A stretch of DNA of 51,461 bases, filler included, from Diploschistes diacapsis (lineage: Eukaryota): the NCBI GenBank assembly GCA_023645945.1. It is 3 parts of 3 records of this genome, joined end to end, with 100 filler letters (N's around TTAATTAATTAA, not from the genome) between each part and the next. Parts side by side here need not be neighbours in the genome. Positions count along the whole stretch, not along the records: positions 17,196 to 34,280 come from JALAIB010000471.1; 2 more parts are not named here. The stretch is one strand, 5' to 3'. Under the pieces are notes generated by a model, which did not search any database, was not told the DNA's origin, and was given only the letters and a program-made list of their open reading frames with translations. A program made the translations under genes and the position numbers. Of this stretch, positions 1-51,461 are shown in pieces (within the stretch, counting starts at the first letter, position 1; each line of letters starts with the position of its first letter).

Positions 1-3
1 CCC

Positions 4-1117
4 TCAAATCTCCACCACCGGCGTCGCCTCCCCTCCCCTCGGCACCTCCCCTTTCCCAACCACAACATCCTCCGTGGCCGGCACTTCGTTCTTCTTCTTT
101 CCCACCAGCGACGGGAACTCAAACACCTCGCTCCTCCCGCCCTCCATATCCCGCCATCTCCGCGCCACCTTCCCCAGCAACGACCGCGGCGCACCCCCGC
201 CTACCGCAGAAGACGAAGAGGCAGAAGACAGGCTGTCCTGCCACTGCAGCGCCCCGACCCACGGCTGCACGTTCCAGCCGACCTCAAGCCGCACGCCCTC
301 GCGCTCGGCCAGCTGGCCCGAGATGTCGGTGATCTGGTACTTGGGCTTGACGTTCTTGATGGACACGATACCCGGCGGCGCGTCCGGGTCTGGCTTCGAG
401 GGGTCGGGCTTCTTCTTTTTGGTCTCCTTTCCCTTCGCCTTCTGAGTCTTGGTTTTGGTGTCTTTTCTCGCAGACGGAGGGAAGCCGCTGTTCGTCGTGC
501 CGAGGAAGGACCAGACTGAGGGCGGGTGCAGCTGGGCGGGGGAGTTGATGATGTGGTCCCAGATTATGGCGGTCGAGGGGGAGGTTTGTGTTGAGCTGGA
601 GTTTGGATTGGAGGAGGGGTAGGTGGCGGCAACGTAGAGGAAGACTTGCTTTGTGTTCCATGTGAAGAGGGACGTTAGGTCTGTTGAGGGAGATGGGAAT
701 CAGCGAGATAGAAAGGGGAAGGGGGAAGGGGGAAGGGATGGCATAATTGTCCGCGCCGAGGGTCGGCTGGGTATGTAGAGAATTCAAGAGAAAAGGTGGA
801 GGTAGAGGGTAAACGGTAAAGGGACGAACCGGCTTCCAGATCGAACTTGATATGCGCGTATTCCTCGCGCTTGCTCGAATAGTAATTCGGCCGACCTTTG
901 ATACTGTGCAGATCCCACAATTAGCTCCTCTCTCCCACACCATACAAACACCGTGGTTGATGGTGAAGACTTACACCTGCACGTTCCGCACCTGGACGCT
1001 AGCGGACGGAGACTGCGGGAAAAAGAGGACGGAAAGGGCGATTAGGCCGGCGACACTGAAGGTAACGGTCGTGAAAAAGCCAAAAACATTCTGCACGCGA
1101 ACGAGGGAGGAGTGCAT
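4..1117 (-). CDS. SPC3: Signal peptidase complex subunit 3 (SPC22/23 family); exons 1117-975, 903-830, 680-4
   Basis: MHSSLVRVQNVFGFFTTV..., KGRPNYYSSKREEYAHIKFDL, DLTSLFTWNTKQVFLYV, WNVQPWVGAL are typical fungal Spc3 segments; GT-AG introns 974-904 and 829-681 restore one frame. Confidence 0.92.
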
Positions 1118-1497
1118 GCTGGAAATAACTCCTCGGGAAGGGGATGATGTTGTTGCAGGGTAGAGCTGCAATTATTTGAAGCTACATCGCCTCAGCCCTA
1201 TGGGTTCCACGGCGGAGAGCGAAAGCACGAAGCACTCCTCAGGAAAGCATGAAGCGCTCCTTGGAGCAGATACCAATAAGCAATACGCAGAATCATACTC
1301 AATGCGGTGCTCAAATTGCTTTGCATGCTTTGCATTATCTATAACGGAAATCATCAAAGATGAGGATAGAGACATTTGCCTAGACCAGATATGTACACTA
1401 CGAGCCTCTCCCTTTCAGGAGACTGTCACGGCTATAATCGATGCTACACGAAACGCCATGATGGGGTATCAATGCACAAGATCCAATCCAGCAAAAT

Positions 1498-4400
1498 TTA
1501 CTCCCACGCTCTATGTTGAACGGCAGCAGTGCCACGGCCTCTATTGCCTCCTCTCGGACCTCTACCACCATTGCCTCCGCGACCACGACCACGACGTCCG
1601 CGTCCTCGAGTGGCTGTTGCATCGAGGCTTGCTGGTGGTGGCTCATTGTGATGCGGCTTTGGGGCGAATTGAGGAACAGACGAGATAACAGCATCATCAG
1701 GATTTTGGGTAACCTCGCTTGCATAGGTAGCTTGATGCTGTATGTTAATGTACCCTAGACGATTGACGGACGAGCCATTGCCACGGCCACCTCTGCCAGA
1801 ATGTCTATAGGGTGGTCCTCCACCACCACGGTGGCCTTTCATAGGACCACCACGGATCGGAATGGTCTGCGGATGGCCATTTGTTAAGACACCGTTGCTC
1901 ATACCACGACCACGGATATTGCCCGCATGGCTGGTGGGTGCGCCGCCAGCAGCACCTCGAAAAGAGCCCCTCAATGGAGGCGGGGTTTGGGCTGGAATGA
2001 GCTGACCACGTCCGCCAGGCCCAAGCGGTGCGCCTAGACCATTGGCAACGACGGGCTGAGTGGCACGCTGAGGCATTCTGGCTTGTCCAGCTCTGGAATG
2101 AACCTCGAGCTGTCTGTTCGAGAGATTCAACACCGATGAACTTGGAACGGTGGAACCTCGGAATGGTGAACAGCGGTCATTCAACGATGTGCCGCTCATA
2201 AAGGTTGCGTCGAAAACAATATCAAGGAGCGTTACCCTGGCTGTACGGGTAAGCCCAACAACAGTCCCTTTGCTCGCGATCGGAACTCTTCCGGAATCCT
2301 GGACGTATACGACCCGGTTCCCTATAGCGAAAGTCTGATTGTTGAGACGCTGTTCCGCATCCGATGGCTTCAGGAGAGCATTCCGGGGCATCCCTTTGAT
2401 CTTCTTGCCATCGGTTGCCGAATGGATTTGGAACATCTCGTCTGCCGCTTTTTCAAGTCTCAAGACGACTTCCGAATCTAATTGCTGCGCATCAAGGGGT
2501 ACCTTCTCAAAATTCTTCGATTCTATGGATTTCAGCCAACCCTGAATCTCTTTGATGTTCGCCAACGCTTCGTTCTCGGGGTAAAAATCTGTAGCTGTGT
2601 ACGTCTCCCCCTTGGGAAGTTGTTGTACTTTAGCGATGAATACCGGAAATCTGATCATGTACTGGCGCACTAACTCGATGGCCTTCTCGCTGAACTCCCA
2701 CCCGGTAGAACCTCGACGGGAGTAACCGAGGACCTTCAGCTTCTTCGCCTCGAACTTGAGGTTCAGGCCAAGATTGACGCGTGTACCATATAAGTCGACG
2801 TGGAAAGAAGCAGTCAGCTTGCTTAGAACAAGTGGGTTGAGGCTCAGCATTTTCGCAACCGCATACGAAGGCATATATGGCGCGAGTCGCTCAGCCTCAC
2901 GAATGATTTGAGCTGCGAAGTCAGATTCTTGACCTTTCGCCAAAGAAATCCAGACATCCGCCCGGTTCTGGAAATGCCGAGTCACCTGTAGAGGGCGACC
3001 GTAGCCGTATTCTGCAACTGAAAATGCTCGTGTTCCGATAGGAAATTCTTCTTCTATAGGCAAGGCCGCTTTCTCAATAAAGCGCTGGTCCTCGCTCTCT
3101 ACCTCGTCAACGATCATCTGCGTAGCATAATCTGTATCCATGCCAGGTATGATGCCGTACTCCTTCACGGTCGCGCCTTGCTCGGTTTTCTTTAGGCCTT
3201 TAAGAGCCTCAACATGGACAAGCGAATCGATTTCGCCAATCACCATGCCTAGCCTCTTGCTATATGTCTTCTGGATACGATCCGCATTTCTCTTCCAGCT
3301 TGCAATCTCAGCTGGTCCATGTGGAACAGAGATAGGCGGCGCCCCTTCCTTTGGTCCTGACAGGTAGTCAAAGAGTTCGTCCGATACTCTGACAACCTTC
3401 GCTTCTGACAGGAACGGAAAGCCAACATAGCAGCGTTGACCAAGTTGCTTCTTAGCGTACTCAACGCCCGATCTAGCATCGGCGTCGAGTATCGTGACGA
3501 TCATGCTCTCGTTCCGGCTGTCCTGCTGGAAAACGCTGACTCCGTGAAACGATAGGGCACCGCTAGTCGGTATGGTGTCAAGACTTGGAAACCCGGCGAG
3601 TGCTGAAACCCCCAATTTCACACCTTCCATTAAACCGACATGAACATCCAAACCTTCCATGGTGGGAAGGTCATAAATGTTCTCAACGCAGCGACAGTGT
3701 GGCAGCTCTGGAAAAATGCCTGGCAGCGAAGACGGATATGTGAAATCCAGCTCTTCGGAGAAGGTGAACTTTAGCGAAACACCAAAATCGTTTCGCATTT
3801 TCTGGTCACTGCTGAGGAGGTGATCTTTTGTTGCCATGGCGTCTAAGAGACGCTTTTCTTCGATGAATGGAATTTTCACTACTGCCTCCCACTCCATTTT
3901 CTTACCGTTCATATCAAGCTCGAAGTCTCGAGGATAAAAGTCAATGATTGGAGATTCAGGGCTCGTCATGAGATCATGATAGACTTCTGGAACGATCTTT
4001 TTGCTTCGATCGGGTAATACCCCCATCAATTGCTGGAAAGGCCTAAAGGGTTGCCCTAGCTTAAAGTTCAGATCTGCTTGGAGGCCTTTCTTGACATCTA
4101 GAGAGTACTCGGTTAATTGTGAACAGTAAAGAACAGACAGAACCTACCCGAGATCATTGGGGCATAATGATACTGGTAGAACCAGGGCCAGGATGCCACT
4201 CCTCGATAGTAGTAAAACAGCACCCATTGCAGCCCCTGAACGTAGTTTTCTGCCAATTTCCGCATCTCTTCGGTATTATCGACGCCCCAGTCATATTTCT
4301 CCTTGTAGTACTTGTTCTTCCACTGCTGAAATTTCTCCTCGTACTTCTTGTTGGCTTCATCCTTCATTTCCTCTGCAGTGACGTCTACTACCTTCGTATT

Positions 4401-5911
4401 ATCATAGCGCTTGACGACTCGTAACAAAGCCAACTGAGCTTCTTCTTCCTCTTCGTAATCATCCTCATCATCGTCCACAACAACCTTTTTGGGAAATTTC
4501 AAGCGCAGGTGCCTCTCTCCCTTCTCGTTCTCAACTGTTTCCCTTTCCAGATGAAGATCGTCAGCAAGACGATCTACAAATTTTCTATCCCGGGCTGGAA
4601 GAGTAGAAGGCATGTTCAATGGGCCCTGCTCCCCTGTTGCTGGCCAGCTGCTGACAAATTCCTTGACAGTCTTAAAAAGCTTCTTTTGTTCTGACGATAA
4701 CACCAGCTCCTCTGGTTTCTTACTATTACCTTTCCTCATAATATCCTCCTTTTCCATCTGCTTCCCTTTGAACCATTTTGCATCCTGAACTTCAGCCTCA
4801 AAAAATCGATACTCAACAGCAGCAAGTTCATCCAGAAGCAACGCTAGCCGCCGCAAGTCAATGACGCCGCGCTCGTTGATATAACCGCCAGCTTTTGGTA
4901 ACACGTCCTTGTAAACCTTAAACATGACAGCCAGCGCACCTTCATTAATGTGAAGATTAGGCAGATTCGGCAAGAAATCATTGCCAACAAAGAAGGCCAT
5001 CAGTATGAAATCGTCAATTACTCGTTCCATATTGAAAGCAAACTCCATGACTCCGGGCTCTTTCAGTTGCTGGAATTCTAATTCCAAATATTCACGCACA
5101 ATACATAAATGCATCAGGTAAAAGTTTTGGTGCTCCAATTCCTTGGATTTTTTCTGGCTTTGTCGGCCAAAGGTGACCTCTTCTCGGAGAAGGCAGAAAT
5201 GTGGGTCATGACTGAGAAGCCCCAGCATGATGAGATCCGCATCCAAGCCATACAAACAATGGCGCATATTCGGGTCGTAATCTCTCTGTGCTTTAGCATG
5301 ACGGATGTATTCCATGATCTTGTGTTCCCCTTCCCCAGGCACTTCATGCCCCGACAAGATGACCTCTACACCCTGCCAATCAACATCTTCGGATACCTTT
5401 TTGCTAATAAAGTATTTCAAATGTCGTGTCAACTTAGCCATGAACTCTGTTCCGGGGGTAATGCAGTTGCTGTCGAACGCGTCCTCTGTGGGCATCTCCA
5501 CACCGTTTTTGATGGCCTTCTCCTTTGCTTGCTCAGCATCTAGCGCAGTCCTGAACCGCCTCGATCTTTGTTGGTTCATCTTCGCTCTGGGCGCGACACC
5601 ATCTATGGCCATGAAGAACAGCTGCCTAGGCTTGATCTTAGAAAATAGATGCTCAATATAGTTGAAGATCGCGATGAACATCTTGTCTTCGGTCATGCGA
5701 AACGTTGGAGAGTCCGAGTCCTTGTGCGTACAGTTATGTATGATCCCGTTCATGTCGAGATATAGGCAGTCGAACTCGGGGATGCGGTTCTCCGCGATCA
5801 GCTGCGAGATCGCAGGATACCGCTCGCTGAGCCATCGGCTGCGCTAATCAGAGTAGAACTAAAAGAATCATCTTTGCCAGTCTAGACTCACAAAAACTTT
5901 GGCACACCCAT
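1498..5911 (-). CDS. XRN1: 5'-3' exoribonuclease 1; exons 5911-5892, 5838-4148, 4097-1498
   Basis: MGVPKFFRWLSERYP start, DMNGIIHNC, AIDGVAPRAKMNQQR, PGEGEHKIM, YGLDADLIMLGL, VGNDFLP motifs; long C-terminal region with SH3-like part and RG-rich tail fits Xrn1 rather than Rat1; canonical introns 5891-5839, 4147-4098. Confidence 0.97.
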
Positions 5912-6760
5912 GGCTAGATTGAAAGTGTAGGAGAGGCTCTACTTTGGGGATTGTCTACCCTGTAGTAACTGATTGTCAGCCAACCATCCGAAGTCGAGAT
6001 GCTTCGAATTTAGAGAACAAAGAGCGTACTTCTTGCACAAGCACTCATTAGTCGTTAACAAAACTCAACAGCGAAGTTTAGGGAAGTAGGGAAAGATATT
6101 TTGAGCGGAAAAGCAAGGTAGTTCAGCAACTGATGATGATGAGGCTCTCTGACTGTATGTACTCTGAAACACTCCCACTCGACTCGACGAAAGATGCGGG
6201 AAGTGGGAGAACCGATCGAGGTTAAGCCTATGTTAGTTAAGATCAGCCCTACGTCGCAATAGTTCCCGAAACGGACCTTGACTTTGACACTCGTAGACCT
6301 CAGTCATCACTCATTTGAGACCTGCCATTTTGTTCATGTTATTCGAATCTCTCTGCCGGGGTATATTCGGAGGGTTACGGTTGTTGTTAGTGTGGCAGCA
6401 AAGCGAGGAGAGGAACAATAACGCTTCAAATGAAAAAAACGACCGCTAGTGATACCTCTACTTCCGTATCTAACATTGTTGATGCGTATCAGCGCATTAC
6501 ACAGCTTGGAGGTCTCCTCACACCAAACATGACTGACTGTCTAATTACAACTCCCATCATGAGTCATATATATATCAATTGATGGCTCCAATTTTTCACA
6601 TTAGAACATACGTTTCCATCATGCGTGCCTTCGATGTCTGACGATTTTTTCTGTATATATACTTGAACATGCCTCAACGGCATACCGGCCGGCCATGACC
6701 CGAAAATGAACGTATAGACACGCCCGCACTTGGCGCGTTGTAAGCCTTTCAAATTGGCTA

Positions 6761-8440
6761 TCAATATCGCTGTCCATCAGATGGGAACAATAGATCCCAC
6801 GCAAAAGTGTCGTCTCCCCAGCTCCACATCATAGGGTCATCAAGACCTGGAATAGGAGTATCAGTGGAGGGCTCTGGTGATTTTGTCTGCGGCATGCAGG
6901 CTTCTAAACTCCTCAAGCCACTTGCCTTGCGGTCCCTCGCCAGCCTTACTAAGGAATTGGCTACCTGCACTGTATCGAACAGCTTTGACACTTGCTCTAG
7001 CGTTGTTACTGCCTTCCTCATACAACAGAAGCTTTGTGGAGAATCGATTGCTAAGCAAGCGCAGACAAATTGAATGGACAAGATGTTGTGTTCCACGGAA
7101 GCTGCTTGGATGCTGGCCGTGACACCGCCTCCAGTGCCGAAGACCCAGCGGCGATTAGGCGGTTTGTTGAATCCTTAGACAATCGGAATAGTAGGAGGCG
7201 TAAGCACCGGTACATGGCGAAATCATGTCCGCTTTCAGAAGTTCATGGAAGTCGGTATCCACGCTAAGGTGCATAAGTCATCCAATCTCGATAAGAGCAT
7301 TGTTGATTTATCCTCCATTTTGTCGGGAACGAACTTAGGCCTCACATAATCGCCTAGCGTAATGAAAGTCGTGGAGTATTGCTATCAGCTCGTGGTTTGC
7401 GGCAGGTGACATCAAGATGGATCTTGATCCTACCATACTCGCATGATACTGCAGCGTTCAGAGACCAGCCTACCCAGAACCAACGCCTCCTGTACTCGAT
7501 CTCTGCGTTATCTATCATAGCCGCTGATGAGGGTGGCGAGAATGGAGCGGAACCCTGATCCTTGTAGAGGCCTATCGATTCTAATATATGCGTAAGCGCG
7601 CAAGAAGACAACCAGGCACCGTTTGGCCGGGTCGTCAGTCGTAAGTATACAGTGTGCAAGATCCAGGCGGCAATATTGTTGATGGTGGGGTAGTAGATCA
7701 CGGAGCTACTCTGGACAACTTCCTTAACAGTTTTCAACAATCTCCACTCGTTGGGTTGTGCTGAGCCGCCAGCAAAGAATGAGCCTAAGGCGGTTACTCC
7801 GCAAATAACACAGTCGTAGGCTCTATCCTCGACTGTCCCGTTACAACTCTCTGTGACTTTCTTTTCATATACTGTGCGATCCAGGAACCCTATCTCATGG
7901 TGCACTATCGTGAAATAGATATCGGAAAGCCCACGCGCCTCATCTAGGGTCGGCAACGCCGCCACGTCCGCCACGGCCTCTGGTTCCATGCGAAACAATG
8001 GAAGCCTGGGTGCGTTCTCTGGACTGAACTCTGTTGCGAGTAATCGAGGAAACGCAACCGCCGAATATGCAGTCCGGAAATTGGAACGCACAGGATCCCT
8101 GAGACTAGGCTGCTCCGACTATGGAATGAAGGCCGGACCGCTTGAGCCGTTGGTATTCAGTGACATCGAGGGATTTTCAATTCCAGGACTGAGTCCAGAT
8201 ATATCATGGTGCGATATGACATCTGTCGCCGGGATTTGGGTGCTGGGCTCGGGCCCAACGCCTCAACGTAGGAGCAATTATACTCGAATTGGACACATTG
8301 TTGACAGGGCTCAGTGCCGTCACATTTGCGCTTTCTTATACTATAAGAATGTTAATTGAGGGGTTCAGCGGTTCGCAAGCATGCCGGTTTCGCTGTCGCC
8401 TAGAGCCACTTACTTGGAATACTTGTTGACCTTTTTCCAT
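6761..8440 (-). pseudogene. RDR1-like Zn(II)2Cys6 / fungal-specific transcription factor pseudogene
   Basis: ATG at 8440 gives MEKGQQVFQVSGSRRQRNRHACEP; next exon IRKRKCDGTEPCQQCVQFEYNC, but the second Cys and intron donor are missing. SAVAFPRLL, frameshifted RL-HCFAWN, SIQFVCACLAIDSP resemble Rdr1-family motifs; several stops and frameshifts. Confidence 0.75.
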
Positions 8441-8467
8441 GACCAACTAACCATGCGATGTCCACAG

Positions 8468-8824
8468 GTGGTCACTGGCTCTGGTACTGGCATTGAGTAT
8501 CCAGGTATGACAATTGTACCCTAGCGTGGTCCATCACCGAAAATGCGGGCCGTTACAACTTGAAGAACTGCGGCCATTGTGATCGGCCGATTCTACCAGA
8601 ACCTGGTCACGTGGAAACGTGAACCGTGTTTTGCTCCTGGCTTTTTCATGCGCGTTACAGTAGTAGAAAAGTACATCAAAGAACCGAACATCTTCGAGCA
8701 ACTGGTTACTGGTTCCATTCCATTTGACCGCTACTACTTCATGAACCGAGGGCATCTATTGTACAAGATTGAGTGGCAAGAACCCATGACTCCATTGCCC
8801 AAACCCAGTATCACGACCCACTAG
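8468..8824 (+). pseudogene. Possible short-chain dehydrogenase/reductase fragment
   Basis: Small exon 8468-8504 (branch ACTAAC, acceptor CAG, donor GTATGA) encodes VVTGSGTGIE (TGxxxGIG-like); downstream FAPGFF and SIPFDR resemble SDR C-terminal motifs; the middle is absent. Confidence 0.35.
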
Positions 8825-9135
8825 GGCAATACTGAGATCCTGGAGTGCCAACGCCGAGCAGTTTCAGCACTAGTTTGAAAGGCCGTCTTCGCTGGGGCAA
8901 ATGACTCGCTAATTTGCGACATCAGAAGATGTAGGCTAATTATGTGTTGTAAATGTATCCATCATGCCGCGGGCCACCACAAAGGGCTCTGAAAAGGCTA
9001 CCGCGGTCGCATGGTTCCAAGTATCCACAAGAAGAAATCGAGAAGTAAACGTAACTGGTTCGCCGCCGATGCATCCATTGAATCACGCTATGCACGCAGG
9101 CTAATTCCATGCAAAGTCGAAGAGAAGAAGCCGTG

Positions 9136-11068
9136 TTAGGAAATAACCGGCCAACGGGTCTTGAGCCCGTCTACCCATTTGCCGTAGAGTGCGTCGGCTA
9201 ATTGCTTGGTATGCTCCATGCCCGCGACTGCCTGGCCGGGCATATTCATCTGCTTCTCATCCAGGGAAGCATTCCTGGTAGACAAAACGGAGGATTGTCG
9301 GCGCCGATGGCTCTTCAAATGTGGATTGTTCTGTGCTAGAAGGAGCTTAGGCTTCTGAGGTGTTGCGGGTTGTGATGTCGGAAGGAGGCTTGAGAGCTTA
9401 GGATCACTGCAGGTTGTCAGCTGTGTTGAATCATAGAAAATTGACGTCTCGAACACTTACTTGGAAATCTTTTCGATAATGCCCTTCAGCAACCAATACT
9501 CCCCTTCCGGGTCATCGAGATCTAATGCGTTCAAAGCTTGCGCAGCACGCGAGATCGCTTCTCGTTTCTCGTTGCTTCCTGTTTGTGCGAAGACCTCCTG
9601 AAAAACTGGATCAATAGCTTTAGAGTACGCCCTTCTCGCTAATAAAGCCTCCTTGGTCACTGTTTCATTAAATGGCGGGCGGTTCTCATCCGTCCTCGCC
9701 ACGGTACCGTCGGGCGAAATCGTTGGAGAATTGTCGGACACCCTTCTGAACTGCCTTACAGAAGACCCACCATTGCCGAAATTTGAGTCAGGGGCTAATG
9801 GTTTCCGCTGTATATTCGCCACTCTTTGTGCGCTTGCTTTCCGTTTCTCCGGAGAAGCATATTGTGAGGGCGAGGCTCTTCTCTTGGTAGTAGCCCTTCG
9901 TACAGTAGAGGGTGGATTTTGGTCGTTCATGGCTTGCTCTTGGATCTCTTGCGGTGTGTCCTCAAGTGAGAGGTTCGCAATCATTTGCTCCGGGGCTTGA
10001 AGCACAGACTTCGATGGCTTTCTTCTAGATGAGGCCTTCCGCCGTTGTGTGGCCATGTCGACGTTGATCGTGGGCGCCTTTACCGTGTCAAACACCCAGT
10101 CATCGTCCTCTTCGGCGGAAGGAGCTTGTCTCAACGTCTCTTCATAGAACCTTGGGTGTGCTTGTTTGCCTTGGTCGGCATCGAACATTTGCCGGCGGAA
10201 TATGAGTTCTTGAAGCCCTTCCACCTTGCCAGCGCTGCGGATAAAGCGGTGCTGTAAAAGCTCCTTCGCCGTAGGCCTCTGTTCAGGGTCCTTGATTAAG
10301 CAAGAAGCCACGAAATCTTTCAAGTCTCTACTATAGTGAGGGCCTTCCAAGCGCGGGGCAGGCGATTTAGGAATGAGAAAGAGAACTTTCATTGGATGAA
10401 TTGCAGCATGCGGTGGTTCACAATGCAGCATCTCGATCGCAGTTATCCCAAGAGACCAGATGTCAGCCCTCGAGTCGTGGCCTGATTCTTGAATCACCTC
10501 TGGAGCCATCCAAAAGGGCGTCCCAACGAATGTATTTCGCATAGACTTGATATTAGACAGCTGAGCCGCTACGCCAAAGTCGGCCAGCTTGACTTTACCA
10601 GATTGCGCGAGGAGAACATTGGCAGCTTTAATATCACGATGTATCTTCCCTTCTCGATGTAGGTAGTCGAGCCCAAGAAGAAGCTCTCGGCAGATGATCG
10701 CAATGTGGCTTTCGTTGAAGGGGCCAGGTTTCAACTGTGGAATCAGCAAGTAGCCCGTTGAACGTTGGTAGGTAAATTACTAAGTCCTGGCACGACCCTC
10801 CACCGAGAAATTCCATAACAATCCATAGCTTGTATCCGCGCAAGAAGCTGGTCTTGTACTGCGTGACAAACGGGCTGGCGCAAGTTCGCAAGACGTTGAT
10901 CTCGCCTTGAATCTCCTGAATGTCTTCTTCACTTGTCTCAAGATCGATGTGCTTGATCGCAACAATCTCGCCGGTAGCCTTCTCAATAGCTTTGTAGACA
11001 ATTCCAAAACTGCCACTTCCAAGCTCTTCGAGCAATTGGTAATGGTTTGCAAGGTCGGACCCGTCCAT
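9136..11068 (-). CDS. STE20/GCK-family Ser/Thr kinase, Sid1/SepL-like; exons 11068-10781, 10734-9461, 9406-9136
   Basis: [36 protein letters not shown] kinase motifs; C-terminal LYGKW segment like Sid1-type kinases; introns 10780-10735 and 9460-9407. Confidence 0.9.
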
Positions 11069-11804
11069 TGTAGACACTCGTGGCAACTGCCGCCAAGGCA
11101 GGCCTCGTGATGTATAAAGGGAAAGAGCACGCAGGGTATCAAGGAGTGGCGAAGAATGTTTGGATACGAATGCTAAAAAAAGTCCTCCTGCCTGTCTGAA
11201 ATAGCGCACTAAGTTTCATATGAGTTCGGGAACCTGAGATGGTGCTTCACGATGTCAACAGTCATGTTGCGGGGCAACAGGGTGACCGCTCAATTGCTTG
11301 CGGCTAGTTTCTCTGGACCGGTTGATGATAGGAGTCTAGAATAGAGTAGGACTTGGCCTGACTTCGCAAAGAGTGCTTTGTTTAAGCTGGATCAACCGTC
11401 CTAAAGAAGAGATGACTATTGTAAGATCAAGTGAACTACTTCCTCCCTAGAAATTACTTTGTGGACTCATCATTCCAACTGGAGCGTAGGAAGATGAACA
11501 AATAACCCTACCCGCCATGACTTGACGTTTCGCTGCAAACAGTGAAACTATGCGACTTTTCTACAGGTTAAAGATAGGTCTGTAAAATGCTCCCAGTCCG
11601 CCCACGAAGTCATGAAGTTAATCTCGGAGGATCCAGAGAATTTCTGTATCTTGAATCCTTAATGAGCGATCGGGGATAAGAAAGCTCCGACCAGATTCAG
11701 CCCTACATAATCGCTTAGCGCCCGCACAAATAATCGCCCTCCAACTTCATCACGAAGTCGATGATTGTCAAGAATTAACAATACAAGCAGCGTTTGAGAT
11801 CAAA

Positions 11805-13130
11805 ATGGCTAGTCGACCTACGGTCACGATCATCTCACCCGATGGCAAGCCTAGCGATAAGACTCACCCGCTTCCAGCTGTGTTCAAGTCTCCAATCCGC
11901 CCCGATATCGTGCAGTAGGGATTTCGTGCATGAGGAACTACTGACCTAAAGCTGACAATACCTAGGAGCGTTCACACTGGTATGGCTAAGAACAAGAGAC
12001 AACCGTATGCTGTGAGCGAAAAGGCCGGCCACCAGACCTCAGCTGAGTCCTGGGGAACTGGTAAGATCCATCCACAATGTACCTGAAACAAAGCTGATAC
12101 TATGCTATCTAGGTCGTGCTGTTGCCCGTATCCCTCGTGTCTCCGGTTCCGGTACTCATCGCGCAGGTCAAGCTGCCTTTGGCAACATGTGCCGCAGTGG
12201 AAGAATGTTCGCTCCTACCAAAATCTGGCGCAGATGGCATCAAAAGATCAACCTAGGCCAGAAGTATGTTGTTACATTTATTCAAGAGAAACGACAATAC
12301 TAATCCATGAGTATAGGCGTTTTGCTACAGCCTCCGCTCTTGCCGCTTCCTCTGTACCCTCTCTACTCCTCGCCCGCGGACACCGGATCTCCACAGTACC
12401 TGAGGTGCCGTAAGTGCTCGCCGGGACTCCTCCTCATACGCAAGGTCTAACGTCGTGTAGCCTCGTCGTCTCTTCCAAAGCTTTCGAAGGCGCCGCTATC
12501 GCGAAGACTTCTGCAGCCGTTGCGTTTCTCAAAGCTGTTGGTGCCGGGCCCGATGTCACAAAAGTGAAAGCCTCCCGCAAATTGCGTGCCGGTAAAGGTA
12601 AGATGCGGGGCCGCCGCTACCGCCAGCGCCGGGGACCCCTCGTCATTTACGACCCAGAGGTAGATGGCAAAGAAGTTGTGCGCGCTTTCCGCAACATCCC
12701 CGGCGTCGAGACCTGTTCCGTCTTTGCGCTGAACCTCCTCCAGCTGGCGCCGGGTGGGCACCTCGGTCGCTTTATCGTCTGGTCCTCTGCTGCCTTCGCC
12801 GCACTGGACAAGATCTACGGTACCACGACTACCCCTTCGGCTCTCAAGAAAGACTTCTTGCTGCCTTCTAACATCGTCCTAAACGCGGATGTTGGCCGTC
12901 TAATCAACTCGAGCGAAGTCCAGGCCGTTGTTCGCCCAGCCAAGGGTACCGCTCGCACAAAACGCACGAACGTGCAGAAGAAGAGCGCCCTACGCAACAG
13001 GCAGATTCTGCTGCGTCTTAACCCGTACGCGGCCGCATTCTCGAAGGAGAAGCTGGGACAAACGAAGTTGAACGAGGGGAAGCCAGAGCGAGCCGGGGGC
13101 GAATTCCAAGACAACCTGATGACGGAGTAA
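11805..13130 (+). CDS. RPL4: 60S ribosomal protein L4 (uL4); exons 11805-11914, 11966-12060, 12113-12263, 12317-12409, 12461-13130
   Basis: [58 protein letters not shown]; four GT-AG introns maintain frame. Confidence 0.98.
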
Positions 13131-14559
13131 GGAGAGGGAGTTAGTTATCTTGCGGGTTGCCGGTTGGGAGCGGCGTGCGAGATACTTTCGCTTGAAGTCA
13201 CCCGGTACGAGAGCTCTACGTTGAGCTTTCCTTCGTATCCCGAGCTAGGTAATGCATAAGATTCACAGACCATTCATATGCAGATCTTGCCCAGTGTCGT
13301 GCTCTGCTGGTATTACGTAGATGCTGCACGGCAGCTCGCACAACATTGATCTCAGCAGCAGCAGGAAGGTATTTCCCGAGTAGGAGAGTGCTACTGCCCA
13401 AGTGGATGCTTGCGAAGGGGCCGCTGTTGCTCAACTGCTGCTGCTGCTGCTACTGCTACGTCCTTTCGTGCGTCTGATCCTCTTGTTCCTCCGTTCCTCC
13501 GGAAGCCCCTCCGCGATCGGTGGCAAAGTACGAGTAATTGGCAAAGCTTTTTCATCATGAATCATGATGTTGGAAAGGTTAGGTGCGGGTTGAAGTCAAG
13601 AAAAAAAGGCTGCGACCGTTGTTGGGCGTACAGCGGACTCAAGGGATTGTTGCATGCCGTTGTTTTGCTTGCCTGACTGCCTGAAAAATTAGGAGGTGCG
13701 TCGGGCACTTGGGGGCCCCCCAGATAACTGGCAGACTGACTGCCTTCAATGTCGCCCCCCCCCCCTTGCGGTAGAAAGACCCCCCCTTACTTTTTTTAAT
13801 CCCTCATCGGCTCAACGTCCTCGATGGAGCACTACAAAGGTAGTAAGTAGCATTGAGCCTCTCTCAGCTCATCAAGAGGCCTATGCTCACGAGGAGGGGC
13901 AACTTTACCCGCACCTAACATCACCTCTGTTCGTGGGGTCGGAAAATTTCTATATGCAGCTATGCAGCTCCTGAGCTAGCTTGCCTTATTTCCTGTAATA
14001 TCTGCATCGAGAGGGTTTAGGTCTTACACTTGTTGCCACCTAGCGCATAATATGTGGGCTAAAAAGCTTGGTCGGAAGGGGTGAAGTGTCGATCCCACAT
14101 GAGAATCTACTCAACGTCAACATAGGCGAAAGCCGAAAACAAAATGAGTGCCGTGTAGCTGCTTGTCGGTCTACGGCAAAGTCAATAAGCGCCTGCAGGG
14201 GGCTCGTCGATGTTGCGCTTCGGTGCAGCGAGCCAATTTTGGACGTAGCACTGGGCTGTCTCCGCCGTTTATTTGAGCGGCATTTAAGCGGCAGGGAGGA
14301 GGGTTGCATCCAGATGCAAGCGTCCAAAATTTTGGGACCGTGTTCGCAGTGAAACGTCACTTATAACCACGGGTATCCGCAATTCGCCGTTGGGAACGCG
14401 GGATCGACGGTTTGGAAACCTTCAAGCGCATATGCATGCTAAGGTCCAACTAGTGCTGTGTGGCCTATAGAATCTTAAAATATATAGTATAGAAGCAAGG
14501 CGGATACAGCAGTCGGCCGTAATAGAGTCATAAGCTGTCAATTATGCGCTTCACTAACC

Positions 14560-15265
14560 ATTTTTCTTATGATCCTCCATACTCCATCAAATACCACTCC
14601 CACAGTAGGCTCGAAGTCATCATGAAACACAACAGCGAAGCTGAGGGTCCGGGCGAAAGAAAACAGTTGCAGAGAGCGGTGTAGGTGTAACGTGGGTCAC
14701 AAGGAAATGGAAACATGCAGAAATGCGTCGAGAAGCCAGATCGCGGTATTACGCAGAATCGGTCCATATTATAGGAGTCAAACACTCGTGTTAGGTCGTG
14801 CAACTGAAAGGACACAATCTTCTCAAGATTACCATAGAAGACTATCAAAATGGTGAGCCAAAGTAATCCAAGATATTGGCTGTGCCATCACCCAGCCCGC
14901 AATGTATTACCTTACTGTATGGGTAAATCCCTGACTTAATAAACGCAGGCGTACGTGCCTTTGAAACGGAGCCAGGCTCTTCCATCATTGTCAAGCTAAT
15001 ATCATTAAACTTCAGGCACAACATTCGCCAAGCTTCGTAATGCCATGCCGGGGAACGAATGGAGATAAAAGGTATAGTGATTGAAGATAGCCTCAGTCGT
15101 GGCTAGAAATATCGCAGCCAAAAAGACCCTTCTGTCGTGACTGCAGAAAATCCCAGAATAAATAAGGTTCTTGGCCTGATCTCAAAGGCTGGCCGCTCAC
15201 AAGACGATGAACTGACCGATGGGACTTCAAGCGGTACGACGACGACGACGACGACAACGACGACG

Positions 15266-15298
<33 letters not shown>

Positions 15299-17060
15299 TG
15301 CTAAATAAGATTGGAGAGAAAATTTAAATAATCCATTGAAACTTTGGACATGTACTTACTGTGCCTTTCTGCGGTAGAGGCTTATTTAGCTTGCTCACTG
15401 CAGATGACATGAAGCAAGGTGTCTACACTTAGAGTAACTTAGTCATGGCTAAGCTCCCTTTGATCACTTGGCAGCGGGTGGGCACGGCTTTTGCAACATA
15501 GGATGGAAAATTTCTTCGCACAGTTCCAACATCAAACATCAATCAATACTCACCAAAAAAACACCCTCTACAGAAGCACTTACTTCCTTTTTACGAGGAA
15601 CCAACGCTTATCTTATCGAGCTTTGTGTAATAGTACTAAACAGTAAGAAGTACCAGAGGCGAGTCACGAAGCTAATCTGTGGCCCAACGCAATTTTCAGA
15701 CTTCTTCAAAGCCAGACTTTTCCTATTCATAAACAATCAGAACCGAGCCTTTTCCCACAAGGAGCACAGTGGTATCGTGTCTGTAAGGAGCAGATTATGA
15801 ACATCGCCTCAGCAGATAGTGGCCCGAACATCCGTTCCACTAAGATTGGACGGTACTTGCATGGTCGAATATTTTTGATACTGTTGCGGACTATAAAGCT
15901 CATCCTCTAAACCTGTTGGGAATATGATGTTCTAACCTCGATAAATGACGAAACTTTAGGGAGCCGCATGGTGTAACTGGCGTACTGTATTCGTTATCAC
16001 CACAATCATTTTTGGTATGCTCCCAAGCCTTTGCTAAGTCTTCATCAAGCACCGCAATTTGATGCAGGATACCAGCATCACGATGGTCCACAATATGATT
16101 GAATATGAAGGCCGGCAAGAGACTGGGTGGAGCTTCAGGAACAGGTCCTCCGCTCTGCAATGAGAGACCTCCGGTAGCATTTCATAGCGCTACCATAATC
16201 TCGTCAGAGATATTTAGAACGTCAAGGTCGGTTAACCCCGCAGTTTCTCTTCTTGAAGGCACTGGCCAATAATGTCCTACGATGCAATTGAAGCTAGAAA
16301 AGGGGCACTGCAGATGCTAAGCGTTCATTAGTGTCGAGCACATGTACCGGGGCCTGTGGAGGACTTCCGGTTCCATCGACTCTGTCTGTTATAGAATGCT
16401 CAGCATCTTGCATTCGTTAAGGTTTCTATCAAGAGTCACTACCGCGCTGCAGTCGTTATTTAGGTACTTAGGTACTCGAAGCATTCCGTGATGCAATGGT
16501 CGGTCCACGTTCACTATTACCACCTCTTGAAGTATTTTAGACGTGCAGAGTTGTATTGGACTCAAGTATTCTGCAAAGAGTTCGAAAATGAGAAACGCCT
16601 ATTCTTCTGTGGGTGGGACTTATTCGAAAAATTCTCGTGCCTCATACCTGACGGCAGTTTCTTGTTACTGCCAGTTGGAAGAACAGTCGTACTTACTTTA
16701 CGCTAGTGAAGCAAATGATCCTAAAAAACGGCTCTAAACGCTAGGCCGCGCGTAAGATATCCGCGTTCGAGACGATATCGTGAATCCGGGGCATTTGGGT
16801 TACTATTTACGGTCATCAGCCTTTGGACTTCTTGACTCAATCTGGTACTCTTTCCGGCACTTCGAGTCCAGGGTGTGCGTCTACCTTCCAACTGCTCCCA
16901 AGCCACGCACCTTGGGTATTCCCCATTATGCCACTTGTTGCAAATGAAGTGGTGCGCAAGAAGACAACATGGCCACCATTGTACTTTGCAGGGGTATGAA
17001 ATATACCAGATAGAGTTTATACGCTTGTTGTGTAGAGTATGATCCTTCGTGAGCCTTACC
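14560..17060 (-). pseudogene. Degenerate multi-exon gene of unknown family with many C->T-type stop codons; boundaries approximate
   Basis: Protein-like frames (e.g. TQMPRIHDIVSNADILRAA*RLEPFFRIICFTSVK|YEAREFFE*VPPTEE*AFLIFELFAEYL) joined by GTAAGT...CAG intron 16696-16648; the stops can be explained as CAG/CAA/CGA -> TAG/TAA/TGA. Confidence 0.55.
15235..15297. repeat. Compound trinucleotide microsatellite (GAC)n(AAC)n
   Basis: Directly visible tandem GAC then AAC units. Confidence 0.95.
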
Positions 17061-17095
17061 TATCCCGATTCCTCCGCCCAGCCCCAGCCCCAGCC

Positions 17096-17195
17096 NNNNN
17101 NNNNNNNNNNNNNNNNNNNNNNNNNNNNNNNNNNNNNNNTTAATTAATTAANNNNNNNNNNNNNNNNNNNNNNNNNNNNNNNNNNNNNNNNNNNN
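17096..17195. other. Assembly spacer with six-frame-stop linker TTAATTAATTAA (17140-17151)
   Basis: 44 N + TTAATTAATTAA + 44 N; identical to the spacer at 34281. Confidence 0.97.
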
Positions 17196-17225
17196 CAGGT
17201 TACATCCGCACTGCTTTATTCTTCG

Positions 17226-17226
17226 T

Positions 17227-17261
<35 letters not shown>
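17226..17261. repeat. (TG)n microsatellite
   Basis: Visible TG run with one interruption. Confidence 0.95.
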
Positions 17262-17264
<3 letters not shown>

Positions 17265-18221
17265 CCGGGCCGCGCCCCGAGCCGATCCACTGATTGGCCG
17301 TTTTCCATCAACGACCGCACTCAGCTGAAAGCGTGCGCGGACGCAAAAAATATTGGATGTTGGCCGGAATCGGCAATGGAAGGAAGAGGGGGGGGGGCCG
17401 CATTCTGGATTGAATGAATCCACAAGCAAATAATATCTTTGTGTAAATGAAAAATGGGGGTGTGTAACAATGAAAATTTGATTAATTTACCAAAGGAGGG
17501 TGGGAAGGCGGATTGCGCAGCGATTGCATTGCATTTACACATTGCAGGCCATGTGACTGTAACCCCCAACCCGCGCCACCTCCCCCCCCGTTTACCGGTC
17601 CTTTTGAGTTGGTATGCTTTTTGCAATGTGCGGTGGGTGTGGGTGTGTGTGGCACGAGTTGTTGGATCAAGGGAGACTACTGGTAACTATAAAAATACAA
17701 AAAGCATCTTTGAAGGGTTGAGGGTTGTGGCGAAGCTGAGCGATTTTTTCAGGGTTTTTTTTTTCTTTCTCTGTTTCGGCAATCCTACCCTATTCTCCGG
17801 TGCTCGGGACGCCTCGTACCCACACATTGGCTATGACTCCTGAAATAAGAATAAGTTACTGAAGTCAAAGTCATGCGTAAGTTAATCCCCAATGATTAGT
17901 GTGTCACATGTGGCTCGGGGTTTTTTTGAAGGCTGCTTAAATCCGATACAGCCGAGCATGACCCCTTAGGCTTGCCTGCTAAGTTGCCCGCTAAGTTGCC
18001 TCCTTGGTAGCACCCAGTATACGACTTGAAGGCACCGTATCCGATATAAGAAGCTACTCGTTCAGTTGGTAACAGGACTACTTGCCTGAGAACTGAACTT
18101 CAAGTTGTGGGAAATTCTTCCTTGGTAAACTTAAAGAGAGTTATTTTATATCAAAGCCGTATTCAGATAAGCGAAATCAACCACATATTTCCTGCTTGCT
18201 GCTGCTCTCAATCTAACAATC

Positions 18222-19407
18222 ATGCCGACCCAGGCGCTCTTCGACAAATATCCCCCCTTTCCTAACGACCTCCCCATTGCTGACCTTACCCGCGTTTCTT
18301 TCGCAAAGCTACTGGCCAAAGATGAAGCCGAGTCACAGAAGCTCTTTGACGCTTGCAGGGCATGGGGTTTCTTCCAGCTCGACTTTGGAGGCTGCCCGGA
18401 GGGGGATTCATTCCTTCACTTGGCGGAGAAGATGTTCGAACTCAACGAGGAAGTGAACGCGCTGGAGCAGGAGGAGCTGATGCGATATGCATACAAGCCT
18501 CCGCACTCTTTGTTCGGGTAAGCAAGCCTTTTCCTTGTCTTGCTGCCTGTGAGAGTTGTAGTCCGATCTTGCTTTGGCTGCGAAACTGTCAAATCTCGTA
18601 TAAGATTCCTAGCTCACTGTTCAAAGATACAAGCACGTCGGCAATCTCAAGATTGAGGATGGTCGGCCCGATCGCGTAGAGTTCTACAACGTCGGTCAGG
18701 ATGACATGACTGGTGTTTCAGCTCCACTGGCCAATCCCGAATGCATCGAAGCCCATCGAAAGGAGTTGAAGAGCTACCTAGAACAAGCACATTCCGTCGT
18801 TGGCGTGGTTTGTTCCGTCCTCGCCAAACAGTTGAACCTTCCACCCGGCACGCTTGACGCTCTGCAACCCTTGGACAAGCCGTCGGGAACAGCTTTGCGT
18901 CTTCTTCGCTATCTGCCTCAGCCAGCTGAGGATCGTCGGACCAGTCTGCTAGGGCATACGGATATTGGATCTCTGACGATTCTCTTCAACATCACAGGTG
19001 GTTTGCAGCTCCTGCCTCCTGGTGCAGACGCTTCGCAGGATTCGGATTGGAGGTACATCAAGCCCGCGGTAGGCTGTGCGATTATCAACCTCGGTGATGC
19101 CATGGTTGAGTGGAGTGCGGGCATTCTGAGAAGTAACATACACCGTGTCACGTACGCACCGGGAGACCAGGCGAAAGTACCGCGTTACAGCCACGCGTAT
19201 CTGCTCAGACCGGACGGCGATGCACCAATGAAGCGGCTCGCTGGTGGAGAAAGCTTGGTCCCTGAGCTCGAAGAAGGGGAGGAAGACAACCTGATGAACG
19301 CACGGGAATGGGAGGCGCACAAGGCAGTTGCGATCAGAGCTGGGAGGGACAATGCACGCAGCAGGGGCGGAAGAGAGCTCAAGGTGAAGCGAGAGATTGC
19401 CGTTTAG
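18222..19407 (+). CDS. 2-oxoglutarate/Fe(II)-dependent dioxygenase (DIOX_N + 2OG-FeII_Oxy); intron 18518-18626
   Basis: LFDACRAWGFFQL N-terminal motif, LRLLRY, HTD (HxD), NLGDAM, distal His in NIHRV, RYS 2OG-binding motif. Confidence 0.9.
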
Positions 19408-19664
19408 GTTTCCGAAGAGTAATCATTGCGAATTCTTGTGCCATCGAGAGCAAAATCTAACACGACCATGTAATTGTGAGAGCTCGCTGTAAGTTAGGTA
19501 TCTGTAAGTACTGAACGTTTAACCTCCTACATTCATATTCACATTCGCTCTACCTAGCTTGGTCCACCCACTCATGGGTGTCTTGATGGCTACTAAATTC
19601 ATGCATAGTGCACCAGCGACATATTCTTCGTAGTAGAGAGGTTTTACAACCCTATCAATGCGCT

Positions 19665-20314
19665 CGCTGCGTAAGTCCAGATATAGCTAACGCTTTTTCA
19701 GGGCCTTGGCAATAGACTAATCCAAATTAAGAAGTATATCAAAATATAATGCTCTTAGTAATTTCATCTCTTTTGAACATAGTCAAAAAGGTCTAAAATA
19801 TGGCCATTTCACGTTTTTAGAGGCTTGTTTTGAGGCGCCGTAGGGCCTTCATTATTTTAAATTTTTTGTTATATCTAAAAACAAAACGCGAGGCGCTTAG
19901 AGGAGTGGAAAAAGAGGGGAAGACATCAAAATACGGAAATAATAGTGGACGCTACGGCATTTAATATCAGCGTTTATCATTATCTAAATCGTAAAATTGA
20001 GGGCCTGAGAGCGTAGAAATAGGCGTCGTTGCCTATCCCCTACGCTTTATAGAGGCAGATACGTCGCCGGCGGCCTTTAAAGGCGCCGGATAGTCCCATT
20101 TTAGAGATTTAAAATGGAAATTTATCTACGCTGCGGATGCGTCGGTGGAGGGCCGTAAGGCTCTCCTCGACGCTTATCTACATTAGGACTTACGCAGCGT
20201 AGGCGACGTCTGCGGTTCTGTAGGCGGACGCTGCCTACACTTTCGGAGATGCTTCCCAAAGAGGTAAGCAGCGCTGCGCGCCGAGACATGAGCTAACTAC
20301 GATAGGACTTACGC
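19665..20314. mobile_element. Degenerate non-autonomous DNA transposon (MITE-like) relic
   Basis: CGCTGCGTAAGTCC (19665-19678) is the exact reverse complement of GGACTTACGCAGCG (20186-20199); GGACTTACGC recurs at 20305-20314; interior partly AT/TpA-rich with no ORF. Confidence 0.4.
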
Positions 20315-20734
20315 GGTGCATTTACAGTGTTGCTAAACCTCTCTAGTAAACTCAATGCAACATATCATAGCGCCAGCCTTATGGTACCTGGCTAGGCCAG
20401 CCTCGGTGCCCAAGACTAGAATGGGTACGGCCTTAGTCTCAACCAATTTTTCTGAAACTTCGCAAACTCGTACATGCGACTTTCAGTCTACTATATGGTG
20501 TTCCTTCAGGCTTAGGGGCTGGTTGATAGCGGCCTGTCCGAGGAGCCAGGTACATTCAGATTGCGGTGAGAAGCGATCATAAATTGAAGTAAAGAATATA
20601 TCGATCTAATCAATCTGTCTGAAATTGAAAGAGGAATTGGATCAATACTAAGCCAGCTTAGCAGGTCGCTTTTCCATCTTGGGAAATGAAAAAAAGATAC
20701 GAGAAACAGTGAAGCTGCTGCAACTTCACCGAAG

Positions 20735-22311
20735 ATGGGAGGGCCAGTGTCAGGGCTGGATGAGCTCGAACCCTTTCCTCCGCCATCAGATGATCACCCT
20801 AGGAGTCTCTTCGCAGACCCTCAATGCTCAGACTTGTCGCCAAATTGTCACAGTTCAAGGCCTTCCGACGGCCGTCCGCAACCTGTTTTTGGCAAGCCTA
20901 CATCCATGTCATCCCCTTTGGGCAGGCACGCAAAACACGCACACTTCACCAGCGGATCAAGCCGGCCATTCGGCGGTGGCACTCGTGGAAATTCTGCAGC
21001 TGCATCATCTCCCTTTGCTGTTCTCCAAGGCTCTGGACTATCTTTCGAAGGGTTTGACAACCTATCAAAAACACCAACGACAGTGGGGGCAGTGCCCAGC
21101 CCATCCGAAACAAAGGTTGGCAGAGAAGAGAGTAACCCCAGACCATCTTCTTCAGATATTAAGGCATCTTCGATCTCGACTAGTGCCGAAGTACCCCTCC
21201 CTAACGTCGAATCGAAAATTGCCTTCAATACGAAAGTCCCTGACGCTTACGGCCCGAGTACAATAATCCCTCCATTCAAAGATCGATGCTCTAGCAGCTT
21301 GTCCGGTGATGAACAACTCACTCCGCCAGACGATAAGATAAACGAAGCAGGGCTGGAAGAGACTGGTGGCGGAAATTTGGGTACTTTGGGCACATCTTAC
21401 GAGAATCCCAGTGTTCAAAGAGAAGGCTTGTTAGGCTCAGGATCCGCCTCTAGTCCGAAGATTCCCTCTGTGGCCTCGTCCGGCTGTGGTGATGTATGTC
21501 TCCAAATGAACACTTCAATGCCCGGCCACGTTCGTTCTAGTTTTGAGATGAGCCCCAGTCAATTGTTTCTACGTTTATTTCGACTGACGTTGTGCAGAAG
21601 GATGCATCCCCACTCGGTCAAGCAAAAGAAGAACCCAGGGATAGCTCCAATGACTTGAGCCGCTCACTTTCCAAGGAACATTATCGCAAAGACGAGATAG
21701 AATGGTATCGCAGTCCGCCACGACCTAAAGCAACCGGGTCATTGGCAGCTGCCCTTTGCCTAAGGTACATGGACTTTGCGTATCCGGAGCTTAGGCTACT
21801 GGTGGACCATATCGATTTGTTCAAGCATAACGAGCCATTTGTAGGAGCATTCGGTTCCGAAAAGGAAAGACTCTTTGCAAGAAAAATTCGCTCCACCACA
21901 GACGACGCAAGGAGGGCCGATGCCACGGTTGAACACATTAAATCAACCTCAATTGACGACGCAGCTGTCGTTATAGGAGCGAAAATTGCAAGACAGAAAC
22001 TTGAATATTATAACCAATGTTTGAGTACCTGGGTACTTTCCAAGCACGAGTGGATTGAGCACTACGAGAAGCTCAGCGCTAATATCCAAGCCTGTCCGCC
22101 CACCACCGCTTCAGAGGCGTTCACAACTCGCAAAGCTCTAGACGACTGGGAGGAACGCCATTTGGAGATCCTTGCCGATGACCTAAAAGCAAAGAAAGCG
22201 GAGTTGGAAACGTTCATCCAAGATATACGGAAGACTGCTACTTTTAATAAACCTCAGAGAAGGCCGATTGCTAAGCATTGGAGGCTACTTAGCGCATTTG
22301 ACACAATATAA
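20735..22311 (+). CDS. Uncharacterised protein (~490 aa): low-complexity S/P/G N-terminus plus helical C-terminal domain shared with 25036-26595; intron 21494-21597
   Basis: GTATGT donor, CTGAC branch and GCAG acceptor join two ORFs in frame; C-terminus aligns with the neighbouring paralogue (EIEWYR, HID..NEPF, LEYY..LSTWVLSK, LDDWE..HL). Confidence 0.75.
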
Positions 22312-22599
22312 TTGAGCATTTTGCTGGTGCTTTCGGGATCAACGTGGAGTGAAACAGCTGCTGAGATCAAGTGTTCTCAACTGAGATATGACTGCCCCAC
22401 AAGTAATAGTAAGTTCGAAGCAGTTTATAGCGCTGTGGTAAGTAATGTACAGCTCTTACTTTTCCTCTACAATGTTATTTTATGGGATGAGAAGATGCGA
22501 ATAAAGACGACGAAGCGCCCCCTGAGGGCAGCCACACAGTTGAGCGCATTTAATTGCAGGGTACTTGTAGGCGGATGACTTGATGGCTATTGTGTTACT

Positions 22600-23150
22600 A
22601 GCTCTCTTCACGTTCTGGTGTTCTGGCACTTGTTCTTGTCGTTAACCTGAATATGCCTGCATCGAAGCACAAATTATCGTTCATCCAAAGGTCTCTAAAC
22701 ACTTCGCATATCTCAATATAAGCACAAAACCACAAGCCTCTCCTTCCTGAGCATTCTGAGGTCCTCTCTCTCCCGGACGCCAACCCCTTCACCACTGCCA
22801 CAGCTCAAGCGCAATCTCATGTATCTCCATCACAGTGGTGCTGTGACTGGAAACCGCAGTTCGCACCGTAGTGCCTGCAGTGCCTCGAACTTCCACCCGA
22901 GGATCCTCCGCCCCCTTTGTTGCCGATGGGAGGAGAACTCTACCTTGGCGAGCCCGAGCAGTCAGTCTGATCTCATAGAAATCGTCAAGATCACGGGCTG
23001 CAAGGTAGTCCTCGAAGTCGAAATCGCAGGCTCGGAGACGGTCGAAGTGGTCTCGGGCGTAGAGGTCGGTTCGTGGCCACGGTGAGCCTGGACGCCGGCT
23101 ATCAAAACAAGTACGAAGCTCGTGGCTGCTAGAAGGGTTTCGGCATGCAT
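22600..23150 (-). pseudogene. Frameshifted small secreted prepro-protein; 3' end approximate
   Basis: Signal-peptide-like MHAETLLAATSFVLVLIAGVQA, then after a 1-nt shift DLYARD..LRACD..YLAARDLDD..LTAR repeats, then a Gly/Cys-rich frame with TGA stops. Confidence 0.5.
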
Positions 23151-25035
23151 CGTGGAGAGAGGAGTTGAGGCGTTGATGGCTAGGTAGTGGAGGCCTTGTA
23201 AGTGTGAGAAGGTGATGGTCTTTCACGGCCGGCACAAGCTGTCAGTTATATCGTAGTTAAGAAGAAGGATTGTATTATTCTGCAAGAGATGTCTGTAAGC
23301 GGATTATATACATTCTGTATGACTAATCATGTCCCCCTGCTCCTGCTCCTTCTCACACAAGCAGCCTCCTATACATCGTGACTCTGGCCCGAAGCCTCAC
23401 TGACGATTCAATGTCGGTTTAGCCGAACTTCCAAACAACGGCAGCGGGGTCAAATTGGTTCTCCGATTCATGGTCTGCCGTATAGCATTCATACAGAGCT
23501 GGTATGATGTCTTAACTACGGGTCCGAACCAGACTACTTATACGATCGTCGATATTTTAAGAGATCTGAATCTCACCTGAAACCACCAAAGTTAAACGTT
23601 TAAATTTAAAGCTGAACATCCACCTACATTCTACATTCCTCGCAGTTGAGTTATCTGATTCTCGCCCCAGATTGACCAATCAGCTAATGCTGACTGAAAT
23701 GACTCTGTCGTGAGGACTGCATATGTCAGAAGCTTGGTATTGTCAACCCTCCTGCAGACGTTGGAAGCATCCAGGTACCACAGCTTCATACTAATACCCT
23801 CGTACAGATCGATTTACAATGGTCACCGTAACTGGTGTTGACCAAGACGCTTAGTGCCAGTAGGGTTTTCAGCCCTGCGGATATAATGTAGCACCTTTGG
23901 CGTTTAGTGAGAGAGCATTAGATGATGTTTTGGTCCTGATGGCATCCAGCTCGGCAAACGCCCCAAATAGTCTGTTTCGACGTCTCTATCCTGCTCTCCC
24001 TGCTGTAAACTCGATATTGACCCATAACTTAACGAGTGAGTACAGCGCATAAGATAATAAGTCCTAACGGCACCATTTAGAGACTTCATCAGCAGAATTA
24101 TCGCAGCCCCTGTATTGGCCGGCAGACTAGAATGGGGGACGATGGAAACTGCTCTACCGCCACTGCCCTTGGCAACAAATCAACAATCATTGGCCTGTAT
24201 GCAAGTTCATCGTCACATCTTTTACGGCAGTGTTGGATCATTTAAATAGAGGATCCCAATGTTTCTCTATCGAAGAATCTCGGATCAATTTTGGCCAATG
24301 ATTGCTGGATCTGCGTGCAACTAATTAGCACCGATTCGACGACCTGACGCCGGGTTTATCTTATACTCGATCCGTAGGTGCCCATAGAGCCTAATTTCTA
24401 ACTCAATAGTCATGTTACGTGATGGCCCAGTGTGAGGTAAATCGTTGTGTTTCCTGAATAGCGTATTCCACACTTTTTCCACACGTATTTTGACAATGTT
24501 GTAGGATACACAGTAGGAATCGTGGTATCCCTTGATGGTACGTACGCCTTGAAGATGTGGGTCAGTATTGCTGAGCGTTCAGAAGGCTTCAAAGCCTAAA
24601 GGGCGCCAGTATAGTCCCTTGAATAAGAACTCACTATAGTATCGTTCAACGAGCAGAAGAAAATACGAGAAGGATCACGAAGCATCCCCCAAGGGCATTT
24701 ACTCTTTTTGCAGCCATGATGCGTTACTGTATGTATTATGTAGGATACCCGAGTTTGTCAGGGCGAAGTGCAGCGTACCTCTATGCCTGTAACCCTGTTC
24801 AACATTCAATGAGTTCCTCAATTTATTACTAGACTACCTGTCTCTCCACGTGAATCTTTACACTCTAGTATACTTTCAACACCTGGTCATTCTTTGGTGG
24901 TTTCAGGTGCTGACACTAGGATGAATATTCACCCATTACCTTCCTCTATTTAACTGCTTCCACTCAAATGCGTTCTTCATCAAAATCAGCATCAGTCGAA
25001 GATCTCGAGACGGTAGACAGTCTGGGCCATCGACC

Positions 25036-26595
25036 ATGGAGCGTTCAAACTCAGGCCCTGAAGCGGTGGATCCAGTATCAGTAAAAAGCAACCAAGACTC
25101 GGCATGGGGTGGAGATATGCCAATCGTTCAAGGATCGTCACAATCCGAACAACCAAATGAGGGCAGCAGCATTACTCTGGGGCCTGGAAACCCATCATTG
25201 AATACCATTACCTCAAGCCCCGTACCAAAGGCTGCATCCACAGCCAAGCAAGATCCTCAGTCTGCAGCTTCTGCTGAACCTACTAAGCCTCCCCAAAAGT
25301 CTACCACCTTACCCAACAATGAAAGCAGCACGGCCTCATCTACCGGTACCATTGCACCCTTATCGACCTTTGAAAAGACCATTTTGGGACTTCCTTCTGC
25401 TTGGAAGGGACCCTTTTCTGGTTGGGCGAAGCTTGGGTCTGCTTTCACAAAAGATTTGACGAATCCCGCCGGCCAGCTCAAATCCTTCGCAGGTGGAGTC
25501 CCTCCTCCCGGCGTGCCACCCTGCAATTCAAGCAAACTTGCATGAGAGAAAGATCGGCTGCTGGACAATCCTGCTTTTTGCCTTCAGAGTCGCGAAGTCA
25601 GGAGTATTGACTCTTCCGGTTCCCCTGGAGGCGAGCCCGTCGCTTTCTCAAGCAGAATACCAAAAGAGAGCTTGAATTTCAGTTTCTCTGCTCCCTTTCA
25701 TCAGAGTCGCCAGTTAAGCAATATTGGCCCCTCTAGTCTCCGGCCTTTACCTGGAAGCGAGCCCTCCGCCTTTTCAAGTACGTCGCCGAAAGAGAGCTTG
25801 CCTTTTTCTGCTCCAGCATCGGCGCTATGTCGGTGGGAACCTGGTCCAACAACCTTGGACTGTCACCATTTCTGCCCCTATGTCATTGGGGAAGCTTTCC
25901 AATCCATAAGCGCCAAGGAAGGCTTCTTAGGGTATTCCTTCGAGGAGCTCAGATTTGCCGACTACCAAGCGAACCCAGCTCTTGGGGCAGTCCCGGAGGA
26001 GGCCAATGGCCTGCAAAGGGATTGCTCCGCGGCTAGAGGGGAGATCACATGGTATCGTTGCAAGCCTGCCTTTGTTCGTGCATCTCCATTAGGCGACTCT
26101 TTTGGATTTGGCGTGAGCGACCGTGCTTTGCTGGAGTCTCTCCAATCGCTCGCAGCTCACATCGATAATTACGTGTCCAACGAACCATTCACGATCTTTT
26201 ATAGCATGGAGAGGGAAAGCACTTTGGCCGACAAGGTTCATGCGTCACAACTGGCTCTGGACAGAGTCTTACGGAAGGCGGCCGACAGGCTCTGCGATCC
26301 ACAGCTGGAGATCGAGCTCGCACGGACTGCGCTGGACTACTACAGCAACTTCTTGAGCACTTGGGCCGTTTCGAAAAACTTCTGGACCCGCCACTACGAC
26401 TCGCTCACCGACACCCTCATAGCCCAGGAACCCGCGGATATCTCCGAAATATGCCGCATTCGTATGGAACTGGATGAGTGGGAAGGGGGTCACTTGAACA
26501 AATTGGAGGATGAGTTGAAGAAGAAGAAGGAGGGTTTCCAGCTTGCAACGGCAGCTTTACAACGCGGAAATGCTGCCAATCCGCCCGCGCAATAA
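25036..26595 (+). CDS. Uncharacterised paralogue of 20735-22311 with a GLEBS-like motif; one in-frame TGA at 25543-25545 (possible pseudogene or recoding)
   Basis: ORFs 25036-25545 and 25672-26595 share a frame with an open interval between them, giving 520 codons with one internal stop; contains FQSISAKEGFLGYSFEELRFADYQAN and the shared C-terminal domain. Confidence 0.7.
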
Positions 26596-29071
26596 TCTAG
26601 GTCGCACTATGGGGCTGCGCTCCTTGGCGTGAACCAGGCCTAATAAGCGCGGAGCCCGGTATTCGGGTCTCGCAGCGAAACGACGAGTGGTAGCACGAAG
26701 AGTATCCGAAGTAATTGAGTACATCCGGCGACAGCTGGGACAGAGAGATGTGATGGGTGAAGCCCAGGAAGAGTCTTTCGACGTGGGTATTTCGATAAGC
26801 CCGATTCGAAGCTGCCGCTAGTGAAGATGGAAAAGGTATTGAGGGCAGAGACGATGCTGGGACTGGAGAGCATAACGCTCTGTTTATTCGATCAACGGTG
26901 GACGAACTCGCGGAGGAGGTGTTTTACGGAGATGCAGGATGATGGGAGAGATCGGACTTTGTACATGGGTGGGAAATGCCATGCGGATAGTGCCGAATTT
27001 TAAACTCCAAGTTCCCCACCCAAGGGATTAGTCGAGCGGGGGAACTGCAGTGGTATAAGCCGAACTGAAGTGCTTGCCTTCCCAAACCGATATTTCATGT
27101 AATCAAAACAATTTGGTCATAAATCTTATTACGAGACAATGTATGTAGCCAGAAAGCTACCCACGAAATCATGAAGTGTTTCCACTTAAGGCAATTTCCA
27201 CATTGTTTTTACAAGATGTAAGATGTGCGGGAACTCTGGACGGAGCGGAAGAACCAATAACCGATGGCCCCAATTTTATTTATGCGTATCTGCGAGAAGA
27301 CGCTGTAAGATGGGAACCACACTTCCCCGATCATCATCATCATCATCCTTTCCGGTAGACTTCCGGTTGTCAAAAGTTTTGTTGTGTCTGGTATTTAAAA
27401 AAACAGTTCATTTCTTCCGTTCCCCACTCAAAGACGTCCCCGCAAGCCCATAGGGTACCCGAGTGTTCACCGAAACCGTATTCTCAATATATGCGAATAT
27501 GAGATGGGATGCCCTACCCCTACCCTTGCTAGTGGATAAGATATAATCATCTTTTCTGCGGCTCTGCCACGGTTTCACACGATTCACGGAAAAAGCCTTG
27601 ACCAACCCGAAACTTCCGGATCTACGGGATTTAGATTAACTTCAATGGACTGGTGGGGGGGCTGGCCCGAGGGGAGGATGGAATTTGTTTGTGGTGGCGA
27701 CAGTGGGTAATCAACTCCACCAAGGAAACGAAAGTGGTTCAAAGACGAGACACAGCGGTAGCTAGCTCTTTGGGCGAAATTATCGTCCCATGTCGCTCAT
27801 CTTGAGTCTTTTTCAATTGGACCCTCGCTCGCACAAAACCGTGGTGGGGGTTTATCATCGTGGAATTCCGATAGCCTAGTAGTACAAAAGAAGTGTTGGC
27901 CCGGTGACGTGGCGCCCGTGGGTGTGTGTCCCTTTGATCTCACTATCTCATTTTGAGTGCCGTTCCTGCAGGTGGCCTATCGCTCGCTAGACTGCGTTCG
28001 ACCAGATACAGCCATGCTGCAGCTTGAACGGGAAAGGTGCGTGGCTGTTGGTCACGTTCGAGCGGTGATGATGTCGTCAGCGAGACGAGACAACTTCAAG
28101 GTTAAATTGAAGGCAATCAATCCCACCCGTTTGCTTGTTTGTTTGTCGCCCAAGGTCCTCCCCCCTCAGTTGTTTGGGTTGGGGGGCGGGGTTAACGGGG
28201 CAAGCAACAAACGCTCTTCTTCCCACGCAGGCCCATGTTCAAGTCTCCACCTTAGGAACCAGAGAATTTACAAACGGTCCAAAACTGCTGTAATGACTTG
28301 CTGAAGTACACAGAATGATGTTCACTACATACAAGCCCCTGGCATCATCCAGAGCAGAATGTTTGATGTGATGTGATGAGAGGGGGATGAGAGGGGGGTG
28401 AGAGGGAGCAAACGACGCGTCGTCGGCGCAGCGTGAAACATGGCCAGCCGGGACATGATTGGACCGAGGATGTAACAGGCCAATAGCACTCCATATCACG
28501 CTCTTAGGTCAGCGCTATGAAAACGCCCCCAAGCCCCTGAAGGGAAATCAAATCATTTCGTTTAAATGATTTCCCACCCAACAAAACAAACTGACTACAC
28601 ACTAACTAACTACCTGCTGGAAAAAGTGCACGAATGTTAGAAATGTACCCAACCCCCCCCTGCATGTAGAGCCCCAACTAGTGCGTGCCCAATATATTTT
28701 GTCCCCCCCCTAATCAACCAAAACCCTCTTCTACTTCTTTCTTATTTCTTCCCTACACGCTCTCTCTTCCTGCTTGCTTGCTTGCTTTGCTTGTGTTCGT
28801 TGTGAGTTGTCCAGTACATACCTTTTTTGCTTCTCTGCAAAGTCACTCTTTGATAGAGCAGTCGCTCGTTACATTCGTTCCCATCAGCAAGAGACTCGAT
28901 TTCTTCAGACCCCCCACCAAACAAAGCCACTCCTTTTTGCTCCTTCCGGCTGGTCCTCGAAACGAAACGAAACGCACAAGGGAAAAGAGAGATCTTTACT
29001 CATTCAAATACATCTCACAAAAACAAAAGTCTTCGGGCCTTATTGTACAGAGCTCTCTTACAATCATCACC

Positions 29072-30673
29072 ATGGTCAACTTCTCGGGCAGCGTCCTGTA
29101 CGCTCTCCTCGCAACCGCCGCCTCGGCCGAGCTCCGCCACGACCGTCGTCACCACCAACACAGGCGTAAGGCTCCGTGCACCACTGGCACTCTGGTCGGC
29201 GCTTCTTCCACTGCTCCGTATGCCATGAGCAACTCGACCACGATTGTCGGCCCCACCGGCACCGGCAACATCGGAACGACGACTGTCTCGGCCACCTCCA
29301 CCATGCTCTCAACCGTGACCGTTGTGCCACTTCCAGTCTCTTCCGGAGCTGGTTCCTCTCCCTCTTCAAGCGCAGCTGCCGGCGGTGGAAGCCCTGGTTC
29401 AGCCCCTGGCTCTTCTCCCTCGTCGAGCGCAGCCGCTGGCGCTGGAGTCCCGGGTAGCGGTGCAAGCGGCAGCGGCCAATGTGCTCCCGCCACCGTGACC
29501 GTTACTGCCCAGAACACGGTTACCGTCACCGCAGGTGCTGGCGGGGCCCCCGGGAGTCCTTCAAGCAGCCCTGCCGCCGCTTCCTCTCCAATCGCACCCA
29601 GCTCTGTGGCAGTCACCTCTTCGGCAGCTGCTGGCTCTGGCTCCCCCAAACCGCTGTCACCTTCGTCACACTCTTCGTGCGCACACCCTGTGTCTCGGGC
29701 ACACTCGTCGTCTGCCCAGGCTTCTTCTTCGGCTGCCGCCTCGGCCGCATCTTCATGGTCTGCTCAGGCCTCTTCGGCTGCTACCTCGGCTGCATCTTCA
29801 GCTGCCGCCGTCTCCACCGCTCAGTCTTCTGCTCCTGTTCAGCAGGCGGCAACCTCGACCTCGGCATCGAGCACCCCAACCAGCGCCGCCGCTGCTCCGC
29901 CAGCCGGTGGCAAGTGTGGTCTCGCCTACACTTCATCAGACCAGGTCGGCTCGTCCTCTCCATTCAACAGCGGTAACACGCCCTGGGGATACAACTGGTA
30001 CTACGAATCCATGGGTCTTCCCGAGGGTGTTGAATTCGTTCCATCTCTCCAGAAGCCAGAGTGGACCTCCAGCCTTGTTGCTGCTCTGCCCCAAGCTACC
30101 GGCGTCAAGTATATCAAGAGTATCAACGAGCCTGACATGTCTACCGGTTCCGGCGGAACTGCCATTTCCCCTGGTGATGCCGTCCAGCTCTACACTGGCA
30201 CTCTTAATGCCCTATCCAGCCAATACAAGATTGGTGCTCCCGCCGTCACCAGCTACAACACTACTTCCGGTCTCGCCGGCTTCGCCTCTGGCATTACATG
30301 GCTCCAGCAATTCCACGACGCTTGTGCCGGCAACTGCAACATTGGCTGGGTCGACCTCCACTGGTATGCCGACGGTCAGAACGGTGAGGCCGGCAACGCG
30401 CAAAAGCAGGCCAGCGACTTCCTCACCTACGTCGAGCAGGCTACCGCCGACGCTCAGGCTCTTTACGGTAGCGACATTGAGATCTGGATCACGGAGTTCA
30501 GCGCCTACCCGACTGCCGACACGGATCCTCAGATCAACGTCGACTTCTTGAAGGCCGTTCTACCCACGCTCGACAGCTCTGCCGTCACCCGCTACTCCTA
30601 CTTCATGGCCGAGTACCTTGAGTCTGGTTCGTCGTTGACCAGCGTCGGCTCCGCGCTCTTCTCCTCCTCCTGA
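29072..30673 (+). CDS. Secreted GH128 beta-1,3-glucanase-like protein (Asl1 / Glyco_hydro_cc) with long Ser/Thr/Ala/Pro linker
   Basis: Signal peptide MVNFSGSVLYALLATAASA; GKCGLAY, WGYNW, INEPD, LHWY, IWITEF, RYSYF motifs; upstream in-frame extension is UTR-like. Confidence 0.88.
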   Translation: MVNFSGSVLYALLATAASAELRHDRRHHQHRRKAPCTTGTLVGASSTAPYAMSNSTTIVGPTGTGNIGTTTVSATSTMLSTVTVVPLPVSSGAGSSPSSSAAAGGGSPGSAPGSSPSSSAAAGAGVPGSGASGSGQCAPATVTVTAQNTVTVTAGAGGAPGSPSSSPAAASSPIAPSSVAVTSSAAAGSGSPKPLSPSSHSSCAHPVSRAHSSSAQASSSAAASAASSWSAQASSAATSAASSAAAVSTAQSSAPVQQAATSTSASSTPTSAAAAPPAGGKCGLAYTSSDQVGSSSPFNSGNTPWGYNWYYESMGLPEGVEFVPSLQKPEWTSSLVAALPQATGVKYIKSINEPDMSTGSGGTAISPGDAVQLYTGTLNALSSQYKIGAPAVTSYNTTSGLAGFASGITWLQQFHDACAGNCNIGWVDLHWYADGQNGEAGNAQKQASDFLTYVEQATADAQALYGSDIEIWITEFSAYPTADTDPQINVDFLKAVLPTLDSSAVTRYSYFMAEYLESGSSLTSVGSALFSSS

Positions 30674-31689
30674 GTGGGACCTGATCACTCGAGGAAATCG
30701 CTATTGTGTTGTTTTTGTATTGTACATGATGTTAATCTTCGTCGGGCTATACCTGGAACTCTGGTATAGCTTGGAGCCTGTTTCGCATGTGAGTTGGAAA
30801 GCACAGACTTCTTTAGGGATAGGTTTTGCATGAGACGTGTTGGATATAGAAGGCAGACGGCTACGTATGATTGTACAATTAGCGTGCTAGTCATCTATCC
30901 GCTTTGAATATAAAGTTGTTACCCTTGCATAATGCTCCATATTGTGTATGATACGGGCGATCTTTTGTTTCATACCGAAGAAGAAGCGAGAAGCGCGAAC
31001 CACGTACAGCACAGCGCGTAGTATTTTTGCATCGGGCCTTGCGGAGTGATATTCTTCTTCACGTCAAGCAGTAATAGGTGGGCTTGCCTAGCCTAACTAA
31101 CACAGGTATTCTCTGGACTTCTTCTCGATGGAAGCTCCAGACGTACAACAATACAATGAGGGATCCACTAAATCCGATGGGCATCATCACTGCGCTGGCA
31201 CCGGGGGCAACGGTTGGGTGGATAGTGACGGGCCGCCACAGTAGCGTTAGGTCACTGCAGCCCCAGCCCCAGTGCTTGGCACGGGCAATCCCAGCCTCTC
31301 CCAACCTCACCCGTAGCCACCTCTATTCTGTATAGCATCATGGTTTTTGCTATACTACCAGCCTTCTGTAAAACGTCAAATCACGGCCCCTAGAAGGATA
31401 CGAGGCTCCATAGCTCAGAGAATAGAAAAGCGGTAACACGGTAGCGGATTCCTAAGTTTGCTTCCTCCCTCTTCCCATATCATCAATCTATCCGTGTGTG
31501 CTTGTGCTTGTGTTATCGCTCAGCATTGCGAGTAACTACACTTGATACTGTAGACAATACCATCATTCCACTCATATATCGCCCTTTGACTCATCCAACC
31601 GGTCTTTCATCTCTTTCGTGCTTCTTTGGAAGCACAACATTCCGCTACCTCTTTCCACCCTCCCCCCCCTACCTATCATCCCGTCCATC

Positions 31690-33626
31690 ATGATTCCTCG
31701 GTCACTGCCAGTTTGGCTTCTCGCCGCTGCAACATCGTTACAACCTGCATTTGCTCAGACGTCCACCAAGTGCAACCCGCTGCAACAAACTTGCCCGGCA
31801 GATCCAGCTTTGGGCACATCCACCACAATCGACTTTACGGCCGGCTCGTCCAGCCAGTTCAGCGAAAGCGGCAGTCCCCATCCCAGCTACAACTCGAACG
31901 GCGTCAATCTCGTCGTCGCCGAGTCTGGCAATTCGCCGACGTTGACGTCAGACTTCTACATGATGTTTGGGAACGTCCAAGTCACGATGAAGGCTGCTTC
32001 TGGAGTCGGTATAGTCAGCTCGATGGTGCTACAGTCGGACGACCTAGACGAAATCGATCTCGAGTGGCTTGGGGCAGACGGGAACCAAGTTCAGAGCAAC
32101 TACTTTGGCAAAGGCCAAACAACATCCTACAACCGAGGTGCCTTCCATAACAACCCTGGAAACCAAGACAGCTACCACACCTACACTGTGGACTGGACAT
32201 CGGAGCAAACCGTCTGGCAGATCGACGGCACAACCGTGCGAGCTCTCACACCCGCCTCGGCAGAAGCAGGCCAATACCCACAAACACCCATGCAGCTCAA
32301 GCTCGGTATCTGGAGCGGCGGCGACCCATCGAACCCACCCGGAACAATCCGTGCGTTCCTAGCATATCTCCCCCCCACTTTCCCTTAACATTGCTAACAA
32401 AACCGCAGAATGGGCCGGCGGCCAAACCCAATACAATCAAGGCCCCTTCACCATGTACGTCCAGTCCGTCAAGGCGACCGACTACAGCACCGGCACGCAA
32501 TACACCTACTCCGACAGCACGGGGAGCTGGCAGTCCATCCGCAGCACCGGCGGCACCGTCAACAGCGGCGGCAACACCGCCGCCTCCTCCGCCGCGGCCG
32601 CCGCGCCCTCTGTCACCGAGGTCTCCTCCGGCGCGCCTTCCCCCTTCGGCGGCACCCACCGCGGCTCCTCCTCCACCTTCGTCACGCCCAGCGTCTGGCC
32701 CTGGGTCGCCACCTCGACGCTCGCGACCTCGGTCCAGACGGCCGATCCCAGCGTGCCCTCGGGCTGGACCCTGAGCTCGTCCGGACACCTCGTACCGCTG
32801 AGCGCGGCACCTGTGAGTGAGCATTCCCCTTTTTGCGCCTCTATTTTTCGTGAACCCACCACAAAACCACAGTATATACTGACTCCCACGTGCTCCGCAG
32901 TCCACAGCCCCTCCCTCGCAACCCTCCTCATCCCCTGCGCCCTCACAGCCGCCTTCCTCGCCGGCTCCGGCCGCCTCCTCTTCTTCGCCTGAACCTTCGC
33001 CCTCTCCTGCGGCGGCTAGCGGCTACATCACAACCGTCGTCTACAACCAGCAGGGCTTCCGCACCACCCTCACCGAGCCCGCGGCCTGGACCACGGCCGC
33101 CAAATCTTACAACCAGCAGGGCTTCCCCGTGCATCCCACCGGCGTGGCAATCAACAAGCAGACGGACCCGACGAACGGCGAAAGCAACAAAAGCGACGAA
33201 AACGACGTTGATGACGAAGACGTGAGCCCCCGAGCGCCGCCAAACTCGCAGCTCAGCCCACCCACGGCGGGTGTTTCTTCGACAGCTGCTGCTGCTGCTA
33301 CTGCAACGACTCTGTCCACTGCGGCTTCCGCATCCGCCTCGGGTTCGGGTGCGGGTTCTTCGTCGCCGGCCAATACCGCTACCGCCGTGTCTGGAAGTTC
33401 CCCCTCCTCCTCCTCCTCTTCTTCTTTTTCTTCCTCCGTGACGTCGATCACGACGAGCACGACGATCGCCCCGCCGACGAGCCTGAACGCGACGCCCATG
33501 GCTATCCCGACGGCGATGGGGAGCGGCGCTGCCGCTGCTGCTGCTGGGGCTGGTGGAGCCGCAGCGAGGATGATGGGTGTCGGGGCCGGGTTGGCGGCTG
33601 TCGGGGTCGTGCGGCTGGTGCTTTGA
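31690..33626 (+). CDS. GH16 Crh-family chitin-glucan transglycosylase, GPI-anchored; intron 32351-32408, second intron 32813-32900 (long form, stop 33626) or 32817-32900 (short form, stop 32992)
   Basis: Signal peptide, CNPL...CPADPALG, catalytic DEIDLEW, QSNYFGKG, YPQTPM, GIWSGGD; Ser/Thr-rich stalk and hydrophobic C-terminus. Confidence 0.9.
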
Positions 33627-34076
33627 TCGGGGTGGGGCGGTGTGTGTTCGCTTTGCACCTGGGGGAACTGGGTTTTGGGTTTCCTTGGGAGCGTTCCGAG
33701 CTGTTTGTTTTGACCTGCATTGGCGGATACCGAGGGGCATAGCGAATGGGGAAAACTGGACTTCCAAAAAGGGGAGGGAGGGACATGCGCTATGATCTGG
33801 CATGAGGTATATAGCGCACGGGTTATGACAGATTTATGTTATTTGGTCCAGAAGTATCGACCGGGCGCCGGGAGGGGGATGTCTGGATAGCAAAGCAACT
33901 CACGGGCGCGCGTGAAAAGAGTAGATGGGAAGGGTACTTGCTTGCTTTCGCCATACTATATTATATTATACCGTACATAACATAACGATACATAAATCCC
34001 TACCTCGAAGAAAGCTTTCCCCCAAGTCTCGTTGAAATCGTTTGTCATGATTACATACATACATGTACATGAACGA

Positions 34077-34102
34077 ACACACACACACACACACACACAC
34101 AC
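34077..34102. repeat. (AC)n microsatellite
   Basis: Visible AC run. Confidence 0.95.
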
Positions 34103-34280
34103 AGTGCCCAACACGCGAAAAAGTCCGCCGCTCATGCCCAGCCACAGACCTCTCTCTCTCCCGAACCGTTGGCCCATAATTATATAACCATGGCGCGGGT
34201 CGAACCTGATATATATCGGGAAACGAGCATTTTACCACGCATATTGTTCATCACCCTTCAACCCCCGTTCTCCCCCTCAC

Positions 34281-34380
34281 NNNNNNNNNNNNNNNNNNNN
34301 NNNNNNNNNNNNNNNNNNNNNNNNTTAATTAATTAANNNNNNNNNNNNNNNNNNNNNNNNNNNNNNNNNNNNNNNNNNNN
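34281..34380. other. Assembly spacer with TTAATTAATTAA linker (34325-34336)
   Basis: Same 44N-linker-44N structure as the first spacer. Confidence 0.97.
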
Positions 34381-34837
34381 ACTTTAGAATTAAAGGCCTT
34401 AAACATACCTATAATAAAAAAACTTTATATAATATACGGAAATATATACTTAAATACATTTAAAATATCGATCAGGTCCTTTATGCGATAAAAATAATAA
34501 ATACAATTATTTCAAAAAAGAAATCACAGTAATATATTAAAAAATTAAAGATAGTAAGCTATCTTTATACCCCGGAAGGACGTTCTTTAGAATTAAAGAA
34601 GATCTTAAAGATAATGGATTGGTTTATTTCGAGAGATATCACGTAAGTTAAAGGATTTCTGGGAGTATGTATCTATTATCGTATTTGGATTAAGGATTTT
34701 GCCGTTATCGTTTAGTTTTTATATCAGTTACTAAGAAAGGATCAATCTTTTTTATAAGGTCTTTATTAGTAGTAGGTTATGGATATTTTTAAATTATTAT
34801 TTATTAGTGTTTTTATTTTGAAGTCGTTGGATTATAC
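34381..34837 (+). mobile_element. RIP-mutated Ty3/Gypsy retrotransposon reverse transcriptase/connection fragment
   Basis: Translates KKSQ*YIKKLKIVSYLYTPEGR...KIMDW...VKGFLGVCIYYRIWIKDFAVIV*FLYQLLRKDQ, matching the Gypsy RT thumb pattern (GFLG..YYR..I.DFA...PLY.LLRK); extremely AT/TpA rich. Confidence 0.85.
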
Positions 34838-35295
34838 TGTTACGATCCAAGGTACTAGTCGGTAGTACTTGGCACGCAACAGCTAGTCGGGCATTTCCCA
34901 ACCATTCCTTATATATAGTCCAATTAGGGTGACACGGGTCACGTGATGAGTAGAAGGTCTGAAAGACCATTCTACCCAGTCGTGAGTAAAAAGGAAGAAC
35001 GGTAGTTTTATTTATTTATTTATTTATTTTATTAAAAGAGCCGTTGGCTATATAAGAACGTCGTTATAATTTTTATAAATTCAGGACGTGTTTACTTTTA
35101 TAAATATTCTTAATTATTACTCGGGATCAATTTATATTCGTTACTTTTATTATTTAGAAAGCTTTTTCTCTAGAAACAATCTAAGATCTATAACTGTTCT
35201 ATCTTCTTCTCTTGCTTGCACTCCTCTTTTAAACGAGACCAAACCCACCTTGATCAATACCTCGTGTCTACCTTGTAGAGATAGAGATCATAACA
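34838..35295. mobile_element. Putative LTR (458 bp)
   Basis: Begins TGTTACGATC and ends GATCATAACA (10-bp terminal inverted repeat with one transition mismatch), TG...CA ends; interrupts the RT fragment. Confidence 0.65.
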
Positions 35296-35601
35296 ACATC
35301 GTGTATTTATTAAATATATTAACAAAAAAAATTTTTTGAAGTAAATAATAAAAAAATAAATAAACAAGAGAGGGTTTCCGAAGTACCTGATGCTCCATAT
35401 AAATTTATATGGTGCAGTAAGTACTCCCGGAAAATCCAACACATCTGTAAATTACAGGTGCTCCACAAGGCAGAATAACACTTCCCGATTAACGCGACAG
35501 CGCGCCTGAACGTGTAACCACTTTTCGTACTCCACATTTCACGGCAATAGGATAGAGAAAAACTGTTTTTGTCGACTAGATGCATGAAATCTCTGCGGAG
35601 T

Positions 35602-38600
35602 ATGTCTCAGACTGACGGCAACTTCAGCGGATTAGACGATGATGACTTGATGATTGCTGCCACTCAAGTTGAGTATGGATTCAGTCCTTCAGATGAACAG
35701 GCGTCTCCCCGCGCTCGTAAGCGCAGGCGATTGGACGGCCCAACAACGGGTGCTCACTTGGGCTCTCATGGAAGCGAAGATGTGCTGCAGCTTCATGAAA
35801 ATTCTCCTCAAAGCTCACAGAACATTTTCGTGACTCAAGATTCTAAGCGTGCGGAAGAAGCAAAGGAAGATGGCCAGCCTGCCACACTGGATCAGAAGGC
35901 GCAATTCAAACACAGAATACACATCCCCAAGAATGCCGAGTTACCTGATGATATATTCCGCACGCAGATCTCGAGATCCTCTGAGAGTCCATATCGAATA
36001 CGTGCAGGAATATGGCAGAAACGCAAGCCTCCTCCGACCCCAGAGGCCACAGATGAAGGGAATGGATCTTCTTATGAGCGGAGCATAGACGCAGAAGCTA
36101 TCGCACAAGCTCGAATCAAATACAAAGCTTCCGAAACCAAGGCTACGGATGGTAGAGCGCGAATGCAACACCCGGCCATATGCATCGAGGAAGAGTTAGC
36201 AGATTTACCGTCTGATGCCTTCTCGTCGCCAGACCGCGCGCAAGATGCAATTGAAATTCATTCTCAAAAAGAATACGAAGGAGAATGGCAGGATAATGTT
36301 GGATTAATACAAAGAGTAACTGCTCCTCACACAAATCTCCGCCAAACTACTCTTTTTGGCACACAAGCCCCGGCGTGCTCATCGCAGGTTCAATCGCAGT
36401 CAAACAGAAAACGCAATTGGCCTTTGGCCAACAAAGATGGGCCTCCTACACACCACAAGCTTGAGGGTGCTGCACTGCGGACATGGGTATATCCTACCAA
36501 TCTTGGATCGATCCGTGACTACCAGTTCAACATCGTTGCTCGTGGATTATATCACAATCTGCTCGTGGCTCTACCAACAGGTCTAGGGAAAACGTTCATC
36601 GCAGCTACTATTATGCTCAATTGGTTCCGATGGACGAAGGACTCTCAGATCGTCTTCGTTGCCCCGACCAAACCACTGGTGTCACAGCAGGTTGAAGCAT
36701 GTTTCAACATCGCTGGCATACCGAGATCTGCTACCACACTCTTGACAGGCAATACTCCACCGGGTATTAGAGCCGAGGAGTGGTCTAACAAGCGCGTCTT
36801 CTTCATGACACCTCAAACGATCGTCAATGATCTCAAGACGGGAATTTGCGATCCTAAGCGGATAGTGTTAGTGGTGGTAGATGAGGCTCATCGAGCAACG
36901 GGTAGCTACGCATATGTTGAAGTTGTTAAGTTCTTACGACGCTTCAACACAAGTTTTCGGGTCCTGGGGCTTACTGCCACTCCTGGCTCGAGCGTGGAGA
37001 GCGTTCAGGAAGTTATAGATGGACTGGGCATTTCTCGTGTTGAAATACGAACAGAAGAATCACTCGATATCCGCCAATATGTCCACCCAAGGAAAGTCGA
37101 AACAATTACATTTGAAAACTCCGATGATATAGTATGGATCATGGATAACTTTTCAAAGGTGCTCCAGCCTCTGGTTGACAAGCTTAGGGGCATGAATGCC
37201 TATTGGAGCAGAGATCCAATGACATTGACGGCGTATGGATGCATGCAGAATCGGCAAAGATGGATGGCATCTGATGCTGGGAGGAAGTCAAATATGGGGA
37301 TTAAGGGAATGGTCAACTCCATCTTCAATGTTCTTGCTAGTCTTGCGCACGCTATCGAGCTCCTGAAGTTCCATGGAATCGTTCCTTTCTATCACAAGCT
37401 CAAGACTTTCCAGCAAGAGCCGATGGGTGGAGGCGAAAAAGGCAGTAAGTACCGCAGACAGGTCACCGAGCACGCAAATTTCAAGCAGCTAATGGACCGC
37501 CTTAAACACTGGATTCTGAGGACCGATTTTATTGGTCATCCCAAGTTAGAATACTTGCAAGGAGTCATACTGGAGCATTTCATTTCAGTCAGCGAGGGAC
37601 GGAATGAGAACCCAAACATTTCTCCAGCTCGAACCAGGATCATGGTGTTTGCTCATTACCGAGACAGTGCTGAGGAGATTGTCCGGGTACTCAACCGGAA
37701 CAGCCCTATGATCCGTCCTCGAGTTTTCGTTGGTCAAGCGCATTCCAGTGGTTCTGAAGGGATGGATCAAAAGAAACAGCTCCAGGCTATCGAGGACTTT
37801 AAAGCGGGAAAATTCAACACTCTTGTAGCGACCTCAATTGGTGAAGAAGGTCTCGACATTGGAGAAGTCGACCTGATCGTCTGCTATGACGCATCTGCTT
37901 CGCCAATTCGAATGCTGCAGCGTATGGGACGGACAGGTAGAAAGCGTGCCGGTAATATCGTAGTACTCCTAATGAAAGGCAAGGAAGAATCGAGTTTCAT
38001 ACAGGCCAAGGACAATTATGAGAAGATGCAAAGCATGATCGCAGCTGGCACAAGGTTCACTTTTCACGACGGCTTGTCGCCACGTATCATTCCGCGAGAA
38101 GTACAACCTGTCGTTGACAAAAGAAGTGTTGATATTCCTATCGAGAACACTCAAGGGGAGCTTCCAGAACCCAAAAAGCGCGGAAGGCCCCCAAAGCGAC
38201 CACCGAAGAAGTTTCACATGCCCGATAATGTTCACACCGGCTTCACCAGAGCTTCTCACCTTGATGAGGGTAGCGAAAGCGAGGACCCGGCAAGATCGTC
38301 ACCAAGAACAAAACCACCGAGACCGAGAACCCCAACCCCTGAACCAATTCCACCCCTTGATAAAGTGCTGCTCAGCGCCGCGGAGCAGAAGATCTTAGAA
38401 CGCTCCTACCTACATATTTCCGGGGAAACCCCTGAGACTGTTGAATTTCCACGACTAGATGCCTTTCCCGCCATGCAACGTATTTCCAGGCCGACGGTGT
38501 TGCTGAAGCACGGCAAAGCCAGCGAGCGATTAGTCAATACTATGAAAGCCATAAGCCAGACAACAATGGAGACCATTGAACGTTGGAGGCAGCGATACGA

Positions 38601-39108
38601 TCCATCGGACTCTCTATTAACATCAACAGCGCCTGCCGAAAGCTCTCACAATTCACAGCATGCGGTATTGCATGATTCAACATCTTCGTCTACAAGGGGC
38701 TTGGCGATTGATGCTCGGACGCACCCATCTGATGACGGTCCTGATGTGGCTTACGGGTCAGTTGGAGATAGGCCTGATTCGTCAGAAGAACAGGACGAAG
38801 AATCGGATAGCGAGTTGGCAAATTTCATCGATGACACCATCATCACTCCGGGCACCGAGTCGAGAGAGGAAGCTGCTTCATCGTTTTCTTCCGTAGCTCC
38901 TCTCGATTCCATAAAGAAGAGGCAATTCTATGTTTCACCAAAAAGGGTAGAAACTGAGTTTGACTCGAGCCAGGACTTGCCCGCTATTAGTACTCTCGTT
39001 GGCAGGAAAGGCTTGCTGCCTTCCCGAAAAAGTATGGAAGAGGTTGCTAGAGTATCAAACGGCCGCAAAAGACGAAGGGCTGTGGTTGACAGCGACAGTG
39101 ACGAGTAA
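35602..39108 (+). CDS. MPH1: FANCM/Mph1 DEAH-box DNA helicase (single exon)
   Basis: WVYPTNLGSIRDYQFNIV, LPTGLGKT, DEAHRATG, LTATPG, HPKLE, ATSIGEEGLDIGEVD, QRMGRTGRKR. Confidence 0.96.
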   Translation: MSQTDGNFSGLDDDDLMIAATQVEYGFSPSDEQASPRARKRRRLDGPTTGAHLGSHGSEDVLQLHENSPQSSQNIFVTQDSKRAEEAKEDGQPATLDQKAQFKHRIHIPKNAELPDDIFRTQISRSSESPYRIRAGIWQKRKPPPTPEATDEGNGSSYERSIDAEAIAQARIKYKASETKATDGRARMQHPAICIEEELADLPSDAFSSPDRAQDAIEIHSQKEYEGEWQDNVGLIQRVTAPHTNLRQTTLFGTQAPACSSQVQSQSNRKRNWPLANKDGPPTHHKLEGAALRTWVYPTNLGSIRDYQFNIVARGLYHNLLVALPTGLGKTFIAATIMLNWFRWTKDSQIVFVAPTKPLVSQQVEACFNIAGIPRSATTLLTGNTPPGIRAEEWSNKRVFFMTPQTIVNDLKTGICDPKRIVLVVVDEAHRATGSYAYVEVVKFLRRFNTSFRVLGLTATPGSSVESVQEVIDGLGISRVEIRTEESLDIRQYVHPRKVETITFENSDDIVWIMDNFSKVLQPLVDKLRGMNAYWSRDPMTLTAYGCMQNRQRWMASDAGRKSNMGIKGMVNSIFNVLASLAHAIELLKFHGIVPFYHKLKTFQQEPMGGGEKGSKYRRQVTEHANFKQLMDRLKHWILRTDFIGHPKLEYLQGVILEHFISVSEGRNENPNISPARTRIMVFAHYRDSAEEIVRVLNRNSPMIRPRVFVGQAHSSGSEGMDQKKQLQAIEDFKAGKFNTLVATSIGEEGLDIGEVDLIVCYDASASPIRMLQRMGRTGRKRAGNIVVLLMKGKEESSFIQAKDNYEKMQSMIAAGTRFTFHDGLSPRIIPREVQPVVDKRSVDIPIENTQGELPEPKKRGRPPKRPPKKFHMPDNVHTGFTRASHLDEGSESEDPARSSPRTKPPRPRTPTPEPIPPLDKVLLSAAEQKILERSYLHISGETPETVEFPRLDAFPAMQRISRPTVLLKHGKASERLVNTMKAISQTTMETIERWRQRYDPSDSLLTSTAPAESSHNSQHAVLHDSTSSSTRGLAIDARTHPSDDGPDVAYGSVGDRPDSSEEQDEESDSELANFIDDTIITPGTESREEAASSFSSVAPLDSIKKRQFYVSPKRVETEFDSSQDLPAISTLVGRKGLLPSRKSMEEVARVSNGRKRRRAVVDSDSDE

Positions 39109-39620
39109 TGACTTTGTAGGTGACATTATGGACTTTTCATAGGCGCCTTTTTCTCTAGTGAGAGTTTCAGTGTTCAGCTTGGAAATTGGGTAGTCAGCAC
39201 GACTTTTAGATTAATTCCAATAACATCAACGTCGTGGTATGGAGTGTCATGACTCATGCATCTTATTCAGATTTATGATCGATAGTTCATCGCATTGAAA
39301 TTTGTTGCTGTTCCCCCTTTTATGCTTGCGTGAAGCATCCAAAGTATCAGATGCCGCAGCATTAACCCAGAGGTCCAAGTGCTGACCTAGCACTACTGCT
39401 GTGTACCCATTTACAGGTAGATTAAGAAAGAAAAAGACTCCAAGCAGCGCATCTGCATTCGAGGCACAAAAAGCATCCATTCCGACAAGCCCTTAGAAGG
39501 AGCAGCAGCCAGCTCTAGATATCCTCTTCAGCTGCATAAATACTATCGCTCAACTTAAAATCCCAATTCCCCTCCCACCACCAGCTCTCATCCGCATCTC
39601 ACGTGCTTGTTTGCCTGTGC

Positions 39621-40188
39621 TTATTTCGCAGCATCACTCACCAGATCCACAACCGCCGCCCAGGCGAAAAAGAATGCCATTACAGCCGCCAGTCCCGCGA
39701 CGCTTTTGCCATCCGTGCAGAACCCTGTGGCGCTGCCGTCAGCCACGGAGGCGGCTGCTATCCAAAGCACCATGAATAAGAGGTCGATAGCCGATTGGAC
39801 GAGCTTGCCCAGACCCCGTCTGCGCGGGTTTTGTACATTGATGGGAGCGTTAGCCAGGGAGAGAAAGATAGAGGCTGGGATGGTCAACGTAGCCTAGAAA
39901 TCATGTCAATGACCAGGGCAAGGAAGCATGGAGAGGTAAGGACAGGAGAACATTGGTACGTACGCAAGCAACGATGTAGCCCAATTGCCCCGACACGGCG
40001 TATTCGTAACCCTTGAAAGTGGAGATGTATGATGCTGTCAGGCCTAGTATGCCGGCGCTGAGCGTAAGCGTGAAGACGCGGTTGAAGAGGAGGGCGAGGC
40101 GGGCTTTGTGGGAGGGGAGTCGTTGGGACCGTGAGTTGGCCAGCGAGTTGGGAGGAGTGGAGCGCTTTTCCGAACCGAAACCGCGCAT
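39621..40188 (-). CDS. Small four-TM membrane protein (MARVEL-like); intron 39963-39894
   Basis: GTACGT...CTAG intron joins two hydrophobic ORFs; DLLFMVLWIAAAS pattern typical of fungal MARVEL-like proteins. Confidence 0.6.
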
Positions 40189-40698
40189 GCTTGTAGAGGT
40201 TCTATATCAAAGGAGTTTTGAGGAGAAATCAAGGCCTTGAGCCTTTGCGGGCGTTGTATAGTTTTCGTTGCATTACCGGTTTCGAAAGAGCGTTCTGATA
40301 ACAGGGATTATTATTGACTTGAAAAGCAGGATGCAGCCATTTTGGGTTTGGCGGATTTTCCTGCTCGACCTTCTAGTTTTACGTCATTGTAGCGATGAGC
40401 TAGCACAAGTGACTACAGGAGACCTGCATTGGCAATCAGACACAACTCTTGTTGGATCGAGATTGTTCCAATGCTCAATTGAAGCTCCCATCGAACCTGT
40501 ACATCTTTCTTCAGAGTCAATTGAATGATGGCGGAAGCATTACAGGGTGGCAGTTCCGCAGATAGCCGCACTGCCTTTCCCCACTCATAGTGGCACCGAA
40601 GGAAGGGAATGTATATCACACAAAAGAGCTTCTGGAGCTTCCACGACATCTCCAAAAGCCTGTTCTACTATTCCTCTCCAATTCTTTATATCAGATAG

Positions 40699-42554
40699 AT
40701 GGCTTCACGGTGCCTAGCCATGAGGGCCATTCCTACCCTGACAAGAGCTAGAGCAGTACCACGAGCAGTTGTTCCGTGTCGACTGAGTAGGAACAATAAC
40801 ACATCTCGGTCTTTGCATACCACACCAAGGATGGCGCGAGCAACTGCAAGCGCTCAGGCAGTATCAGACCCGAACGATTTCCAGACGCATCACGCCCCTG
40901 TTCGGGACCCCAAAGACGCTACGAACTTTATAAACAACGTTGCTGTTCCCTCCAAAGCGGATAAATGGTTCGAAATCCACGACCCTGCCACAAACGATGT
41001 GGTCTCTCGAGCGCCTCAGACAACGACCGAGGAGCTCAAGGCCGCGGTGAAGAGCGCACAAAAAGCCTTTCCAGGATGGAAGGCAACAACGCTTTTGCAT
41101 CGCCAGCAGGTCATGTTCAAATTTGTTGCTCTGATCCGGCAGCATTGGGACCGATTGGCAGCTAGCATTACCTTGGAGCAAGGCAAGACTTTTGCAGACG
41201 CCAAGGGCGATGTGCTGCGCGGCCTACAGGTCGCGGAGACTGCATGTGGAATCACTACGGATCTACACGGAGAGGTCCTCGAGGTGGCAGCAAATATGGA
41301 GACGAGGACGTACAAGGAGCCGTTGGGAGTTGTGGCGGGCATTTGCCCTTTTAGTAAGATGGCCTTCTCGTCGGCACTCGCGGAGTTAATATAGCGTAGA
41401 CTTCCCTGCCATGGTTCCATTGTGGTCCCTTCCCATCGCCGTCGTTACTGGTAATTGCATCATCCTCAAGCCCTCCGAGCGGGATCCCGGCGCCTGTATG
41501 ATTCTCGCCGAGCTTGCTCGCGAAGCTGGTTTTCCACCGGGCGTCTTCAACATTGTACACGGCGGCGCTCCAACTGTTGACTTCATTATCGACGAGCCTG
41601 CTATCAAAGCCATTTCTTTTGTAGGATCCAACAAAGCAGGCGAGTACATTTACCGGCGCGGCTCCGAGCAAGGCAAGCGGGTCCAAGCCAATCTTGGGGC
41701 CAAGAACCATGCTGCCGTTCTTCCTGATGCGAGCAAGAACACTGCTATTAACGGAATTGTGGGTGCCGCATTCGGTGCCGCAGGGCAGCGCTGCATGGCG
41801 CTTAGCACCATCGTCACGGTCGGCGAGACTAAGGAATGGATCTCAGAGATAGCAGAGAAGGCTAAAGCTCTCAAAGTCGGCGGTGGTTTCGAAGAAGGCA
41901 CAGATATTGGCCCTGTCATAAGTCCTCAAGCGAAAGAACGCATCGAAAGTGTCATCGCTAGCGCGGAAGAAGAGGGTGCTACCATCCTACTGGACGGCAG
42001 AAACTTCAAGGACAATAAATACCCTAAGGGCAACTTCGTAAGCTTCTCTTTTCCCAATATTCCAGCTACTACCCTTCCACCCTTCCTCCCTCATCTCAAA
42101 CTTCCGCATAACTCACTTCTCCCTTCCTCTCCAGATCGGTCCCACCATAATCACGGACGTCAAACCCCACATGCGCTGCTACACCGAAGAAATCTTTGGC
42201 CCCGTCCTCGTCTGCCTCTCCGTGGACACACTCGACGCCGCCATCAACCTCATCAACGCCAACGAGTACGGCAACGGCGCCGCCATCTTCACCCGGAGCG
42301 GTGCCGCCGCCAACCACTTCCAAAAGCACATCGAGGCCGGCCAAGTGGGACTGAACGTGCCCATTCCTGTACCACTGCCGGCGTTCTCTTTTACGGGGAA
42401 CAAGAAGAGTATCGCGGGGGGAGGCATGTTGACGTTCTATGGGAAGCCGGGGCTGATGTTCTACACGCAGACGAAGACGGTGACGACGCTGTGGAGGGAG
42501 GAGGATGCGCATGTGGCGGAGAAGGCGAGCGTAGCGATGCCGACGCAGAGCTGA
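40699..42554 (+). CDS. Methylmalonate-semialdehyde dehydrogenase (ALDH6 family), mitochondrial; introns 41354-41399, 42038-42134
   Basis: Arg-rich presequence, EQGKTFADAKGDVLRGLQV, PFNFPAMVPLW, KPSERDPG, ANLGAKNH, AAFGAAGQRCMA, EEIFGPV. Confidence 0.95.
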
Positions 42555-42937
42555 GGGGTGATGGGAGTCATAGAACGGGGAGAAAAGATGAAAGGGAAGT
42601 TAGTATTGGGAGCGCGTATTGGAAGTTGGTGGTTGGCGGCGGGCATGAGGACGCCTGAAGCCCCAAGGGATGTGCCAGTGACGAGGGGGATGCGAAGTAA
42701 GCTTCTATATACCCGGCCTAACAAATAGGGAAGACTTTGTGAAGGGCGCTTCATAGCATGCTTTGCATAGCAGCATCCTTCCACAAATAAAAATGTACAT
42801 TGCTACTGTCTCCTAACCATCGCTTAGAGCCTCCCGTTAGACTTTTCCCGTCTTCTACCTCGATGCTCTCGAAACACGCTAACATGTGCCCGCGCAGCGT
42901 CGTAGTTCTACCAGTACTGTACAGTATCTCGACACGC

Positions 42938-44162
42938 TCACATGTCCTCCGAAGCAGTGGCACCCGTGATAATCTCCACCAGTTCACCCGTGATGACGGC
43001 TTGGCGCGTACGGTTGAACAGGATCTGGAACTTGTTGATCATGTCGCCGGCGTTCTTTGAGGCGTTCTGTTTCGATCATCAGTACACAGGAGAATAGATA
43101 ATTAGGTTCGTGAATTTTGCTAAGTCAGCGGCAAGAGAAGGACAAGCGAAAGTGGATGTCATGTGCTCAGATATCAAGCCAATAGTAATGGGGAACCAGC
43201 AAGGAAGGTACACTCGGTCGAATTGCAATGTAACAAAGAATAGTGGGACGGTTCGGAGTACTTACGTCCATGGCGTTTCGACGTGCAGATTGTTCGCATG
43301 CGTGGCCTTCCGCAAGAGCCCAGAAGAGAGAGTTGGAAAGAGCATATTCTCTCATGTTAACAAGGACGGCATCATCGATTTCGAAGGCGGAGAAGTTGGC
43401 TAGGAGACTTTAGTTAGTGCTTGGATGTCATGATTCGATTCGACCCTTACGAGATTGGAGGATGGCTTCTTCCGAGTACGCTTCGATGGGAGTTGGCTCG
43501 TAGCTCTGCGCATTAACGAACTTATTGTAAAGAATTTGAATGCTCGAGTAATCCGTCGGTAGCAGAGAGATCTGATCAGCAATGGCTTGAGCGTCGGCGA
43601 AAGTAGGCACGTCTTTGCCAACACCAGCAAAGCTGAGCACCATCTTCTGGGCATTTGAACGACTGAGCTGTGCCTTTGATTTTTCGCCAACGACGGCAAT
43701 GTCCGCATCTGGATTCTCTTCTAACATTCGGCGTGTTCTCCTCGTCAGACCGGAGTGGATACCACCACAGAGCCCCTTGTCGGAGCTGCAGACCACAATC
43801 AACGTCTTCTTGCTTTCACCTTCCAAACGCTTCGTCTCGGCTTTTTCGAAGACGGTGTTCGATGTCTGACCGTAGCTTCGTGACTCGGTCATTGCTTTTT
43901 GGGCTCGTGCCATCTTTGTCGAGGCCACGATCTTCATGGTCTTGGTGATTTTCTCGATGTTGCGAATCGATTTGAGACGATCCTCAATTTCGCGGAGCGT
44001 AGCATATTTGGCAACATTGATAGTAGAAGGTCTGGTAAGTGTTTAGTATTGCTCGACTTAATAGCTTCAAGATGTTGATGCATCAGAGGAAGCTTTTCCA
44101 ACATACCTGACCGCTGCGGTTGCGCCGGCCTTTAGAATCGGGCGAGCAGTCTTTGAGAGCAT
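42938..44162 (-). CDS. ATP3: Mitochondrial ATP synthase F1 gamma subunit; exons 44162-44107, 44031-43451, 43399-43266, 43066-42938
   Basis: [71 protein letters not shown]. Confidence 0.98.
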
Positions 44163-44638
44163 CGTGGATGATAAAGAGTGGGAGAGTCGATAGGAGAGAA
44201 AGATGGGACAATTAACGCAAAGAAGGAGCCTGTCGTAGACAAATGTAGCTGCTGGTGACCTTGATCTTCAATCGAGGTGCTGGAGAACAAGCTACGACGC
44301 TAGTTCTGATTCAGTCTAGCGGTAAAGCCATTCCAAGCGCATCCTTCCAGACCTTCTTCTGGAGAAATATATGTGGTTGTTCGCCCGCCCGACGTCCACC
44401 ATTTCCACACCCGCCTTTTTGCTATTCTCAACGTCCTCTCTCGGTTTTGTTTGTCTTCATCTATCCCTTTCTGTATTTAGCGTTTTGTATTCTTCGCGAC
44501 ATGACTCACAGTCTCTACCGGTGACTCTGGTTGCAAAGAGTCCTCGTCCTGCCTCGCTTTCGTCCTCGCCATTGTCCTCGACGTCAATACTACCTACCCA
44601 CTGAACAACAGCTGAACTACGTGTTCAAGCAAGCAAAC

Positions 44639-44795
44639 ATGAGTTCCTCAGACGATGATATGCCATTAGCGGGGCCAAATGGCGCCCATTCACATAATAG
44701 CAATGGTAAGTTCCTATTGAGTTCCTCAATACCTATTGTTCCCTTGTCAACTATCCGACACACCATAAGCATTCTCCCTCAATGCCCTCCTCACT

Positions 44796-44827
<32 letters not shown>

Positions 44828-47800
44828 TCACTTTGTATGAGATCGCTTCCCCACCCCATCTATCAATCTGCTCAAATCAAACTACAAATGGCTACGATCT
44901 TTGCGCAAATTAAAAGGTGGGAGAAGCAACAGGACGTACTTCGGCAAGAGAAGGAAGTACGTATCAAGTTGAAGAAAGACCTTCGAGAAAAGGAGAAGGT
45001 CAAAGCGGACAAAGATGCAGAACAAAAAAAGGAGCTCGGGGAATACCATTTCAAAGCCAATATTCCTCCTAGTTCAAGCAAGCGTTCTGAGCTCGGCACT
45101 TACGATCAAGCAGGCAAAGCGCCCAAGTCAAATGATAAGATTCCAAAGAGCCTTGACCGCGCCATGGGCAATTCGACCTCCAAGAACAACGAGGTGAAAC
45201 CGGGCATATCTGTCAGATATGGGCCGGTGGATGAAATGGATGTTAACAGTCTTAACGCTAAAGGCGTCGTAAATAGTACAGCAAATGCGAAACGCAAGTC
45301 TCGCTCAAGCGTTGTCAACTCTAAGAGTTACAAGGAAGCAAGCAGTGAGAACGAAGACAACAGACCCATAGTAAAGCATTTGCTCCATTCTATATAGATC
45401 GAGACTGATGTGTCTCTCAGGCGAAGAAGCGGAGAACAAAAAGCACAGTAATCGAGTCGGACTCTGATGATGAACCACTTTTTGGGAAAACCAGTAGTGG
45501 GAAGGTTACTGCCGCGAAAAAGCCACCTGCGCTTAAAGAGACATCACTAGGCGATCCGGAGGGTGACTCGGATGTGCCTTTGGGTAAGAAGCTACAAGAG
45601 CAGAAAGCGGCAATTGAAAAGCGCGCCGAGAATGAGAGCAAAGCAATCAAGGATCAAGAGAAGAAGGCTTCGGCACAGAAAGCGACTCCTGCAAAATTTA
45701 AAAAGAGGGCCAAGGAGGACGACAGTGACGGTGAGCTCATTGTCAGGAAGAAGCAGCAGCCGAACGGTGTAAAGACCTCAGCTAAGAAGCCAGCGAATCC
45801 CGTCAAAAAGGAAGAGTCGGACGATGACATGCCACTCGTACGCAGATCCTCAGCGAAGAAGCCGATCAAGAGAGAGGCTTCGACGACCTCAGCCAAGAAA
45901 GATGTCAAGAAAGAAGCGAGGAAGGACACAAAGAGAGCCGTAAAAGCAAAGACCGCTGAAGATGAAGATGCTGAGGATGATGAAGAAGAGTACCGCTGGT
46001 GGGAAGCCCCAGATCACGGTGATGGCACGATCAAGTGGACGACCCTCGAGCACAATGGCGTCGTGTTTCCACCTCCCTACGAACCTTTACCTAAGAGTGT
46101 CAAAATGAAGTACGATGGTACCCCAGTTATTATGCACAAGGACGCTGAGGAAGTTGCTGGCTTCTTTGGCGCTATGCTCAACTCTGCCCACAACGTCGAG
46201 AACCCGACCTTCCAGAAGAATTTCTTCAACGACTTCAAGAAGATCCTCAAAGAGACTAAAGGTGCAACTGACAAGCAGGGCAACAAGGTAGATATCAAAG
46301 AATTTGCCAAGTGCGACTTCACACCAATTTTTGAATACTACAATGCAGAGCGTGAGAAGAAGAAGGCTCTTTCCAAAGCAGAGAAGAATGCGATGAAAGT
46401 TCAGAAAGATGAAGCTGAGGCTCCCTTCATGTACTGTAAATGGGATGGTCGCAAGCAGAAGGTTGGCAATTTCCGGGTTGAACCCCCAAGTCTGTTTCGT
46501 GGGCGTGGTGAGCATCCGAAGACGGGCATGGTAAAGAAGCGCGTTATGCCAGAGCAAATTACCATCAATATTGGCAAAGAAGCTCCGGTCCCAAAGGCAC
46601 CCAATGGTCACAAGTGGAAGGAAGTCAAGCATGACCAGGAAGGCACTTGGCTTGCAATGTGGCAGGAAAACATCAACGGTGCCTACAAATATGTCATGCT
46701 TGCAGCGAATTCCGATGTTAAGGGAAAGAGTGACTACTCAAAGTTTGAGAAAGCTAGAGAGCTGAAGGTGGGTACCAAAGTCAATCAGATTAATGGTAGC
46801 TGACTGTTATTAGAAACATATTGCTTCGATCCGCAAGGATTACCGCCGAGAACTGAGGTCCGAGGTCATGGCAGACCGCCAACGCGCCACGGCTGTCTAT
46901 CTCATTGACCAATTTGCGCTACGTGCTGGTAATGAAAAGGGCGAAGATGAAGCAGACACTGTTGGATGCTGCTCTCTGAAATTCGAGCATGTCACTCTGA
47001 AACCACCCAACAAGGTCATCTTCGACTTCTTGGGTAAGGATAGTATTCGATTCTACGATGAGGTTGAGGTGGATGAACAGGTCTTCAAGAACCTCAAGAT
47101 CTTCAAGAAGACGCCCAAAGGACCGGGTGATGAGATCTTCGATCGTCTTACGGTAAGTGCTCGTGAACGCTATCGCATAACCCCGGTTTGCTAAGACGGT
47201 TGCAGACCTCTAGCTTGAATAAGCATCTCTCGAGTTATATGTCCGGGCTCACTGCCAAGGTCTTTCGTACTTATAATGCTTCATTCACGATGGCCAATCT
47301 TCTTAAAGACATGAAGTCCACCGGCACAATCCCCGAAAAGGTCAAGGACTATAACGACGCCAACCGTCGCGTTGCCATTCTTTGCAACCACAAACGTACC
47401 GTCACTGCCGGGCACGCCGGTCAGATGGTGAAGCTGGAGGACAAGATCAAGGGCCTCATCTACCAGAGGTGGCGCTTGAAGCAGATGCTTCTCGATGTCG
47501 ATCCGAAACAGAAGAGGAAGAGGGGCGCCGAGTATTTCGAGCTCGACGAAGAATTGGACAAAGACTGGGTCAAGGAGCACCAGACGGCCCTGGTGGAAGA
47601 GCAGCGCCAGAAGATCGAGAAGAAGTTTGCCAAGGAAAACGAGAAGCTGGTTGCCGAAGGAAAGAAAGAGATGAAGAAGAAAGAGTTAGACGAGCGCCTC
47701 GAAGTGGCCGACGAGCTAGCAACGAAGTTCAAGAAGGAGAACAAGACCGGCAAGGTGGAGGCCGAGGGCAAAGGTCCCAGCGTTGATAAGATCGACGCGA

Positions 47801-48079
47801 ATATTGAGAAGGTAGAAACGCGCATTTCGAACATGAAGCTTCAAGCAGAGGATAAGGAGAGCAACAAGGAGGTTGCCCTGGGCACATCGAAGATTGTAAG
47901 TTCTTGTGCAAACGGGGGCTCACGTCAGCGCTAACCCTGTTCAGAACTATATCGATCCCCGCCTCACAGTTGTCTTTTCCAAGAAGTTCAACGTCCCGAT
48001 CGAAAAGTTCTTCTCCAGGACGCTCCGCGAGAAATTCGATTGGGCTATCAAGTCCGTCGACGAGGACTGGGAGTTCTGA
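44639..48079 (+). CDS. TOP1: DNA topoisomerase I; introns 44706-45113, 45371-45420, 46768-46813, 47153-47205, 47896-47944
   Basis: [62 protein letters not shown], catalytic SKINYIDPR. Confidence 0.97.
44797..44829. repeat. (CTTT)n microsatellite inside TOP1 intron 1
   Basis: Visible tandem CTTT units. Confidence 0.9.
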
Positions 48080-49200
48080 AAGGGGTAGACGGAGCCAGCG
48101 ACACCAACGTTCCCCGCGGCTTACGAGTCTTGTCTGCATCTGCGTCGCTAAGATCTTACCACCAGCGTCATCTTAGCCACTTTCAAACGCTCCTGTGGTC
48201 AACGAGGGCAAGGAATAAAGTCTTTACAAAGCGATGTCTATCGCTCTGAACCAATGGGCACGTTTCCGAAGTCGTTGTGCGAGGAGCCTGCTATCACATT
48301 GTTATCGTATCTTAGTAAGAGATTGAGGATGGAAGATGGGGGGGGGGTCGCCAGGAATCTTCGGAGTCGATCCAGGAGCTAGCTTGGAGAGTGGCAAAGT
48401 ACACGAACGAAAGCTTTTGAGTACCGGGGGACGGTAGGCAGAATGAGGCTACTTTTGGCGCCGAAGTGATTGTACCCTAGTTCGAATGCAAACAGTTAAA
48501 GAAAGGGCAGATGTCTCGGATGATGGGGGCCGTGGATTGGTCTGGATGGCTTAGACTCTTGCATACATGTACCATGGCCCCCGTGGCACGTCAAAGGCGA
48601 TGGCTGGGAGCTAACACACGGCACCAGACGTAGCGGATGGAGGTAAACGAGGCATCGGAAATAGGTTTTGAAGCCCTTGGTACGAGAGCCTCTCCATCGC
48701 TGCCCACTCCCTCGCAGGTACGTAAACAGCGCGATCAGACCACGTCCAAAAATAGAAGGATGCATGCACGATGCAACTCTGACCTATGGGCCTACAGGAG
48801 TAAGAGTATGTATGTATACAAACCCCTGGTATCCTTGATGACCTTTCATCATACCATATATCATGGCTTTGTGCGTGTACTGTAACTAGCGCACACTATT
48901 CCTTGAGCCCCCATATGCTTTTTGCCCACAGTGGCTTTTGACCATCTTTCCTTTCTTACTTCTTCCCCACTCCCCGTACTACTGCTGCTGCTGCTGCTGC
49001 TGCTGTATGCTCTGGCACACAGTCCTCAGTACTATACCTCATTATAGTAATGCTACTTACTAGCATGCGAAGGCATACGAGCTAGATGCGCTGCCAGCTC
49101 ACCACCCAACGGCCACCGCCGCGACGATCAGGCATCGCCTTGACCGTCATGCGATCCGTCTCTCGGAAGTCGTACGTAGATGGAACGATGCGACTGGCGA

Positions 49201-49297
49201 TGGTGGTCGGTGGTCGGTGGTCGGTGGTCGGGGTAGGTAGGTAGGTAGGCAAGTAGGCAGGCAGGCAGGTAGGTAGGTAGGTAGGTAGGTAGGTAGG
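49201..49297. repeat. Compound (GGTGGTC)n and (GGTA/GGCA)n microsatellite
   Basis: Visible tandem units. Confidence 0.9.
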
Positions 49298-49890
49298 CTG
49301 GCATGTTGTTTACGTTTGTGTAGCTTGTTAGGTAAATTTGCTCTGCATCGAGGCAGGAACAGCAAAGCAAATTAAAAGGGGCGCTTCTTCTTGTTTCGTG
49401 TCTTTTTCTGTTTTTTTTTCTTTTTCTTTTTAATTTCTTCGTCTTCTGCATCTCCACACTCGAGTCAAAAGTAACTACTACACTTACCTACCTACCACTA
49501 CCACCATTGTTTTATTTTACTATATAGTCAGCAAATCTACGCCCCGACTTTCGACCTCTCTTCTCATATCATATTTGAACAAGAAGAGTGCAAGTCCACC
49601 AAAAAAAGCATTCATACTGGCCAGACATTTCCCAAGACCGCAATTTTGCCAGCACAATTACAGAGACCTCGAGTACCCTTGCAACACCCTATTTTCCCTC
49701 GCTCCGTTTCTCCCATCGCTGCTATCAAGTCGAGGAACATAGTCTCTGCCACTGCCTCGACTACCTGCTTGGTAGCTTCTCCCTCTCAGTTTCCTGTTCT
49801 TGTGTGGACATGCTTTAGACCCTTCACCCAGTCTCGATATTTCACCTTTTTCGCACAAACGGCACCCCCCTACCTTTTCATTCCAGCATT

Positions 49891-51461
49891 ATGGCGGAGA
49901 CGAGCAACAGCACCGACAAGCCTGCCGTTCTGATTGTTGGAGGCCTAGGTGAGTCGAGAATCTCCCGTTTAAATCTGGGGAAGAGGTCGATGGGGGCCGT
50001 ACTACTTGTTTACAACGGGCAGCCGCCACATGTCATGGTATATATGAGCGATTAGCCTGTGAAGACACAGCAGTTTTCTGTCCACGGAGCGTGGAGCTAT
50101 TTCTATAATGCAGAGCTCGTTTGGAAAGCCCATGTAGCATCCGTATCCGCAACAGGCCCCGTCAAGCACCTTGCCCAACGTTTCGGAAGTACCAGCTTTG
50201 CAGTTGCTCGTGAAGACTTTTTGCTGACAACTGCGTCTTTCTAGGCTACATTGGTCGCTTCCTCGCTTTATACATTCACCAGAACCATCTTGCCAGCGAG
50301 GTCCGACTTGTGGACAAGGTTCTCCCACAGCTAGCATGGCTCGCTCCCGAATTCTCCGAGGCCTGCTCCGCAGACAAATTCATGCAGGCAGATGCCGCAC
50401 GTGAACGTACGTTCTCTCCACTCCCACGTACACTTACTATAAAGAAAGAAAATCTGCCGACAACATTTTCCCTTTTAGGCTTAACGCAGCATTGACCTGT
50501 CCTTTCAGAAAGCCTTTCCAAAATCTTCGCCCCAACCCACGCCCCCCAGTACACCCACGTCTTCAACTGCGGCGGCGAAACGCGTTACTCGCAAGAAGAC
50601 TCCGTCTACAACATCCGCTCCGTCGCCCTCACGAAGGCACTCGCCCGCGAATGTGCCCGCCGCCGCATCCCTTCCTACGTCGAGTTCAGCACGGGCATGG
50701 TCTACAAGCCGCCCTCCTCCTCCACCATCTCCAGCGGCGGCTGCACCGAAACCTCCTCGCTGAAGCCCTGGCTCAAGCTCGCAAAGCACAAGCTCGCCGC
50801 AGAAGAAGCCCTCGAGCGGATCCGGCAGGAGTTCGCCGCGACGGGCCAGGGCGAGCTGCGGTACGCGATCCTCCGCCTGGCGCACGTGTACGGCGACTAC
50901 GACGTCGGCTTCCTCGCGCGCGGCCTGTGCCTCGCGCGCGTCTACCAGTCCAAGGCCGAGGAAATGAAGTGGCTGTACGGCCGCGAGCTGCGCATCAACA
51001 CGGTGCACGTCCTCGACTGCGTCGCCGCCGCCTGGCTCGCCGCGCAGTGGGGCGCCACCGTGACGCCCTCGGACCCGGAACTCCGGGCCCCGCCGCAGTC
51101 GCCCGCCAGCCCGTCGGGCTTCAACGCGGGCCTGCTGGCGGGGGCGTCGGCGCGCGCCTTCAACGTCGCGGACTCGGGCGACACGAGCCAGGCGATGATG
51201 GCCACCATCGTCCACGAGCTGTTCGACATCCCGACGGGCTTCCAGAACACGCTGGTCAGCACGTTCGCGCGCTTCAATCTCGACTCCGTCGTGGACGACG
51301 TCAACGAGGACGTGCTGCAGCCGTGGGCGGACCTGCTGGCGGAACGGGGCATCACGCGGCCGGGGCCGATAGGGCCGTTCATGGAGAAGGAGCTGCTGAG
51401 GGACTGTGACTTGTGTCTCGATTCCTCGAGGGCAAGGAGGGTGCTTGGATGGAGGGAGGGG
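49891..51461 (+). CDS. NAD-dependent epimerase/dehydratase family protein, runs off the window end; introns 49949-50244, 50407-50508
   Basis: KPAVLIVGGLG|YIGRFLA Rossmann motif, VDKVLPQLAWLAPEF, VFNCGGETRYSQ, LKPW..LAKHKL, ILRLAHVYGDYD. Confidence 0.88.

Follow-up and report, generated by a model that had tools for sequence, protein, structure and literature searches.

The analysed window is a stretch of 51,461 nt from the genome assembly of Diploschistes diacapsis (GCA_023645945.1), in which two related genes lie in tandem (Table 1). The downstream one, gene B, is predicted to encode P0017 (KAI4150608.1, 489 aa), a public model from a MAG labelled Diploschistes diacapsis. Paralogue A sits 3 kb upstream. 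Both products, as well as the homologues MCJ1328518.1 and MCJ1328519.1, are named 'hypothetical protein', with no motif or domain mentioned.

Table 1 Features of the tandem gene pair (positions along the window)
Feature	Position	Strand	Basis or description
Paralogue A, P0014 (KAI4150607.1, 433 aa)	20906..22311	+	Domain HMM, tblastn, BLASTP
Gene B, exon 1	25036..25497	+	Disordered Ser/Pro-rich N-terminal region, begins MERSNSG; P0017 maps to ATG 25036
Gene B, predicted intron	25498..25587	+	90 nt, GTCCCT...CAG; deduced from P0017 ...KSFAGG|SREVRS...
Gene B, exon 2	25588..26595	+	Holds repeat region, GLEBS core, linker, and helical domain; TAA stop at 26593-26595
Internal in-frame duplication	25624..25805	+	Two copies of 56 nt with 75% identity, spaced 126 nt apart (repeat search)
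Nup98-type GLEBS core	25897..25974	+	P0017 residues 258-283; profile and alignment matches
W-Y-R	26050..26058	+	Centre of the short conserved motif E[IV]xW[YP]R..P between GLEBS core and domain; alignment A4
Conserved three-helix domain	26083..26580	+	Homologues at E 1e-25 to 7.5e-7; alignments A1 and A4; AF2 model
Same-frame stretch past the stop, SRSHYGAALLGVNQA*	26596..26643	+	Resembles the family tail AKHW+xLAALDxL, by eye only

Along gene B, the codon score is highest in frame 1 between about 24961 and about 26580, on both sides of an in-frame TGA, and drops afterwards; the coding score dips at 25441–25560. The exon 1 region has no Pfam match, and the N-terminal parts of the relatives do not resemble it. 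The two 56-nt copies in exon 2 encode EP.AFSS..PKESL.FS units within a disordered region. Tandem Repeats Finder, run on gene B, returned 0 rows.

The sequence-only reading had placed a Nup98/Nup116-type GLEBS motif with its EE pair in this gene, and the motif is encoded exactly there: FQSISAKEGFLGYSFEELRFADYQAN is read from 25897–25974 in frame +1, inside the stop-to-stop frame 25546–26595, with the EE codons at 25942–25947, and its best PDB and Pfam matches are Nup98 GLEBS sequences. A phmmer search of the PDB with a 59-aa piece gave five hits at E ≤ 10, four of them Nup98 GLEBS chains of Rae1 complexes (3mmy_B, 7byf_B, 4owr_B, and 7vpg_B; E 0.30–0.38). The alignments to these chains take in the EE pair and DYQAN; FEELR stands opposite LEELR of 3mmy_B, and the EE pair falls on E201/E202 of Nup98, two residues that are held in salt bridges with R216/R172 of Rae1 (PMC3783196). 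PF21240 (Nup98_GLEBS) was the sole Pfam match of a 57-aa piece (13.3 bits, E 0.09) and the best of a 35-aa piece (15.1 bits, E 0.024), with alignments spanning only model positions 20–39 of 39; no PF21240 match was listed by the Pfam scan of the whole proteins P0001 and P0017.

Both pieces stay under the PF21240 gathering cut-off of 27 bits. Two purpose-built HMMs single out the motif ORF among 1570 six-frame ORFs, although the proteins behind both HMMs were themselves found by similarity to that ORF. HMM 1, built from 12 GLEBS copies taken from five other proteins with the window sequence excluded, gave E=5.5e-12 (runner-up 1.6), and HMM 2, built only from three multi-GLEBS proteins passing the Pfam cut-off, gave E=2.2e-11 (runner-up 0.49). 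The HMM alignment covers positions 17–40 of 48, and the profile-matched part (25897–25965, 23–24 residues) corresponds to the C-terminal half of GLEBS, a motif of 57 residues. All 12 copies used for HMM 1 contain the EE pair, and an [FW]-x-P element upstream of the core (RWEPGPT, RFKPTVV, NWKPTVE) lines up, by eye only, in alignments A3 and A4. In the AF2 model the core is disordered with a short helix. By sequence, it is of the Nup98 type. Coincidence, with a short peptide of acidic and hydrophobic character happening to look like GLEBS, would fit the marginal single-sequence scores against the PDB and Pfam (E 0.02–0.4), but it is effectively refuted by the profile values (2e-11 to 5e-12 versus 0.5–1.6 for the next ORF) and by a colinear homologue alignment that finds the same motif at the same place in another genus; we give this explanation next to no credence.

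The homologues in question form a small, fast-evolving family that shares the three-helix domain, which occurs in nine clusters at 50% identity. The two species named as sources are both lichen-forming fungi of the tribe Thelotremateae (Graphidaceae, Ostropales), an obscure lineage that is hard to culture. Word-indexed protein searches returned no hits with P0001, two with alignment A2, and three with A5, all of them already known, which says nothing further on how widely the family occurs. A scan of JGI metagenomes, run with domain alignment A6, matched 120 patterns, 0 of which were confirmed. In the family tree (nine rows), none of the six inner branches is well supported, and the sole pairing is that of the two Thelotrema copies (91/88).

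The GLEBS core lies ahead of the domain in four of the five members that reach far enough upstream, the fifth being the tandem paralogue. P0015 and P0016, from another genus, carry it in front of the same three-helix domain (PF21240: 20.8 bits, E=3.9e-4, and 14.8 bits, E=0.03), and P0003 begins with half a motif at its cut start (..QELRYADYRAGRG). BLASTP aligns P0017 with P0015 colinearly from motif through domain (E=1e-27). The two proteins of Thelotrema lepadinum, MCJ1328518.1 and MCJ1328519.1, are adjacent by locus tag and combine GLEBS and domain. A motif absent or unconserved in homologues, which the sequence-only reading had named as a refuting outcome, was not what the homologues showed. 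Its picture of a motif fused directly to the domain needs correction: about 55 residues intervene, including the conserved W-[YP]-R, which is found in P0017, P0014, P0015, P0016, and P0003. The module order is a variable disordered N-terminus, the GLEBS core, the W-[YP]-R motif, the three-helix domain, and a short hydrophobic C-terminal tail. One family member has FG-like repeats in its variable N-terminus.

P0017 has, as first described, no GLFG array and no recognisable Nup98 autoprotease: only two FG dipeptides occur in 489 aa, both within the linker SFGFG, and since the Pfam scan found no family at all at E ≤ 0.01, including FG-nucleoporins and the autoproteolytic peptidase S59, the latter domain is not detected. 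The label 'non-nucleoporin' is nevertheless too firm, because in one relative, P0016, the module is flanked on both sides by FG dipeptides, 10 in all and seven of them C-terminal. A lineage-specific nucleoporin, namely one that branched off Nup98/Nup145N, exchanged the autoproteolytic pore-anchoring domain for the helical domain, and still offers extra Gle2 docking sites at the pore, would account for P0016, for the Gly-rich segment with three FG in P0015, and for the metagenomic proteins P0011–P0013, which have 3 to 4 tandem GLEBS copies (PF21240 42–87 bits, above the cut-off), one with FG spacers. We think this origin rather unlikely: the window protein confines its few FG dipeptides to the linker, and no member has a nucleoporin Pfam family.

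The domain that follows the core was originally called an unrecognised helical domain, and this description stands: no Pfam family was found for it, and the C-terminal half of P0017 is all-helical in the AF2 model (pLDDT 80–97 per 10-residue block over model residues 91–240; 69 to 84 at the edges). Its invariant residues (W..SK..W...Y, P, R, WE, L) are all kept in gene B. Foldseek against the PDB gave nothing at E ≤ 0.001. In an all-against-all VIA-align structure search with the domain model, the best nine rows, and 24 of the 26 best, were BAR-type; the alignments to BAR, F-BAR, and I-BAR chains comprised 146–159 residues at an rmsd of 2.9–5.0 Å, with Z values of 9.1–12.0, in a range (below about 13) where the tool itself advises caution over helical bundles. 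The predicted domain shares with BAR, F-BAR, and I-BAR domains an elongated antiparallel three-helix unit and differs from them in having neither a Pfam BAR match nor a Foldseek match at that threshold; the helices of classical BAR domains are longer. Going by the model, the BAR likeness is a resemblance in shape only. Separately, leads from the ESM Atlas (Goodbye, DUF7708, NACHT_N) were dropped, as the best scores of 0.77–0.79 are at chance level and the leads have no Pfam support.

Paralogue A contains the same domain in a different setting. The domain HMM matches its ORF 21547–22308 at E=3.7e-92, and tblastn of P0014 gives 100% identity over residues 1–196. It has the W-Y-R motif, the helical domain, and an intact tail, and the GLEBS core is missing; the BLASTP alignment of P0014 with P0017 starts only past the motif. 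Paralogue A has lost the core. One reading of the pair is a subfunctionalised two-part device, in which B keeps the docking motif without the tail, A keeps the tail without the motif, and their BAR-shaped domains would pair, restoring a single unit that parks Gle2 off the pore. With Gle2 parked, e.g., at a membrane, these lichen fungi could switch the Gle2-dependent export of mRNA and pre-60S particles, perhaps in response to stress. We consider this a long shot; co-folding of two helical-domain copies scored 0.00, which is informative neither for nor against pairing.

The structure of gene B also admits a less functional history, in which it is a pseudogene or nearly so, the inherited core is no longer translated or used, and the public model splices round a nonsense mutation. 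Translation of the core requires the excision of a weakly signalled intron, because the TGA at 25543–25545 is in frame. The predicted intron would take out this stop; its donor (GTCCCT) is poor, a CTRAC branch site is missing, and it is one of several in-frame GT..AG options, unlike the intron of paralogue A (21494–21597), which is canonical (GTATGT..CTGAC..CAG). An ORF caller yields only a 129-aa product without the motif (P0002). At the other end, the TAA removes the conserved tail, of which a remnant is readable past the stop: this stretch has a negative coding score, carries frame-breaking insertions in one related strain, and looks like a decayed C-terminal tail, and gene B therefore seems truncated by a premature stop. 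Its end branch is the second-longest of the nine tree rows (3.79; P0010 8.29).

Variation between close strains enters on both sides of this question. In gene B, 13 changes are synonymous, where 9.7 would be expected, and 18 are non-synonymous (P=0.135); the helical domain has 4 and 9, with 3.3 synonymous expected. None of the tests is significant (P=0.12–0.49), and the ratios are near the neutral expectation, which speaks for decay. Against decay, no indels were found among the variants listed for two related strains over 24936–26613 (~1.68 kb), while the 423 bp of flanks contain 10 indel rows, on both sides. The motif core is intact, with two strain variants inside it (25953 and 25965), both synonymous; frame 1 scores best throughout, and every invariant domain residue is retained. 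A decaying copy is a real alternative, albeit one that we hold to be unlikely.

We favour, at a probability of roughly 55%, the reading that the GLEBS core is a genuine, translated descendant of a Nup98/Nup116-type Gle2-binding sequence and that its carrier is a putative Gle2 adaptor or competitor. Counted for it, besides the motif matches, the aligned EE pair, the conserved architecture, the coding signals, and the precedents given below, was the presence of the motif in a public eukaryotic gene model. Counted against it were the motif score below the Pfam cut-off, with the C-terminal half of GLEBS alone recognisable; the weak intron needed to remove the TGA at 25543; and the near-neutral strain changes, the lost C-terminal tail, and a paralogue without the motif. 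Through its EE pair, the core would dock atop the Gle2/Rae1 beta-propeller as Nup98 does, and the helical domain may link Gle2 to something other than the Nup82/Nup88 site of the pore, or simply keep it soluble. The product of gene B could then anchor Gle2 in an alternative way or compete for the pool of it that serves mRNA (and pre-60S) export; its most likely role is that of a Gle2 adaptor or decoy. Among the 22 long ORFs scanned in the window, no WD40 gene was found.

Viruses exploit the Rae1-Nup98 node. Their effect is mimicked by an excess of a GLEBS-like motif, a precedent for decoy action: overexpressed by itself, the motif drives RAE1 off the nuclear envelope and stops the export of poly(A)+ RNA (PMC2133102). 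Gle2 of another fungus of the Pezizomycotina attaches to the Nup145N GLEBS, and together the two bind ssRNA (bioRxiv 10.1101/2021.10.26.465790). If a Nup98-type GLEBS is conserved on another scaffold, a host protein can recruit the Gle2 propeller elsewhere, or titrate it, and nature would offer a case in which a short linear motif was moved onto a new domain and then lost in a tandem copy. The 40 best-ranked of 286 papers mentioning GLEBS, going by titles and abstract openings, describe the non-pore carriers Bub1, BubR1, and BuGZ as Bub3 binders and show no Rae1/Gle2-type motif outside Nup98-family nucleoporins. The two-part device, if true, would be the first such motif known to work outside that family. 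A GLEBS on a non-nucleoporin is in itself nothing new: BuGZ has one and binds Bub3, in Neurospora too (PMC9203020).

These carriers suggest a partner other than Gle2. Rae1 is a homologue of Bub3, both being WD40 propellers (PMC2172680), and a GLEBS with an essential EE pair mediates Bub3 binding in Bub1, BubR1, and BuGZ (PMC9203020), so the family could consist of BuGZ-like Bub3 partners with a role in the spindle checkpoint or in transcription. The matches point elsewhere and make this improbable: 8 of the 11 PDB hits of the family profile at E ≤ 1 are Nup98 chains, with no Bub1 or Mad3 chain among them, although short motifs can escape such searches, and Nup98_GLEBS is the only Pfam family listed for the motif-bearing proteins.

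Set beside known systems, the putative Gle2 adaptor has a precedent in BuGZ/ZNF207, Bub1, and BubR1/Mad3, which present a GLEBS with an essential EE pair on a non-pore protein, in filamentous fungi as well; in such carriers the motif stabilises or targets the WD40 partner (PMC9203020). Those proteins are Bub3 binders in which the motif is accompanied by zinc fingers or by TPR and kinase domains, whereas P0017 has a Nup98-type sequence and, in Pfam, no zinc finger, TPR, or kinase domain. From Nup98, Nup116, and Nup145N it differs in a GLEBS recognisable only over the C-terminal 23–24 of 57 residues and scoring under the Pfam cut-off, and in having a three-helix domain in place of a GLFG array and the autoproteolytic, pore-anchoring domain. 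With these nucleoporins (PF21240; 3MMY) it shares the core Q-S-I-[ST]-A...S-[FL]-E-E-L-R-[LF]-x-D-Y-Q/S-A/G, including the EE pair, set in disordered surroundings.

In gene B, the gene under study, the plus strand encodes exactly FQSISAKEGFLGYSFEELRFADYQAN within a stop-to-stop frame (P0001, 349 aa). A PDB sequence search with a 59-aa motif piece returned five matches at E ≤ 10, four of which were Nup98 GLEBS (Gle2/Rae1-binding sequence) chains co-crystallised with Rae1 (3mmy_B, 7byf_B, 4owr_B and 7vpg_B; E 0.30-0.38), the alignment spanning QSISAKEGFLGYSFEELRFADYQAN on the gene B side. PF21240 (Nup98, Gle2-binding sequence) was the sole Pfam match of a 57-aa piece and the top match of a 35-aa piece, scoring 13.3 and 15.1 bits where the cut-off is 27; the match was limited to model positions 20-39. 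An HMM of 12 GLEBS copies from five other proteins retrieved the motif ORF at E = 5.5e-12 among 1570 six-frame window ORFs (next ORF 1.6), and an HMM restricted to the three proteins passing the Pfam cut-off did so at E = 2.2e-11 (next ORF 0.49); these values are somewhat flattering because the source proteins were themselves retrieved by similarity to the motif ORF. PDB, Pfam top match and both HMMs thus agree with the sequence-only reading of a Nup98-type GLEBS carrying the conserved Glu-Glu (EE) pair. The profile comparison it proposed held for the HMMs built here and fell short for PF21240, with only the C-terminal half of the motif visible, 23-24 of the 57 GLEBS residues. Despite the flattering E-values, sequence comparison excludes a chance resemblance, which we consider exceedingly improbable.

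Coordinates of gene B, its paralogue and further features of the window
Feature	Position	Strand	Details
Gene B (P0017, KAI4150608.1)	25036-26595	+	public gene model, 489 aa; ATG 25036, TAA 26593-26595
Predicted intron of gene B	25498-25587	+	donor GTCCCT
In-frame TGA	25543-25545	+
P0001	25546-26595	+	stop-to-stop frame
Internal duplication	25624-25679, 25750-25805	+	56-nt copies, 126 nt apart
GLEBS motif	25897-25974	+	P0017 residues 258-283
EE pair	25942-25947	+
Codons after TAA	26596-26643	+	15 same-frame codons
Paralogue A (P0014, KAI4150607.1)	20906-22311	+	domain HMM; 433 aa, one intron
ORF of paralogue A	21547-22308		HMM hit, E=3.7e-92
Xrn1 5'-3' exoribonuclease gene	1498-5843	-	ORFs 4113-5843 and 1498-4143
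GC-rich segment	33000-33600		GC 0.61-0.67
AT-rich block	34200-35400		GC 0.21-0.36
DEAD/Helicase_C ORF	35551-39108		1185 aa

The motif has no ATG ahead of it in its stop-to-stop frame, and the TGA lies between it and a frame-1 ORF further upstream that starts at ATG 25036. The ORF-caller product (P0002, 129 aa) begins at an internal Met and does not include the motif; its 90% cluster contains P0017, a public model named "MAG: hypothetical protein", whose predicted intron joins the two frames. The P0017 model is supported by codon usage, which favours frame 1 over ~24961-26580 on either side of the TGA (dipping at 25441-25560 and dropping after 26581), and by contigs of two related strains, in which the ten indel rows listed all fall outside 24936-26613. 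Substitution density was about equal within and beyond this interval, and both variants within the motif are synonymous (n=2). Two points count against the model. The donor and branch region of the predicted intron are poor, whereas the paralogue's intron is canonical (GTATGT...CTGAC...CAG), and the synonymous excess between strains fell short of significance (13 synonymous changes versus 9.7 expected, alongside 18 non-synonymous ones; P=0.135). Upstream of the motif, the disordered region carries an in-frame internal duplication (75% identity; units EP.AFSS..PKESL.FS).

An exhaustive phmmer search over 1.84 billion representatives (E ≤ 0.001) yielded 12 proteins: P0002 itself, eight homologues of the C-terminal half of the gene B protein (P0003-P0010; E 1e-25 to 7.5e-7) and three JGI/IMG metagenome proteins (P0011-P0013) in which three or four GLEBS copies stand in tandem and that C-terminal domain is absent. 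The latter pass PF21240 (E 1.6e-11 to 7.7e-25), and P0013 has FG-type spacers between its copies; canonical Nup98 proteins have one GLEBS each. The domain homologues are mostly ORF-caller fragments whose clusters hold longer public models: P0014 (under the MAG label that P0017 carries) and, encoded by neighbouring genes (by locus tag) in Thelotrema lepadinum, P0015 (447 aa) and P0016 (954 aa). Both named source species are placed in the tribe Thelotremateae (Graphidaceae, Ostropales). Alignments revealed a common order of GLEBS core, 20-50-residue linker, E[IV]xW[YP]R..P, a helical domain with invariant W..SK..W...Y, P, R, WE and L, and usually a C-terminal tail (AKHW+xLAALDxL in most members).

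Conservation in homologues, set beforehand as a check on the motif, was confirmed: the core is found in four of the five members reaching far enough upstream (P0004, P0006, P0007 and P0010 are too short), including P0015 (PF21240 E=3.9e-4) and P0016 (E=0.03), and P0003, whose N-terminus is cut, begins ..QELRYADYRAGRG. P0017 and P0015 form a single colinear BLASTP alignment from motif through domain (E=1e-27). It is highly probable that the motif truly derives from a GLEBS and that the family carrying it is real and conserved. Since P0016 has FG repeats, we also entertained a lineage-specific pore protein, which appears unlikely.

AlphaFold2, run on a nine-row alignment, left the GLEBS region disordered (pLDDT<50) apart from one short helix over SFEELRFADYQ, and modelled residues 85-250 confidently as a shorter helix followed by three long ones (10-residue block means 80-97 over residues 91-240). 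The paralogue A model shows the same fold plus a low-confidence tail helix. The domain matched no Pfam family, Foldseek returned nothing at E ≤ 0.001, and the ESM Atlas gave scores at chance level only. BAR, F-BAR and I-BAR domains topped an all-against-representatives structure search (Z 9-12, ~150 residues aligned), a likeness of shape only, as these Z values fall short of the level below which the tool itself urges caution with helical bundles.

Paralogue A lies 3 kb upstream of gene B on the same strand; two adjacent family genes also occur in T. lepadinum. It has the W-Y-R motif, helical domain and intact tail; its P0014 sequence has no EELR..DY core, and its alignment with P0017 starts only past the motif, at D279. 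Gene B ends ahead of the tail, and the codons after its TAA (SRSHYGAALLGVNQA) equal the relatives' tails in length and loosely resemble them by eye. Their coding score is negative, and one strain carries frame-breaking insertions there. The resemblance to a decayed KHW..LAALDxL tail suggests a fairly recent premature stop, and gene B as a whole may be a decaying copy, a reading we hold to be doubtful. Between them, the paralogues keep complementary pieces of the module, A the tail and B the core. None of six inner branches of the domain tree was well supported.

The window is fungal nuclear DNA, with genes including Xrn1, ribosomal protein L4, topoisomerase I, a protein kinase, glycosyl hydrolases and an ATP synthase subunit. 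The Xrn1 gene comprises two overlapping long ORFs, presumably split by an intron or frame change and ordinary-looking. A sharply AT-rich block (GC about 0.5 elsewhere) lies directly upstream of the DEAD/Helicase_C ORF and adjoins a GC-rich segment where long ORFs overlap on the two strands, none of them with a Pfam match.

Excerpts of PMC3783196 describe a GLEBS hairpin on top of the propeller that anchors Gle2/Rae1 to Nup116/Nup98, EE bridging two arginines. In C. thermophilum, the Gle2-GLEBS pair also binds ssRNA, as outlined in bioRxiv 10.1101/2021.10.26.465790, and, according to PMC2133102, expression of the GLEBS motif alone drives RAE1 off the nuclear envelope and stops the export of poly(A)+ RNA. 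By inference from such behaviour, a core on another scaffold would either tether Gle2 to the helical domain's binding target or let the gene B protein compete with the pore for Gle2. Bub3 as the partner instead, for which BuGZ offers a precedent (excerpt of PMC9203020), seems quite improbable. The whole reading, including translation and Gle2 binding, we place at roughly 0.55.

The titles and abstract openings of the 40 best-ranked among 286 papers on GLEBS mention neither a Nup98-type GLEBS carried by a different scaffold nor lichen fungi; the family proteins are already public, named only "hypothetical protein". The finding is weighed down by a narrow, intractable lineage and by the decay signs in the gene B copy. 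The architecture of GLEBS plus helical domain is nonetheless real, conserved and unexpected. Nup98-family nucleoporins combine an FG array with an autoprotease domain; both were looked for in the gene B protein and neither was found, as the sequence-only reading had it, so it does not appear to be a member of that family. Known non-pore GLEBS carriers, in turn, are Bub3 binders, whereas the gene B motif is of the Nup98 type.
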